Shown here piece by piece: positions 1-64,000 of a DNA stretch of 64,000 bases. The stretch lies in assembly GCA_965645245.1 (NCBI GenBank), contig OZ287067.1:682001-746000 (forward strand), given 5' to 3'. The translations under genes and the position numbers were made by a program. The notes below the pieces were generated by a model that was not told where the DNA came from, ran no database searches, and worked only from the letters and a program-made list of their open reading frames with translations. The stretch comes from Massalongia carnosa. Taxonomy: Eukaryota. Numbering within the stretch: position 1 is the first letter of the stretch; every line of letters begins with the position of its first letter.

Positions 1-52
1 CCTACAATTACAAAAGCTGTGGTGTACATAGAATGTGCTGACTGTGTCTCAG

Positions 53-1320
53 AATTGGTGGTGGATGAAGTTAAGGATATAAGATCACACACGGAACTCA
101 CCAAAGCAATACGAACGGTAGTGGCCTCGAAGCAGAGTGGAAGTGAAGACTTTCTCGCAGGATTAGTTGCCGAAGCTGTCTTAGCTGTGCTCCCCAAGCA
201 ACCTGCCAACTTCAACGTTGACAACATTCGCGTCGTGAAGATAATGGGCGGAAGCTTGGAGCAAAGCAAAGTAGTTAAAGGCATGGTCTTCGGCCGCGAA
301 CCCGACGGCTCCATCAAGAAGGCTAAAAAGGCAAAGGTTGGGGTTTTCTCTTGTCCTATCGACATCAGCCAAACTGAAACCAAAGGCACTGTACTCCTGC
401 ATAATGCCAAGGAAATGCTCGACTTCACCGCAGGCGAAGAATCTCAACTTGAGAATATCATCAAAGAACTGCACGATTCTGGGCTGCGCGTTCTCGTTGC
501 CGGCTCCAACGTGGGTGAACTTGCCTTGCATTACCTTAACCGCTACTCTATCCTTGTAGTTAAGGTTCTCTCCAAATTCGAGCTGCGCCGTCTCTGCCGA
601 GTCGTCGGCGCCACCCCTTTAGCCCGCCTAGGCGCGCCCATGCCTGACGAGATGGGGAAAGTTGACGTGGTTGAAACTCTCGAGATAGGAGGCGACCGTG
701 TTACGGTCTTCCGGCAGGAAAATGACGCGACCCGTACGGCTACGCTGGTGATCCGTGGCGCGACGCAGAATCATTTGGATGACATCGAACGCGCCATAGA
801 CGATGGTGTCAACGTCGTCAAGGCCATCACGAAAGATCCGAAGCTCGTTCCTGGCGCTGGTGCGACGGAGATGCAGCTGATCGCGCGCGTGTCGGCGTTT
901 GGCGAGAAGACGCCGGAATTGTCACAATACGCAATTAAGAAGTATGCCGAGGCCTTTGAGGTGATCCCACGCACGTTGGCTGAGTCGGCCGGGTTGGACG
1001 CCACGGAGGTGCTGGCGACGCTGTATGCCGCGCATCACAACGCCGCTTCCGTGGGTAGCGACGACGAGAATGACGATGATGAAGAAGACGAGGATGAGGA
1101 CGAGTGGACGCTCGGCGTCGACATTGAGAACGAAGACGGCACGGGCACGCTGGACGCCAAGGACGAAGGTATTCTTGACCTGCTGGTTAGTAAGCAGTGG
1201 GCCATTCGGCTGGCAACGGAGGCGGCACGTACGGTGCTGAGCGTAGATCAGATTATTGTGGCGAGGCAAGCTGGCGGTCCGAAACCGCCGGGGCCGAACC
1301 CGAATTGGGATGAGGACTGA
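53..1320 (+). CDS. CCT8: T-complex protein 1 subunit theta (CCT8), last exon; 5' part of the gene lies outside the window
   Basis: Chaperonin motifs (NIRVVKIMGG, ETKGTVLLHNAKEM, DDIERAIDDGVN, PGAGATEM) and a CCT8-type C-terminus (VDQIIVARQAGGPKPP...WDED). Intron acceptor GCTGAC...CAG ends at 52. Confidence 0.95.
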
Positions 1321-2285
1321 GTAGAGATGAGGGAGAGATTTGGGGGGGTTAGGGTTGATAAGATGATTGGCTTTGTGATACCAAGGTAGCATAGATTTTT
1401 TCGAGAAAAAAAACGGCCGATTTAACTTCTTCCAATTGAGATATTCATATTAGAGACATTTCTGTCTATGTTCTCTCTGTCATTCCTTCTACCGACCAAC
1501 CCCCCATCCTGGGTTCTCCCCTACCTCTCTCCATTTCTTTACTCGCCACTTATGTAGGTATAGGGGAAAGAACACATCATAAAACGAAAAATGATGTGGG
1601 GGAGGTTTTCTCGGTAAGGGTGGTAGTGAAATAGATTACAGGAACGACGCACAGCGAACAGGTGAGGGGAAGGGGGGCTAGGAGAAGGTGGGGTGAGCGG
1701 GAGGATAGGAAGCTTGGGAGGGATAGAGAACTTTACGATATGGATGTAGAATATCGTTTGGTGGGGGGGAAGGGGGTGGAACGTTAGTTAGACGGACGAG
1801 GAGATACTGAGAAATAATTGAGGAATTGGGATATCTGCAACAAACGAATGAGTAGATGAATAAGCCAGAGAATTAACGAGACCTACATTTTTCAGTACCC
1901 TAGAGTGAGGCACAAAAAGAAGGAAGGAGGTAAAAAATTCTCTCCTACAACTACCTATCTACGGGCTGAACGGGGCGAGCATTGAATATTGCTATTCAAA
2001 ACGTCTACCTGACGGACCCAAACCGACCACGGACCCAAGGCAGCCCTACTCATGCCTCCTCCCCTCCGAAAACATAAAAAAAAACGGACGAAACACGCCC
2101 CGCGCCGGCTGAAACCGGGCCACACCGAAAGACGAGAGACGAACAGACACACCGACCACCGACGACAGCAAAATGCGGCCGGAAGCCGCCCACCGACGCA
2201 AGCCTCCCGTCACTAATATGTGACTTATGCCGCCTTCCTGCTCTACAGTAAATAGGACAAGAAGGCGGCTTCTTCAGCTGGGAAT

Positions 2286-2995
2286 CTAGAAGATCCAATT
2301 TGGTGGGGGGTGAGCTAATTGATTCGTTAGCAAGAGTTATTTGAAGATTTAGTGAGTTGATAATAGTGCTCACCCCCAAGGTGATATTTTTCTTGCATTA
2401 CCAGAATGGTGGAGCACGCGCAGAGTAAACTAAAAAGTCTTGTGAGTGTCTGGTTCAAGTGAAATTGAGGTTAAGGTGATCGTACGCTTGGACTCCCGCG
2501 AGGACGATGGCCCCAGTCCACGCGCCGTATGGGGGGGGGTCGAAGGCATGGCGGAAATCTTTTCCTTTCGGGAGAACCATGCAAACGAACGCGGAAGACC
2601 ATAGACCAACTAAAACAAGCTCAAGAATGGTTCGTGCAGATGCGAACACCACCGCGTAGATGGGGTTCAGGATGGCTATACGAAGGTCAAAGAGATTAGG
2701 AATGGCGATCACGATTGTGAGCACCGCCGCAGAAACTGATGAGAGGGCTAGGTTAGTCTAAAGTCAAGGGACAGGACTAGGACGGAACACTTGCTTCCCA
2801 AACCTGGACGGCATTGTCAGTATGACGATCATTTATTGGTGATTTAGGGACGAACATACCAAGTGGGGTGGATAGATGAAGCCACCAGCCCCGGTGCAGC
2901 GAAGAATAGGCAGTTAATACAATATAGCCAAATGCCACAGCAATCTGAAGCACACGAAGCCAAAAGAGTCGAAGGAATGCTAATCGAGAGTCCAT
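2286..2995 (-). CDS. Small multi-exon protein with about 4 transmembrane segments, MARVEL-like
   Basis: Exons 2995-2860, 2803-2795 (9 nt), 2747-~2486 and two short 3' exons join in frame (LRVLQIAVAFGYIVL...GLGTLSSVSAAVLTIV...WTGAIVLAGVQA...). Hydrophobic segments follow an RxLQ start. Confidence 0.6.
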
Positions 2996-4571
2996 CTGAA
3001 CTGGTAGCTAGGAGGATATAAACTAGGATAGCGTTGGCTAAGGAGGGATACTATGTTGATGCTCGGGAGCAAAGGGGTTTTAGAGCTGTACTGCGAATAG
3101 CTGGTTGAAGGCTGGACAAGAGATAGAATGGATAGCTGAATGGTTGAGATGCCTGTGATAGGTACGAATGGATTCAAGTCTGAATATGGATGTGGATTTG
3201 AAGATTGGACGAAAAGAAAGAGTGCAACAAGACGAGGTTGATCTTATGTGCGGGGTAAAAAGGGGAGATCGCGAAATAGGTCCGTTAGGGCAACAGGCAC
3301 GATTGTGTGGATTGTCGCGAAAAAAAGGAAAAGCGGCACTTAACAGGTCCTAATCAGTAAGGGAATGGAAGAACAGACCCTCCGAGGCACCACACTACGG
3401 TCCATAGCCCTATATTTGCTCGTCTCGTTTTCCATATCTGAGTGACAACCAAACACCAGATCAAAGCAGTCGCGGAGCCATCTAGCACGCAGAAAGGGGC
3501 TGAATCTGAAAGGCGGAACTTCAAGAATGAGATTGGATTGAAAAGAGAAAATCTTCTGGACTAGATAGAAGAGACTGGAGCAAATGTTCTACATCCCAGT
3601 CCGCCATCATACATTGGAGAAGTTAAGAAAAGTGCTACTTCATCTCCTATCGGTCTTAATGGAATTAACGGTCAAGCAGGAGAAAAGAAAAGAAGCGACA
3701 TTTTTGCTAACTGGTCTCAAAGAATGTCTGGTACCTGTTCACTTCTAGAACGACATGGTCATGAGATGTAGCGGGAAAAAGTCGAGAGGCTTCGGGAAAG
3801 CCCAAACTCCTGCGATATAGGTGCCACCTGAGGCATGGGGTAGGAGAAGTCGAAGTCATTTAATCAAATGAAAGACGCTGAAAGTCCAGACTCCAGTTAT
3901 TAGTCATACGTTGTTATTCATCAATCGAGCTACCAGTTCACCACGGCGTTAACAGATTTCAGGGGCTTGAGACAATGAAGGACGTTGAAGAAGAGAGCGA
4001 GTCAGCCTGAGGACTGGTTGGTGTCGCTTGTTGCCGGGGGTGCCACAACCGCCCGCGGACTGTCATTCAAGCCCGGTTGGGTTGGTGCCATTACCCGCGA
4101 CGTGAAGAAGCATAGTGAGTAAGCGTCAGCTGAATCCGCTAAAAAAATATGATTGCTCCTGCTCTCGCTCCTTAGGTTCTCTTTGATCCTATATGAAGCT
4201 CGTTACCATAGGCATTGGCGTGGTTGATCTAGGCCTTGATGATTGAGGTTTGTGCCCCACCGGTTTGACGTTCTGCGCAATTACAGCTTCAGGGCTAGGT
4301 GGCGTGTGCCAGATAATCGTAATCGAGCGAACAGCAGTAGTATAAAGAAATCGGGGGAGTTGAAAATCTGGGGTTCACACTGGGGGAAAAACCCTTTTCT
4401 AAGACATTACACTATCTGTGTCACAAGATCCCATAACCTCCTCCGCGCCTATATTACCACTACTACCACTAGGATCCCTTCGCCATCTATTCTTCCTGTT
4501 ACGAGCTTAAAACAACTTGTCAACTCATTTCTTCTTTCGTGGACTCACAGGCACACTTCCTTGGATGGGCG

Positions 4572-6758
4572 ATGGAGCATCTACATAGCGGAACACACCT
4601 GCCTTCTGCCTCGTTTGATATGGACAATGAAGCAAGCATCCTTGCAAAACCTCCACCAGTACCTGTTGCAGTAGGCCATCGAACTTCACGACGTAAAGAC
4701 TCGATGCAACACGCCCACCCAAGACCGCCTCTGACACCGAACACCACTTTACCCTCCTCAATGCCACAGTCTATCTCGAATCCTCTTCTTCCGTCTGCGC
4801 CCGCCTCCCCACCAACACCGGCGCCTAGCCCCACACCGCATCAGCGGGCGCCGACTTGGCGAAGCCCTACCGATGATATTGAAGATCCCATATCAAGAGA
4901 TGCGCGATTGTTATTCAGCCGGCTGAGCATTGCAGCGAAAGAAATCTGGTTGGCATCAATTGTGGACGCATGCGATAATCACCTATTAAACTTTCTACAT
5001 CATCTAGTCAGCCCAAGGCTGAAGAAAGATCCCTTTCGGACATTACCAAATGAATTATGCTTTAGGGTATGTTATGAAACAACCGATGCGAGTTCAATAG
5101 GCGCGGCTAATCTTACACCGTTCAGATCCTAGAGTTCGTCGACGACCCAAAAACCTTTGTTCGAGCATCACAAGTGTCGAGAAGGTGGAGAGAGATTGTA
5201 AGTGACGATCAGGCTTGGAAGACGCTGTGTGAAAAACATGCATACCGGCGAATGTCCAGTGATTCGGTCACCTTAAACATGAACAACACAACAGGACCAG
5301 TTAGCCAGATACTTTACGCCCAGCATCCACGCTCTATCTCTCCAACCCGAGCTGTTGAAAGTATGAGCGCAATAGCCGAGAATGCAGAGAGTATGCCGGA
5401 TGTGTCGACGGCAATCCAAACTACAAGCCCATCTCGAAGGCATAAGAGACTAAGGCCAAAATCAACGCATAGGTTACACTTCAAGTATAGGTACCTTGTA
5501 GAGTCGGCGTGGAGGAAAGGTGGTCATATGACAGCAAAGCATATCGCTCCTGATCAAGGCGTAGTCACAAGCCTGCATTTGACCAAGAAATATGTTATCG
5601 TTGCTTTGGACAATGCTAAGATCCATGTGTTCAATACTAAGGGAGATCATCAACGAACTTTACAGGGTCATGTAATGGGTGTATGGGCAATGGTGCCTTG
5701 GGATGATATTCTCGTCAGCGGTGGTTGTGATCGGGATGTCCGGGTATGGAACATGTCTACTGGGTAAGCAACGTGGAAGCACCGGAAGTTCCCACACTGA
5801 CAAAAGCAAAACAGTTTGAGCGTACACACGTTACGAGGTCATACATCTACCGTCCGCTGCCTCAAAATGTCCAATGTCAACACCGCCATCTCTGGTTCCC
5901 GAGACACCACGCTTCGGGTCTGGGACTTGCCCTCAGGAACCTGCACTAACGTGCTGATGGGACACCAAGCCAGCGTGCGCTGTTTAGAGATCCATGGCGA
6001 CCTCGTCGTATCCGGAAGTTACGACACCACCGCCAAGATCTGGAGTATCTCGAGTGGGCAATGCCTGCGCACCCTACAAGGACATTTCAGCCAGATCTAC
6101 GCAATCGCATTTGATGGGGAGAGGATTGCAACAGGAAGCCTTGATACTAGCGTCAGGATATGGAATCCACATGACGGGTATGAAACTCTGTGTTTCCTCA
6201 ATTTCCCCACCTCTCGGCTCTACAGCTAACCCTCCCATCAGAACATGTCAAGCCATACTCCAGGGCCATACTTCGCTTGTCGGGCAGCTTCAAATGCGCT
6301 CCTCCACCCTAGTAACTGGCGGCTCCGATGGCTCCGTACGCGTCTGGTCTCTTGCTTCGTACACGCCCATTCATCGACTCGCCGCGCATGACAACAGTGT
6401 AACGTCACTACAATTCGACGACTCGCGTATCGTTAGCGGTGGCAGCGACGGCCGGGTTAAGATCTGGGACTTGGATTCCGGCGCCCTGATCCGCGAGCTG
6501 AGCCAGCCGGCTGAGGCCGTTTGGAGGGTTGCCTTTGAACGGGAGCGATGCGTCGTAATGGCTAGCCGGGGCGGGCGAACCGTCATGGAGGTGTGGGACT
6601 TCACCCCGCCTGGGGACGGGGACGGGGACGGGGACGAGGACGGGGACACGGGGGCTGGGGTGGAGGTGGAGATGACGGATCCGACTAGCGAGGAAGAAGG
6701 CGAGATGAAGGGGTCAGGAGGGATTTACGAAAATCGATGTGATGAGGTGATGGGTTGA
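4572..6758 (+). CDS. F-box/WD40-repeat protein (Cdc4/Fbw7/SEL-10-like SCF substrate adaptor), 4 exons
   Basis: F-box (DPFRTLPNELCFR|ILEFVDDP...VSRRWREIV) followed by multiple WD40 repeats (GHVMGVW, GHTSTVRC, GHQASVRC, GHFSQIY, GHTSLV). Introns at 5067-5125, 5764-5813 and ~6177-6241. Start codon uncertain (4572 or 4620). Confidence 0.9.
6612..6647 (+). repeat. (GGGGAC)n hexamer repeat encoding a Gly-Asp run in the F-box protein tail
   Basis: GGGGAC x4, GAGGAC, GGGGAC read directly. Confidence 0.85.
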
Positions 6759-7082
6759 GTTTTTGGAGTTGGATCAATTTGATTGGTTGATGGAAATCAA
6801 AGCTCTGAATAGCGGTTAATCGCCAGAGGCCGGGGCTTATGCCGCCATTTATATACGGGCTAAAGAGAGGAGAAAAGGACACGGAACAGGGGTTACGAAC
6901 AATTATGATCTCGGCGCGCGGGTTGGGGAAGCGGTCGGCGGTTTCGAGGGTTTGTCTCGTTTTTCCAACTTTTCCGCCCCTCAAAAGGGAAGGCCGTCAC
7001 GGGGGCCTTGTCATCATTCCTGCATCCTCCATTTGGAGGAAATCCTAAATATACTAACATCATGTCTTTGATGGATGGACCT

Positions 7083-7093
7083 TAGGGCTCCGA
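7083..7093 (+). repeat. Left terminal inverted repeat of the hAT element
   Basis: TAGGGCTCCGA, the reverse complement of 9484-9494. Confidence 0.95.
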
Positions 7094-7310
7094 TTTGAAA
7101 AGAACACTGAAAGTTTGCCTAACCCGATCGGGCGAAACTTTCACTGTCATCTTCATGAGTGAAACTTTCATGGATTATTTACAGGGGGGGAGGGTGTGGG
7201 TAGGGAGGTGCGGAAAGGGGGAAAAGCGGGGAAAAGTCAGCAAATAGTAAACTTAAAAAGTACGTAATTTTGCCGGTCATCGTCATACAATTAATTGTAT
7301 GTATTTCTAC

Positions 7311-9310
7311 TTATTCAACCCATGATCTCGCTGAATCACCTCCTATTTCTTGACTGGCCGGACGTTTCGATGACGTCAAGGACTCCTGAATGACAATTTC
7401 ATCCTGCAGCAATCTGTCTTCCATTTCACATAGATCGCTTTCGTCAATGTCGATGCCAGCAAATTGTAACTTCTTTTTGATATCCCCAGGTCGGTTGAGG
7501 GTACGCTCATTCATGTAGATAAACATGAGTTTATCTACGCTTATCGAGCTCATGGAATTGCGCGTTTTATTCATGATCAGATTCATGACCGACCAGCTTC
7601 TTTCGGCCAATACCGAATTACCAGGAAGTTTCATCACCTTTCTGGCTAAGCTGCTAAGGGTTGATGCAAAATTTCTGCTGAATGTCCAAAACAGCTCCGG
7701 ATCCATTTGATACGTCCAGCATTCGGAGCTTGTATGAAAGCCATCTTCTTGATCGCGAAATGCGAGCCATTGCTTCATGGCAGTAGCTGCCTCTGCACTA
7801 ATCAGATGCTGATTGAAAAATCTATGCATTAGCGGAGCAAATGTCGGCTCCGTAGATACGCCAATCACCTTTATAGCATGATTCTGAGGAAGCAAAAGAG
7901 CTGCTACCACATGAAGCTCAGTAATCTGACTGAGATATCTGTCTTCCCAAATCACCTGAGCAATGTGATTCAAATCCGTCTCGTCGTCTTCATTGGCAGC
8001 CATTGAATATAGATGAGATCGAATCTTATTCCAGGTGTTGGCTATGGTATAAAGTTTATGCTCTTCGGCCTCGGACATGTATTGAAACTGATGTATGGGA
8101 TCCATCACTTTCTTGACAATGGTCAGCTTTTTCCAAAAAGAAAAGTCATTGACGAAGCTTCTCAAAGAATTCTTTCTTCCCTGATCAATGCCGGGATTCT
8201 TTTGTTGAAAATAATCCAATAAGGCCTGCTGATTCCTGAGGACTGAGTTTAATAAGCCTATCGTCGTTCCCCATCTGGTAAGAACGTTAAGAATCAATGA
8301 ACGACGTTGTTGATAGGCCTAGAAGTTTGATCATCAGAAAGGTTGGTCATCAGAAAGTTTAATAATTCAAGAATTTGGCATACCTTCATTTGATAACCCC
8401 TTAAAATGGACATTTCCTTATTCGACCCCCGAAAGCTGGTTACTATCAATTGTGCCTTTTCTATAACCTCCGAAAAGAATGGAAATTTCAGTATGTCTCC
8501 CATCAGCAATTGCAGACCATGACTGTCGCAGGGAACGAAAAACACGTGTTTCATCTCTGGAAATTTTGCTATCTCCGTCCACATAGCCTTCATGGTTGCA
8601 CACGTATCAGTGGCAATGCAATTGATTCTCCAAAGCTGATCGTTGGTTGCTTCCCTACAACCTTTTATCACCCATTGAGCTTGAACGACAGCACTCATCT
8701 TCTCGGCAACACCAGCATCAGCTTTCAATTGAAATCCTCCTCCATTGGAGGTGGCGGACGGGGGAACATGACAACAGAGATTTATAACACGTTCTTTTCG
8801 AATGTTAGCTGTCTCGTCAGTGAAGAAGTTCAGGTACTTAGAAGCATTCAATTCCTTGATAACTTTCGATTTAACGATGCCATAGATTTCGTCCAACAGC
8901 TTGCCAGCAACAAGGCCAGAATGAGGACGTTTATAGCCCGGATTAAGTGCCTGATGATGAGCAATAACGTACGGATTTTCGAAGTGGTTAAATGGCAGAT
9001 TTGTCATATAGACAGACATCGCAGCTGCTCGATGTGCTGATGCAATTTGGGCTTGATTAAGGGGACGAATCAACGTAGTGATGGGCAGTTGAATAGAGGC
9101 ATTACTGAGAATACCCTTCTGTTTTCTAGCTTTCTCTTTTTGATAGGCATCACATTGATTTAGATGCTGTTGTCCCCTAGCAGCATTTCTGGTTGATTGA
9201 TGACCGCAATGAATGCATTGATGTTGAGGATTTTTTAAGCCCTCAGTAATGATATCCTTGAAATTCTCATCTACCAGGTGATTTTTCTGACGTCCACCTC
9301 GTTGAGACAT
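7311..9310 (-). CDS. hAT transposase, 644 aa after splicing (exons 9310-8384 and 8318-7311)
   Basis: BED-type zinc finger (CIHC...HLNQC), catalytic D (FFTDET) and D (IATDT), CxxH (CDSH), TRW, catalytic E in LAERSWS, and C-terminal dimerisation region. The 65-nt intron GTATGC...CTGAT...TAG (8383-8319) joins the two ORFs in phase 0. Confidence 0.93.
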
Positions 9311-9483
9311 AATAGATGATAATAGAAAGATTCCTGATTATAAGTGCAATTACCTAGTAAATCGAGGTACTCCGATATTCTACTAATTGTTATGTGTGCT
9401 TAGGTAATTAATTTCCAAAAATTCAGGGTCCATGTCAGCACGTGATGAATTTTTCGTGTCATCTTGTCAAAAGAGCGAAATTT

Positions 9484-9494
9484 TCGGAGCCCTA
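9484..9494 (-). repeat. Right terminal inverted repeat of the hAT element
   Basis: TCGGAGCCCTA immediately followed by the TSD ATGGACCT. Confidence 0.95.
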
Positions 9495-10445
9495 ATGGAC
9501 CTGAGTAGATCTATACACTTGATTGGCCGGTTGGAACGATGGGGTTACGTATGTGGAAGCGGAAGTATAGAGTACATGCTCATCTCTCGTTTTCCAACTT
9601 CCTCTTTAAATGCTTTAGACATTTCTATGCATATTTCGTTCCGATTATCATCGTTGATCCCAAGGTCTCATCGCTATTAGTGTACGTGTTCCTTTGGACT
9701 TAGAAAATTCTGTTATAGAACATGTTCAAGTCCTTGAACCATCACGGTTAAAGAGGCCACCTTCTAGTTCTGGTCCGTCCACCCGTATTTTTGACGAACA
9801 TTTCCTCTATTCCATTCGACCCTACGGAGTAAAATGAGCCTGAAACATTGTTCGAGGTGGCTAATTTCTTAGCGATAGGCACGGCCTACTCGCCTCATGT
9901 TCTAGATGTCTTCTTACTCAAGGCCTCCCGCTGCAGTGGCATGCTCATCAACCCATAACAGCCGTTGTTTGTCGTTTTTCGTTCATTCCTTACGGAGGGT
10001 GTTTCGTGATGAGATGAGGATTCTGTTATAAACTTGTATCCGTGGCGAAGATTTGATGAGAATCCATTATGGCTAAATTTCAGTTTGAAAAATGAAAAAC
10101 CAAAAGGAGCCGTCATTGTGGCTTTTCTATCTCGGGTTGGAGCGCGGATGGCAGAAGCATGATTACCGTTTCGCAACACGGCTTTCCGTAAGTCTCTCTA
10201 AGCTATTCCAAGTATTCCAAGTAGCTCTGGCCCACTCCGCATATATCACATGCAGCGATAACGCACGGTTTTGTTCATCTATGTGTGTATCTTGGGGCTT
10301 CCAGACGATGACGATACTATGTACTAAACCTTCATAAAGATTAATGATGCTATGAAATTTTAAGACCCCATAAAGTGTCCTTTCGGTTGCTTCGTCCTCC
10401 AAGGGGTCGAAATTGAAAAAATTTCTCGTCTTCTTAATATCTGTC

Positions 10446-12075
10446 ATGACCTTTTCTTCCGTTTGTCTACTTATGACAACATTTGCCAACCTGTTTCCGC
10501 AGTTGATCGATGCATCCAAGGACGGAAACTTTGGTGTATCTAGAATATCATTTGCATTGAACCCCGACCAGCAAAATGATCCAACCCAGCTATCCGATGA
10601 TTTGAAGAGGTTGAGCAATTCGCTCCAGTCAAGTGACAGCTTGCCCATTCTAGCTACTGTTGCTGGGACGGGGATTATTTCCTCCAATACCGTGGACAAA
10701 CCAGACCCCTTACCCCTACTCATCTCACCGAACCCGGATGGGTTATCTGATTCACTCTTTGCATCAAATTCTCAGGACTTCTCAACCTCCGTGGACGCAT
10801 TTTCTGCATTACTTGACACGAAAGTTTCACCTACTCCCTCCGGGCGGGATGAGTCGACGAAACTAGCTCTAGTACCTGTTTCAAAGATGGAGGAGGGATT
10901 AGGCGGAGGTGCCAGTAGCGGAGGGGCGAGTATTCAGACAGCCCCGGAAGGAGCGTCCTCTGGAACAGACGGTGTTCCCAGCGGTGACAGTGGTCTAGGG
11001 ACCGATTCTAATGGGGAAGTCAATCCTGGCGGTTTTAATCCTAGCGCGGTTGCACCTGGAACAGGAAATACTCCTGACACTAGACCTCAGGGGAGTCCTC
11101 GAACACGGAAAAAAAAGAAAGAAGAGGAAGACCCTGACCCGGGCTTCGATTGCTCTAAGATGGAAATGCCGGGCCAGTATGTACGTGGCGACGCAAGAAG
11201 TCTCATGGGACGCAACCCGAAAGGCCGATACTGCTGTACACAAGGACCTCCCACCAGAGGAACTAATCCCCCCAAAGGTGGTACAAGGCAGCCCCCACGG
11301 ATGCGAACCAAAACTACGAGCCGATGTTGCATTGACTGTACGTTTCCTCATAATTATCTGCTAGCCTTTCATCGCCGAGGACGAGTTCTATGCTATAAAT
11401 CCACTGATCTCGTTCGACTTGCATAGATGATCCTGAAGACCCGAGGTGTTTTAGCCCCAGAAACCGGTGGTGTGGTTTTTGTAGGGTTGCTGGGGTAAGT
11501 GAAGCTTTGTCTTGAGACCAGAACACATCCAAAAAACCCCCATTGTTGATTCTGCCAAGATATACTAATGGGAGCCAAACATGTAGAGAGCAATTCTATT
11601 GGACGCCTATAACCCTTACTTTAAAACCGTAACCCCTATTACCAAGTACCCCGAGGCTTACCTTTTCGGTCCCGACGCTCGCAAGATTTTCGACTCGGAA
11701 CGTCAGCAGGAAGGACGAGAGTTCTGGGATGGGCCACAAGGGCCGATAAAAACTGGATACCGACATACCAAGGCGACAACCTGTACCCCCACCTACATGG
11801 CGTCCCAGGGCATCGTGCCCAAGCCCGCGCAGCGCAATAGGGACCCTGATTGGGATTCCTGCGCTGCTGACCTCGCCGGAGGACTCGGCGGGGATTCGGA
11901 AGCCATCCTGGATGGCGAAGTCGACCTGCAAGCAGAAGCTAACCCTACAGACCCAAATGATCAGCAGGCCGAATCCATGGACGATGCTAATCAACTCACT
12001 CAAAATACTCCAGGAGATGAATATGGAACGCTAAACTCTCGCGCCAAGGGAGGCAAACGAAGTGTCTGGGTTTAA
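10446..12075 (+). CDS. Hypothetical, probably secreted protein with a low-complexity N-half and a Cys-rich module (~482 aa, 3 exons)
   Basis: Exons 10446-11337, 11427-11494 and 11587-12075 join in frame through canonical introns (GTACGT...CTGAT...TAG; GTAAGT...CTAAT...TAG). Hydrophobic N-terminus; 10 Cys in the C-terminal half. Confidence 0.7.
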
Positions 12076-12557
12076 GGGAATTCGGCTTTTCAATCTTCTT
12101 TTCGCCATCGTGTAACACGCGCCGCCGTCTTATAAAACGAAGTGAGAAGCTTAGTTTTATCCATGTGGGAGCTCAGGGCCTCACGAAATGACCTGAATGT
12201 GTTGATTCCGACCTATTTTTTTTTTTTATATGAGGGATCTTGCATTACTTACAGGCATCAAGAGACGGGATGCGATAGCCACATGATAGGTAAAAAATCT
12301 CCTCGTCCTTTGTTCCCTCATTCACGTACTATTCATTCCTCTCACGAGTTTTCCAAGCACAAAGTCCTAAATAGCCACCTTTAGCAAAAACGAATTGCAT
12401 AAAACAAAACCACCCGTGATAATGTCTAGAAAATAGGTGCAACATTTTCTCATGTATGTGTGTGTATGTGGATGGAGGAATGTTTTATATGTAGTGGGGT
12501 CTTTTATCTTCTTCTCCTGGGTCTCGTGTTGATAAGAGTGTTCGATTTGGGGGGTTT

Positions 12558-12584
12558 ATTATTATTATTATTATTATTATTATT
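12558..12584. repeat. (ATT)9 microsatellite
   Basis: Read directly. Confidence 0.9.
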
Positions 12585-15500
12585 TGAACGAATGCGTGGG
12601 TTCTGAGAGTGGGTGAAGGGCTAGAAGAGTAGGTTTCTGGGAGAGTATATTTTGGTGGGAGTTTTGCTTGTTGTTTCCCCCCCTCTCTCGAAGACATAGA
12701 GGATGCGAGATAGAAAAGAAAAGAGAGAGAAAACAGATGAAAGCTTGTGAGGGAGAATTTCTCGGACCACGCACTTTTAACCCGTTATCTATCCGACCTT
12801 GCTTAGTTACGTGAATCAAGCAATCTAACTTAAATTGTTCATCCATTCTCCTCCTTGCGGAGAAACCCCCACACCTGGACTCACAGAGATGGTTAGGTAG
12901 ATAGGTCGGTAGTTGGTCTTTTTGAAGCTGGTTGGATGAACGAATGGACGGACGGATGAGCTGCAAGGCGCAAGATTTAGCTAGCCGCTGCTGGATCAAA
13001 TTGGGACTGACTGGGATCTTAAGGAATAGGGATGGAAAGGCTGCTCTGTTGCTTTGCTTTGCTTTGCTTCGTTACTCGTTATTTAATTGTTTGTTTGTAC
13101 CACGTAGAGCTATCTTGGAACGTGAAAGGAAAGGAAAAAGTTCCCCGGATGAAGGGAGATTTTTCTCTATAGTTAAATGGACAAATGACTAGTGATGAAT
13201 GGACTCTACCGAACGAAGAAAACCCCGGAAGGGGTCTCGGCCAGATGTGAATAATGAAACTGATGGCGAAGCTGCAAGCAAGGGAGGAGAGAAGATTAAT
13301 AGAGGTTGTCTTTGGAGCTGGCGGATGTGATATTCTATCTATTGTGAAAGAGATTGGTTGGCCGTGTTTGATAAGCTCTTGGTGGGGGTTTCTTTTTCTT
13401 TATGTAGGAGAGGGAAAGGAAAGGAAAGGATGAGGATAGAATTCTCAGTAAATCGTGAAGTGGAAAAGGCGAGCTTTGTCTGTTGTCCGCTTGCTCTCTT
13501 CCAATTTCTCTATCTGGAAGAACGATGAGTGAATGGTAATGATGATGCGACAGCTAAACGGATTGGGGAAGCAAGCACAGATGTAGGGTGAAACGAAGAA
13601 TTGAAAGGATTGGGTGAAAAACAACTATCTTTCACTTTTTCTCTCTCCCGCCCCAAATCGCTTCAAAGCATCTTCCTCATCACCCCACTGCCCTTCGGCG
13701 CCTCTCGCGAGAAAGGGAAAATCAAATCTAATCCAAATCCAAACCAACTGGCTAAAGAAACACTTCGATAGCGAACGGGATAGTATGGAGACTCTGGAGA
13801 TTCTGGAGATGAGCAGATTGGACAGAAGGAAATTTTTGTTGGAGGGAGGAGGAAGGAAGGAAAGAAAGAAAGAAAAAAAAGAAAGAGTTAGTGAGGGATG
13901 AGCTTGGTGGTTGTTTTCAGAAATCTGTTACCTGCCTAGGGATGAGTGATAGAGGTTTAGGATCACTATTTTTAACATACAAGTCCCCTTGTTGAATCAC
14001 GGTTCGACTGATCGATCCACGCACTGATATGTCTAGCTGCAAATGGCTTCCCCGTGCTCGTGGGATCCTGGACGAAACAGATGGCTTCGCCCACTTGGTT
14101 CTAGGAAACCTCTTTGGCAAATTCCCTCGGCGGAGGCGGATGCTCGGTATAGGCCAGTGATATACTGTCATACCCACCAGATTCTAACTGATTATCCCCA
14201 CTCTTCAAATTGTACTTTCACGCTCCTATTCTGCGATAATATTGAAGTATCGTTCTCCTCTTCTTTTTCTCTTTTTCAATACTTCTGTTTATGTTCGCTC
14301 TTTCAGGCCAGTATGGCGGAATATGAGAGCGTACGGTATGAAGGAAGTAGGGCCTGATGATTGAAAAGAATTTCTTTCTATTGGATTGCTCTAGATTTTT
14401 TTTTCCGTTCATAGGTAGAAAATGCACGTCTCGCCCGCAATCTCAATTAATCAATAGCAAAACATTTGATGTTGGCTTCGACAAGCAGAAAACCAGAGGT
14501 AGTAGCAGGGCCATATCAAAAGGTGAGGGATTAATTACTGGACATTTCCATACTCGATCTCGTTCTTGACCTTTTTGCTAAAGAGGAATATATTTGCCCA
14601 TCAGAGGCTTAAAGATTAGCTTAGATACGAAACCCTAAACCCCACGTGACAGCCAGGATTCTCAGACTCCATGTTAGACAAGCCTCTCATCTGGCGTCCT
14701 GCGCAGTTCTCCCGGGCTCCAACATTTTCGGAATTTTGAGCTTGTGGTATCGGTTCCTGCCACGGCTCAGGAAGCATGGCGTAGGATAGGCAGTGACCTG
14801 AAACCGGCGGCCGGGCACAGTAGGTAGGTCCATGTTTGACGAATGCGATCGTTCAAACATGTACTTACCTAGCGTGAGCAAGCAAAGAGCGCAGATTGAC
14901 CAGATGGAACTACTTAGTGGGACGGGAAAGGAAGACTAGGAGTTGTGTTGGAAATGCCCAGGTTCATCGTCACAATTAGCGGGTTTTTCTGTGAGGAGGA
15001 AGAAGAAGAAATTGGTTGGATCGCTGTGATTCGCTGAAACAGGATGACGAAGGATGACCTCCTTTTCTGATCCGAGCATGGGCATCATGAGGCATGGGTA
15101 GGTAACCTGGTTCACAAGCATCTGGGCTGGGGAAATGCTGGTTAATGGCTGAAAGAAGTAAGAGAAACGCTATGATTGGCGCAACTTTAGATGTGGTTCG
15201 CGGGAATGTGTTAGGGTAAAATCCAAAAAGACCATCTTCTACTTAGTCATACGGAGAGATATACAGAGTATCTAGTTACATTCATTAGAAATGCAAACGC
15301 TCTTAGAACATACGATAAATAACACCCAAAGAGGCCATAACACTGCAAGAATACGGAGTAGTTAGAGGATTGAGATCCAATGGATTGCGAAGCTTTGACC
15401 AAAAAAAAACAAACATTGCAAAAGAAGCGGATGGTGCATGTACTTTTATGCACCGACGACCACGATTACGAGTACAGAGCATTCTGCATGCCGTCTTGAG

Positions 15501-18453
15501 TTATAAATCCATAAAACGATAAAGGTCGCATTTCTGATTGGGTACTGAGAACTAAACGTAGTCAACACGGTACTATGTACTAATTTTCAAAGCCACTTGC
15601 CCCCTGATTAAGAGCGATGTGCTCAAACGGGAAAGTGGCTTCTAAGATCTAGGATTGAAGCTTGACCGCTCGGTCATGAATCTTGAGACCCTGTGGTCAA
15701 AGAATATGAACTCTCTGTGGTACTCTGCTTCCACTTGGGATCGCCGGGGGGGTTTCCACGTGCTAGTGAACAAGTACCTAGTCCACACTTTGCTGATCTT
15801 TCCACGAGCTCATCACCCATGCAAGATGCAAAAGTCAAGATTGGATGAGGACACTGGCTGTCTTGGAATAAATACGGAACGCGATGCTCTTGGGGATCGA
15901 CAAGATGTGCGGGATCAAAGCATTCCTTCGAACATTCTGTTGAGAAACATCCTAGTACTCATCCATCTAGGCTTCGGTTAATCAGACTGGGGATCTGGAT
16001 ACTGGTTATTTAAAAATTGTGAATCTTCTTGAGTAGATCTGTCTTTAGAACATGAGGCATCTACCTATTCAAGACACGCGAGATGACGAAAACAATATGA
16101 GGTCATTCATCCACGTCTGTCCCAACGTCATTGGCTGTCCTTAACCAGACTAGGGAATGGATTGATGGAGATTTCGGTAGGTGCCTAGGCAAGGCTTTGG
16201 CTTTCAGCACGTGGAAAGCTAGAGAAAGGTTATTATTAGGGGTACGCTGGAAGGATTACAAACGTACTGTGTAGGTAGGCGGTGGCCCTATGACAACTTG
16301 CATCGAGCGTCATCCATCCACACCAAGAACTCCATCTTACACCGGACATAGCTTGGTTCAGAAAAATCCTCGATCACGTCGATCCATCGGAGCCCCTTAG
16401 CACTGAAACCATGTTCATCGTCAATCCCGTGTGTATTGGGGTTTCGTATGGCTAGCTCAGCAAATGCCTACCACATTCATATTGCTACGATTGATGCACC
16501 TATCGTCTTTCAACCTAGAGAACATTACTCGCACTTCGACGGAAATAATGGGTTTATACATGGCGCAAAGCTAAAGCGCTAAAGAGCTATGACAGTCCAA
16601 GGTCGGCATACATAGAGCTCGGGACTTGGCTTGCCTTAACGAAAACGCTCAGACAATGAAAGTTCAAAGGCTGCGAAGAGAACCGAAGCCGCAGACGGGG
16701 GTCTCGTTTTTATTCGCCCAAAGTTTTGGGTGTGGGATGTGAAAAGGGTGTCATGTCGAGTCATCCATAGCATTCGTCACCGTCGTGTGACCTCCCTCAT
16801 TCCTTGACATACTTACAACTGCTATCAGGATATGTCAGACGCATTTGGATATCTATCTGTATTCTTGATTGGAAGATTGAATATAATTAAAAAAAGAACC
16901 GTAAGATCCACCAGAAGCCTCAAAGTTATCAGCTGTTCAGAGTACAACGTACGGTACCTGACAGGCTGACTTGCACTCAGCTAAACCCCCGCTGCGATCC
17001 GAACCGCAACACGGGTATTCGTACATGCCCACGACCCCTTAAGATATCTTCTTCCTGTTTGGGTTATGAAAAGCAAGGTTGAAGTGAATACCGAGTGCGA
17101 ATGCTCAGTACTCCATTCGCTATGGAAAGGCTTCTCGGACAAGATCCCGTGGCAAGGTCCTAGTAGCTAGGTTCCTGCGCTTTATAAGTAAGACTTGCAA
17201 GGACTCGCAAGGGGCTGGCCTGCCAGTCCTTTGCCCGCACGGCAGGTGCTGGTGCACGGGGGTGTGCCATGCGGCGCGAGGCAGGGGAAATTGAGGTTAT
17301 CTGAGTTGAAGCAGGGCCTTTTAATGATGATTTGATGAGTGCTGCGAGAGAGATTTGGGGATTTTGGGCCACGCGGTTTCATGATACTTCAGACGCGTTG
17401 AAAGGATCCATCATACTCTGTGCCAAAATCAGGTGATGCAAGAACAATGTCGTGTAACCGATGTGATAAACGACCCCCAAATGCCTTGCATGGTCAGGCT
17501 TTTTTTCATGGACCGACCGGGGAAATGATGGGCAACGTGTAGACCCTTGGAGTAAACGGGCTCTTCTCTTGAGAGATGTCGACGTATGAACGCAGAGTAA
17601 TGGGCCATGTCATGTTATGAACGTGTCTTCTGCAGTTGGCTGATCCTACCGGACACGGCGATCGCCCCTGCTTTGGAAGCGGACTGAGAAGTGAACAGAA
17701 AGCAAGTAAAAGAAGCCAAACCAACCACCACGACTTGTCATCCAATCATCGGAGCACTTTCTATCGTCGGCTGCTGGAGAATCCGTAAAGCATTTCCGTG
17801 ATTTATATGGATATCTACGCATAATCCCATGAAGTAAGAAATGTACAGAGTTAGGTATAGCGCCTTCCTCTTGCTTCCCCCTTTCTCATTTGAGTTAAAG
17901 TTTTGTCATCCCTTCAGCCCCGGCAGCTGGGCAACAAGACTTGCGCAGAAAGAGTTACAAGCTGCGATGAGAACCAGACTCCTCAGAAGGCCTGATGACC
18001 AGGGTTTGCGCATCCTGGACAGTTGATGCCTGCAAGTCTCTCCCTAGGCCAGCAAGTACAGGCTCGTCATGTAAGTGGTGCAGCCACCTTTGAATAATCA
18101 GGCATTTAGCCATTAAGCTATTGCCCACTAGGCATCTTATTCTGCCTTCTGCCTCCTCTCGAGTCTCGCCTACGGATTTGTGGAACAGAAACTCAATCGG
18201 CGGACAAAAGCAGATGTCGTCCCACTTCTGGGCATGAGACCACCAAATCCCCCCGAAATGCAAAAAACACTCGCTACAAGTTGATATTATTAGTGCCAAA
18301 AAAAGGGATGTTCTTTCGGTCGTTGCAGAGATTGCTTATTGGTCTCAGTCCGCAGTAGCAAAACCCCACTCGTCCCTATCGTCATTTCGTGCCCTGTCGG
18401 TCCTAATTTTATCCCACTTTCGATTCCTCTTCCCTACTCCCGTCTACATTTCC

Positions 18454-21400
18454 ATGTCGTCGAATAAGTCGTCAAACACACATCGACCCGGCAATTCAAG
18501 GCAAGGAAGCAGTTACCAAGATCAACAGAAACTCGTCAATCTCCAGGACCTCGGTCTTGTACCGAAGAACCCAGGCGAAAGACCGGTTAACAGACGCAGT
18601 AAGCCCCGTCACCGAATTTCCCCCTACGACATTCACCATCCAACTCTCGGTGCTGCTGAAGCCATAGTGAGACATGTCTGTGCATGGGATCGTGCATTGA
18701 GTTGACTTTGTTGTGCCCGGCTTCTCTAGATCAGTCATCACAGGCAACCGCTCGCCCATCTCTCGCTGCTGCCCAATCGAATCAGTCCGTCTCCAGACCT
18801 GCCTATAGTCGGAACCTCTCGACGCAATCTTCTTCCGGGCGTGTGCTATCGCAGGTGCCTGCTGAGCGTCTTAAGGCATCCAAGTCTCGGGGCAGGAGGA
18901 TCTTGCCAGGCCGTATCGCCGCTCAACGGCTTACTCGAACCCCGATTCCGGTATACAGCAACCCTGTGCAGACATCGTTCAACTGGAGATCAGGTCGTCC
19001 GATGGCTGGAATGTTGGAGTTGGAGCGCTCGCGAACCCGTCGTGAGAGAACATTCATTGGCAGCGAATGCGCCGTGTGTGAGGAGCCTTTAGAACACACG
19101 CTCCGAGGCGAGCGGATCTTGCAATTCTCGTGCGGGCACGTTTCCCATGAGGCTTGCTTCTACGAATACATCAAAGAGTTTGACTCGCAATACTGTCCGA
19201 CATGCAACGCTCCGCTAGGACTGGATACCAGCAGGGGTGGAAATGTTCTGGACTTGGGTAATGTTTTCAAGGCTCTTGTATGCTCTCATCTGCTGACCCG
19301 CGCCCAGAGAAGTTGAGTAGCATCGTTCGTTCCGTGTCCATGAACAACGAGGCACGAGAGAACCAGCAGCGAAATACACAGACCACCCCCCTGCCATGGG
19401 ATGCCAACGCGGGTCGAGATCGACCGAAGAGCAGGGATTCCAACCATCGAAGTACCCAGCGTGACAGCCGCGACTCCCAATCTCAACGAGAAAAGGACAG
19501 CCGGGAAACTCAGCGGGAGCGCGTGGAGATGTATGGCAGTACGAGTCGTCACCAACACTCCAGGAACGAAAGCGGTGGCACCGGAGCAGGCTCCTCGGGA
19601 GAGTGCGGCGAGCCGCACCCCAACAACACCAACAACGGTGGCCGCCGACATGACTACGACGTACAGTCCATGGAAACCGCTTTGAGCAGCCCAAGGGCGA
19701 GCATTACAAAGAACCCAATACCTGCACCTACCGTTACCGTGAGAAGCGAATATCCCACGCTGAGCCGATCACGGCAACAGCAAAGCTTGACCTGTTTGGT
19801 TACGATTGAAGTTCCTGAAGGGAAATGGAGCCCTGATCCTGAAGATCTACGAGGAGCGCCTACGTTACCATCGATGCAGCAGGACGCTCCGGTGGCTCGC
19901 TCTAAATCCCCCGAGCAATCTCGGCAGGTCGAGTGGGCGTTTGAGTCTCCTGAGATTTTGGAAGAGATCACCGAAGATCTTCGAGTTCGTGTGGACAACT
20001 GGCACGGGCTAGATTTTCAGAGGTTTGCATCCAGCGACGACAGGCTTGTGCTACAACCACGCTAACTATTCACAGGTTTGGTAAGCTACGTCTCTACGGC
20101 ACCGTGCGAGTCGGGAAAGACCGCCAGTCATGGCAGGAGCTTGAATGCTTTCTGTTTGCGGAAATGCTCATATGCGTAAAAGAGAAGAAGGGGGCTCCGC
20201 CCCAATATGCGGAAGGCAATTCTAAGCGCAAACTCACAAGGTGCACGCTAAAAGGGTCAATTCTGATTAAAAAGCATCTCAAGCATGTAGAATCTACTCC
20301 AGGTTAGTGTCTTCGCGAACACTCCTGTGGTGGTTGCTAAAGACCATGTTTCTAGATGAGCCGGTGTTGACCCTCAGTCTCTCGGTGCAAGATCTGCAGC
20401 AATTTCACTTACAATTTCAAAGCCGCAGTCAAGTCGAGCAGTGGAAACGGGCGCTTTTGGATCTGAACAATCCTGAACCTCCTGGACAGAGCCAGGACTA
20501 TGAGCAAGAAAACTCAGGGACGGATGAAGAGGATTTCCGGGCGAACAAGCTGAAGAGGGTTTCATCTGTCAATTCGTCGTACGGGGCGGGGAAGTCGGTC
20601 AACACCGCGCCGACCGAGTATACGGCTTCCGGAAGAGGCATGGGTGTGCAAGAGACACGTTTACCTGCATCGGTGCATGTGCCCCTCGACATTGTGGTGG
20701 TCATTCCAGTCTCCTCGTCTATGCAAGGCCTTAAAATAACCTTGCTGCGTGATGCGCTCAAATTCCTAGTCCAGAACCTTGGGGAAAAAGACAGAATGGG
20801 CTTGGTTACATTTGGCTCTAGCGGAGGCGGCGTGCCGCTGGTCGGCATGACCACCAAAGCATGGACTGGTTGGACCAAAATTCTGAATTCAATTCGCCCG
20901 GTAGGGCAGAAGAGCCTTCGAGCAGATGTTGTGGAAGGGGCAAACGTCGCGATGGACCTTCTCATGCAACGCAAGGCCAATAATCCGATTGCGACCATAC
21001 TGTTAATCAGCGACTCGTCGACATCTGATGCGGAAAGCGTTGATTTCGTCGTCTCCCGGGCTGAAGCTGCAAAGTTCGTCGACCTGTCCCTATCATTTGT
21101 TCGGATATCTGCGTGCAGACCTTTTGTGGATTACGAATGCTGACACCTGTTTTCTACCAGGGTTGCCATCCACTCGTTTGGATTGGGCTTAACGCACAAA
21201 CCCGACACCATGATTGAACTATCCACACGGACCAAAGCATCATATACCTACGTCAAAGATTGGATGATGCTGCGGGAGTGTGTTGCAGGCTGCTTGGGGT
21301 CGATGCAGACCACATCGCATCAGAACGTCAAATTAAAACTGCGTCTTCCCGAAGGTTCGCCCGCGAAATTTGTCAAGATATCGGGCGCCCTTCAGATAAC

Positions 21401-22371
21401 GAAGCGGGCCACCGGGAAGGATGCAGAAGCTGCTCTTGGCGATCTGCGATTCGGCGACAAACGAGGTAAGATTACCCGACCGTCAAATCCTTCCCTTTTT
21501 CTGATTTTAATGCTTTATTCCAGATATCCTGGTTCAGCTGGTGATTGCTCCGGATAATACATCGCAGGATCATTTACCACGGGATCCATGGGAGGACATT
21601 GTCTCTGGACTAGAAGCTCTTGGTGGGCCTTTTGACTCGGATGAACAGAGGTCGCTGAGCGTGGAAGAAATTCCTCTGATTCAAGCCGACCTTACGTACG
21701 GGGATATACTTCGGGAAGGGACTATCACCCACCCATCAAGGCCGTCTCTGCTGGCCATTACCATGTTACCTGCGAACCCAAGGGCCAAGTCCTCGTCAAG
21801 GCCCATCACACCTCCCATCCCACCCCACCCAAGCATCGTGCAGCGACGGATGGAGCTTCTGACTTCGGATATGCTAACGAGAGCATTGACTCTCGTATCG
21901 CGTGGCCAGCACGATCGCGCGCATCACTTGCTGAAGGAAACTCGTAGCATTCTCAAAGGCCTTGGCAAAGGTGGGCTGCCACCAATTCCTCAACCAAATT
22001 CGAAAATCACGAGCGCGCCGGCGAGTCTTCACGGCGCAGAAACTGCAGATGAGCACCCGGAGCGGCAACCATCGCCTTCATCTGATGCCGGTGTCGTCCC
22101 AGCTTCCGGCATTGATGCCATCACCTTAAACGCCCTTGACACGGAACTCGAGTCGTCGCTGGAATGGATCAACCACCCGGCGGTCTTCGGCCGCGATTCT
22201 AGGAAAGCGGTTTTGCAAGCCATCGGCGTCATTGCGTCGCAACGGGGATACACGTTCCGTACCCCTGCGGAAAGTCTATGGGCAGGCAGGGTAGCAGGCA
22301 TTAAGCGACTCACGAAGCAATCACGGGACTGGCGGGACGCCGGGGACGAAGCTTTGATGGAAGAATCTTGA
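18454..22371 (+). CDS. FAR1: Far1/Ste5-like RING-H2 / PH / von Willebrand A scaffold protein, multi-exon
   Basis: RING-H2 (CAVCEE...CGHVSHEACF...CPTC), PH-like region (WQELECFLFAEMLICVKEKK) and vWA (PLDIVVVIPVSSSMQGLK...DRMGLVTF). The conserved-looking ATG is at 19002 (MAGML); the upstream exon from 18454 is tentative. The symbol rests on domain architecture only. Confidence 0.8.
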
Positions 22372-22522
22372 CTGCAAATTAGGCTGCTGGTAATGTTCGG
22401 TTCATTCGGCAGGCTTGCGCGGGAGGGGGTCTTTTCTGGGATCTTGCCAAAAGCGAACTATGTTACTTTCATGATGCTACGGTTGAATATTTATAAAGGG
22501 AAACAAGGAGGGAGAGAGGGGA

Positions 22523-22559
22523 GGGGGGGGGGGGGGGTGGCGGCGGCGGCGGCGGCGGC
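22523..22559. repeat. G15 run followed by (GGC)7
   Basis: Read directly, 3' of the Far1-like gene. Confidence 0.85.
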
Positions 22560-23760
22560 GGAAGAGTGGATTATCGGGCATGTTTAACGGTCACTTGGAT
22601 GATTTTATTTTGGAACGCCTTTTCTCTCTGTCCCTCGGGAGTTGATCTCCATCGCCGCTAGCGAATTTGTTGTTTATTTGATACCCCTGATGTGGTTTTG
22701 GGCGGCCGTGGACAAGATACTGGATAGGGTCGGATGGAGGGGGCTCGCTGAATTGGGGTTTATTGACGGTCGATCGATCAGTTAGTCAGTTCGGGCTATA
22801 GTATGTGGGTGGCCGTGGGGGGTCGATGTACGATATGAACTGGCTAGCATCTGGTATCGTTTGGTTAGTAGAGCCATCTGGTGTGAAAGCCGGATGGACT
22901 GGTATTTATGTTTAGGTAGGGTATTAGAAGCACATTCAACGTCGTGCGAGTTTGTGTTTTTGGGACATCCTTTGGAATCTCTATAGGACTTTGACTCTGC
23001 CGACCTAGGTGGATGGACCTTCGCTCGCACATCCTCTGGAGACGTTTTCGTCGCTACCGTTCAGTCAGTCATATCGAGAGAGGTAAATTTTCAGTCGGGG
23101 GAGGGTCGTTCTAGTTTGCAAGCAAGGACAAAGAAAGAGTAACTATCTTTTGCTTTGGAATTTTTTTTGGTATCTATCCGTCTATCCGTCTAGAGTCGCT
23201 CACTCTATTTTCGTCCCTGGGTATTTTATACATCATTTCGTGATATCCTTCCTTTTCTGTCTTTTTCTTCTTTTTCGATTAAGTCTTTTCTTTTTCTTTT
23301 CATTCAATTTTTGATGAAGTCTGAGCATGACAAATAAATAGATAACTAATTTAAATGAATGGGGGTTTTAAACGGAATAGAATAGATGATGGTTTCTGTT
23401 TTTGGCTCTGGTCATGCAACGTAACTGTTTGGAACGGAAAATTTTTAAAGCGAAAACCCTCTTTCTGTTGATTTGCTAAAGAATGAAAAAGTCTGTGGTC
23501 TTCATGACAATTGATCTGATTGAAGCAATAAATGCATGTAACCGGTAGTCGCTTTCACTACTTTCCCCCTGGTGGGGTTAATGAAATGCGGTTGTAATAT
23601 CCCGTCTTCCGTACGCTGTACTTACCACCTTACATACTCAAGACTTTTGTCATCTAGTTATCATGCAGCTGCAGCTGCATGTGGTAGCCGTTGGCAAGGT
23701 CCACGCCAGAGGATTCAATACAGATCCATAACCCTCGACGGGAGTAAATAACCCAATACC

Positions 23761-25348
23761 ATGCCTCCCTCGCTCCCCCAATATATCTTCCGCCCGCGAA
23801 GCTTCCGCCCGCCCATGACAATCCATCCCTCCATCCGTCGCCCCACCTCTAGATTTCCCAACAACGGCCGCTACCGCCCCTCCACCCGCGTCCAGCTCCT
23901 TCACCTCTGGCACTCTTCCCCTGGTTTCCGTAGGGGCGTTGTCGCGGTCTCCGTGAGCGGCGTAGGCTTCGTGGGCTGGAATCTGGAGCTCGTGCCCGTT
24001 ACGGGGCGGCTGCGCTTTAATTGCGTGCCGACGAGCGTGGAGCAGCGCATGGGGGCGCAGATGCACGAGCAGATTCTACGGGACTACGAGGGCCTTGTGT
24101 TGCCGCCTGGCCATCCGGCGTCACGGTTGGTAAATAAGGTGTTGGAGAGGTTGGTGGGGGCTTTGGGAGAGGGGAATCAAGGGGCAGGGGAGTGGGAGGC
24201 GGTAGTGATTGATGATGAGGCGATGGTGAACGCTTTCGTGGTGCCGGGGTAGGTTGTTCCTATGAAACAGGGGGCGCGCTGTATACTTAAGCAGAGAAGA
24301 GGCGGATATCTGTGTTTCTATGCTGATCGGGGGGGGGGGTTTTTTAAAATCACAGGGGCAAAGTCTTCGTCTTCACCGGCCTCCTTCCTCTCTGCAAAAC
24401 CGAAGCCGGTCTAGCTGCGATCCTAGGCCACGAAATCGCCCACAATGTCGTCAACCACGCCGCCGAGCAGCTCAGCCAACGATTCATCCTTACTCCTCTC
24501 GTGATTTTTGCGTCCCTTTTGCTAGACGTGTCGACGGGGCTAATCAATGGTATATTGGATATTGGGTACTCGAAACCGGGGTCTCGAAGGCAGGAGGTAT
24601 GTTTCTATTCCGATTTCTGGGATGGGCAGATGTGAAAGGGCTCTTCCTTTCAGAGGAGGCGAGAAAGGATGGACTGATACCTTGGGTTTTAGTCGGAGGC
24701 GGATCTTATCGGACTTTGTACGTTCTGAATCTCCAGGTACTCGGAATTTCAAAGCAGCTAACCAGAACAGTGATCATGGCCAAAGCCTGTTACGACCCCG
24801 AAGCCGCCGTGTTAGTGTAAGGCCCCTTTTGATTCCGCAGAAAACCCTGCAAATATCTAGACAACAAGGCTCATAAACTTCTCGCAGCCACGAGAAGATG
24901 CAAAACGCAGCGCCCAATCAGATCCCCCAGTTTCTCTCCACACATCCATCTGTAGGCCTCCTTTCGCCCTCTCCTAGCGGAATAGACCGTACCGCGCGGG
25001 AAGACTGATCCCTCTCTAGGGTAAAAACCGCGTGAAGAGACTCAGGGAATGGTAAGTTTAGCGTCCTTGGAAATCCATCAATTGTGTGCAAGTTGGCTGT
25101 GCTCGACGTAAGAGCAAACACGAGAGGGTAATAACCACTTCTCCCATCAACAGGCTCCCTCAAGCCCAAGAGCTGCAGGCCCAGAGCGATTGTGGAGGGA
25201 TTAGGGAACATGGTCAAGATCCCCTCTCCCACTTTCATTTCCTCCCCCTCCATGCAGAGTAAAATAAACCGATTCTGGAGGAAGAAGCATCTAATGGCCT
25301 CTAGTTGACGGCTTTAACCGCGCCGTTCATTCCGAGTGGTTCTGGTGA
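23761..25348 (+). CDS. OMA1: Mitochondrial M48 metalloendopeptidase OMA1, many small exons
   Basis: LELVPVTGRLRF, WEAVVIDD..VNAFVVPG|GKVFVFTG, HEXXH motif GHEIAH, SRRQE|SEAD.IGL, MAKACYDPEAAV, PQFLSTHPS. The 3' exon boundary is tentative. Confidence 0.9.
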
Positions 25349-25896
25349 TCTCCCGCGCCATGCTAGACTAGATACCTGTATCCGGCAAAGGCACAAAGAA
25401 CAGACGACGTCCCTGTTGGAAGGGAAACCTATGGGATAGACCAGAGACGGGCGAGAGGAGATGGAAGGGGAAGATGGAGGGAAAGGCGATTTATATGGGT
25501 TTGTTGTTGTTATTGTTGTTTTTTGTTCTTCTTTTCTTTTCGGTAAAAGGTGGGTGATGTACGTTATGTTACGCTACTTACAGGTAGTTAAAGCCTAGAT
25601 CTATATACCTATCTATGTACATACATACACATGGCTATTTTCCGGCATCGGCAAACCCCTGCAGCTTTCCCCCTTCCCATTTTCACTCCTTTCCCCCCCT
25701 ATTCCCTCCATCCATTCCCGTCCATGTACGACCCCGTCACCATCTCATCTTATGGATATATACATACTTCTATTATATTATCCCCCCTTTTGTTTCGGTT
25801 CAGCTCGGTTCGGTTGCAATGCAGTTGCGGCGACAGTCACCGTGTCAAGAGGGTGGATGCATTGGAGAAATAAAATATAATGGATTGGGGAGTCGA

Positions 25897-25952
25897 TGTG
25901 TGTGTGTGTGTGTGTGTGTGTGCGCTCTTTTCTCTTCTTCTTCTTCTTCTTC
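25897..25952. repeat. Compound microsatellite: (TG)13 then ~(CTT)6
   Basis: Read directly. Confidence 0.9.
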
Positions 25953-26120
25953 TACGTTCGAGAATACATCTATTTCTGAAAGGGGTTGGATGCATGCATA
26001 CATACATGTATACATACATACGTAGATGACTAGGTAAATTGTAACGGACGGACGCTGTTAGATGGGAAAGGAAGGCGGTATATATGTATTCTGAGCAGAT
26101 CCATACCTAGCACGCACGAA

Positions 26121-27226
26121 TTATGCCTTCTTGCCAAACACCCAGCCCATCTCACCACTGGGCCAGCTGTGTCTCTCGCTGCCCCACTCCAGCGTCCACC
26201 CTTCCGCTCCCGCGTTCCCACCCCCCATCAGCGCCTCCACCTCATCCCCCCACCTCGTCCTCAAGCACGAGACCAACCCGTCCAGCACCACCACTACCGG
26301 CACGACCGGCAGCACGTAAATCCAAAACAACAAGCCCCAGCGGCCCCAGAAGCGCCACCAGCCCACGGCCCACAGCACGGGGGCCAGCATCAAGATGGTG
26401 AACAAGCTCCCTAGCGTGCGGGCCTGCAGCTCGAACACGGCAAAGGCACACGCGGTGCCAGTCGTGCTGCGGAGGATGCGGCGCGCGAGTGGGTCGGGGA
26501 AGTGGTGGAAGGCGAGCGAGAAGAGGTGGATCTGTTTCTGCGGGAGGGGTTGGTGGCGGCGGGGTTCGGCGAGGGAGAGGAGGTTCGAGGGCGCGGAGGC
26601 GGCGTCGATGGGGCAGGGCACGTAGCGGATGTGCGGGCTCTGCTGGGATGCCGAGCGCCAAGCGGGGATATGTGGGTGAAGGTCGGTTAGGATGAAGTCG
26701 ACCCCGTCAGGGGCGCTGGCGCTACTTTGCGGCGAGCTTCCGTTGAGCTTCGGCGCGGTTCTCCGTTTCAGTCCTTCCCTGCGGTCCGCAAGGCTTTCCC
26801 CGCCTTCGTTCCCATCCCCGTCGTGCACATACCCATTCCTCCCGTCCAGGCGCGCTTCCCCAGAAGCTGCAGCGCGCAGTGCCTCGTTCACCACTCTCTC
26901 GATCTCACACGTTGGGCCACCGGCGCCCGAGCAGAAATCTACAAAGGTGTATTCATTGATGGAGTCGCCAAGGAGCGCTTGCAGTTTGCGCGCGACGAGC
27001 GTGGCCGGGCTGCAGGGTTGCAAGAGCGGGATGCGGAGGGTCCAGAGGAGGGTGAGCGCCGATTGGACGTGGATGCGGAGGAGGGGGGGGAACCTGTTTC
27101 GTTAAGGAAAGGGGGCGATCGTTAGTGAAGATTTGAAGGGGGAGCGTTGGGGGGAGGGGGTTTCTACCAGGCCTGGTCGTCGATTTCGAAGAGGTGGAGG
27201 CGGGGGATGGAGAGGGAAAAGGACAT
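26121..27226 (-). CDS. Putative class I SAM-dependent methyltransferase, ~343 aa, 2 exons
   Basis: Exon 1 27226-27168 (MSFSLSIPRLHLFEIDDQAW), intron 27167-27094, exon 2 27093-26121. SAM motif I VDFCSGAGGP, motif II ILTD, then FSLAFHHF and a hydrophobic C-terminal segment. Confidence 0.7.
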
Positions 27227-27637
27227 TCTCTCGGTGGCCAGAAAGTAGAGATGGCGGTCCCACTGGTTTCTGACCAACTTGGAGAAAAGGACTTCCTATG
27301 CTCAACTACAACAAAGCATTGTTGATTGAGATTCGTTCGATGAAGGTTTGGAAGGAGGTTTTTCCATGATCGACCAACCTTGTTCCGACAATGCAGGAAA
27401 CCCACCTTCGTGGTGTCGATACATACCTATGATTGATGAATGAACTCAATGCACTATATATTTCTACGTTTATATAATATATTGACAAGATATTCCGAAC
27501 TCTCTGCGCTTGAGCGTCCTGATGCAATTTGACATGTACAATCCTCCGTCCCCATTATCTTTCCATGACATAAACTATGAATATGCTCTAAATCTGCCAA
27601 AAGACGCTGCGAAATGAGAACGAAATCTAAGGTTCTG

Positions 27638-28994
27638 TTAGTCCACGTCTTCCATCATCAGCCCGTCTGGTATCTTTCGTCGCCTGAGCACCATCATCTC
27701 CAATGCAATTCCAGGCCCAAATGCACACGCAACCACATTCTCCCTCCCCTCACCCATCTTCCGCAGCTTATCCATCACGCTGATGATCGTTGCACTCGAG
27801 CTATTCCCGTAATTCATGTATATTTCATAACTGGCTCGGAGGTGCTCAGGGGTTAGGTTCATTGCTTGCTCTACCCCTGTAATAATTGTCGACCCTCCAG
27901 GATGTAATGCCCAATCGAAATCAGCAGCTAATGGAAGGTTATTGCTGGTGCTATGGAGCTCGGGGAGGGATTTTATTAGGCTTTGAAATGCGGGCGCGAC
28001 CGCAGCGGATGCTAAGAAGGGGACCCGAGGCGTCAGAACAACCTTCCACCCTGGTGCAAGAATAATCAGTAATGAGGCCAACCTCACAAATTCCAACTCG
28101 TACCTAATGGATCCACATCGAAACCCAAATCCTGGTCTGTGTCTTCCAATATTTCATGCCTCCAGCCAAGTAAATCGTATATTGACTTGGAAGGGTCGCT
28201 ATCCCCCACGCCATTGCTGAGTACTATTGAAGATGCGCAGTCGCTGAACAAGCACACCCCGATCCTCACGGCTTGATGCTGATCGATCGAGTCAAGTTCG
28301 GATCTGATGAGGAGACTCGAGATTTCACACGCTATCACCAAGACTCTAGCAGGTTTGTTCCGAAACGACGATCCGAGCGCCAGGTTCGAAGCGGTTCGTA
28401 TGGCTGCCAAGCCACCAGAACACCCAATTCCATGGAGCAGAACCTTCTCCACGCTGTTCTTAATGCCTAATTTCTTGACAACGAAATGATCAAACCCTGG
28501 GTTGGCCGAGTTTGTGCAGGTTGTTGACACGATGTGGGTAATATCATCGATGCTTCCGCCCCACTCTTTTATGGCTTTCTTACACGCATTGACTGACAGA
28601 CGCACACCTTCCTTGCGAAAATAGTCGTTAAGCTCGGTAATACTTGGTGCGTTTGGCTGGTTCACTAATGGATGGTCGACGTCGCCGATGGCGGCGCGAG
28701 TCTCTATGCCCGTATAACGATTGATGGAGAGGACCTTTTTAAGCCTTTAAGTGGCAACGCCGAGATTAGTAGGCTACAACGATGTAAACATGTATGGAGA
28801 GCAGTAGGAAAATGATATCGCACTGGAAAGTCTCACGCTATTGACGATGGATAGAATCGATTTGCCAAAGTCTCCACCGCTTCTGGTCCCAGCGAAAACG
28901 GTGGGTACTCAACGCCGAGTCCCAATATGGACAGATTCAAGCCGCTGGAGAAACTATCGGTCGCTGTACTGTGGTGCACGGCAGAAGGCGACAT
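27638..28994 (-). CDS. Type III polyketide synthase (chalcone synthase-like; ORAS/CsyA type), 403 aa, 3 exons
   Basis: Exons 28994-28837, 28744-28104 and 28050-27638. N-terminus LSILGLGVEYPP; catalytic Cys (GIGCSGG), His (WALHPGG) and Asn (YGNSSSA); CLFSD; AFGPG signature. Confidence 0.95.
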
Positions 28995-29475
28995 GGTGGT
29001 TTATTATTGACAGATCGGTCTGGTAAAGACTGTTGGGAGGCTACTCTGCAGATACGGAATATTGCCGAAAGGAGAGGGTTTCGAAAACGCAGGATTTTTA
29101 CTTCACCCCGGCCCATGATTGTGAACGATAGAATTCCATTTCACAACCCAACCCCAACCTCAAACCCCAACCCCAACCAAATACCTACATAGTACACCGT
29201 CCACCAGTCATGGCGTAATGAAACTCGAGCTAAGCGGCGACGAGATGACATCATTGACATTCAGGAACGAAAAACGCAGCGAATGATTGGGCAAATTGTG
29301 GAATTTGAATCTGGAATCTGGAAAATCCGGAATCCGAAATCTTGGATTGGTTTGCGCCACACGGGCCGCCCTCCGAGCGGAAATACTTTCTGTTTTTGGA
29401 CACTTAGGGCTCATGAAGCACGTGCCCTAGTCGATTGCAGTCTTGGGTAGCACCTCGATATGCGAAAGCCTCAAC
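28995..29475. promoter_or_regulatory. Putative bidirectional promoter between the type III PKS and P450 genes
   Basis: 481 bp between head-to-head ATGs. Contains tandem GAATCTG/GAATCCG repeats (~29308-29340) and CACGTG at 29419. Confidence 0.55.
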
Positions 29476-31375
29476 ATGTACATCATTCTACTCTACCTAC
29501 TTGTCGTCCTAGTATTGTGGGGTTTCCAAGGTCAACGAACGTCAATTAGACGTCATGGAAGAAGACTCCCGTACAGAATGCTTCTCTCCCCCCAAAAAGC
29601 GAATCTTATGCTGACAAAATACAACTAGTCGTCCACCAGGCACGCTACCGTTTGTAGGGAACGGCATCTGGTTTCTCCAGCCTCGTCATCGTCTTCTAGA
29701 CTGGTTTGTGCAATGCGAACGGCAGAGCGACCTAAGCACCTTTGAGATCTCAGTCCCATCCCTTCCACCAGGGGTTGTGATCAACGATCCGAAAAATGTA
29801 GAGCATGTCCTGAAAAACGACGAGCTCTTCATCAAAGGCAGCTTCTTCCGATCGAGGTCTTGGGATCTTTTTGGTAGGTTTTGGGCATGCTTAGCGGAAA
29901 TGGGGTGTCGGCGAAGAGCCTTGTTATATGCTGATACTTTTATCGCCCCAGGCAATGGAATCATCAACGCTGACGGGGATTTATGGAAGATTCAGCGAAA
30001 GGCAGGCCTTCGATTTTTCAGCAATGCCAACCTCAAGGAATTCATTGACCAAATCTTGCCCCCCTACCTCCATGACTTAGAAGAGCAACTCGACGCTATC
30101 GCGAGATCCTCCGGAGTAGTGGATCTACAGGAGCTTTTCTTGGAACTCACCACGCGCTTGATGGGGCAGATGGCATACGACGTAAGTATGTATTCGGGTG
30201 TAAACATACCAATTATGTATCCTCGAGCACCTAGATATGCTGCAAGGGATTCAGGGGCTGAACAACAAACCTTCTTCCGCAGATGGACATACCAGCTTCT
30301 CTGCCATTTTCAAAAGCCTTTGACTTCGCCTCCGGAGCCATAGCTGAGCGTTTCCAAAACCCCTTCTGGAAAGTCAAGGAATTCCTTTTCGGCGCCTCCC
30401 TCCGTAAAGCAATCTCGGAAGTAAAGCTCTTTAGTACCACCATCGTTGCGGCTGCTGTGCAGAAGAGGCAAAACAGACTCGAACCGAAGGAGGAACCCGT
30501 AGCTTCAAGCATCAAATCAATTCCTCAAAGTAACCTCATCGACTCCCTGCTAGATCACATCAACGACCATCAAGTAGTCGCCGATGCAGCAATGAATTAT
30601 CTTTCCGCAGGTCCTTTTGCCCCCCTTTTCTTTTCAAATGCACTTGTGCTAAATCACAACAACAGGAAGAGACACAACAGCGCAATCCCTAACTTGGACC
30701 TTCCATCTCCTAAACAACCACGCCCCCATACTCCACACCCTCCTCGCCGAACTAACCTCCCCACCCCCCCTCCCAAAAAGCCGCCTCCGAACCTTTGATT
30801 CCACCCTTCCTCCCAACCTCCCGTACACCACCGCCGTCTTCCATGAAAGTCTCCGCATCTATCCCCCTGTCCCCATCGAAATCAAAGAATGCACCGCCGC
30901 CACGACTTTCCCGGACGGGACATTCCTGCCCAAAGGCGCGCTGGTGATGTGGATCCCCTGGGCCATGGGGCGGTCGAGAAAGATCTGGGGTCCTGACGCC
31001 GACCAGTTCCGGCCGGAGCGCTGGCTTCAGACCGGCGTCGACCCAATTGAACCTGTATCCGCGAGTGACACCGCAGCACCAGCCAAACTGCTCTCGAAAA
31101 CCGCCTTTGAGTTCCCCGTTTTCAACGGCGGTGCGCGCGCGTGTTTGGGAAAGAAGATGGCGGAGGTGTTGGCCGTGGCCGTGATCGCGAGACTGGTGGA
31201 GAGGTATGAGTTTGCGGAGACGGTCGACAAGGGGAAGGGGATGGTGGAGGAACCAGGGGGCGGGGAGAGGGTGAGCCAGAGTAGTTTGACGTTGCCCATG
31301 AAGGGGGGTTTGCCGTGTTTTGTGCGAAGGAGGGACAGCTTGTCAGATGGGCAGAACCGCGGATCTCGGAACTGA
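29476..31375 (+). CDS. Cytochrome P450 of the fatty-acid omega-hydroxylase-like type (CYP86/CYP94/CYP704-like motifs)
   Basis: N-terminal anchor MYIILLYLLVVLVLW, PPGTLPFVGN hinge, GNGIINADGDLWKIQRK, I-helix AG|RDTT, ExxR (ESLR), PERW, heme motif FNGGARACLG; spliced across several introns. Confidence 0.92.
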
Positions 31376-32124
31376 ATATATGGGTACTTTTTAAGTCCAT
31401 AAACGGAACGAGTTCACCTATGAGAATACGCGTTTGGCTTTCGCTTTATAGACGTAGGAAATACTCCGAGCACGTTTGACGAAGCCTTTGCACCCGAAAC
31501 TTGATCGGCACCGCACAAAACGCAGCAACAAAGACCAACCCTTCCACCCTCCTTTATCATTTTATCCCTTCGACAACCCTAGGTAAAAACGAAAAAAGCG
31601 CTCCGTGAATCCCTCACAAAAAGCCACCCCATTAATCGTACCCGGCACCAAATGCGCTGCTGTTTCCTTTTAAAAATGAAGATGATGCCAAAAAAGATAT
31701 ACCTTGGGCAGCTGCGGGTATAAACCTGGCGAATCATGTAGCGGAAATAGAGAGGGTTTGGAGGGGGAGGGGGAAGAAAGGGGGGGAAGTATCCATTGGG
31801 TGGTTCTTAGCCGACTAGGGGTGTCGTGAGGAGCAGAATTTTCTAGCTGATCAGCGGAGAAGGGATTTCTCGCAGAATACTGTGGGAGATACCGTAGCCG
31901 CTCCTAACACTGCCATTGGGACCAGAACAGAATGACCGTGTGGCACAAGTGACTGCGTACAACGTGACTTGGGGGGTGAGTCTAAAAGGGCGGGGTTATG
32001 GTGGTTTGAAATCGCTACCCAGAACTCAATGTCCGACAAAGGGGTTTAAGGTGGAGCTTTCTCGGCTTTGCAGCTTGTTTTGGTTTCCTTAAAGGATTTT
32101 TCCAAAGCAGAATCTGAGCTTCGC

Positions 32125-33516
32125 CTATGCTATGGTGGCTGCCCCTGGAGGGTCAGTAGTGGCCTTTTGGTCCTTGTCGATCCTTGCTATTAGCTCCTTG
32201 CTGATCGGGAGCTGGGCCGGTTGTCCAACTTGCTTAAGTAACGAGGCGAGGCGCGCTTTGCTTGCTGGAATGTTTATCTCCGCGCCTAAACTCAACCACT
32301 CGTAAGCCGAAGCCCATAGTTCAATTCCGAAGGTCGCAGTGTCTTTTTGGTCCTTCGTGACTGTATTGAATAGTGGTGCTTCATGAAAAGGTAGGGGGTC
32401 ATCAGAGTTTCCGGGTTCATCGGTGAGCAGATCTTCCAAAATCGCTGCTGGCGAATCTTCCGAGGCTGTTTCTCCAGAGCGGGGGAACTCTCTGTTCTGT
32501 AACTGTTGATAATAGAGTTTCCCAAGGTACTGAATTGCCTTCGCATTGCCTGACGATGCGGCTTTCAATAAGTATATTTCAGATTGGTTTGATGACGAAT
32601 CGGAGAACCTAAGCGCGAGCCAAACGTATGCGAGTGGATCATCGTATTCAAAGGCAGCTTTCTTAAGTGCCTCCTTCGCCGCTTCCAAATCTCCCTTCTG
32701 GACACTGAGCCTAGCGACCGCTTTCAATGGATTAGCCAGATTAATGCACATGTTTCCAGCACCCTCACTTAGGCTCGGATCGCTCGAGACTTTGGTACTT
32801 TCGACAAAGGCCTCAAGGGCACGGGTTTTCTTGCCTTGGGACTCGTAGATCCTCCCTTGCAGGTAGAGAGCGACTGGATTCCTCGCAGACACAAGGCTTT
32901 GCAAATGCTTGCGCGGCTGGTCAAAGGCAATACTGCCCAATTTGCCGGTCCTGATACCTTGATCAATCAAGATCAGGGTTGCATTTGGATCTTGCAGACT
33001 TGAAGCTGACATCAAAAGGTCTTGAGCAATCGCATAAGTAGCCTCAGTTCTTGCCATAAGCAACGCTCGGCCAAGCTCACTTAACACTGATAGTTCGATG
33101 CGATGTTCTGAGTGCCATTAGTGATGAAAATATCAAAGGCATCAAACATTAACCATACTTAAACAGAAATCTTTAATAGATCCCGAAGTAGATTTGAGTT
33201 TCTGGAAGTCATTTAGAATAGCCTCAGCTGTCTTCGAGGATACTGAAAGCGCGCCATGTTCCTTCGCGGCATCGAAGATGTAGTTTGGCCATTCCTGAAC
33301 AGCAGCAGTCTTCTTTGGTGGTGCTGACGCGTTTGAAAAGCGCAACGTTTGCGTTGCCTTTTGCTTCCGCCTCTGTTCGATATTCTCTACTTTGGGGGAG
33401 CGAGCGAGGGCTCGTAAACATTGCCTGGTGGAGAAACGAGATAGTCCAAAGCTTACATTATTAGAACGTCTAGAGCTCGCAAGACATATTTGAGTAACTA
33501 TGCCATACATGCTCAT
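32125..33516 (-). CDS. Sel1-like-repeat protein, probably mitochondrial (Mss2-like), 2 exons
   Basis: Arg/Ser-rich N-terminus resembling a presequence; Sel1-type repeats (ALYLQGRIY, YLLKAASSGNAKAIQYLGKLY, AYEWLSLGAE). The intron GTATGG...CTAAT...CAG joins ORFs 33142-33564 and 32125-33087. Confidence 0.7.
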
Positions 33517-33830
33517 ACATACCGCAGCAGCTGCGAGCAACAAGGAGGTTAGGGTGATCCGCACGTGACTGGATAACTATTTAGTTCAAACAACGGAAGA
33601 ACTCCTCCGATTCCGCGACTAAAAATCTTAGCAGCACGCACAAAAAACGTTTCCCGGAGCAAGGGTATTACACCCCGAGACACTAGCAAATTCCAACTCT
33701 CAATGTTATTTTCGCTTCTTCAATACGTCTAACACCTATTTTAAGCTCGAGGTCTTCTACGCAATAACCACCGTGTTCTCTACTAGATTCACAAATACAG
33801 TCTAAAGTTGCGAAAGCTGTCGAGGAAGCG

Positions 33831-35062
33831 ATGGCTTCCACCGGAAGTACGGACCACCCCTCGTCGGCCGAAAGATCCAGCAGTCCGGCGGTCAAAGAGT
33901 CCCCTGCAATCTCGAGTAAGAAGAGAAAGGCTTGGCCTGATTCAGAGATCCTTAGTGAATCGCAGTCAAAAAGGAGACGAAATACTGCTTTAGAAGATGA
34001 CGAACCATCAAGTGAATCCACCAGAGAGGATTTTGTCAATGTGGATAAAAAATCTTATATAAATGGAGGCACAGGGATTCCATTGAGTATACAACGAGTG
34101 GAAACCAGTGGGACTCGACCTACTGTGGGTAAAACACAACGACTGGCCATGGTAGAGATCGTGAAGACGGGGAACAAGCCAACGCAAAGCGTGAGCCCTA
34201 ATGATCCACTACCTAGTGACGTTGCATCCGTTTCATATCTCCCTGATGCTATCAGTAATGAGGCAGCTCCTATCAGAGGTTTGAATTCAACCCATAAAAA
34301 GGTTGGCAGTGATCAAACGGAGTTATACTCACTCCATCCTGTTGCAAAAAAAACTTATAAGGCACCCGTCAACAAAACATCAGAAGGTATCATCGAAACC
34401 TCCAGCAACGAAGAAAGTGATGATGAGGCACCAGAAACTGTGACAGCTGCAGTCAGCCATGAACAAGTACGCACAGTTGCTGCCAAAGCAGCCAAAGTTG
34501 TCAAAAGGTAAACAACTCCATAAACTATCCATTATGATTATCGCTGAGTCACAGCAGACAGCGAGAAGCAGCAATGCAGAAACGGAAAGAGAGGGATACA
34601 CGCCTGAAATTGCAAGCCAAAGCGTCGCGGAAACGAGATATCATCCATCCGCTTTCCACAGAATTAGCACCAGACCCCAACCTTCATAGTATTCCCATCC
34701 AGGACCCCCCTTCTTGGTCCGCTAATACCCCCCTTCCCGCCCTTCTCCCGGACGAGATCCTACTAGCAAAGCCTTCACCCCCACCACAAAAAATCCCATC
34801 TTTTAAATACCTACACCCAAAACCCCTACCTAACCTTAAAAAACTACTTGTCATCGACTCCAAACCCTCGAAAGATATCCACTACGGCTCGAAAACTATA
34901 CGTGTCCTGGAGGCCAATCGTTCCCTTCTGCCTCCGCGGGTGTCACAGACCAGTAAGCTGCTCCGCGAGTCATGGCTCACAGGCAACCGTGGGTCCGCCG
35001 GCGGGCAGGGCCAGGGGTCCGTTCCGCGTCGTAAACTGGGCGGTGGATTTTTGCGGAAATAG
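33831..35062 (+). CDS. BUD21: U3 snoRNA-associated protein (Bud21/Utp16-like), 2 exons
   Basis: SDDEAPETVT motif, KRKERDTRLKLQAK, LPALLPDEIL, LRESWL; intron ~34508-34556. Confidence 0.7.
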
Positions 35063-35113
35063 ATTGATGATACTCCTTGGTGAGGACTTGATTAGACAGC
35101 CATAGAACTCTCT

Positions 35114-35788
35114 CTAGCTTAATGGAGACGGAGGAGTGGGTGGTTGGCCGTTTGTCGCCTTGGGTGCAACTCCGAAAAGTTTTCTTATCCGGTGCTTCAT
35201 CTTCGTTTTCGACAACGACACATCAGTTTTTCTTTTTCCCGCCTCATCCTGGTCACTGCTGCCGTCAGATACTACGGCATGCACCCACGACGTCTCCTCC
35301 CTCTCATCCATATACGGCTGCCGCCCAGTAACTTTTCCCCCATCATTTAGCCTTTGCGTCCTGGTCACCACTTCACAAAGTTCGCAATCCCGCACGTAGC
35401 AAACGCCATCACCTAGCGTGCGCCCATTCTCGTTCACATCCACAAGTGGGGTAAGTGTTTTCCGAAACGTTCTGCCGAGCAGGTATGAGAGCTCCAGGTC
35501 GCTGCCTTCTTCGGAGCGGCTGTCGTTATTTGGACTTTGTTGCACCCAGTCGGTAGGAGTTTCGCCTCTGCCTTGCTGCGACGGCAAGAAAGGGTCATGG
35601 TTGTGGTGTTGGCCGTGGTTACCGTCATCGCCGCTAGTACTGCTGTGGGGGAGGGAGTGGCCAAGGGTAGAGGTGTTGATGCTACGCTGCGAGATGAGCC
35701 AATCCTTGGTGCGCTCATGGCGGGAGCGGGCAGCGGGAGAGGTTGCGCGAGCGATGAGCTGGGAGAAGCGGCCTGATACTACTGGCAT
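35114..35788 (-). CDS. Hypothetical protein, 224 aa
   Basis: ATG-initiated single ORF with a CYVRDCELC motif; no family recognised. Confidence 0.5.
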   Translation of the reverse strand: MPVVSGRFSQLIARATSPAARSRHERTKDWLISQRSINTSTLGHSLPHSSTSGDDGNHGQHHNHDPFLPSQQGRGETPTDWVQQSPNNDSRSEEGSDLELSYLLGRTFRKTLTPLVDVNENGRTLGDGVCYVRDCELCEVVTRTQRLNDGGKVTGRQPYMDEREETSWVHAVVSDGSSDQDEAGKRKTDVSLSKTKMKHRIRKLFGVAPKATNGQPPTPPSPLS

Positions 35789-36572
35789 CTCTGTTCCCGT
35801 TTCCTAAACCGTACTCTTGAAGGAGATGGTGGATGGGCGTTGGATATACCCTGGACCCTGTTTGGCTTGCTTGATAGCCAGGGGGGGCCACACCAAGAAG
35901 GTTATAGCCAACTCTTAAGTTTAAGGAGACGGCTCTATACGATTCTTCCTTCCCGGTTAGGATGAATAAGATGATGTTGAACTAAGTATTTGTCTGTCTG
36001 TTAGAAAGGAAAGAACTCGTTCAAGGTGAAGAGTTGACTGATAAGCGACTCACCCCTTCCCTTATGTATATATATAAATATATACAACTCTCCTAAGCCC
36101 CCTCCCCTCCAACCGTACAAAAAAACAAACAAAACAAAGTAAGAGACATGCTTTCGTTCTTGGCTTTCTCTTTCACTCACATGCAACGCTTCCCAAGCCC
36201 AAGTCCGGTTTCTTCAAGAAAGGGGAGGGGAGGATGAAGCATGTGAAAAACGAGTGAGACGTTAGGAGCGAGTGAGCGAGTGGGTGAGTGGTAATGGGAT
36301 GTTGGAATGAATGGAGGGAGGTAGGAAAAGCACATGTTTTTATTTTTATATACTGGGAAATGGGAAGAGGGATGGAGTTGATGGGTTAGCAAATGGGTAA
36401 CTCTGTAAGTAAATAATTTAAATAAAAAACCGAGTGGGGATATAATATATGTAAATAAGATAACCCGCTTTTGAAACCACTCACTAATTCACTCATTCAC
36501 CCCTTGCTCCCTCCAAATACTTCTCTTCCTCCCCACCCCTCCACTCTCTCCAACCACTCACCCCAAAGTCCC

Positions 36573-38834
36573 CTAATCCCCTCCCTTCCTCACCCTAACC
36601 CCAACAATAAGCGGCTTTCTCTCCCACGTGAACCACGCCCTCGCCTGTGGCTATGCTCGATCCGTCTCCTCGCAATGCTCAAGGTCGAATGCCTACAGCA
36701 CGTACGCGAGAGCGAGAAGGATTTCGGCGGTGGCGAGGCTGGGAGGGTGGAACGGTTTAGCGGGTGCATTTTTTCTATGGATTTGGGGGAAGGGGGATGG
36801 GAGGAGATGGAGAAAAAGGGGGGGAGGGGGTTGGTGGAAAAGGGGGCTGGAGATTGGGGATTGCTGGGGAGGGGGAGGTAGACTAGATATTGTAGCTAAC
36901 TCGAATCGAGAATCGAAAAGGGGAAACCTTTACTTCTTGCATATTGTACAATTCCTAGGCCCAATATTAAATTTTTGCACCACATCTCTCTTATCCGCAC
37001 GGAATAGGGACGCAGGGCCGAGGTGGGGAAGCCTGCGCTCAGGGAAGAAAGCTCCGGGGCGATAGAAGTTTTGGGTGGAGAGGTTCGCAGCGTATTGATT
37101 TATTTGAACGCCGGTCTGTCAAAGAATTTGGGGAGGTAGGGGTTAGTCTCAATATTTTGCCGAGATTCGAGAGATGGAAAGAATGAATCGACGTAGAAGG
37201 AATGAGAAAATGGTTGGTATTTTAGGGCAGGGAGGGGGGAATGGGAGGAAAGAAAGTATAGCTTGGCGATTCGAGGCGGGAATCTAGAAGAGAAATTATT
37301 CTAGAGAGCTTTTTAAAAAGCTTGAGTTGGAGACATTAAAGACCTCTCCGTTCATATTTTCTACACACGTTGCAGCCATGGATACAGTATCCAGCTACAC
37401 GTAAGCAAACAGGCAGCCGACACAACCATAAACATTGAAGAGCGACTGATGCACAAAGACACTAGAGCAGTTCATGCTTCAAGCCGCAGCATTCGAGGTT
37501 GTGAACATAGCGACAAGGGGGTTAATGAAACGGCTGGTCCTAACATGATGTTAATGCGCGGAAAATATGAGTTAAGAATAAGAAATGTTTGGTTAACTCA
37601 CCCCCGGTGGAACCCAGTATCCGCTTAGGGTATTACCTTTCACAGGGGATATCTGAAGCTGTCCAGACGGTGCTGGAGGAAATATTCGAAAAGCCTCGCT
37701 CACAGCCGCTTGGAAACATTCTGGGTTTCCAATTCCGTGCAGATCAATGTCTTGTGCAGAGCCTAGTTGCCTACAGACCTTATCTACGATACGATTGTAG
37801 CAATCCGATTTGGTGAGCAGATGGAAGATTGCAGCGCCGAGAAGAGTGCTGGTGGTCTCACTGCCCGCGGCGATAAAGATTGCCGAGTTCTCGTGCATCT
37901 CCTCGAGTGTCATTTCTCGCCCCGGTTCGTTATTGTGAGCGAGAATGCAACTTATGAAACTAGGGTTTGAAGTTTTAGAATCTAAACCTTGCTCAACTCT
38001 TTCCGCTGCCCATTTGTAATTGTTGATTGTTGCCTATGAGAGCCTTTGAGGAATACAAAACCTAAGTAGATTTTCTAGAGAAGGGAATCGTTTGGTCACG
38101 CTAGTCGTGACAACATTGTGGATTGCGTATTGAAGCCCAAGGATGATATCTGCTGTCCTTCAAGGAATCGAAAGAGACGCTGAAAAAGATATCTCCCATA
38201 ACGTCAAAGGTCAAATAGTTGAACCACAACGATATGTCTGCCTTGCCATGAGCCCGTTCGTGTGCCACTCCTTTGATCTTTTCGATCAAAGTGTTGACAT
38301 AAGATTGAATAAGAGACTCTTGCGCTCGTAAAGCTTTATCCAAAAATGCGTGACCGAGCAGCCAGCGCATGCGGGATTGGTCAGCATCATTGGCAGTTAT
38401 AATACTTTCGATAGTAACATTCAATATCAGGTCCTTTGGGGAAGTTCGCCTGCCCCATTTGACGATGGCCATAAATATCTTTCCACGCCGATGATGAGAT
38501 AAACGAAAGCTCGTGTGGAGAGATCCTTACAACATCACAGGCATAATGTTCGTGCAGCTCCGTTAGCGAGCGGGATAATGTGCCTTGTCATGCAATAAGA
38601 ATTTGAGACGCCGCGGAGATTCTAGAACCTGAAAAATTGGAGAGAGGATGGAAATAAATATTATGATAGATTCTCCCGAGCGCGTGAAGGATCAGCTATG
38701 GTTTGGACGCCAGAATACATCAGCATTGACGCTCACATTATTCGCATTACGTCTCTTACCAAGCCCAGAACAATTCCGACGCTGATAGTCGTGAGGCTTA
38801 AGAAGTCAAGCGCATTCGATGACCTGGAAGCCAT
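36573..38834 (-). pseudogene. Degenerate cytochrome P450 (CYP65/Tri11-like)
   Basis: Recognisable blocks IYFHPLSNF, VVRISPHELSF, WKDIYGH, FNYLTFDVMGDI, FIAAGSETT, EAFR, FFPER, FNIGPRNC and WFTWERKPL, but with in-frame stops (38590-38588, 36695-36693, 36653-36651), a frameshift near 38435 and a damaged heme motif. Confidence 0.85.
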
Positions 38835-39956
38835 GGGTCTCACCTTCGAAGAAGAAGAAGAAAAGGTTCAGGAAAGGCTGGTAGGAGTGTCCCATCCTGG
38901 CCATACTCCCAAAAGTTAGCAGAGCATCGTAGAGTCGGCGAGAACCTGTCGCTATCACTGTATGCGAACAAGTGTTGTAGCCGACGGGCTATCATTGGAT
39001 CTTATGCACGTCGAAACCACACAATAACTGGATGATGATGGATTCAATGCATCCATGCATCAATCTTAGCGCAAAACTAGACGCTCTTCCCTATATACTG
39101 TGTATGGAAGAAAACGTAAGACTAATGAATCACAATCGTTTAGAGGAAAGTATTTGAGAGCTCGACATCTTCGAGATCGGCTCCCAATAGTTAGCGTCTT
39201 AAGGCGCATATAAATACGAAGAGTTTACCGAGTTAAGAACAAAAAGGAAGAAAGGGAAACGTGTTTTAAGGAAATAACTGGATTTCAAGTGCAGCGAACT
39301 CGAAGAGACCTCAAAAGTAGAGGTCTCGTGACTCTCTGTGTTTTCGATTGGGTACCAATGGTAATGGTACAGAGTACCAGTAACTGAGAAACAGAATAGA
39401 AACACAACCAGAAACGTCCCGCCTGCCCCGCACTTGCCCAAACGTTATTTCGCCAATCTCGATCCAATTCCACCCCACAATACGAAGTACTCCGTACTGA
39501 GTATAGAGTATCCTCTTGCTTCACACTCGGGACGGATACATTCCGGGGTACAGAGTATCCATACCTTAGTTCCCCCGGGGAATGCTCGGATTATCAGATT
39601 CGCTCATCGGTTGGGTACCCAGAACAGTGCCCATTGAAAGCAGACCTGTCATAACCAGATGGTAAAGAAGGCTGCAACGTCTTTGTCAAACCGAGGTGAT
39701 TCACTTCAGCTTTTGGAGGTGCAACCCCTGTTACACACGTCGGCATACCCGATAGCTTTCAGCAATGAATCTCTTATAAACCACAATCAAGTCCTGTGTA
39801 GTATAGTAATGAGTTGTGCGTGCGGTGCATTTACCTGGCCATATCGTAAACCAATTATTACAAGAGCGGTCGTGCCCCATTCCACTGACTTCAGCTACAG
39901 ATCACGCGCGACCTTGACCAGCAAAAGAGAGTGCATAGATAGATCCGCTTTGGAGA

Positions 39957-40949
39957 ATGAACAAAACTAACGATAGAAAATCCAAGCCGCTGAGCTCCGG
40001 CGCTACAGTCGCTGACACGCTTGCGCCGCCACTCCCTCCACCGCCGAACCCTTCAGCAGATTCAGGGGTGACCCAAGAGGTGTCTTCACCGTTGGACGAC
40101 CCAGGAGCTCTTTCGAGCGCAGCAGACATCGATGTGTTCAAGATCTCACCCGAGGCGGCCATGAAAATGCTCTGTGAAACTGTTGAGACCTTGGTTCGAA
40201 TCATCGGGGATGTCCCACCGACACCGCCAGTCAGCCTATCAAATACGCCGATAGCTCGTGTTGTGCCAGCAAAGGGGGAGAACAAGGATGGTGGACGGCC
40301 ACGTAGCCGGCAATTGACGATGGCTCTAGAAGGTGTTGATTGCGTACCTCCCAGAGCCAAGACTCCGATTGGCAGCCCCGAAGCCGGCCCTTCAGAGCCT
40401 TTGCACATCATTGGATCAGACATGGATCCGCTCCATTTCCAACACAGTGCAATTTCAAGAAAGTTTTACTCAAAGAAGCCGCCTCCGATACCCTTAGAAG
40501 AATATCTATCACGACTTCATCGATACTGCCCCATGTCACCGGCAGTATACCTGGCAACAAGTCTCTATATATATCGATTAGCCGTGGTAGAAAGGATCAT
40601 CGCCGTCACCGCACGCAACGTCCACCGATTGCTTCTAGCAGGTCTTCGGGTTGCGATGAAGGCATTGGAGGACATCAGCTACCCTCACCGGCGGTTTGCA
40701 AAGGTTGGTGGAGTTGAAGAAGCAGAGTTAGGAAGGCTGGAAATAAGCTTCTGCTTCGTGATGAATTTTGAGCTCAAGGTGGACAAAGAGATGCTTTTGA
40801 AGCACGTAAAGACGATCCGAAACGGCATTTTCCTCCACACGCTTCCAGTTGGGTTCGAGCCAATATTACCTCCATTGAACGACAAACATAAGCGTAGCCT
40901 TACATTGCCATTGAGAGAGATCGCACGGGAAGCTCATGCGGCTGCATGA
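39957..40949 (+). CDS. PCL7: Pho85 cyclin of the Pho80/Pcl6/Pcl7 type
   Basis: Cyclin box FYSKKPPPIPLEEYLSRLHRYCPMSPAVYLA...NVHRLLLAGLRVAMKALED...FAKVGGV...LEISFCF; exact paralog assignment uncertain. Confidence 0.85.
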   Translation: MNKTNDRKSKPLSSGATVADTLAPPLPPPPNPSADSGVTQEVSSPLDDPGALSSAADIDVFKISPEAAMKMLCETVETLVRIIGDVPPTPPVSLSNTPIARVVPAKGENKDGGRPRSRQLTMALEGVDCVPPRAKTPIGSPEAGPSEPLHIIGSDMDPLHFQHSAISRKFYSKKPPPIPLEEYLSRLHRYCPMSPAVYLATSLYIYRLAVVERIIAVTARNVHRLLLAGLRVAMKALEDISYPHRRFAKVGGVEEAELGRLEISFCFVMNFELKVDKEMLLKHVKTIRNGIFLHTLPVGFEPILPPLNDKHKRSLTLPLREIAREAHAAA

Positions 40950-41536
40950 AATCAAAGGGAGAACCAATAAATTCAGCTGGGTTAGGAGAGGGTTTTTGTG
41001 TATTATGTTGAACGTTATTTGGTTATTAGGGTCAAAGAGTACATAGCAAAGCCGCAGCAAAGGTCACAGCGATCGGACTGTTAAGGAAAGTGAGTGTACT
41101 AGTAGATAGGAGTTAGTTGATCGAAGCTAGCGCTGAGTGTTGGAGGAGGAAATAGACTGTAGCATTCTTTACACGCCGCAATTCAGAAGCATCTTAACTG
41201 TCGTAGAATTTGTCCTTCAACCATGGGATAGACTAGATATGAATGTTGTTGGATACAGGCCTTTTGGCGTGCGTGTAGAGGTAAACAAAATAACGCTAAG
41301 CTTATGATACTTCGTTTCGATTGGTTACAGCGTACTCTGTACCCTATACATGTTTCTGATTGGCTGACTGGTTTTCCTGCTCTCATAAGGGTTGTGGGAG
41401 CTTCTTTGAAGTCTTCCTCAATCATCAACTCTGGAAAAAGCCTGTCTTGTTTGGTCTTGTTATTTGACTGCGCCAGCGTACCTGGCTGATTCCGACCCTT
41501 TACCACACTCATTTGTCTGAATACAAACAAACAGTT

Positions 41537-42509
41537 ATGCTAGGCTTGTTTCTCTCTCTTCTGACAGCATTGGTCCCTTTTGCCCTTGCTGATGTCGAGT
41601 TTGTCACGCCGGCAGCCGGTAATTCGATTGCAGGAGGGGGAAAGGCGATCTCAGTGACGTGGAAAGAATCGGGTATCGACCCGCCGATATCCTCCTTCAC
41701 GGGGTATACTGTATTTCTTTGTGCTGGGGGGAATGAGGAGGAAAGTCAGGTATGGAATAAACCCAGGGCCGGAATACGGCTAGGTGATGGAATTTTATGG
41801 GCACTTAATGAGTTTACGAATTAATAGATATATGTTCAACTGGGCATTCCAGGCACTTTCAGCGTCGGCAATACCGCCTCGGGAACGGTGCCTGCGGCGT
41901 GGGGAGACAGCATAACCAATGCATAGTATGCCAATCCCACCATTAACACCATCACCGGATACTAACGAGGCTTGGTCATGTCAGCTTTCTCAAGATTATC
42001 TCTAGCACCGCTGGTGGGACAGTGACGAACTACTCGCCTCGCTTTTCCTTGACTGGCATGACTGGTACCTTTCCCCCCAACGTTGAGGCTGGCATCAAGA
42101 AAGTGAAGGGAACCACGAGTCCTCCAACCGCGAAAGACCTGGCCAACAGTCCTGACGCCGGCGCGCCTGATCCCGTAGCTCCTGATTCCTCGTACGCAAT
42201 CCCTTTCCTGTCCCAAACAGGTACCATCATGTACGCGCCTATGCAAGGACGGCCGGGGACCAAGATTACGGCAAAGTCTATCAGCCCAGCATATCCAACG
42301 AGCTCAGTGAAGATTGCCACAACTCATCTGCCACCCCCCAAACAAATCACAACCCATACCCTAAGTATGACAATAAGCACATCGAGTCGGGAAAATACTG
42401 TACATAACCTTACCAGCACCAAGACTTTGGCTAACAGTATACGCAGGCTGCTCCAGCGTCTCAACCTACGGATGATATGCAGAAATATCTAGCTCGTTGG
42501 AGGGATTGA
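41537..42509 (+). CDS. KRE9: Beta-1,6-glucan synthesis protein KRE9/KNH1, 4 exons
   Basis: Signal peptide then ADVEFVTPAAG, FLCAGGN, NYSPRFSLTGMTG, QTGTIMYAPMQ and C-terminal DMQKYLARWRD. Confidence 0.92.
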
Positions 42510-42864
42510 AAGATACGGCTCTTTGTTTTATCGACTCTTGATGGTGATTCAGCGCGCGTTTAACTGAGACATGGTGTACGTATCTATATACTAAGGCGCA
42601 GATGTCGTGCATATGGGTATGGTGTTCACAGAAATGGAAGTTACTAAGAACATAAGGTCATGGAAATGACAATGCATGTACTTATTTAGTAAATGCTGCC
42701 TCAGTCGACCGCTTGGAGCATACTTTGCGCTTGCCTCCTTACCCTGAGCATGCAAATAAACTGCTTTTTCCTTTGCAATCAACCCTTTCCATACTCCGTT
42801 ATACTCATTCGAGGAGCTTCTCCCTCTCTTGGCAATACCAATTGCCCAATAGACGACAGCGGCA

Positions 42865-44440
42865 ATGGAACCCATCGACTCGGTGCTCTTGGGCAAGTAC
42901 CCCGCCAAAGCTCATGCTGCAAAGGTCGCTTCCGACTTGCTCTCCCTCAACCCCGCTTTCGCTTCAGCAACCATCTACCTCGAAGGTCAAAAAACCCGCC
43001 TGCTGGAAGACAATGATGAACCTCAGCCATTCCGGTATCAAAACTCTCCTTCCCCATTGCATCCGTCTCAAGCTGACGTCTCTCTTACAGCCAGCGCCGG
43101 AACTTCTTTTATATTTCCGGTTGCGCTATCCCAGACTGCCATCTTACATACCACATCCCTACCTCGCAACTCACCCTCTTCATCCCACCAATTCAACCAG
43201 AATCCGTCATCTGGTCCGGTCTACCGCTCTTGCCCCCTGAAGCCCTTGCCAAATACGACGTCGATTCCGTCCTAACCTATACCTCCCTTTCCTTGCATCT
43301 CGACGCTCTCGCACAACAACCCGAATCCTATCTCCTCGCCATTTCCAACCAAATCTCTTCATCCATCGCGAAGCTAAGTCTTGACGTCTTCAAAACCATA
43401 GACCTCGACTTCCTCCATAGAGCTATCGATATTTGTCGTGTCATCAAAGATTCCTATGAAATCGCTTCTGTTCGTCATGCTAACCGAGTCACAACGGCGG
43501 CTCACATCGCCGTGCTGGGCGCTCTGAAGAGCGTCTCGAATGAACGACAGCTAGAAGCAATTTTTATAGAACGCTGTGTTGCTCTCGGCTGCAAGGAACA
43601 AGCCTATCACGGGATATTCGGCGCCGGGCCTAATGCTGCAACCCTTCATTACGTACACAACGACCAAAACCTAAAAGGGAAATGGAACATGCTGGTAGAC
43701 GCGGCGGCGGAATGGAATTGCTACTGCGCAGACGTCACGAGAACGATGCCCCTGTCCGGGGTTTTCAACCAGCAAAGCAAGGCCATTTATGAAGCAGTGC
43801 TAAAGATGCAAAACGAGTGCCTTGCAATGGTGAAAGCTGGAGTCCGATGGGAAGATGTGCACGTGAAAGCCCACTACGTTGCCATTGACTCCCTCCTGAA
43901 ACTCGGAATCTTCAAGGCCGGGAACACCAAAGAGGATATTTTCGAGCAAGGCACTAGTCTAGCCTTTTTTCCGCACGGCCTTGGGCATTACCTAGGCATG
44001 GACACGCACGACACAGGTGGGAAGCCGCCGGCGCAGGAGGTCGATTCAGATGCGGAGAAAGATCCCGAGTTTCGGTATTTACGCGTGCGGGGCATGTTGC
44101 CGGCCGGATGCATCGTGACCGTTGAGCCGGGCATTTACTTCTGCCGGTTTATTATTAAGCCGTATCTGGAAAAGACCGAACACAAAAGGTTTATCGATGA
44201 GGCGGTTTTGGAAAGATATTGGGCTGTGGGCGGGGTGAGGATTGAAGGTACGTTCTTTGTTCATCCTCTTTCCTATTCGAATAGCCCATGAAATTTGTTT
44301 GAATGAGCGGCTGTAGCTGACTTTGACCGGTTTTTCCTGCATTGCGTACAGATGATATCCTCGTCACTCAAGACGGGTATGAGAATCTAACGTCAGCGCC
44401 CAAGGAGATTGTGGAAATGGAGGCCATCATCAATGCCTAA
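42865..44440 (+). CDS. pepP: Xaa-Pro aminopeptidase / prolidase (M24B), 3 exons
   Basis: KYPAKAHA, PFR|QRRNFFY, TLHY, DAAAEWNCYCADVTRT, FPHGLGHYLGMDTHD, TVEPGIYF, GGVRIE|DD. Confidence 0.93.
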
Positions 44441-44758
44441 CTCGCTCTCTAGTTAGATAGGTAGCTGCGCTTCGTGGACGTCAAGGCGTAGGGTGGGTAT
44501 TAAGGTTCGGCAACTTTAGGATTGATCGGGTTTGATAGATGAATGAAACACAGGAACGTGAATTTGGAAAGATGGGAGTATTTGATGGGGAAAGGGGGGT
44601 TTTAATGGTATTGCAGAATAGGACAAGAACTTCTATGCATGGTTTGGTTCAGGAATAGAGGTAAATAGAACGCTAGGATCATTCCAATGAGCTCAGTTAA
44701 CCCTATCTAAATCCTTCATTCCAGTCGTCACTATCTCCCTCACCTTCCCTCCCTCGTC

Positions 44759-46843
44759 TCATGACCCTTTCACTCCTCCTCTAACTCCAGCAACCCCCCT
44801 CTCCACTCCCCCGATCCCCTCCCTCACCCCAGGGCAAAAATGCAACCGTAACAACTCACCCTCCCAAACCGTGCTCGCGAACGGATTGCTCCCCTCCGGA
44901 TCCCCGGTCCCCGCTGCATCGAACACGCCATCCCCCCTCCTCTCCTCCGTATCCCACAACGCGCCTAATTTCCGGCCATGCGTCTTGGTCACCGTCGCCA
45001 AGAGCGCTAGCAGCGCCGTGGCGGGCTTCTCAGGCAGGTGCAAGGCGGTGGTCAGAAGGCGCTTAGTGAACGCGGCGAGGCGGAGAGGAGGGGTAGGGCG
45101 CGGGGTGAGGGTAGCGGAGAGAGCGCGGAGGAGGAGGGCGGGGGTGGTGCGAAGGTTGATTTTGGTTTCGGGAGTGGGGTGGGGGGAAGGGGGATTCGAG
45201 TGGCAATGAGGGTCTGGAAGACGGAGGGGCCGTTTGGCATGGAGATCTAGGTCGGGGGCTAGGGCTAGGGCGAGGAGGGAGCGGTAGAGATGGGTGGTGA
45301 AGAATGTCAAGTCAAGATTCAAGGCCGAAGCGGCGCGGGACGCATCCTGGCCGGCGAGCAGGGCAAAGGCGGTCGTGATGCAGAGGAGAGAGGAGCGAGT
45401 GGCGGTTGAGGAGAGGAACGGATGCGGGGGCGAGCCGTCCACGCTTTCTTCTTCTTCCTCTTCTTCGACATCGGCGTCCGAGGCGACGTCGGCGGACGTG
45501 ATGAGGTCTTTCAGCGCTTCGAGCAAATCGCCGAAAAAGTCCTGGTTGATGAGATGCGCATATTTGGCCAGACCTTCCAGCACAGCGCCTTGCAGGCTCG
45601 GGGTCCGCACTTTCAGGATACGGAAATAGGTGACAAAGACAAGTTTCAGCGATTCGGCTTGCATGCGGTCGCGTTCTTCGTGGCTGACGATGGCGTCCGC
45701 TTCTTGAAACTCTTTTTCGACCGCTTTATGCTGCTTTAGCTGCTTGCGTTGCTTCTTGGTGCGGAATTCCCGTTTGACTTTGGGTTTGGGGCCGTTGGGC
45801 CCGATAGGCTTGTCAATTTGGGTTTGGGAGGCTTTGGAGGAGAACTCGGAGAGGAGGCGGAGGTGCAAGAAGGTGTTGAGGACGCTTTCGTCAACGCGAT
45901 AATTGCGGGCTTTCATCATTTTCGAGAGGATGGTGACTGCGTCTAGTGAGGCGTGACCTCCTTCATCATCGTGAAATAGCGTCTCGATCGCTTCACTGCA
46001 CTTGATGAAGCCTGCGTCGACCTTTTTGCTACTGAGCTTGTTGACTAGTATTTTTAGGAGCTCGCCACGGAAATTGAAATGAGGGACCGCTAGAAGGAGA
46101 GCGCATGCACAAGAAATCGCAACGTCCGCTACTGGGACCGTTCCTCCTATCCTGTCTCCGCCACTGGATTTCCCATACTTCGTTAGATCCTTGATGTAAG
46201 TCTGATAAGAGCTTACTAGGGCTTGTTCAAAGGTTCTCAGGCGCCGTACATCCTTCGAGAGCTTCTCGCCCATGTCTAATTTCGCAATTGGGCGGATTCG
46301 ATATCCCGGTATGATATCTTTGAACACGGCCAGCTGCGTGACCAAGGCGAGCTTCTTGATAATCGGATTCGTCGATGCTGTGATTTGCGCCAGTGTGCGG
46401 AGTGCACCTGCATGCTCTTCTGGGTTTTCGTTGATCAGACCAGCTATTCTAGCCAATTCCTCTTTTGCCTCTCTAATTTGCTGTTGAACTGGGATTTCCG
46501 GTTTATCCTCCTGGATCACGGCGGGCGCGAGTGTTTCCTCCTCCAGATCATTGCCCTTTTCGGAATCTAGCCAGCTTTCCTGATCCTCATTTTTGACATC
46601 TAACACGGGGAGCTGCTCAACCCGACCCTCAGCTGTTTTGATCGGAAGCCTAGTACTCTCCTTCTCTTTCCTCTTCTGTTTTCGCGGGCGCTGTTCATAG
46701 TCCTGCTCCAGATTCCAGCGAGCGGCATTGGTGAAGAAATCATTCGAGTCTCGTTCATCAACAAGGGTGGATGGAGATGACTCGTCCTCTGCAAGATTTG
46801 GAGGTGATAATCGCCGGCGTTTTAGAGCTGGTGCTATGGTCAT
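44759..46843 (-). CDS. NOC3: Nucleolar complex-associated protein 3
   Basis: RLPIKTAEG, VFKDIIPGYRIR, PHFNFR, VLEGLAKYAHLINQDFFGDLL (CBF/Mak21 region). Confidence 0.95.
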   Translation of the reverse strand: MTIAPALKRRRLSPPNLAEDESSPSTLVDERDSNDFFTNAARWNLEQDYEQRPRKQKRKEKESTRLPIKTAEGRVEQLPVLDVKNEDQESWLDSEKGNDLEEETLAPAVIQEDKPEIPVQQQIREAKEELARIAGLINENPEEHAGALRTLAQITASTNPIIKKLALVTQLAVFKDIIPGYRIRPIAKLDMGEKLSKDVRRLRTFEQALVSSYQTYIKDLTKYGKSSGGDRIGGTVPVADVAISCACALLLAVPHFNFRGELLKILVNKLSSKKVDAGFIKCSEAIETLFHDDEGGHASLDAVTILSKMMKARNYRVDESVLNTFLHLRLLSEFSSKASQTQIDKPIGPNGPKPKVKREFRTKKQRKQLKQHKAVEKEFQEADAIVSHEERDRMQAESLKLVFVTYFRILKVRTPSLQGAVLEGLAKYAHLINQDFFGDLLEALKDLITSADVASDADVEEEEEEESVDGSPPHPFLSSTATRSSLLCITTAFALLAGQDASRAASALNLDLTFFTTHLYRSLLALALAPDLDLHAKRPLRLPDPHCHSNPPSPHPTPETKINLRTTPALLLRALSATLTPRPTPPLRLAAFTKRLLTTALHLPEKPATALLALLATVTKTHGRKLGALWDTEERRGDGVFDAAGTGDPEGSNPFASTVWEGELLRLHFCPGVREGIGGVERGVAGVRGGVKGS

Positions 46844-47029
46844 GGTTGAGACTTTGTCCTCTCATAGCTGGTGGTTGGTGGGTAAAGTTTTCATAGCGAG
46901 CGCTTTGCGGGGAGATCTCCCCGAAGAATTGCCGAGGCCTTGCGGAAAAATACATCCCACATTCATTTTCTCGGTCACAAACCCGAACTCTTTCTAATTC
47001 CTTATAGTACCCAATTCACTCAGTCTACC

Positions 47030-47817
47030 ATGCGTCCTCTCACCGAATCCGAAACCCAAACCCTCTTTACAAAACTCGCCAACTACACCGGCCGCTCCCT
47101 GACTCACCTTATCGCTCCCCCCCCCCACACCTCCTCTTCCGCCTCCACCCGCTATGTCTTCCGCCTGCACGCCTCGCGCGTCTACTATATGCCGCTCTCG
47201 CTTGCCAATCTTGCCACCGCAATCGCGCGCCCTAACCTCCTCTCCTTGGGAACATGCCTGGGCAAATTCACCAAGACGGGCAAGTTCCGGCTGCACGTGA
47301 CGGCGCTGGACGTGATCGCGCCGCACGCGCGCTACAAGGTGTGGGTGAAGGCGAACGGGGAGATGCCTTTTCTATACGGGGGTAATGTGGTGAAGGCGCA
47401 TGTGGGGCGGTGGAGCGAGGATTGCCCAGAGCATCAGGGAGTGGTGGTGTATAATATGAACGATACGCCGTTGGTGAGTTCCTTGAGGGTTTCCTAATTT
47501 TGTGAGAGAGGGGGAGGTCCTCTTGAGGGTAGGCTTTGTTTGGGAGGTTCAAGGATGCAAGGACAAAGAGACACGACTAAGCTCTTTATACCGATTCGTA
47601 CCTCTTTAGGGATTCGGAGTCACAGCAAGATCAACTGCAGAGGCGCGAAGGCTAGATCCTACCGGAATCGCGACTTTCCGCCAAGCGGATATCGGGGAAT
47701 ATCTTCGCGATGTAAGCTTTTTAGAAGAATTCTCGATTTCTTTAGGGGGCGGCTGTGGGCGAAGAAATTGGGTTGCTGCTAACTGGATACCAGGAGGATA
47801 CTTTGTTCACCACGTAG
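47030..47817 (+). CDS. NIP7: 60S ribosome biogenesis protein NIP7, 3 exons
   Basis: [76 protein letters not shown]. Confidence 0.96.
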
Positions 47818-48380
47818 TACGGAGCAAAAGCGAAAGCATGAAATAAATTCTCAAGTTGCTTTCTCAAACTATATTCCTAGTCCTACTAACCTCGCCCCTC
47901 TCCACACTCCTTCAACCCCAATCCTTACTTTCCTGCCCTCTCCCTCCCGCTCCCTAAAACTTAGAATCTTCCTCGAAACCCCGCTCCTTTAGGCCCCTAA
48001 TGCTCTCTTTCCTGCTCTACAATCCTTTTTCAAGATCCCACTCACAATTTCTCAACCAATTTCTCAACCAATTTCGCAAGGAGGGTATTAAGGGAAGAGG
48101 GTGGTTCTAATGGAAAATCATGGTGACAGCTAGGATGGGGATCAATTAGTAGACACTTAAGGGGGGTGGGTCCATAGAGAGGTCCGAGGACTTTCGAAGA
48201 GCTCATACCGGGCCGGATTATATGTAAAGAATCATATTCGCTCAGGCAAAACGGCATCAGTAGAGAGCGTGGAGGGAGAAGGAAAGCTTTCTGAAAGCTC
48301 ACACGTAACCGCAATTGAAACAAATGCTGGTTTGAGGTTGAAAACGGTGCTGCGGAAAAAGCCATCATCCTCCTCCTTGT

Positions 48381-50436
48381 TCACTCATGACAAACGCGAC
48401 AAACGCCCTCAAGGGTCCCGTTCACCCTTAGTTTATTTCCATAAACGTTCCAGAAAACGCTATCAAAAGGGGGCATCATGGTGAACCGCTTTTGTGATTC
48501 CGCTCGATCGGAAACCATCGAACCGCCGCGCTGCGGTTTCGATTTCTTCTCATCAGCCGCTGTGATTGGGGGTTTATGATCCTCGTCCGAGAACATATCT
48601 CCCAGCAGGTCGAACTTGGTCGTATGCGAAAAGGCAGTGTTGCGCGCTGGTGGGCCGGGGGTAGGTTTGCGCTTGGATTTCTTGGATTTGGATTTCGTTT
48701 TTATGGCCGCTGGCTTGGTAGCGGGGCTTTCGGTGGCAAGAGATACGCCGTCAACGGCAATGTCACTGCTCTCGGCATTTAGCGGTATCGGCGAGACGCG
48801 TTTGTCAGCGATGTCAGACCTCAAGGGTAGCTTTTTTGGGAAGAGTGGAACACCTCCGTCTTCCGGTGCGGTTTCATACCCGTCGTGCTCAGATTCGGGA
48901 CAGGTTTCGTCGGTGTAGTGGCCTGCTGCCTCGAGCTTGGCTGATAGACGGATAAGGACTTTTGCTGTCAGGAAGCTATCGAAACCCGCCTCATGGGCTG
49001 GTTTGCTGTCATCGTACTTTGAATGCTTAAGATGGGTTTCTAAAACATATTAGTAACTTGATCATTCCCAAAAGTATTATTTTTATTCACCAATGGTAGG
49101 AGCTGGGGTCAATGTTGCCAGCTGTTCATCCAGCTCTTCAAGAGAAGACTTTGATATAGCTGGATTATCGCTGCTGTGTGTGGCAAGATATTTGGTGTCA
49201 ATGATTCTGGGGAAGAGTTGATGCATACGGCGCTCGAAATCCTCCGCCTTGTCAGGTAGCGGTCCGAAGAAGCATGCGTAGAAATATATTAGATCAATAA
49301 ACACATTATGCCCAACCAGAACCGTTCTCTTGGCCTGTAAGCGATCGAACAGCCCTTCGTACTGCTCTTTAGGTTCCTCAGACTCAGGATGCCCCGGCTC
49401 ATTGTTGCAAGACCGGATCGCTGATAAATCGCCACTTACCATCGCCTCCACAACCCATCTTAGCCCTATCTGCCTCTTCACCCGATCTTCGAACGCCTCG
49501 GTTCTCGACTTCTGTACGTTGTCCTCACGCTCTTTATCAAAAGCAGCAACTTGAATGAATCCAGGCCGGCTGATTGTAACAAGTCCTGGATATTCAGCAC
49601 GTACGAGCTGATGAACAAGGCGTTTCTGAAAATTATTTAATCCTCTGGCTTGAAATTGGGGTGATGAGTGCCCGGTTGGAGCTATGTTTACGTAGGCTGC
49701 TTTGGACTAAAGAAAGGGTTTCAGCTGTGCAGCCGTTGAACTTAGCTGGCAGAGTCTCACTGTTGTGCAGTTCTTCCAAGCGTCGATTTCCGAACGTACT
49801 CGTTCAACAAATTCCAGAGCCTCGGTGTCATCGCTTTTTATTTCTATGTCTGCCACATTGGTTTTATTTTGACGTGCAGAAGCTATCTGTCTTGCGATGG
49901 ATTCTTCTTCCCTTGAGAAATATGACACCCCTTCAATAAAAGGTGCCTGTATGCAAAAGCCATGACTTAGGAGAAACTCCACCGCTATAGAAGATCAGCT
50001 AAATGCTAGACAAGGACAGCGATTTTCTTAGCCAGCACCTCCGCTTTGGAAAGAAAATATGCGCTCAACATCCAACCTTCCGTCTGCAACTGGGTTTATG
50101 AAGAAATTGTATGGCCGTGCAACATATACACCTAGCACAAATTAAGGCTCATCTTGGTAAGATTGATTACAGATCGGCACCTTGATCTTTCTCCTCATCT
50201 ACACAGGTAATCCCAAGCTGAAGAACTTGATACCTTTCGGCAGCGATCTTGGTCTCTTCATACCTTTGTTGCAAGCTTGGCTTACCACTTGAACCTTCAC
50301 CAACACCTCTTAGCCTGTTCAGTTGTTGACCAGGAATTCCAGAAAGCTCCAGGTCAATGGTGACAAAATGTGCCGTGGCAATTGCGTTTAGTATTGATGG
50401 TAGCTGGTGATGGAAATCACTGAAAGTTATATCCAT
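48381..50436 (-). CDS. PARN: Poly(A)-specific ribonuclease PARN (CAF1 family), multi-exon
   Basis: DEDD motifs IDLELSG, QLGITC, LVGHNVFIDL, IIDTKYLA and HEAGFDS; C-terminal FWNVYGNKLRVNGT. Confidence 0.9.
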
Positions 50437-52160
50437 AGCTCAACCGTTGCCACTCGTGAGCTCCCATATAGATTGCTATGATATTTCTAAGTCAGTTGGA
50501 ATCCTTTATAACTCCAATCAAAAAGAAAAATTATTTAGAGCTGTTAAGCAAGTTTGTGTCTTTCATTCGTATTAGATTAAGAAAGTGCATCCCATTCCTT
50601 TCCATGTATTCACCAACCGTACATCCCGAGCCAAAACAGTGAACAACAATGCGCCGCAGCGTTCGTTGATGAGCATATTGGGGCTAGAGGAAACATGCTA
50701 CTAAAACAAGCAAACCAGCTCGAAGCTATTGAGAAGATGAGTCGCTATCGCCCGAGGTATGTAAGACCTACCTTTACGTTCAGAAATAGGTGCAGCAGGT
50801 ACGATCCATAGTACAGCTTCATGAGTCCATCAGCCAAAGTACTCCTTGCCTTCATGTCTACGTTCATAACTTAAGGTTGACGGTTTCGAGCACATGATCA
50901 ACAACTCGAATTGTAAGAGTACATAGACTGTCAACCCAGTAAATTTTAAAGAAGACTAACTTCCTTTTAAATCTCAAAACCTATAACTTATCCCATCTGT
51001 AAGCTACCCTTCGTTTAGGTATTTACATAGCTAACCAATCATATTGCTATTCTCTCACTCCGCCAGTCGTTCAATCATTCATTCAATTATTTTCGCGCTT
51101 CGATACCCACTTCTTCAACAGCCAACTCTTCACTCTTAATGTTTCCTCCTCAATGTATCCTCGGTCTTTCTTTGATTACATGAGCAGCCAGATGAGTGTT
51201 TGGTTGAGCGAGTCGAAGTGGGTGGCTAGAAGTAGCTGCTTGAGAGGAAGCTAGGTGTCCATCAAGCCATTTTTATGAACATTTGACTAAAGGTTACCTA
51301 GGGATGGGGAGAAAATGCATGCAAGGCGGGCTACTTTAAAAACCCGTAACAACGCTTGTGTAAATAATGAGAATTGAGTATGTTGTTTAGCCCAATCATG
51401 CCAAACTCCCCAATTGAGGTGTATGAGCTGGGAAAAGCTAGAACTGTTCCAAATTATGCGCCACTGACTAGCCCGCCAATCGATGTTATACTTTCAGGAC
51501 AAATGACGCCTAGTCTTTTTGAATCTATAAGAATTTTTTATTACTCAGAGATTCTAAGTGCAATCTACTTGGCGCACAAGAAAACTGTCTCTATCATCAG
51601 TCGTTCATTTATATCGAAATATTTCATGCTATAAGATCTAAAGCAATAGCAGTGTATTTTTATTATAGGTCAATACAGTGTCCAAGTCTTAGCTTGCACA
51701 CACCTAAAGAGTATATATTAAAGAATGTCGTTGATGTATTCGAAAAAGGTGACGATATAAGACGATATGGTACTCGCCAGGATGTAACGTAAACCCATTT
51801 TTAATCACATTGACTCTCGCAAGAGGATATTGTTATTAAAATTTCTATCCTATTCGGTTCAATAAAAAATACCACCTTTACAAGAGAAATCGAAATAGAT
51901 AACTAATTTTTTCTTTGGGCAATCTTTACACTATCGCTCAACCCATATCATTCCTTTTTCAAGCACTTAGTATCGCGATCCCACTCTTCTAAGTAGAACT
52001 ATTAGAAGAGCGATTATTACTGATGGGAGATGTACAAAGACATAAAACTAAGCTCATCTTACGCGCTTACACTTGCTATTCAGAAGCCAGAAATTCATGT
52101 TTTGCACCGCTCTTACTAAGGCCGTGGGCCCCAAAGCGCTACTTTAACCTCACCGCACAA

Positions 52161-52870
52161 ATGGCCTCGTTATTTACGTAAGAACAAGAAGTCAAAACGG
52201 GCTAGCTTGGATGATGTATCGCTTGTTACTCTATCTCTTGTTCCGACTTCGAAAATAGAGTCTCATCATCCGTCGCTTCATCTATGTTATCGAACTAGGG
52301 GATTCAACTCAACTGGAACAACCGAATGAGATGTCGCGTACTTCACAAGTAATTTCTATAATTGCTTGGTGAGTCCCAATGCTAAGGCTCCTATTGTTGC
52401 GAGATTAAATGATGAGTTTTATACTTCTAATAACTTATTTTCGAGGGTTTTCAAGGGTATTCCAAATATATCAAATGACCAGGTCGAAGATCTTCGGAAA
52501 GTAAGGAGTGGGCCACTTATGTGACAATATGGATCAAAGACCCGAAAGGCGAAATTATCTGACCGCCCATTGTACTCGATTAGGCAAATGAGAAGGAGTT
52601 CAGAAAGGTTCTACAAAGAATCACGAAACTGCAGGGACTAGAGAAGTATTTCTAAGAACTAGAAGGGGATCCCAACAACGACAGCTTCCGTCAGGTCTAT
52701 ATCAGATTATCGCATAAAGGCAGCCAAACCATGCAGATGTGGCATCCTAAGGCAAAATGATCGAGCTCTAGCACAGATAATGAAACCAACACAGCAAGGA
52801 ACAAGGAGATCAAACTAAAGTTGACGACCGTACGTGTTATTGAGGTGAAGACTAACAAAATTTGCAAGGT
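52161..52870 (+). pseudogene. Possible decayed gene relic in an AT-rich intergenic region
   Basis: An intron-like GTAAGG...CTGAC...TAG (52501-52583) joins RLNDEFYTSNNLFSRVFKGIPNISNDQVEDLRK to ANEKEFRKVLQRITKLQGLEKYF* in frame; several stops; no family recognised. Confidence 0.25.
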
Positions 52871-53891
52871 ACGTTCAAGCTACGCCCTTCCTACTGGTCG
52901 TAGAGAGCATTGCCTATGCCCAACGCCTAGAAATCGAGGACAATGAGCGCCAGAAAATTTCCCGCCATGAAATTTGAAAATCTTATTTTGGAGTGCCTTG
53001 ATTCTTTCTGAGAATGTATTCTTTCAACCGACGGTTCTCACCGCTGTATCTACCACCAGACCTTCCCTCCCTCCAGCTTAACCTCCTAGACTCCCGACAC
53101 TCTTAGTAGCCGTCTTTTTGCAAGCAGGTAACAGTTATTACAATTCGAGGACTCCATCGATCTTGAAGACTCAAAACTAGATTCATTAGTGTTTGTTTGA
53201 GTTGATACGAACATCTTACACCTTCATACTCCGGAATATCTTTTTGGAAGAGAACGACGCAACTAGAGGCACGTCTAGGAGAATAGGAGGAGGCAATGCC
53301 CCTGGAAGGTCAGGAAACCATCAATCTTCTAGCGCACCAACCCCCCCGGATATTCTACCGCCTTTAAATAATTGAAATAAATGTGCCGAATATCAAACCA
53401 TCTACAGAAATTCCCACTGAGCCGGCCGTAACAAAGAAGAAGCAGGAGGAGGAAACCCAACCATCTCAGCAAAGTGTTCAGTCTCGCTACATTTCCTGCC
53501 GTTCCTGATATTGTCCTAATTGGCTAGTAACTCTGTAGCAATGAGAACGTGGGACTGACGGTTTCGTTGTTTCCTTTTCCATGAGGAGGGGAAGATATGT
53601 ATGAACGAGGGAAAAGGTATTTGCGGGGTTTGATATAGTTCTAGGCACACACACGAAGAGGCTATTTGGGGGGTTGGAGCGAAATGCTAGATAAATTGAG
53701 AAGAGCACTATGAGTCGTCTCCCTACCGACAGGTTCTACTTATTTACTAGTCGATATTCGTCCATTCCTTCTGTGATACTAACACTTTAGGACTGTCCTA
53801 TAGGTCACGTGGCCAAGCTTTTGCCGCGCGATTATCAATTCCGCCATACCTCGACCTCATCCTCATTTTTTCATGAAATAATTAGTAAAGA

Positions 53892-55312
53892 ATGAGCGAG
53901 TCAATTACAAACACTGCCTTGGTTGAGCCTGGCCTAGAACTTTCTTCAAGATCGCAACTGCTCGGATCATCAATTGGATCGCTCTCCTCCGCATCGCGAC
54001 GAGAAACCTCTCCAATCTCCAAGGCCTACAAAAATGCATCAAACCTCTTCCTGACAAGGAGACTTTCCGAGGCTTTGTCTATACTTGAACCGATCATTGT
54101 GAAACCGCTTGACCTGACTTCTAGCGATGAATATGAAGAGGCGCCTATTGCTGGGGTAAGCCGGAGTTCAAGAATCAAAGTATGGAGCTTATACCTCACC
54201 CTTGTCAACGCTATCATTGAGTTAGGGCCTGAAGATGGCAAGGCCGCTTTTGGTAATAAGGCTTGGAGGGATATCGTCAGCAAGGCTCGAGATGGTGGGA
54301 TTTGGGAAGAAGTGGTGCAAGTAGGTTACAATGGCATTGAAGGAAACGTCGATGCTGAAGTTGTCATCAACCTGTATGCCCTCTATAATGTATGTGTAGG
54401 CCAGGAGCTGACAAATTTGGTAGAGCAACAATTTTACTTTCTCAGTCGTCTTCTCAAGTCATCAATCAACAGCGCATGGAATCATATCTATCTGCGTCAA
54501 ATCAACCTACTACCGATATAAGAGAACCCAGTGGTACTAGCAATAACGTTAATGGGCGCAAAGGGTATGGTAATAGTACTGGTAGTCCCCGTGACCTTGC
54601 ATCACACATTAAACTATTAGAGTTATACTTCCTACACATTCTCCCTCGCAATGATGAATGGGAATATGCCAGGGAATTTATCGGTATAAACAAGATGCTT
54701 GATGAAGAAAACCGTGCGGCATTCTTGCAAGCTTTGCAGACTCTTGAACAATTTAAATCACAGGACCATGAAACCGAGGAGAGAATAGCCCAAGAACAAG
54801 AAGATCGTTCTAAAGGAGAGCGGCAGGAGATAGAGAAGGAAATTTTGCGACAGGTCCACGCAAAAGACGAACGCCTTGCTTATGAGCAAGAGCTAAACGG
54901 ACATAAAAGAGTGGAGAGTGAGAAAGACTATGGAATTGATGTTCCTAACCCGGCGCCGATAAGCGGCAAAACAGGTACCATCTCCTCCAAGCCCATAGCC
55001 AAGGTGACGAAAGATAAAAATCGACAAATTTTACAAATTCCGTCGACTACCTCGCTCAGTAATTCAAAAAAGCTAGGCCTCTATAGTCATAGCCTAGCGA
55101 TTACAAATGCCTTGCAACGCCTTGTTTTAAATATTGTGTACTCACTCTCAAAGAATCCTATGCCGCTGCTAAGATTTGTGTTCTTTGTCATGGGACTTGT
55201 TGTGGCGCTGAGCCGGCGTGGTGTGAAAGACAAAATTGGAAGAATTACAGGTGTAGGGTGGGACAAGGTAAGGCGAACGGTTGGGATGGGCGTCAAGGTC
55301 AGCTATATCTGA
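53892..55312 (+). CDS. PEX26: Peroxin 26, 2 exons
   Basis: YKNASNLFLTRRLSEAL, RIKVWSLY, IWEEVVQVGY, LELYFLHILPRNDEWEYAREFI, and a C-terminal TM segment followed by GWDKVRRTVGMGVKVSYI. Confidence 0.92.
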
Positions 55313-57609
55313 AGTTCTCTTGTGCTACGAAGTTTTTTAAACTTGCGAGCATAGGCAATAAAGAGACGATTAATTTTTTCGCAAAACACCCGTTAGCTGA
55401 ATACTTATACCTGATTGCTATGGTCTTTTGGATATCTTTTATAGGGGCGAGACGGCTGAGACATAGCGTGCAGCGCACTACTTTCGTCCAGGTGATGACA
55501 ATACTCGGCCTCACACCTCATTGATAACTTGGTAGACTGAACTTGGTGGACTAAACTACTTCGGGAACCAAAATGCCCTAGCGGGATTTTGCTTTCATGG
55601 TTCCTCAATTAACGCTAACCGGTTCGAGAATTTTTGAATCTTCTATCGAACTGGACTCTCACTTCCACCTAGCTTTGGAAGCGTCCCTCCCAATTCCTAA
55701 ATGGGGCGGACCATCTCTATCAGAATATGATGGTCTGGTTGTGCTAGGTATTTGAGCTATCAACTAACTAACTTAGATCTTAAATCTATGCGCTGATTCG
55801 GGCGTGGGTTCGAAGAAAAGAGCGATCTTTTGGCTTTAAAACAGAAGGGTTGCAGAGTATACATTCTAAGGGAGAGATACTGCGTAGTGTCTCTATCCTG
55901 GGCTGAGAGACAGATCCTCCTCTTGGAGTATCATACGAGGTTTCTTGTGTTTCAACGTTATCCAATAGCCCACAGATATCTTGTACATTTGTAAAGAAGG
56001 GGACACTCGACATTCCTAAGATACGAGATCTTTATAGAACCTTCTGTGTCTTTTTTTTGTAACATGATTTTCAATATCCTCGTCTTCACTTCGAGCCAGT
56101 TACAATTGCAAGTAAGTTGACGGACGTATCTTTTTCAAACGCATAGTTACTGCCTCATACTTACTTGGCCAGGACAACACTCTGGCTGAGTTCCCTCATA
56201 TAACACTTCTTCACATTTTCAGTCTATAAAACATGTCTCCCAATTTGCTATGCTATCTTTCAACCTATGTGAAATGCCCAGTGATGGGTTTCCTCTCTTC
56301 TGCGTGTGGTACATGCTCTAGCTGCGTCCAAAGAGTCGGACATTCAAACCTTTGCCGCACGGCTGCCTTCGCGGTGGATAATAAGGCGACCCGAAACTTG
56401 ATTGAGAAGAATCAGAAGCAATAGGAACGATAATTCAAGAGATATCATTTTAGAAAAAAAACCCCTCCCTCAATTGTTAAAGGATAAAGATACAACAACA
56501 TGAAAAGTGGGAGAAGCCAAAATCAAAGATCCGTCTAAGGCTGCATTGATGTATCGAGAACAGACTCGGTTACGTGAAGGGCTTCGTTCCCCGCGAGCAG
56601 CTAGTTGATGTGGAAGAATTTTAGGGATCATAACCTACTCGGAAGACTCATGCTAGAGATACTTGAAGTAAGTCCGACTTGTTGGGAAAATAGCGACGGA
56701 GAAGGAAGAGAGGGCTAGGGATTCGGTTGATTAAATCAAAGGGATAAACGCAGATAATATCTTGTTGATACTTCACACTAAGGTTTAGTTATCATAGTGA
56801 GAACGATTTAGATGGGATGAACGAGGGAGTAGAAGAGAACTTGAAGGGATGGTTCATTCACAGTCCCATGTAATCAAATTAGGTAGATACAAATGACCCA
56901 AATAAAAGGGATGAGAAATCATTAGATTTTTTTTTACCCAGTACAGATCTAACACTTCGAATTTACTGTTGGGCAGGAAATGGCGATAGAGATGGGAATT
57001 AAAGGTTGCGAGACAGGGGATTGCCGGGTTTAGCTATTAGATTTGTCAAATCTAATGGATTTCATGTATATAAGTTCGCTGCCTTTAAGAGCTACAGAAA
57101 GTTCTATCGAGAATGAGCTACAAGGTGAATTGCTGAAATATCACAATACATCAAGTGCAGCCACGCCTTAATTTGCCGGAAGGTCTTTGGGGCCAACGTT
57201 GGCTTCCTGGATCTAGAGAAGGTGGTTAGAAATGATACCTAGAACACCGAGACCAAAGACAAAGTAAAACCTTTCCAATGGAAACAGCATAGTCCTGCCA
57301 TCTTTTCTAGTTACTGTCCAGTTTGAGGTTTCATTTAAGCAGGAAGTCGTTTCGGGCTAACGACATAAATCTGTAAACTACTCGACGTTTTGATTATATT
57401 GTGCTTTGAGCACATAATCTTCCTGTTTGCATGTACTTGTATTCTGTCTTGATAGGGCGTTTTGCAATAAGTGACCATTGTAGCAGCGTACATGTTTGGT
57501 GCCAGTAGGTATAGTTCAAGTCCAGGGGTTGACCAGTTCCTACAACCCCTGCTTTTATCGTTTGAAAGTTCAATCAAGGTTTGGATGCGGCCAAAAATTT
57601 TGCGACTTT

Positions 57610-58055
57610 CTAATGATTCCTGAATGTTTTCTTTTGATAGAATAGATCTGTTCTTGAGCTCCCCAAATTGATAATCTTTGGACAGCCATCTCGATCTTTC
57701 TCTAATCGGGTGCATTCGAAGCAATAGAAAGCATCTGAAATTCCCTAATGAATATATCAGCATGGCCACTCATAACGTAAAGAGGGTTCCAATTTCCGAA
57801 AACATACCTCCCCACCGCATACAACGCACTTATTCTGGTAGTTGCCAAAGGAGCATTCGTCACAGATCCGAACGAGAGTTGTAGGCCGAACATAGCTATC
57901 ACACACAGGACACTTTCCATCACATTTGTCGCAGAGCCGTCCTATTGCTATGCCGGGTTGCTTTCTGCACATAACCAAGTCACTACACCCAGTAAGTTAG
58001 TCAGGTTAGGGGCTTGTGGTTGAGACAAAAGAACTTACGGATGATGGCGTGACAT
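57610..58055 (-). CDS. RDS3: PHF5A/Rds3/Ini1 SF3b splicing factor, 3 exons
   Basis: [39 protein letters not shown]...[46 protein letters not shown]. Confidence 0.96.
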
Positions 58056-58297
58056 AGTGTTCTAGTTAATTAGCTTGGTATTTTTGAAAAGATATTTGAA
58101 AGTATGCAGGCTGTGCGATCTTTAAGCAGCCTTGAGGATAATTCTTTTGGTGAGTAATTGCAGAGAACTCCAAAGAAATATTTGTCATTGGTCCGAGCTT
58201 TCACTAGCGTAAATGTTCTTGGCATCTCCTCAGATTTGAAATTCTAACAACATGATCAATAAAAGTTGTTCCTCTTTGATAGGTTAGCCTAGATTCC

Positions 58298-59365
58298 ATG
58301 GCCCAAATACAGTTGTAAGTTCAATGGAGGTTTCTGTAAAGAGTGCCATTTAACTTAATATACTGTAGGCCCGTTGCTTCTGCGGTCATAGTACCTGATC
58401 CCGTTGAAGAACCCCAACCTTCCTCTCTGTCTGCGAAGCGCAGATATGGCTCCTTGTCAGAGGAAAATGTCAAACGACTGAGACTGATTCAAGCTCCTAG
58501 CCATAGCACGGCAGATGGGGTTAAGCAGCACTCGCCTTCGCAGGACCAACATTCCGAACGGCGGAGGAGTGGGCACGTGGAGGAGCGCAAACGAGGGCAG
58601 AGATTGTTTGGCGCTCTGCTCGGCACTTTATCCCAGAGCTCATCTTCAACAGCACAAAAGCGCCGGTCAGATATTGAAAAGAAACAGCAGGCCAAGCTAA
58701 GGCTACAGACCGAAGAATACGACGAGAAAAAGAAGCAGCAACTGGAGGCTCTTATAGTTGTCCGCCAAAGAGAGCAGAAAAAATATAATACAGAATCGGT
58801 GAGCCTCATCCCTCTATGAGATTATGATAGAAAATTCCTTGAAGTCTATCCTGACAACTTGCAGATGCGTATTCGCCACTCAAATACTTTAGCCGCTGCT
58901 CGGTTTCTTCAAACGGAAGCAGAACCAAAGCTAGTATGTAAGCCAAAATTTGCCAGGTGAACAAAAACTAATTAAGTCGCCTAGTATTATAAGCCTTGGG
59001 AACTTCTGCCAGGCGACGACGAGAAGATTAGGTCGCAAGTGGAGGAAGCTGAAAGAGTGGTTGCACATGAACTTGCACAACTCAAAGCTGAAAACCCTGG
59101 ATCCGAAGAGGATATTGTACTCGATGCCAACACGGAGGCTTCAAATGATGCCGATGATGCCGTTGGTTCAACAGCTACGGTGGGTCTTGCGATTGCTTTA
59201 CCAGAAACTTCTATTTCCGCTGCCAATGGCGACACTAACCCTGAAATTTCTTCTGCTCCCGAAATTCCGCCAAAGGTCGATGAGCCTCCTGATACTTCCA
59301 GAGACCAAGGGGATGATGGGGGTGAGATAGTACTGGAGGGGGAGGAAGATACGGTTATCTACTAA
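58298..59365 (+). CDS. Pinin/SDK/MemA-domain protein, 4 exons
   Basis: EERKRGQRLFGALLGTLSQ, KRRSDIEKKQ, MRIRH...FLQTEAEPKL|YYKPWEL, C-terminal EGEEDTVIY. Confidence 0.9.
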
Positions 59366-59799
59366 CTATGAATTACTTTCCATTATCGGTTCTTAATTTC
59401 GAAGCAGCAGGTCAAGGTTTGGGTTCAAAACCTTGTGGTGTAAGCTCATATAATGGTTTTGTAACCAAATCCTACCATGTCATTGGCAACCTATGTTACC
59501 AAATGCCTACATGCTCTACTGCTTCGCAAAATATGCAGCAACCGCCTATCATCAAGCTTCCGGCCCTTCTTTGCAAGCATAGATCATATGTAGGATTTAT
59601 TGAGCTCTTTTCCTCTGCACCGCAGGATCTCGCTTCCGGCTAAGGAATGCATGGTCAGTGCTCAGCAGCATGTCCGCGATACGGTTAACTATATGCGCTC
59701 CCTCAGCAATTTCTTCAATCTTTTTACCACGGCCCGTAGTTCCATTCTAGCTCTCTAAGTCTTTTCTTGAGAGTTCACTTATCAGCAACTGTATCCTTC

Positions 59800-61119
59800 A
59801 TGCCTATTGACCCAATCAATCCTACCAGCGATCATCGAGTTAGTCATTACAATGCTGAAGTGAATGGCAAGACCTATCGTGAGAACCCATCGCCAAGAAA
59901 CTTTAAGACTCCTTAATGAAAGTCGGCAGACTATCTTCTCGGTCTCCCGGAAGGTGGATATAAGGCAACCATATTTTTGGTAATGACCTAGCAGCATAGA
60001 TCAAGACCTAAAAAGCTGATCAGCTAGTAAAGATCCATGGATGGCCAGATCTTTCTATCGGATGGAGAAATCAAATTCCTTTCCTACTACAAATGAGGTA
60101 TCGAGTAGTTTGTCCGGATATCATGGGTTTTGGCGGAACAGTAGGTAGCTTAAAGTAGATTGCGGGATGTTCATGCTGATCATGATAGGACGCTCCTAAA
60201 GTACCTCCTGAGGCACTTTCTCTGTACGGCTACAAAAGAGCCGCGGACGATATCTCGGAGCTCGCGCGACAACTGAAAGCTCCGGAGATTATTCTCGGCG
60301 GCCATGACTGGTGTGTCTATGTCTAAAGCACATGCCGCGACGTTGCTCATAAAGATAGGGGAGGAGCAATAGTATACAGAGTAGCGCTCTGGTATCCTCA
60401 ATTAGTTACACATCTCTTTGCAGTCTGTACTCCATATTCTCCTCCTTCGAAGACTTTCAAGCCTCTTGAATATTACGTCCAGAAGGGGATCCTCCCTAAT
60501 TTTGCGTATCAACTCAAGCTTGCAGAGGGGCAGGTTGATAGCCTCACAACGAGAGATCAAATCAAGCAAATCCTCAACGCGGTTTATGGTGGGCTTGGTC
60601 CGAAAGGAGAACTAGGATTTGACACGGAGCACGGAATGTATCTGGCAAACCTCCCTATCTTGCGCAAATCAAGACTGATCGATGAGGCTATGTTGAATTA
60701 TTATGCGGATCAGTATTCAAAGCGAGGGCTGCAGGGGACCAGTAAGCTGGTGAAATCACGAGCCTGGATTGGATTGCTTACTATAATCTTAGCGAATTGG
60801 TATCGAACGAAGGAACAGAACTTTCAAGACGAATTGTCGTAAGTGCTTTGCTGATGTTTTATTATCATGTTTCTCAGGCTAAACTACACGTAGTCTTGAC
60901 AAAACTACAATTGAGGTTCCAGTGTTATTCATACAAGCGACAAAGGATCATGCGCTCCCCCCAGCAATGTCTGTGGGCATGGAACACTACATACCGAACA
61001 TGACTCGGAAATCAGTAGAAGCGAGTCACTGGGTATTGTGGGAAAAACCAGTTGATGTCAACAAATACATCAAAGAATGGCTGGAGGAGGTCGTTCTACG
61101 GTGTAAAAGCGTGCTGTAA
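59800..61119 (+). CDS. Epoxide hydrolase-like alpha/beta hydrolase, many exons
   Basis: HGWPD oxyanion motif, PDIMGFGGT, GGHDW|GG nucleophile elbow, NWYRT, catalytic His in SHWV. Confidence 0.9.
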
Positions 61120-61792
61120 GACTCATTCGACGGTGACTTACTTCAGATTGTTACAAGATATTAAAACACCGACAAGCTGACAAATCGTAACTCCGCCATG
61201 AATGCTTAATCCACGATTAGAGCGTAGGAATAGAAGGGAGCAGCCAGACGCTGATCTCTAAATAGACGAACGAATGCTGGATGGATGCAGGATGGCGATC
61301 CATGGCGTGCATAGGGAGGGGATAGTACCGTGCTACCGTCCGCTGCTACCATGCCTAGCAATGGTTTATTTTTATAGTTCTTCACTGGGTACTGTGTGCA
61401 AATCCATGAATTTTTCGCTTCATTGCTTCTTCATCCAAAAGGGCAGCCATTTCATTCGATAAAGCCTTCTTAATACAACATCATCAGTTTCTGGCTGCCT
61501 TCTATGTTTAACATGGCCGTTGACTCAATAATCACCAGCCTTGTACTAGTCCTCAGTAATCTCCACGTGCTAATGCAGTCATCATCAGGTCCAACATTAT
61601 AATGCAACGTAGAACATCCGCTACTATAAACCAGTGATTATCCACAGAAGTCTAGAAGATGCCTGGTTGCTCTGCGGCGTTGGTTCCGAGGTTGTTGGGT
61701 TTTCTTTCTTACATCATATAAGTAATATCATTTCAACTTGCTTCTCAACATTTCTCTTACTTTGATCGTTTGGCGTTCCTTCATCCTCAAAA

Positions 61793-62956
61793 ATGGCATT
61801 ATCAATTCCTCCTAGTAGCCAAAGGATTTCTGGCTTACGTCGACCCGACTTGAAGAGAAATGGGGTTTCAGAAGATCGCAGGAATAACCCTAGCCAAGAT
61901 TCATCCTTCTGTCATTGGGATACACAATCTACGTGTATCCCAATGTTTCCTGCATTTCGCTATATCTCTCGCAAACTCGCTCAACGAAAGCTTTACATCG
62001 CTTTGATTGTTACAGACTATGGGCAATGTATTATGCCTGCGTGGCCCATTCCCAGATCGTCTCAAACCGTTCTTACCAAGGTCGTACGCAAGGCATGCGA
62101 GAAATTTCATTTTGGCTCGAGTTGGATGACAGCACTCGGCGCAACATCCGGGAAGCGGGGTTCGATAGATTTCTTCGACATAAATCGTTTCGATCCGTAC
62201 TTAATTCATCGATCCTTGATTCAAAACGAGGTCATATTTGGCGGTGATGGCCTAACTCTTCTCAGTGTCGATCACATATACACCTTCAAGCACTTCCTTG
62301 GCGTCCTTTCTAGCATCAGCTGGGTACCGCTTTCGCGAATGGCATGTCTTGCCTCTTGCATCGAGCTTCTCCGCCGGATCAACATTGTCTACACTGGCCG
62401 AAAACCATTGCAAGGCTACTTCCTTCGGGTCTACACAGAAGTTAAGATCAACCAAGCGACTTTGGAGGAAGTTTGTGCAGCGTACACCTCCAAATACGGC
62501 AAAACCGAGAACCTTGAAATCAAGAGGGAAGCAGAGAACGGAGAAGACTTCTCTCAGAAGACTTCTATCCGAAACACGCAAAGCCCGACCATCGCAGTTC
62601 AACACGATCTTGGCCCGGAACTCGATGGGATTCCCATTAATTACACCTTGCCTAAATTTATTTCCGATATAGACTCGCGCCTGAGTAGTCCATGGGGTTC
62701 AGACACCTATTACCTTGAAGAGCGTTTCCCTATCGTCACATACCCCAGGATCAAAGGTCTTTCTGGTGTGCCTAATTCTTCTCCTCAAACTCCCCCGACG
62801 CCGAACTCTCTCCATACAAGGAACGCACTTTGCTCCCAATGCCGGGCGAACATTACGAGTACCCGTTCCTTGGATGCACCGAAGGATACCACCACTATTC
62901 TCGGGTCCGAGTGGGAGTCATTTCGCGAAATTGGCCTTGGTTTGTATACGGAGTAA
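61793..62956 (+). CDS. Hypothetical protein, 387 aa, single exon
   Basis: Long ATG-initiated ORF with globular-looking blocks (FRYISRKLAQRKLYIALIV; YLIHRSLIQNEVIFGGDGLTLLSVDHIYTFK); function not recognised. Confidence 0.7.
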   Translation: MALSIPPSSQRISGLRRPDLKRNGVSEDRRNNPSQDSSFCHWDTQSTCIPMFPAFRYISRKLAQRKLYIALIVTDYGQCIMPAWPIPRSSQTVLTKVVRKACEKFHFGSSWMTALGATSGKRGSIDFFDINRFDPYLIHRSLIQNEVIFGGDGLTLLSVDHIYTFKHFLGVLSSISWVPLSRMACLASCIELLRRINIVYTGRKPLQGYFLRVYTEVKINQATLEEVCAAYTSKYGKTENLEIKREAENGEDFSQKTSIRNTQSPTIAVQHDLGPELDGIPINYTLPKFISDIDSRLSSPWGSDTYYLEERFPIVTYPRIKGLSGVPNSSPQTPPTPNSLHTRNALCSQCRANITSTRSLDAPKDTTTILGSEWESFREIGLGLYTE

Positions 62957-63258
62957 AACTGCTATTTATGGTCGCTATGTATTGAATGCCAATCCTATGT
63001 TGTAAAATAGGTTGAGAGTTATGGGCATTTTTAAAATAGGGAGAAAGGGGCTTTTGTATATTTCTTGCCCACTCTTCTATATTTTGTTGTACATACATAC
63101 TGTTCCGTAGCATTGGGATTTTTTTTTGGCATTACATATACGGGAGTAGAAGCAAGCTTCAAACAGAACCGCCGCTCTATTCTTACATATTTCCCACTGC
63201 CGCTTGCTATCACCTAATGAGCTGTTCGGCAATAATTATCCCTACCCTATAGTAAAAC

Positions 63259-64000
63259 ATGCAGTCTGGCATAACTGGTATCTGATCCCTCATATTATCA
63301 ATCGCTCTTCATGCTCTAACCCCAATCCTGCAGCCTCGCAAGAGCTTCATGACGCGTTTAACACCTTCGTATCCTCCCCTTCCCAACGGGGCCTCCTAGC
63401 CAGCATAAAAAACGAAATTCTCATTCCCACGCACCCACTTCCCTCTACCTCCACTTCCTTCCTCACCGACCTCTCTAACCTCTTGCCGCTTTTGAACTCC
63501 ACCACACCTGTATACATACTCCTGCGCCGCCACGAAGACGCCCCCGATGGCTTTATCGCCATCACGTACGTCCCCGATGCAGCACCCGTGCGCCAGAAGA
63601 TGCTCTTCGCATCCACGCGGCTCACTCTGGTGCGGGTGCTCGGTGCAGAGCGCTTCCGGGAAACGCTATTCGTGACGGAAAAGCGGGAACTGGAGCCTGA
63701 AGGCTGGAAAATGCACGAGCAAAGTAAAAACGTTGCAGTACCATTGACGGAGGAGGAGAAGGTGCTAGAGGGGGTCAAGGAAGCGGAAGCACAGACAAGA
63801 GGGGGAACGGAGGCGCGAAAGGCACAGTTTGGAAGCGGAGTTAGTTTGGGGATCCAAGAGAATGCGAAGGCGGCGCTGGAGGGGTTACGGGGTGGGGGAG
63901 ATACTTTGGTGCAGCTGGTAGGCTTTTACTTTATGGCTCTTTCGAATAGGGGGACGATGTGCTGATTTACTTCAGATGGTCAATATGCAGAGTGAAGTCA
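63259..64000 (+). CDS. TWF1: Twinfilin (ADF-H actin-binding protein), truncated by the window end
   Basis: MQSGIT|ASQELHDAF, YVPDAAPVRQKMLFASTRLTLVRVLG, PLTEEE. Confidence 0.93.

What the first reader, a model, noticed from the sequence alone, without database searches (positions are those of the whole stretch)
26121..31375. Three-gene type III PKS / omega-hydroxylase P450 / methyltransferase cluster: candidate uncharacterised phenolic-lipid pathway
Seen in sequence: an intact type III PKS sits head-to-head (481 bp) with a P450 carrying CYP86/94/704-like motifs (GNGIINADGDLWKIQRK, AGRDTT, FNGGARACLG). A co-oriented SAM-methyltransferase-like gene follows 411 bp downstream, and the block is flanked by unrelated housekeeping genes. 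Established: ORAS/CsyA-type fungal type III PKSs extend long-chain acyl-CoAs into alkylresorcinols, alkylresorcylic acids or pyrones. The same enzyme logic appears in Streptomyces SrsABC (PKS + MTase + hydroxylase), sorghum sorgoleone (ARS + OMT + P450) and plant sporopollenin (PKSA/B + CYP703/CYP704). Inference: a minimal pathway making omega-oxidised, methylated alkylresorcinol/resorcylate lipids, possibly macrolactones or cross-linkable wall monomers. The product cannot be read from sequence, and the cluster may be conserved and already noted in other fungi.
Basis: partly seen in the sequence, partly recalled or inferred. Interest (0 to 1): 0.8.

Follow-up and report, generated by a model that had tools for sequence, protein, structure and literature searches.

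The report
Conserved fungal phenolic-lipid gene cluster
Three neighbouring fungal genes (a polyketide synthase, an orphan P450 oxidase and an unannotated methyltransferase-like enzyme) stay together across distantly related fungi, often with a fourth small unknown gene, so they probably build one modified phenolic lipid that has not yet been identified.

Summary
In detail: three intact genes, with the 481 and 411 bp gaps as stated. The PKS belongs to the Neurospora ORAS clade. The P450 is family CYP544, function undetermined. The third gene has no Pfam, NCBIfam or PDB sequence match but models as a class I SAM-methyltransferase fold with a hydrophobic hairpin.

The linkage is conserved. All three genes lie within 10 kb in 17 of 24 informative lineages, and other neighbours are not shared between Lecanoromycete-, Chaetothyriomycetid- and Leotiomycete-like loci. 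It dissolves in Sclerotiniaceae and in several Leotio-/Sordariomycete-like loci.

Best reading: a fatty-acid-linked pathway to a methylated, oxidised long-chain alkylresorcinol lipid (0.72). Omega-oxidation and the product are inferred only. PKS-P450 proximity is in print, and this scan noted the three-gene cassette before in another genome.

The parts
27638..28994 (-). Type III PKS, ORAS clade, 403 aa; exons 28994-28837, 28744-28104, 28050-27638
   Evidence: Gene model; Pfam Chal_sti_synt_N/C; best PDB sequence hits 3euo/3e1h (Neurospora), E 3e-85; 77-79% identical to Lasallia and Cladonia PKSs
29476..31375 (+). Cytochrome P450 of family CYP544, 535 aa, N-terminal hydrophobic anchor; exons 29476-29570, 29629-29873, 29952-30181, 30283-30610, 30666-31375
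   Evidence: read by eye against CYP544C1/C3 in the supplement of PMC10608907; 66% identical to Cladonia borealis P0252
26121..27226 (-). Class I SAM-methyltransferase-fold protein with no Pfam family, 343 aa, hydrophobic hairpin at residues 246-290; exons 27226-27168, 27093-26121
   Evidence: no family match; model of orthologue P0011, pLDDT 89.5; fold matches to class I methyltransferases, Z up to 14.6, rmsd 3.4 over 217 residues; DxCxGxGGP in 203 of 263 family hits
28995..29475 (.). Divergent PKS-P450 intergenic region (481 bp), putative shared promoter. Relatives carry CCGAGG (FarA/CTF1-type site); this copy has no exact site
23752..24632 (+). Part of the flanking M48 peptidase (Oma1-like) gene; used as the synteny control, not part of the cluster
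   Evidence: Pfam Peptidase_M48; shared only with Lecanoromycete-like loci
32125..33576 (-). Flanking TPR/Sel1-like protein gene; synteny control, not part of the cluster
   Evidence: shared with 3 of 80 loci (one lineage)

Best explanation
The three genes are the core of an old, conserved pathway that turns long-chain fatty acyl-CoA into one modified phenolic lipid. Shown: the enzyme classes, their intactness and their conserved linkage. Inferred from ORAS/BPKS biochemistry: the PKS extends a C16-C18 acyl-CoA with three or four malonyl-CoA and closes an aldol ring, giving an alkylresorcylic acid or alkylresorcinol. Inferred from fold, linkage and the Phaffia fusion model: the membrane-associated third protein methylates the ring with SAM (O- or C-methylation undecided). 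Inferred from family likeness only: CYP544 oxidises the far end of the alkyl chain (about 50%; ring hydroxylation to a hydroquinone about 25%; other 25%), most likely after the PKS step. A fourth small hydrophobic four-helix protein, beside the PKS in many relatives and about 45 kb away here, is probably a membrane accessory or a further enzyme. In most relatives the PKS-P450 promoter carries a FarA-type site, so the pathway is probably switched on by fatty acids.
For: All three genes within 10 kb in 17 of 24 dereplicated metagenome lineages with at least 2.5 kb on both sides (24 of 57 lineages, from 80 loci): 8 of 8 Lecanoromycete-like, 6 of 6 Chaetothyriomycetid-like. With the triad masked in 31 long loci, only the fourth gene was shared between Lecanoromycete-, Chaetothyriomycetid- and Leotiomycete-like loci. 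The third gene changes orientation yet stays: 9 co-oriented, 8 convergent, 2 moved upstream with the P450, of 19 lineages. In named genomes PKS and P450 have consecutive locus tags in 18 of 21, and the third gene is within 5 tags in 13 of 19. P450 and third gene have consecutive accessions in 4 of 4 Xylariales assemblies checked. Phaffia CED83135.1 joins a type III PKS to this domain. One Chloroflexota MAG has PKS, FAD oxidoreductase and this family in one operon-like run. CCGAGG in 17 of 21 divergent promoters, against a shuffle mean of 4.6 and maximum of 10 in 1000.
Against: No enzyme activity or product was tested. The cluster is absent within the fetched flanks in 6 of 24 lineages, and the P450 in a 7th. 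PKS and P450 are 42-168 tags apart in 3 of 3 Sclerotiniaceae, and the third gene is on another contig in 6 of 19 named genomes. PKS and third gene are 97 and 261 accessions apart in 2 of 2 Xylariales pairs. Published surveys saw no cluster at the ORAS locus (PMC6985275) and call the Hypoxylaceae PKS unclustered (PMC8403587). The Oma1-like neighbour is also kept in 5 of 8 Lecanoromycete-like loci, so part of the signal there is plain synteny. This window's promoter has no exact CCGAGG, and the third and fourth genes show no enrichment (5 of 19 each). Only 1 of 80 bacterial relatives of the third gene is next to a type III PKS. The Phaffia fusion is a single gene model and may be two merged genes.
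Confidence: 0.72

Rival explanations
1. Neutral microsynteny: the genes were neighbours in an ascomycete ancestor and have simply not yet been separated; they work in unrelated processes.
For: Oma1-like gene kept beside the block in 5 of 8 Lecanoromycete-like loci. Block dissolved in Sclerotiniaceae and in several Leotio-/Sordariomycete-like loci. No cluster seen at the ORAS locus (PMC6985275).
Against: No other neighbour survives between the three main groups, while these four genes do. Linkage survives inversions and reshuffling. The same pairing appears in a basidiomycete fusion model and one bacterial operon.
Confidence: 0.1
2. Two loosely tied modules: CYP544 and the methyltransferase-fold protein act together on fatty acids or foreign phenolics (oxidation, detoxification), and the PKS only shares the fatty-acid-responsive promoter.
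For: P450 and third gene stay adjacent where the PKS has moved (4 of 4 Xylariales assemblies; L043 and L047). The third gene's family occurs without a PKS nearby in 79 of 80 bacterial loci. A FarA-type site fits fatty-acid catabolism.
Against: The third gene is fused or adjacent to a PKS in Phaffia and lies downstream of the PKS in 17 of 19 lineages. Dispersal of a pathway does not need loss of function.
Confidence: 0.1
3. The third protein is a SAM-binding, non-methylating enzyme (decarboxylase, hydroxylase or pericyclase type), so the product is not methylated.
For: Fold neighbours include LepI, HpiI, RdmB, TamK and GRAS domains, and all matches are at 16% identity or below. No curated methyltransferase family matched any of 52 members.
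Against: The best-scoring solved matches are methyltransferases (BpumL Z 14.6, NovO Z 14.1, tied). The glycine-rich motif and acidic strand-2 residue are conserved in most of 263 hits. Bacterial kin give weak Methyltransf_25 scores (E 0.003-0.2).
Confidence: 0.08

Closest known systems
Neurospora crassa ORAS (PDB 3euo/3e1h) and clade-1 fungal type III PKSs (BPKS, SmPKS, CtPKS)
   Same: Best PDB hit (E 3e-85). Catalytic triad, second Cys (ORAS C120) and the residues I number as ORAS S186, F210 and F252 are kept (read from the alignment; their tunnel role is recalled). ORAS prefers long-chain acyl-CoA (PMC6274091, passages).
   Different: ORAS is known from recombinant enzyme work, with no cluster seen at its locus (PMC6985275). 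Here the PKS has conserved tailoring partners. ORAS M189 is Leu here.
Clade-1 'type III PKS + P450' neighbourhoods (Navarro-Munoz & Collemare 2020, PMC6985275)
   Same: P450 is the most frequent neighbour domain listed for clade 1 (0.34 per cluster family).
   Different: That survey counted Pfam domains. The third and fourth genes have no Pfam family and could not be counted. In the text seen, the P450 family is not named.
Soppiline cluster (Penicillium soppii PspA/PspB/P450)
   Same: Fungal type III PKS whose alkylresorcinol is then oxidised by a clustered P450 (PMC6985275, passages).
   Different: It needs a partner reducing type I PKS (clade 8). No such gene appeared among the window ORFs scanned, and a methyltransferase-fold gene is present.
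Bacterial methyltransferase-oxidoreductase-type III PKS operons (hidABC, Planctomycetota)
   Same: Same three-step logic: alkylresorcinol synthase, oxygenase, methyltransferase (PMC10896814, passages). One MAG uses this very methyltransferase family in such a run (L142).
   Different: The oxygenase is a flavoprotein, not a P450. Homology of HidA to this family was not tested. O-methylation (HidA) and probable C-methylation (Gimesia) both occur.
CYP544 (fungal P450 family similar to plant CYP86/CYP94)
   Same: Sequence matches CYP544C1/C3. The family is conserved in 5 of 5 Lecanoromycetes (PMC10608907) and resembles CYP94/clan CYP86 (PMC3505482).
   Different: Function listed as 'non determined' (PMC10785452). 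None of the passages seen ties it to a type III PKS.

Membership tests
Type III PKS (chalcone synthase superfamily) | PF00195 + PF02797 domains and Cys-His-Asn triad | tested here: met
ORAS-type long-chain alkylresorcylic acid synthase | Closest solved relative is ORAS; active-site residues kept | tested here: met
ORAS-type long-chain alkylresorcylic acid synthase | Makes tetra-/pentaketide resorcylates from C16-C20 acyl-CoA | not testable with these tools
   Needs an enzyme assay; PMC6985275 notes that products in a fungal host can differ from recombinant ones
CYP544 | Over 40% (family) or 55% (subfamily) identity to a named member (thresholds recalled) | tested here: met
   66% to Cladonia borealis P0252, which by eye is nearly the same as CYP544C3 of Cladonia grayi printed. 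The named sequence itself was not aligned by a program.
Fatty-acid omega-hydroxylase (CYP86/94/704-like activity) | Terminal hydroxylation of an acyl chain | not testable with these tools
   Only family likeness (automatic names 86B1/94A1)
Class I SAM-dependent methyltransferase | Rossmann-like methyltransferase fold | tested here: met
   Model of orthologue P0011; Foldseek E down to 2e-7; Z 14.6, rmsd 3.4, 217 aligned
Class I SAM-dependent methyltransferase | Glycine-rich motif I and acidic residue after strand 2 | tested here: met
   DFCSGAGGP and TD in the window protein; motif found in 229 of 263 hits, TD/SD in 242 of 263
Class I SAM-dependent methyltransferase | Match to a curated methyltransferase family | tested here: inconclusive
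   0 of 52 members matched a methyltransferase family in Pfam or NCBIfam at E<=1; bacterial kin score below cut-off
Class I SAM-dependent methyltransferase | Methyl transfer from SAM | not testable with these tools
   Needs an assay
Soppiline-type hybrid cluster (clades 7/8) | Adjacent reducing type I PKS | tested here: not met
   No PKS I domain among the 37 window ORF pieces scanned; immediate neighbours are identified as other genes
FarA/CTF1 regulon | CCTCGG/CCGAGG in the promoter | tested here: inconclusive
   Present in 17 of 20 relatives' divergent promoters, absent from this window's; binding not testable
Erg28/EXPERA-like membrane proteins (fourth gene) | Family or fold match | tested here: inconclusive
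   Atlas lead only (Erg28 in 13% of members, score 0.79); DUF4345 in 2 of 16 members; best Z 8.2, no clear fold match

The most novel reading that the evidence does not exclude
A four-gene, fatty-acid-inducible pathway dating back to the ancestor of Dikarya (ORAS-clade PKS, CYP544, a new membrane-anchored methyltransferase family and a new His/Glu four-helix membrane protein) makes a bifunctional phenolic lipid that serves as a general membrane or wall component of lichen and black fungi, a fungal parallel to plant sporopollenin or cutin monomers. It would give the first native role for the most widespread fungal type III PKS clade.
Probability: 0.2. Interest if true: 0.85.

Novelty: new variant of a known kind. 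Interest (0 to 1): 0.58.

Why it matters
The physiological substrates and roles of fungal type III PKSs are stated to be unknown (bioRxiv 10.1101/2024.11.25.625244, discussion), and CYP544 has no assigned function. A small conserved gene set names the partners to co-express or delete, which makes both questions directly testable in culturable black yeasts. It also points to two protein families without a Pfam model. The chemistry itself (type III PKS + oxygenase + methyltransferase) has bacterial and plant precedent, which limits the surprise.

Tried and rejected
Expression: no RNA holder was listed; three contig runs were laid and cannot show expression. PKS plus third protein complex prediction: no verdict, score 0.00, alignments not used. 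Pfam, NCBIfam and PDB sequence searches gave no family for the third gene. Fourth gene: no Pfam family for the own copy, no PDB sequence hit, no clear fold match; the weak rows (copper-storage bundles, sigma-2 receptor Z 7.2) were rejected as common four-helix arrangements. A HxxxE likeness to EBP is recalled only and was not supported by these searches. A general link of the third gene's bacterial kin to type III PKSs was rejected (1 of 80 loci; 1 of 80 next to a P450). The 899-aa Bacidia P450 model is not a P450-PKS or P450-methyltransferase fusion. No gapped CGG motif reached 8 of 21 promoters. The careful tree did not finish, so the quick tree is used. Ten paper searches showed no paper that, in the listing or the passages read, describes this gene set. 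The Xanthoria elegans cluster is the soppiline type; PMC5358931 had no hits; PMC4350166 concerned another CYP. The cluster figure supplement of PMC6985275 is a picture and could not be read, and the preprint's neighbourhood supplement was not seen; either may show the cluster. Bertrand 2018 and Muggia & Grube 2010 (lichen type III PKSs) were seen only as citations. Look-ups of earlier scan notes by sequence and place found nothing.
Full report
OBSERVATION. Spliced models are open, with the stated 481 and 411 bp gaps and all quoted motifs, and intron positions recur in related loci. The flanks are an M48 peptidase and a RING/PH/VWA protein on one side, a TPR protein and a U3-associated protein on the other. 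The 52-Mb genome gave one match each for the PKS and the third gene. Best named relatives are lichen-forming Lecanoromycetes (PKS 73-79% identical), so the host is probably one (inference).

THE PARTS. The PKS is an ORAS-clade enzyme: best PDB hits are 3euo/3e1h, E 3e-85, with the triad and the active-site positions kept. ORAS and Botrytis BPKS make alkylresorcylic acids and alkylresorcinols from long acyl-CoAs (PMC6274091, passages). The P450 is CYP544: it reads along CYP544C1 and C3 in the supplement of PMC10608907 (by eye) and is 66% identical to the Cladonia borealis protein. CYP544 is conserved in 5 of 5 Lecanoromycetes, resembles plant CYP94 and clan CYP86 (PMC3505482, passages) and has no determined function (PMC10785452, table passage). 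'Omega-hydroxylase' is therefore a family-level guess. The third gene matched no methyltransferase family in Pfam or NCBIfam (0 of 52 members) and nothing significant in PDB. A confident model of the Lecanora orthologue (pLDDT 89.5) has the class I SAM-methyltransferase fold; the top matches, an N-methyltransferase (BpumL, Z 14.6, rmsd 3.4, 217 aligned) and an aromatic C-methyltransferase (NovO, Z 14.1; its role is recalled), are tied. It has a hydrophobic hairpin at residues 246-290. The family is large (2291 representatives at E<=0.001) and includes bacteria.

CONSERVED LINKAGE. A metagenome scan with the PKS gave 80 loci (best 80 of 102), forming 57 lineages at 90% DNA identity. Of these, 24 have at least 2.5 kb on both sides; 33 shorter ones were left out of the count. 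P450 and third gene are both present in 17 of 24, the third gene alone in 1, neither in 6 (the third-gene hit in L052 is weak, 65 bits). By nearest named PKS (rough labels) the triad is in 8 of 8 Lecanoromycete-like, 1 of 2 Pleopsidium-like, 6 of 6 Chaetothyriomycetid-like and 2 of 8 Leotio-/Sordariomycete-like lineages. In named genomes, PKS and P450 have consecutive locus tags in 18 of 21; the three exceptions are Sclerotiniaceae, 42-168 tags apart. The third gene is within 5 tags in 13 of 19 and on another contig in 6 (from, which list only the best 120 hits each). In 4 of 4 Xylariales assemblies checked, P450 and third gene have consecutive accessions, while in 2 of 2 pairs the PKS is 97 and 261 accessions from the third gene.

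CONTROL FOR PLAIN SYNTENY. With the triad masked in 31 long loci, ordinary neighbours were shared only within a class. The Oma1-like gene is kept in 5 of 8 Lecanoromycete-like loci and in none of the 22 others; one three-locus group joined two Sordariomycete-like loci with a poorly labelled one. So within lichens part of the signal is ordinary synteny, but across classes it is specific. The third gene also changes orientation and stays: 9 co-oriented, 8 convergent, 2 upstream with the P450, of 19 lineages. Related lineages are not independent, and no genome-wide null could be run.

A FOURTH GENE. The one masked gene shared across classes is a ~130-aa hydrophobic protein: 13 of 31 long loci, 25 of 80 loci, 12 of 24 lineages, with all four genes together in 9 of 24. 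In Chaetothyriomycetid-like loci it lies between PKS and third gene; in several Leotiomycete-like loci it remains near the PKS after the others have left; in Cadophora malorum it is two tags from the PKS. It is absent from this window and from the 8 Lecanoromycete-like loci, but the own genome has one intact copy on the same contig, G000:C1:662507-662896 (minus), about 45 kb from the cluster. It models as a four-helix bundle (pLDDT 92.6) with invariant H11, E15, Y78-H79 and H114. Its family and function stay open. I infer a membrane accessory or small enzyme of the pathway.

FUSION AND BACTERIAL ECHO. P0428, Phaffia rhodozyma CED83135.1, is a type III PKS followed after a short linker by the whole methyltransferase-like domain. 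It is one gene model and could be a merge; either way the two are adjacent in a basidiomycete. PMC7763939 (passages) places the Phaffia PKS in a small early branch and says the C-terminal extensions of that branch resemble no known protein. In a quick tree of 61 rows the Phaffia domain sits near the base of the side that holds the named fungal sequences, apart from the bacterial ones (SH-aLRT 100; its own fork is not firmly resolved). This fits, but does not show, an ancestral link. Among 80 bacterial loci, one Caldilineaceae MAG has PKS, FAD oxidoreductase and this family in one run, the layout of the hierridin/Planctomycetota operons (PMC10896814, passages); 79 do not.

REGULATION. The commonest 6-mer in 21 divergent PKS-P450 regions is CCGAGG, in 17; the best 6-mer of shuffled sets reached 12.9 on average and 14 at most. 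For this motif alone, dinucleotide shuffles gave 4.6 on average and 10 at most in 1000. It is the CTF1/FarA site of fatty-acid genes (PMC5068947, passages). It is also upstream of 11 of 20 other PKSs (shuffle mean 5.2, maximum 10 in 300). Controls: 5 of 19 upstream of the third gene, 5 of 19 upstream of the fourth, 2 of 19 downstream of the P450 (these control stretches are shorter, 300-500 bp). Against: this window's own promoter has no exact site.

MECHANISM. Most likely (0.72) the genes make one modified phenolic lipid: long-chain acyl-CoA to alkylresorcylate or alkylresorcinol (PKS), ring methylation (third gene), and chain-end oxidation (CYP544, about even odds; ring hydroxylation is the main alternative), at a membrane and under fatty-acid control. 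Rivals are neutral synteny (0.10), a PKS-independent P450/methyltransferase module (0.10) and a non-methylating SAM enzyme (0.08). Macrolactones and wall polymers have no evidence here.

WHAT IS KNOWN. PMC6985275 (abstract, sections 3 and 13 whole, passages of 12 and 14-16, rows of Table_1) already reports P450s beside clade-1 PKSs, and no cluster at the ORAS locus. The kingdom-wide preprint (parts 1, 2 and 4 of 7 and passages) has no occurrence of 'methyltransferase' in its main text; its supplements were not seen. PMC8403587 (passages) calls the Hypoxylaceae PKS unclustered. PMC2851567 (passages) found the Sordaria PKS not induced in sexual development, which argues against a spore-wall role there. 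Ten searches (listed under Tried and rejected) showed no description of this gene set, but most subscription papers are not in the library.

VERDICT. A real, conserved and apparently uncharacterised pathway: a new variant of the known type III PKS + oxygenase + methyltransferase kind, with two unannotated protein families and a clear experimental test. Interest 0.58.

Noticed in passing
L082:1492-1881 (G000:C1:662507-662896, minus strand), outside the window: Own-genome copy of the fourth conserved cluster gene, 129 aa, next to a pyruvate dehydrogenase E1-alpha-like gene (name recalled from the sequence).
   Followed up: yes
protein P0428 (Phaffia rhodozyma CED83135.1): Type III PKS joined to the methyltransferase-like domain in one gene model, annotated only as chalcone synthase.
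   Followed up: partly
protein P0402 (Aspergillus karnatakaensis): Methyltransferase-like domain joined to an FAD monooxygenase domain; a single model that may be a merge.
   Followed up: no
L142:2535-5786: Caldilineaceae MAG run of type III PKS, FAD oxidoreductase and a member of this methyltransferase family.
   Followed up: partly
L090:3665-5777: Polyangia MAG with a P450 directly upstream of a member of this methyltransferase family.
   Followed up: no
window 7311-9337: hAT-family transposase (DUF659 + hAT dimerisation) in two overlapping minus-strand frames; intron or frameshift not resolved.
   Followed up: no
window 10374-11426: 350-aa low-complexity frame with a hydrophobic start and a Cys-containing end, no Pfam match.
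   Followed up: no
window 18660-22371: RING + PH + VWA protein (Far1/Ste5-like, name recalled), kept near the cluster in two lichen-like lineages.
   Followed up: no
L041:12208-19918, L043:12038-14816, L047:11956-14673, L030:4658-7827, L050:1930-4676: A further gene or gene pair is shared near the PKS by 5 Leotiomycete-like loci; not identified.
   Followed up: no
L070:11748-13081, L072, L073:14800-16142, L078: A different, distant P450 lies 4-6 kb downstream of the PKS in some Sordariomycete-like loci.
   Followed up: no
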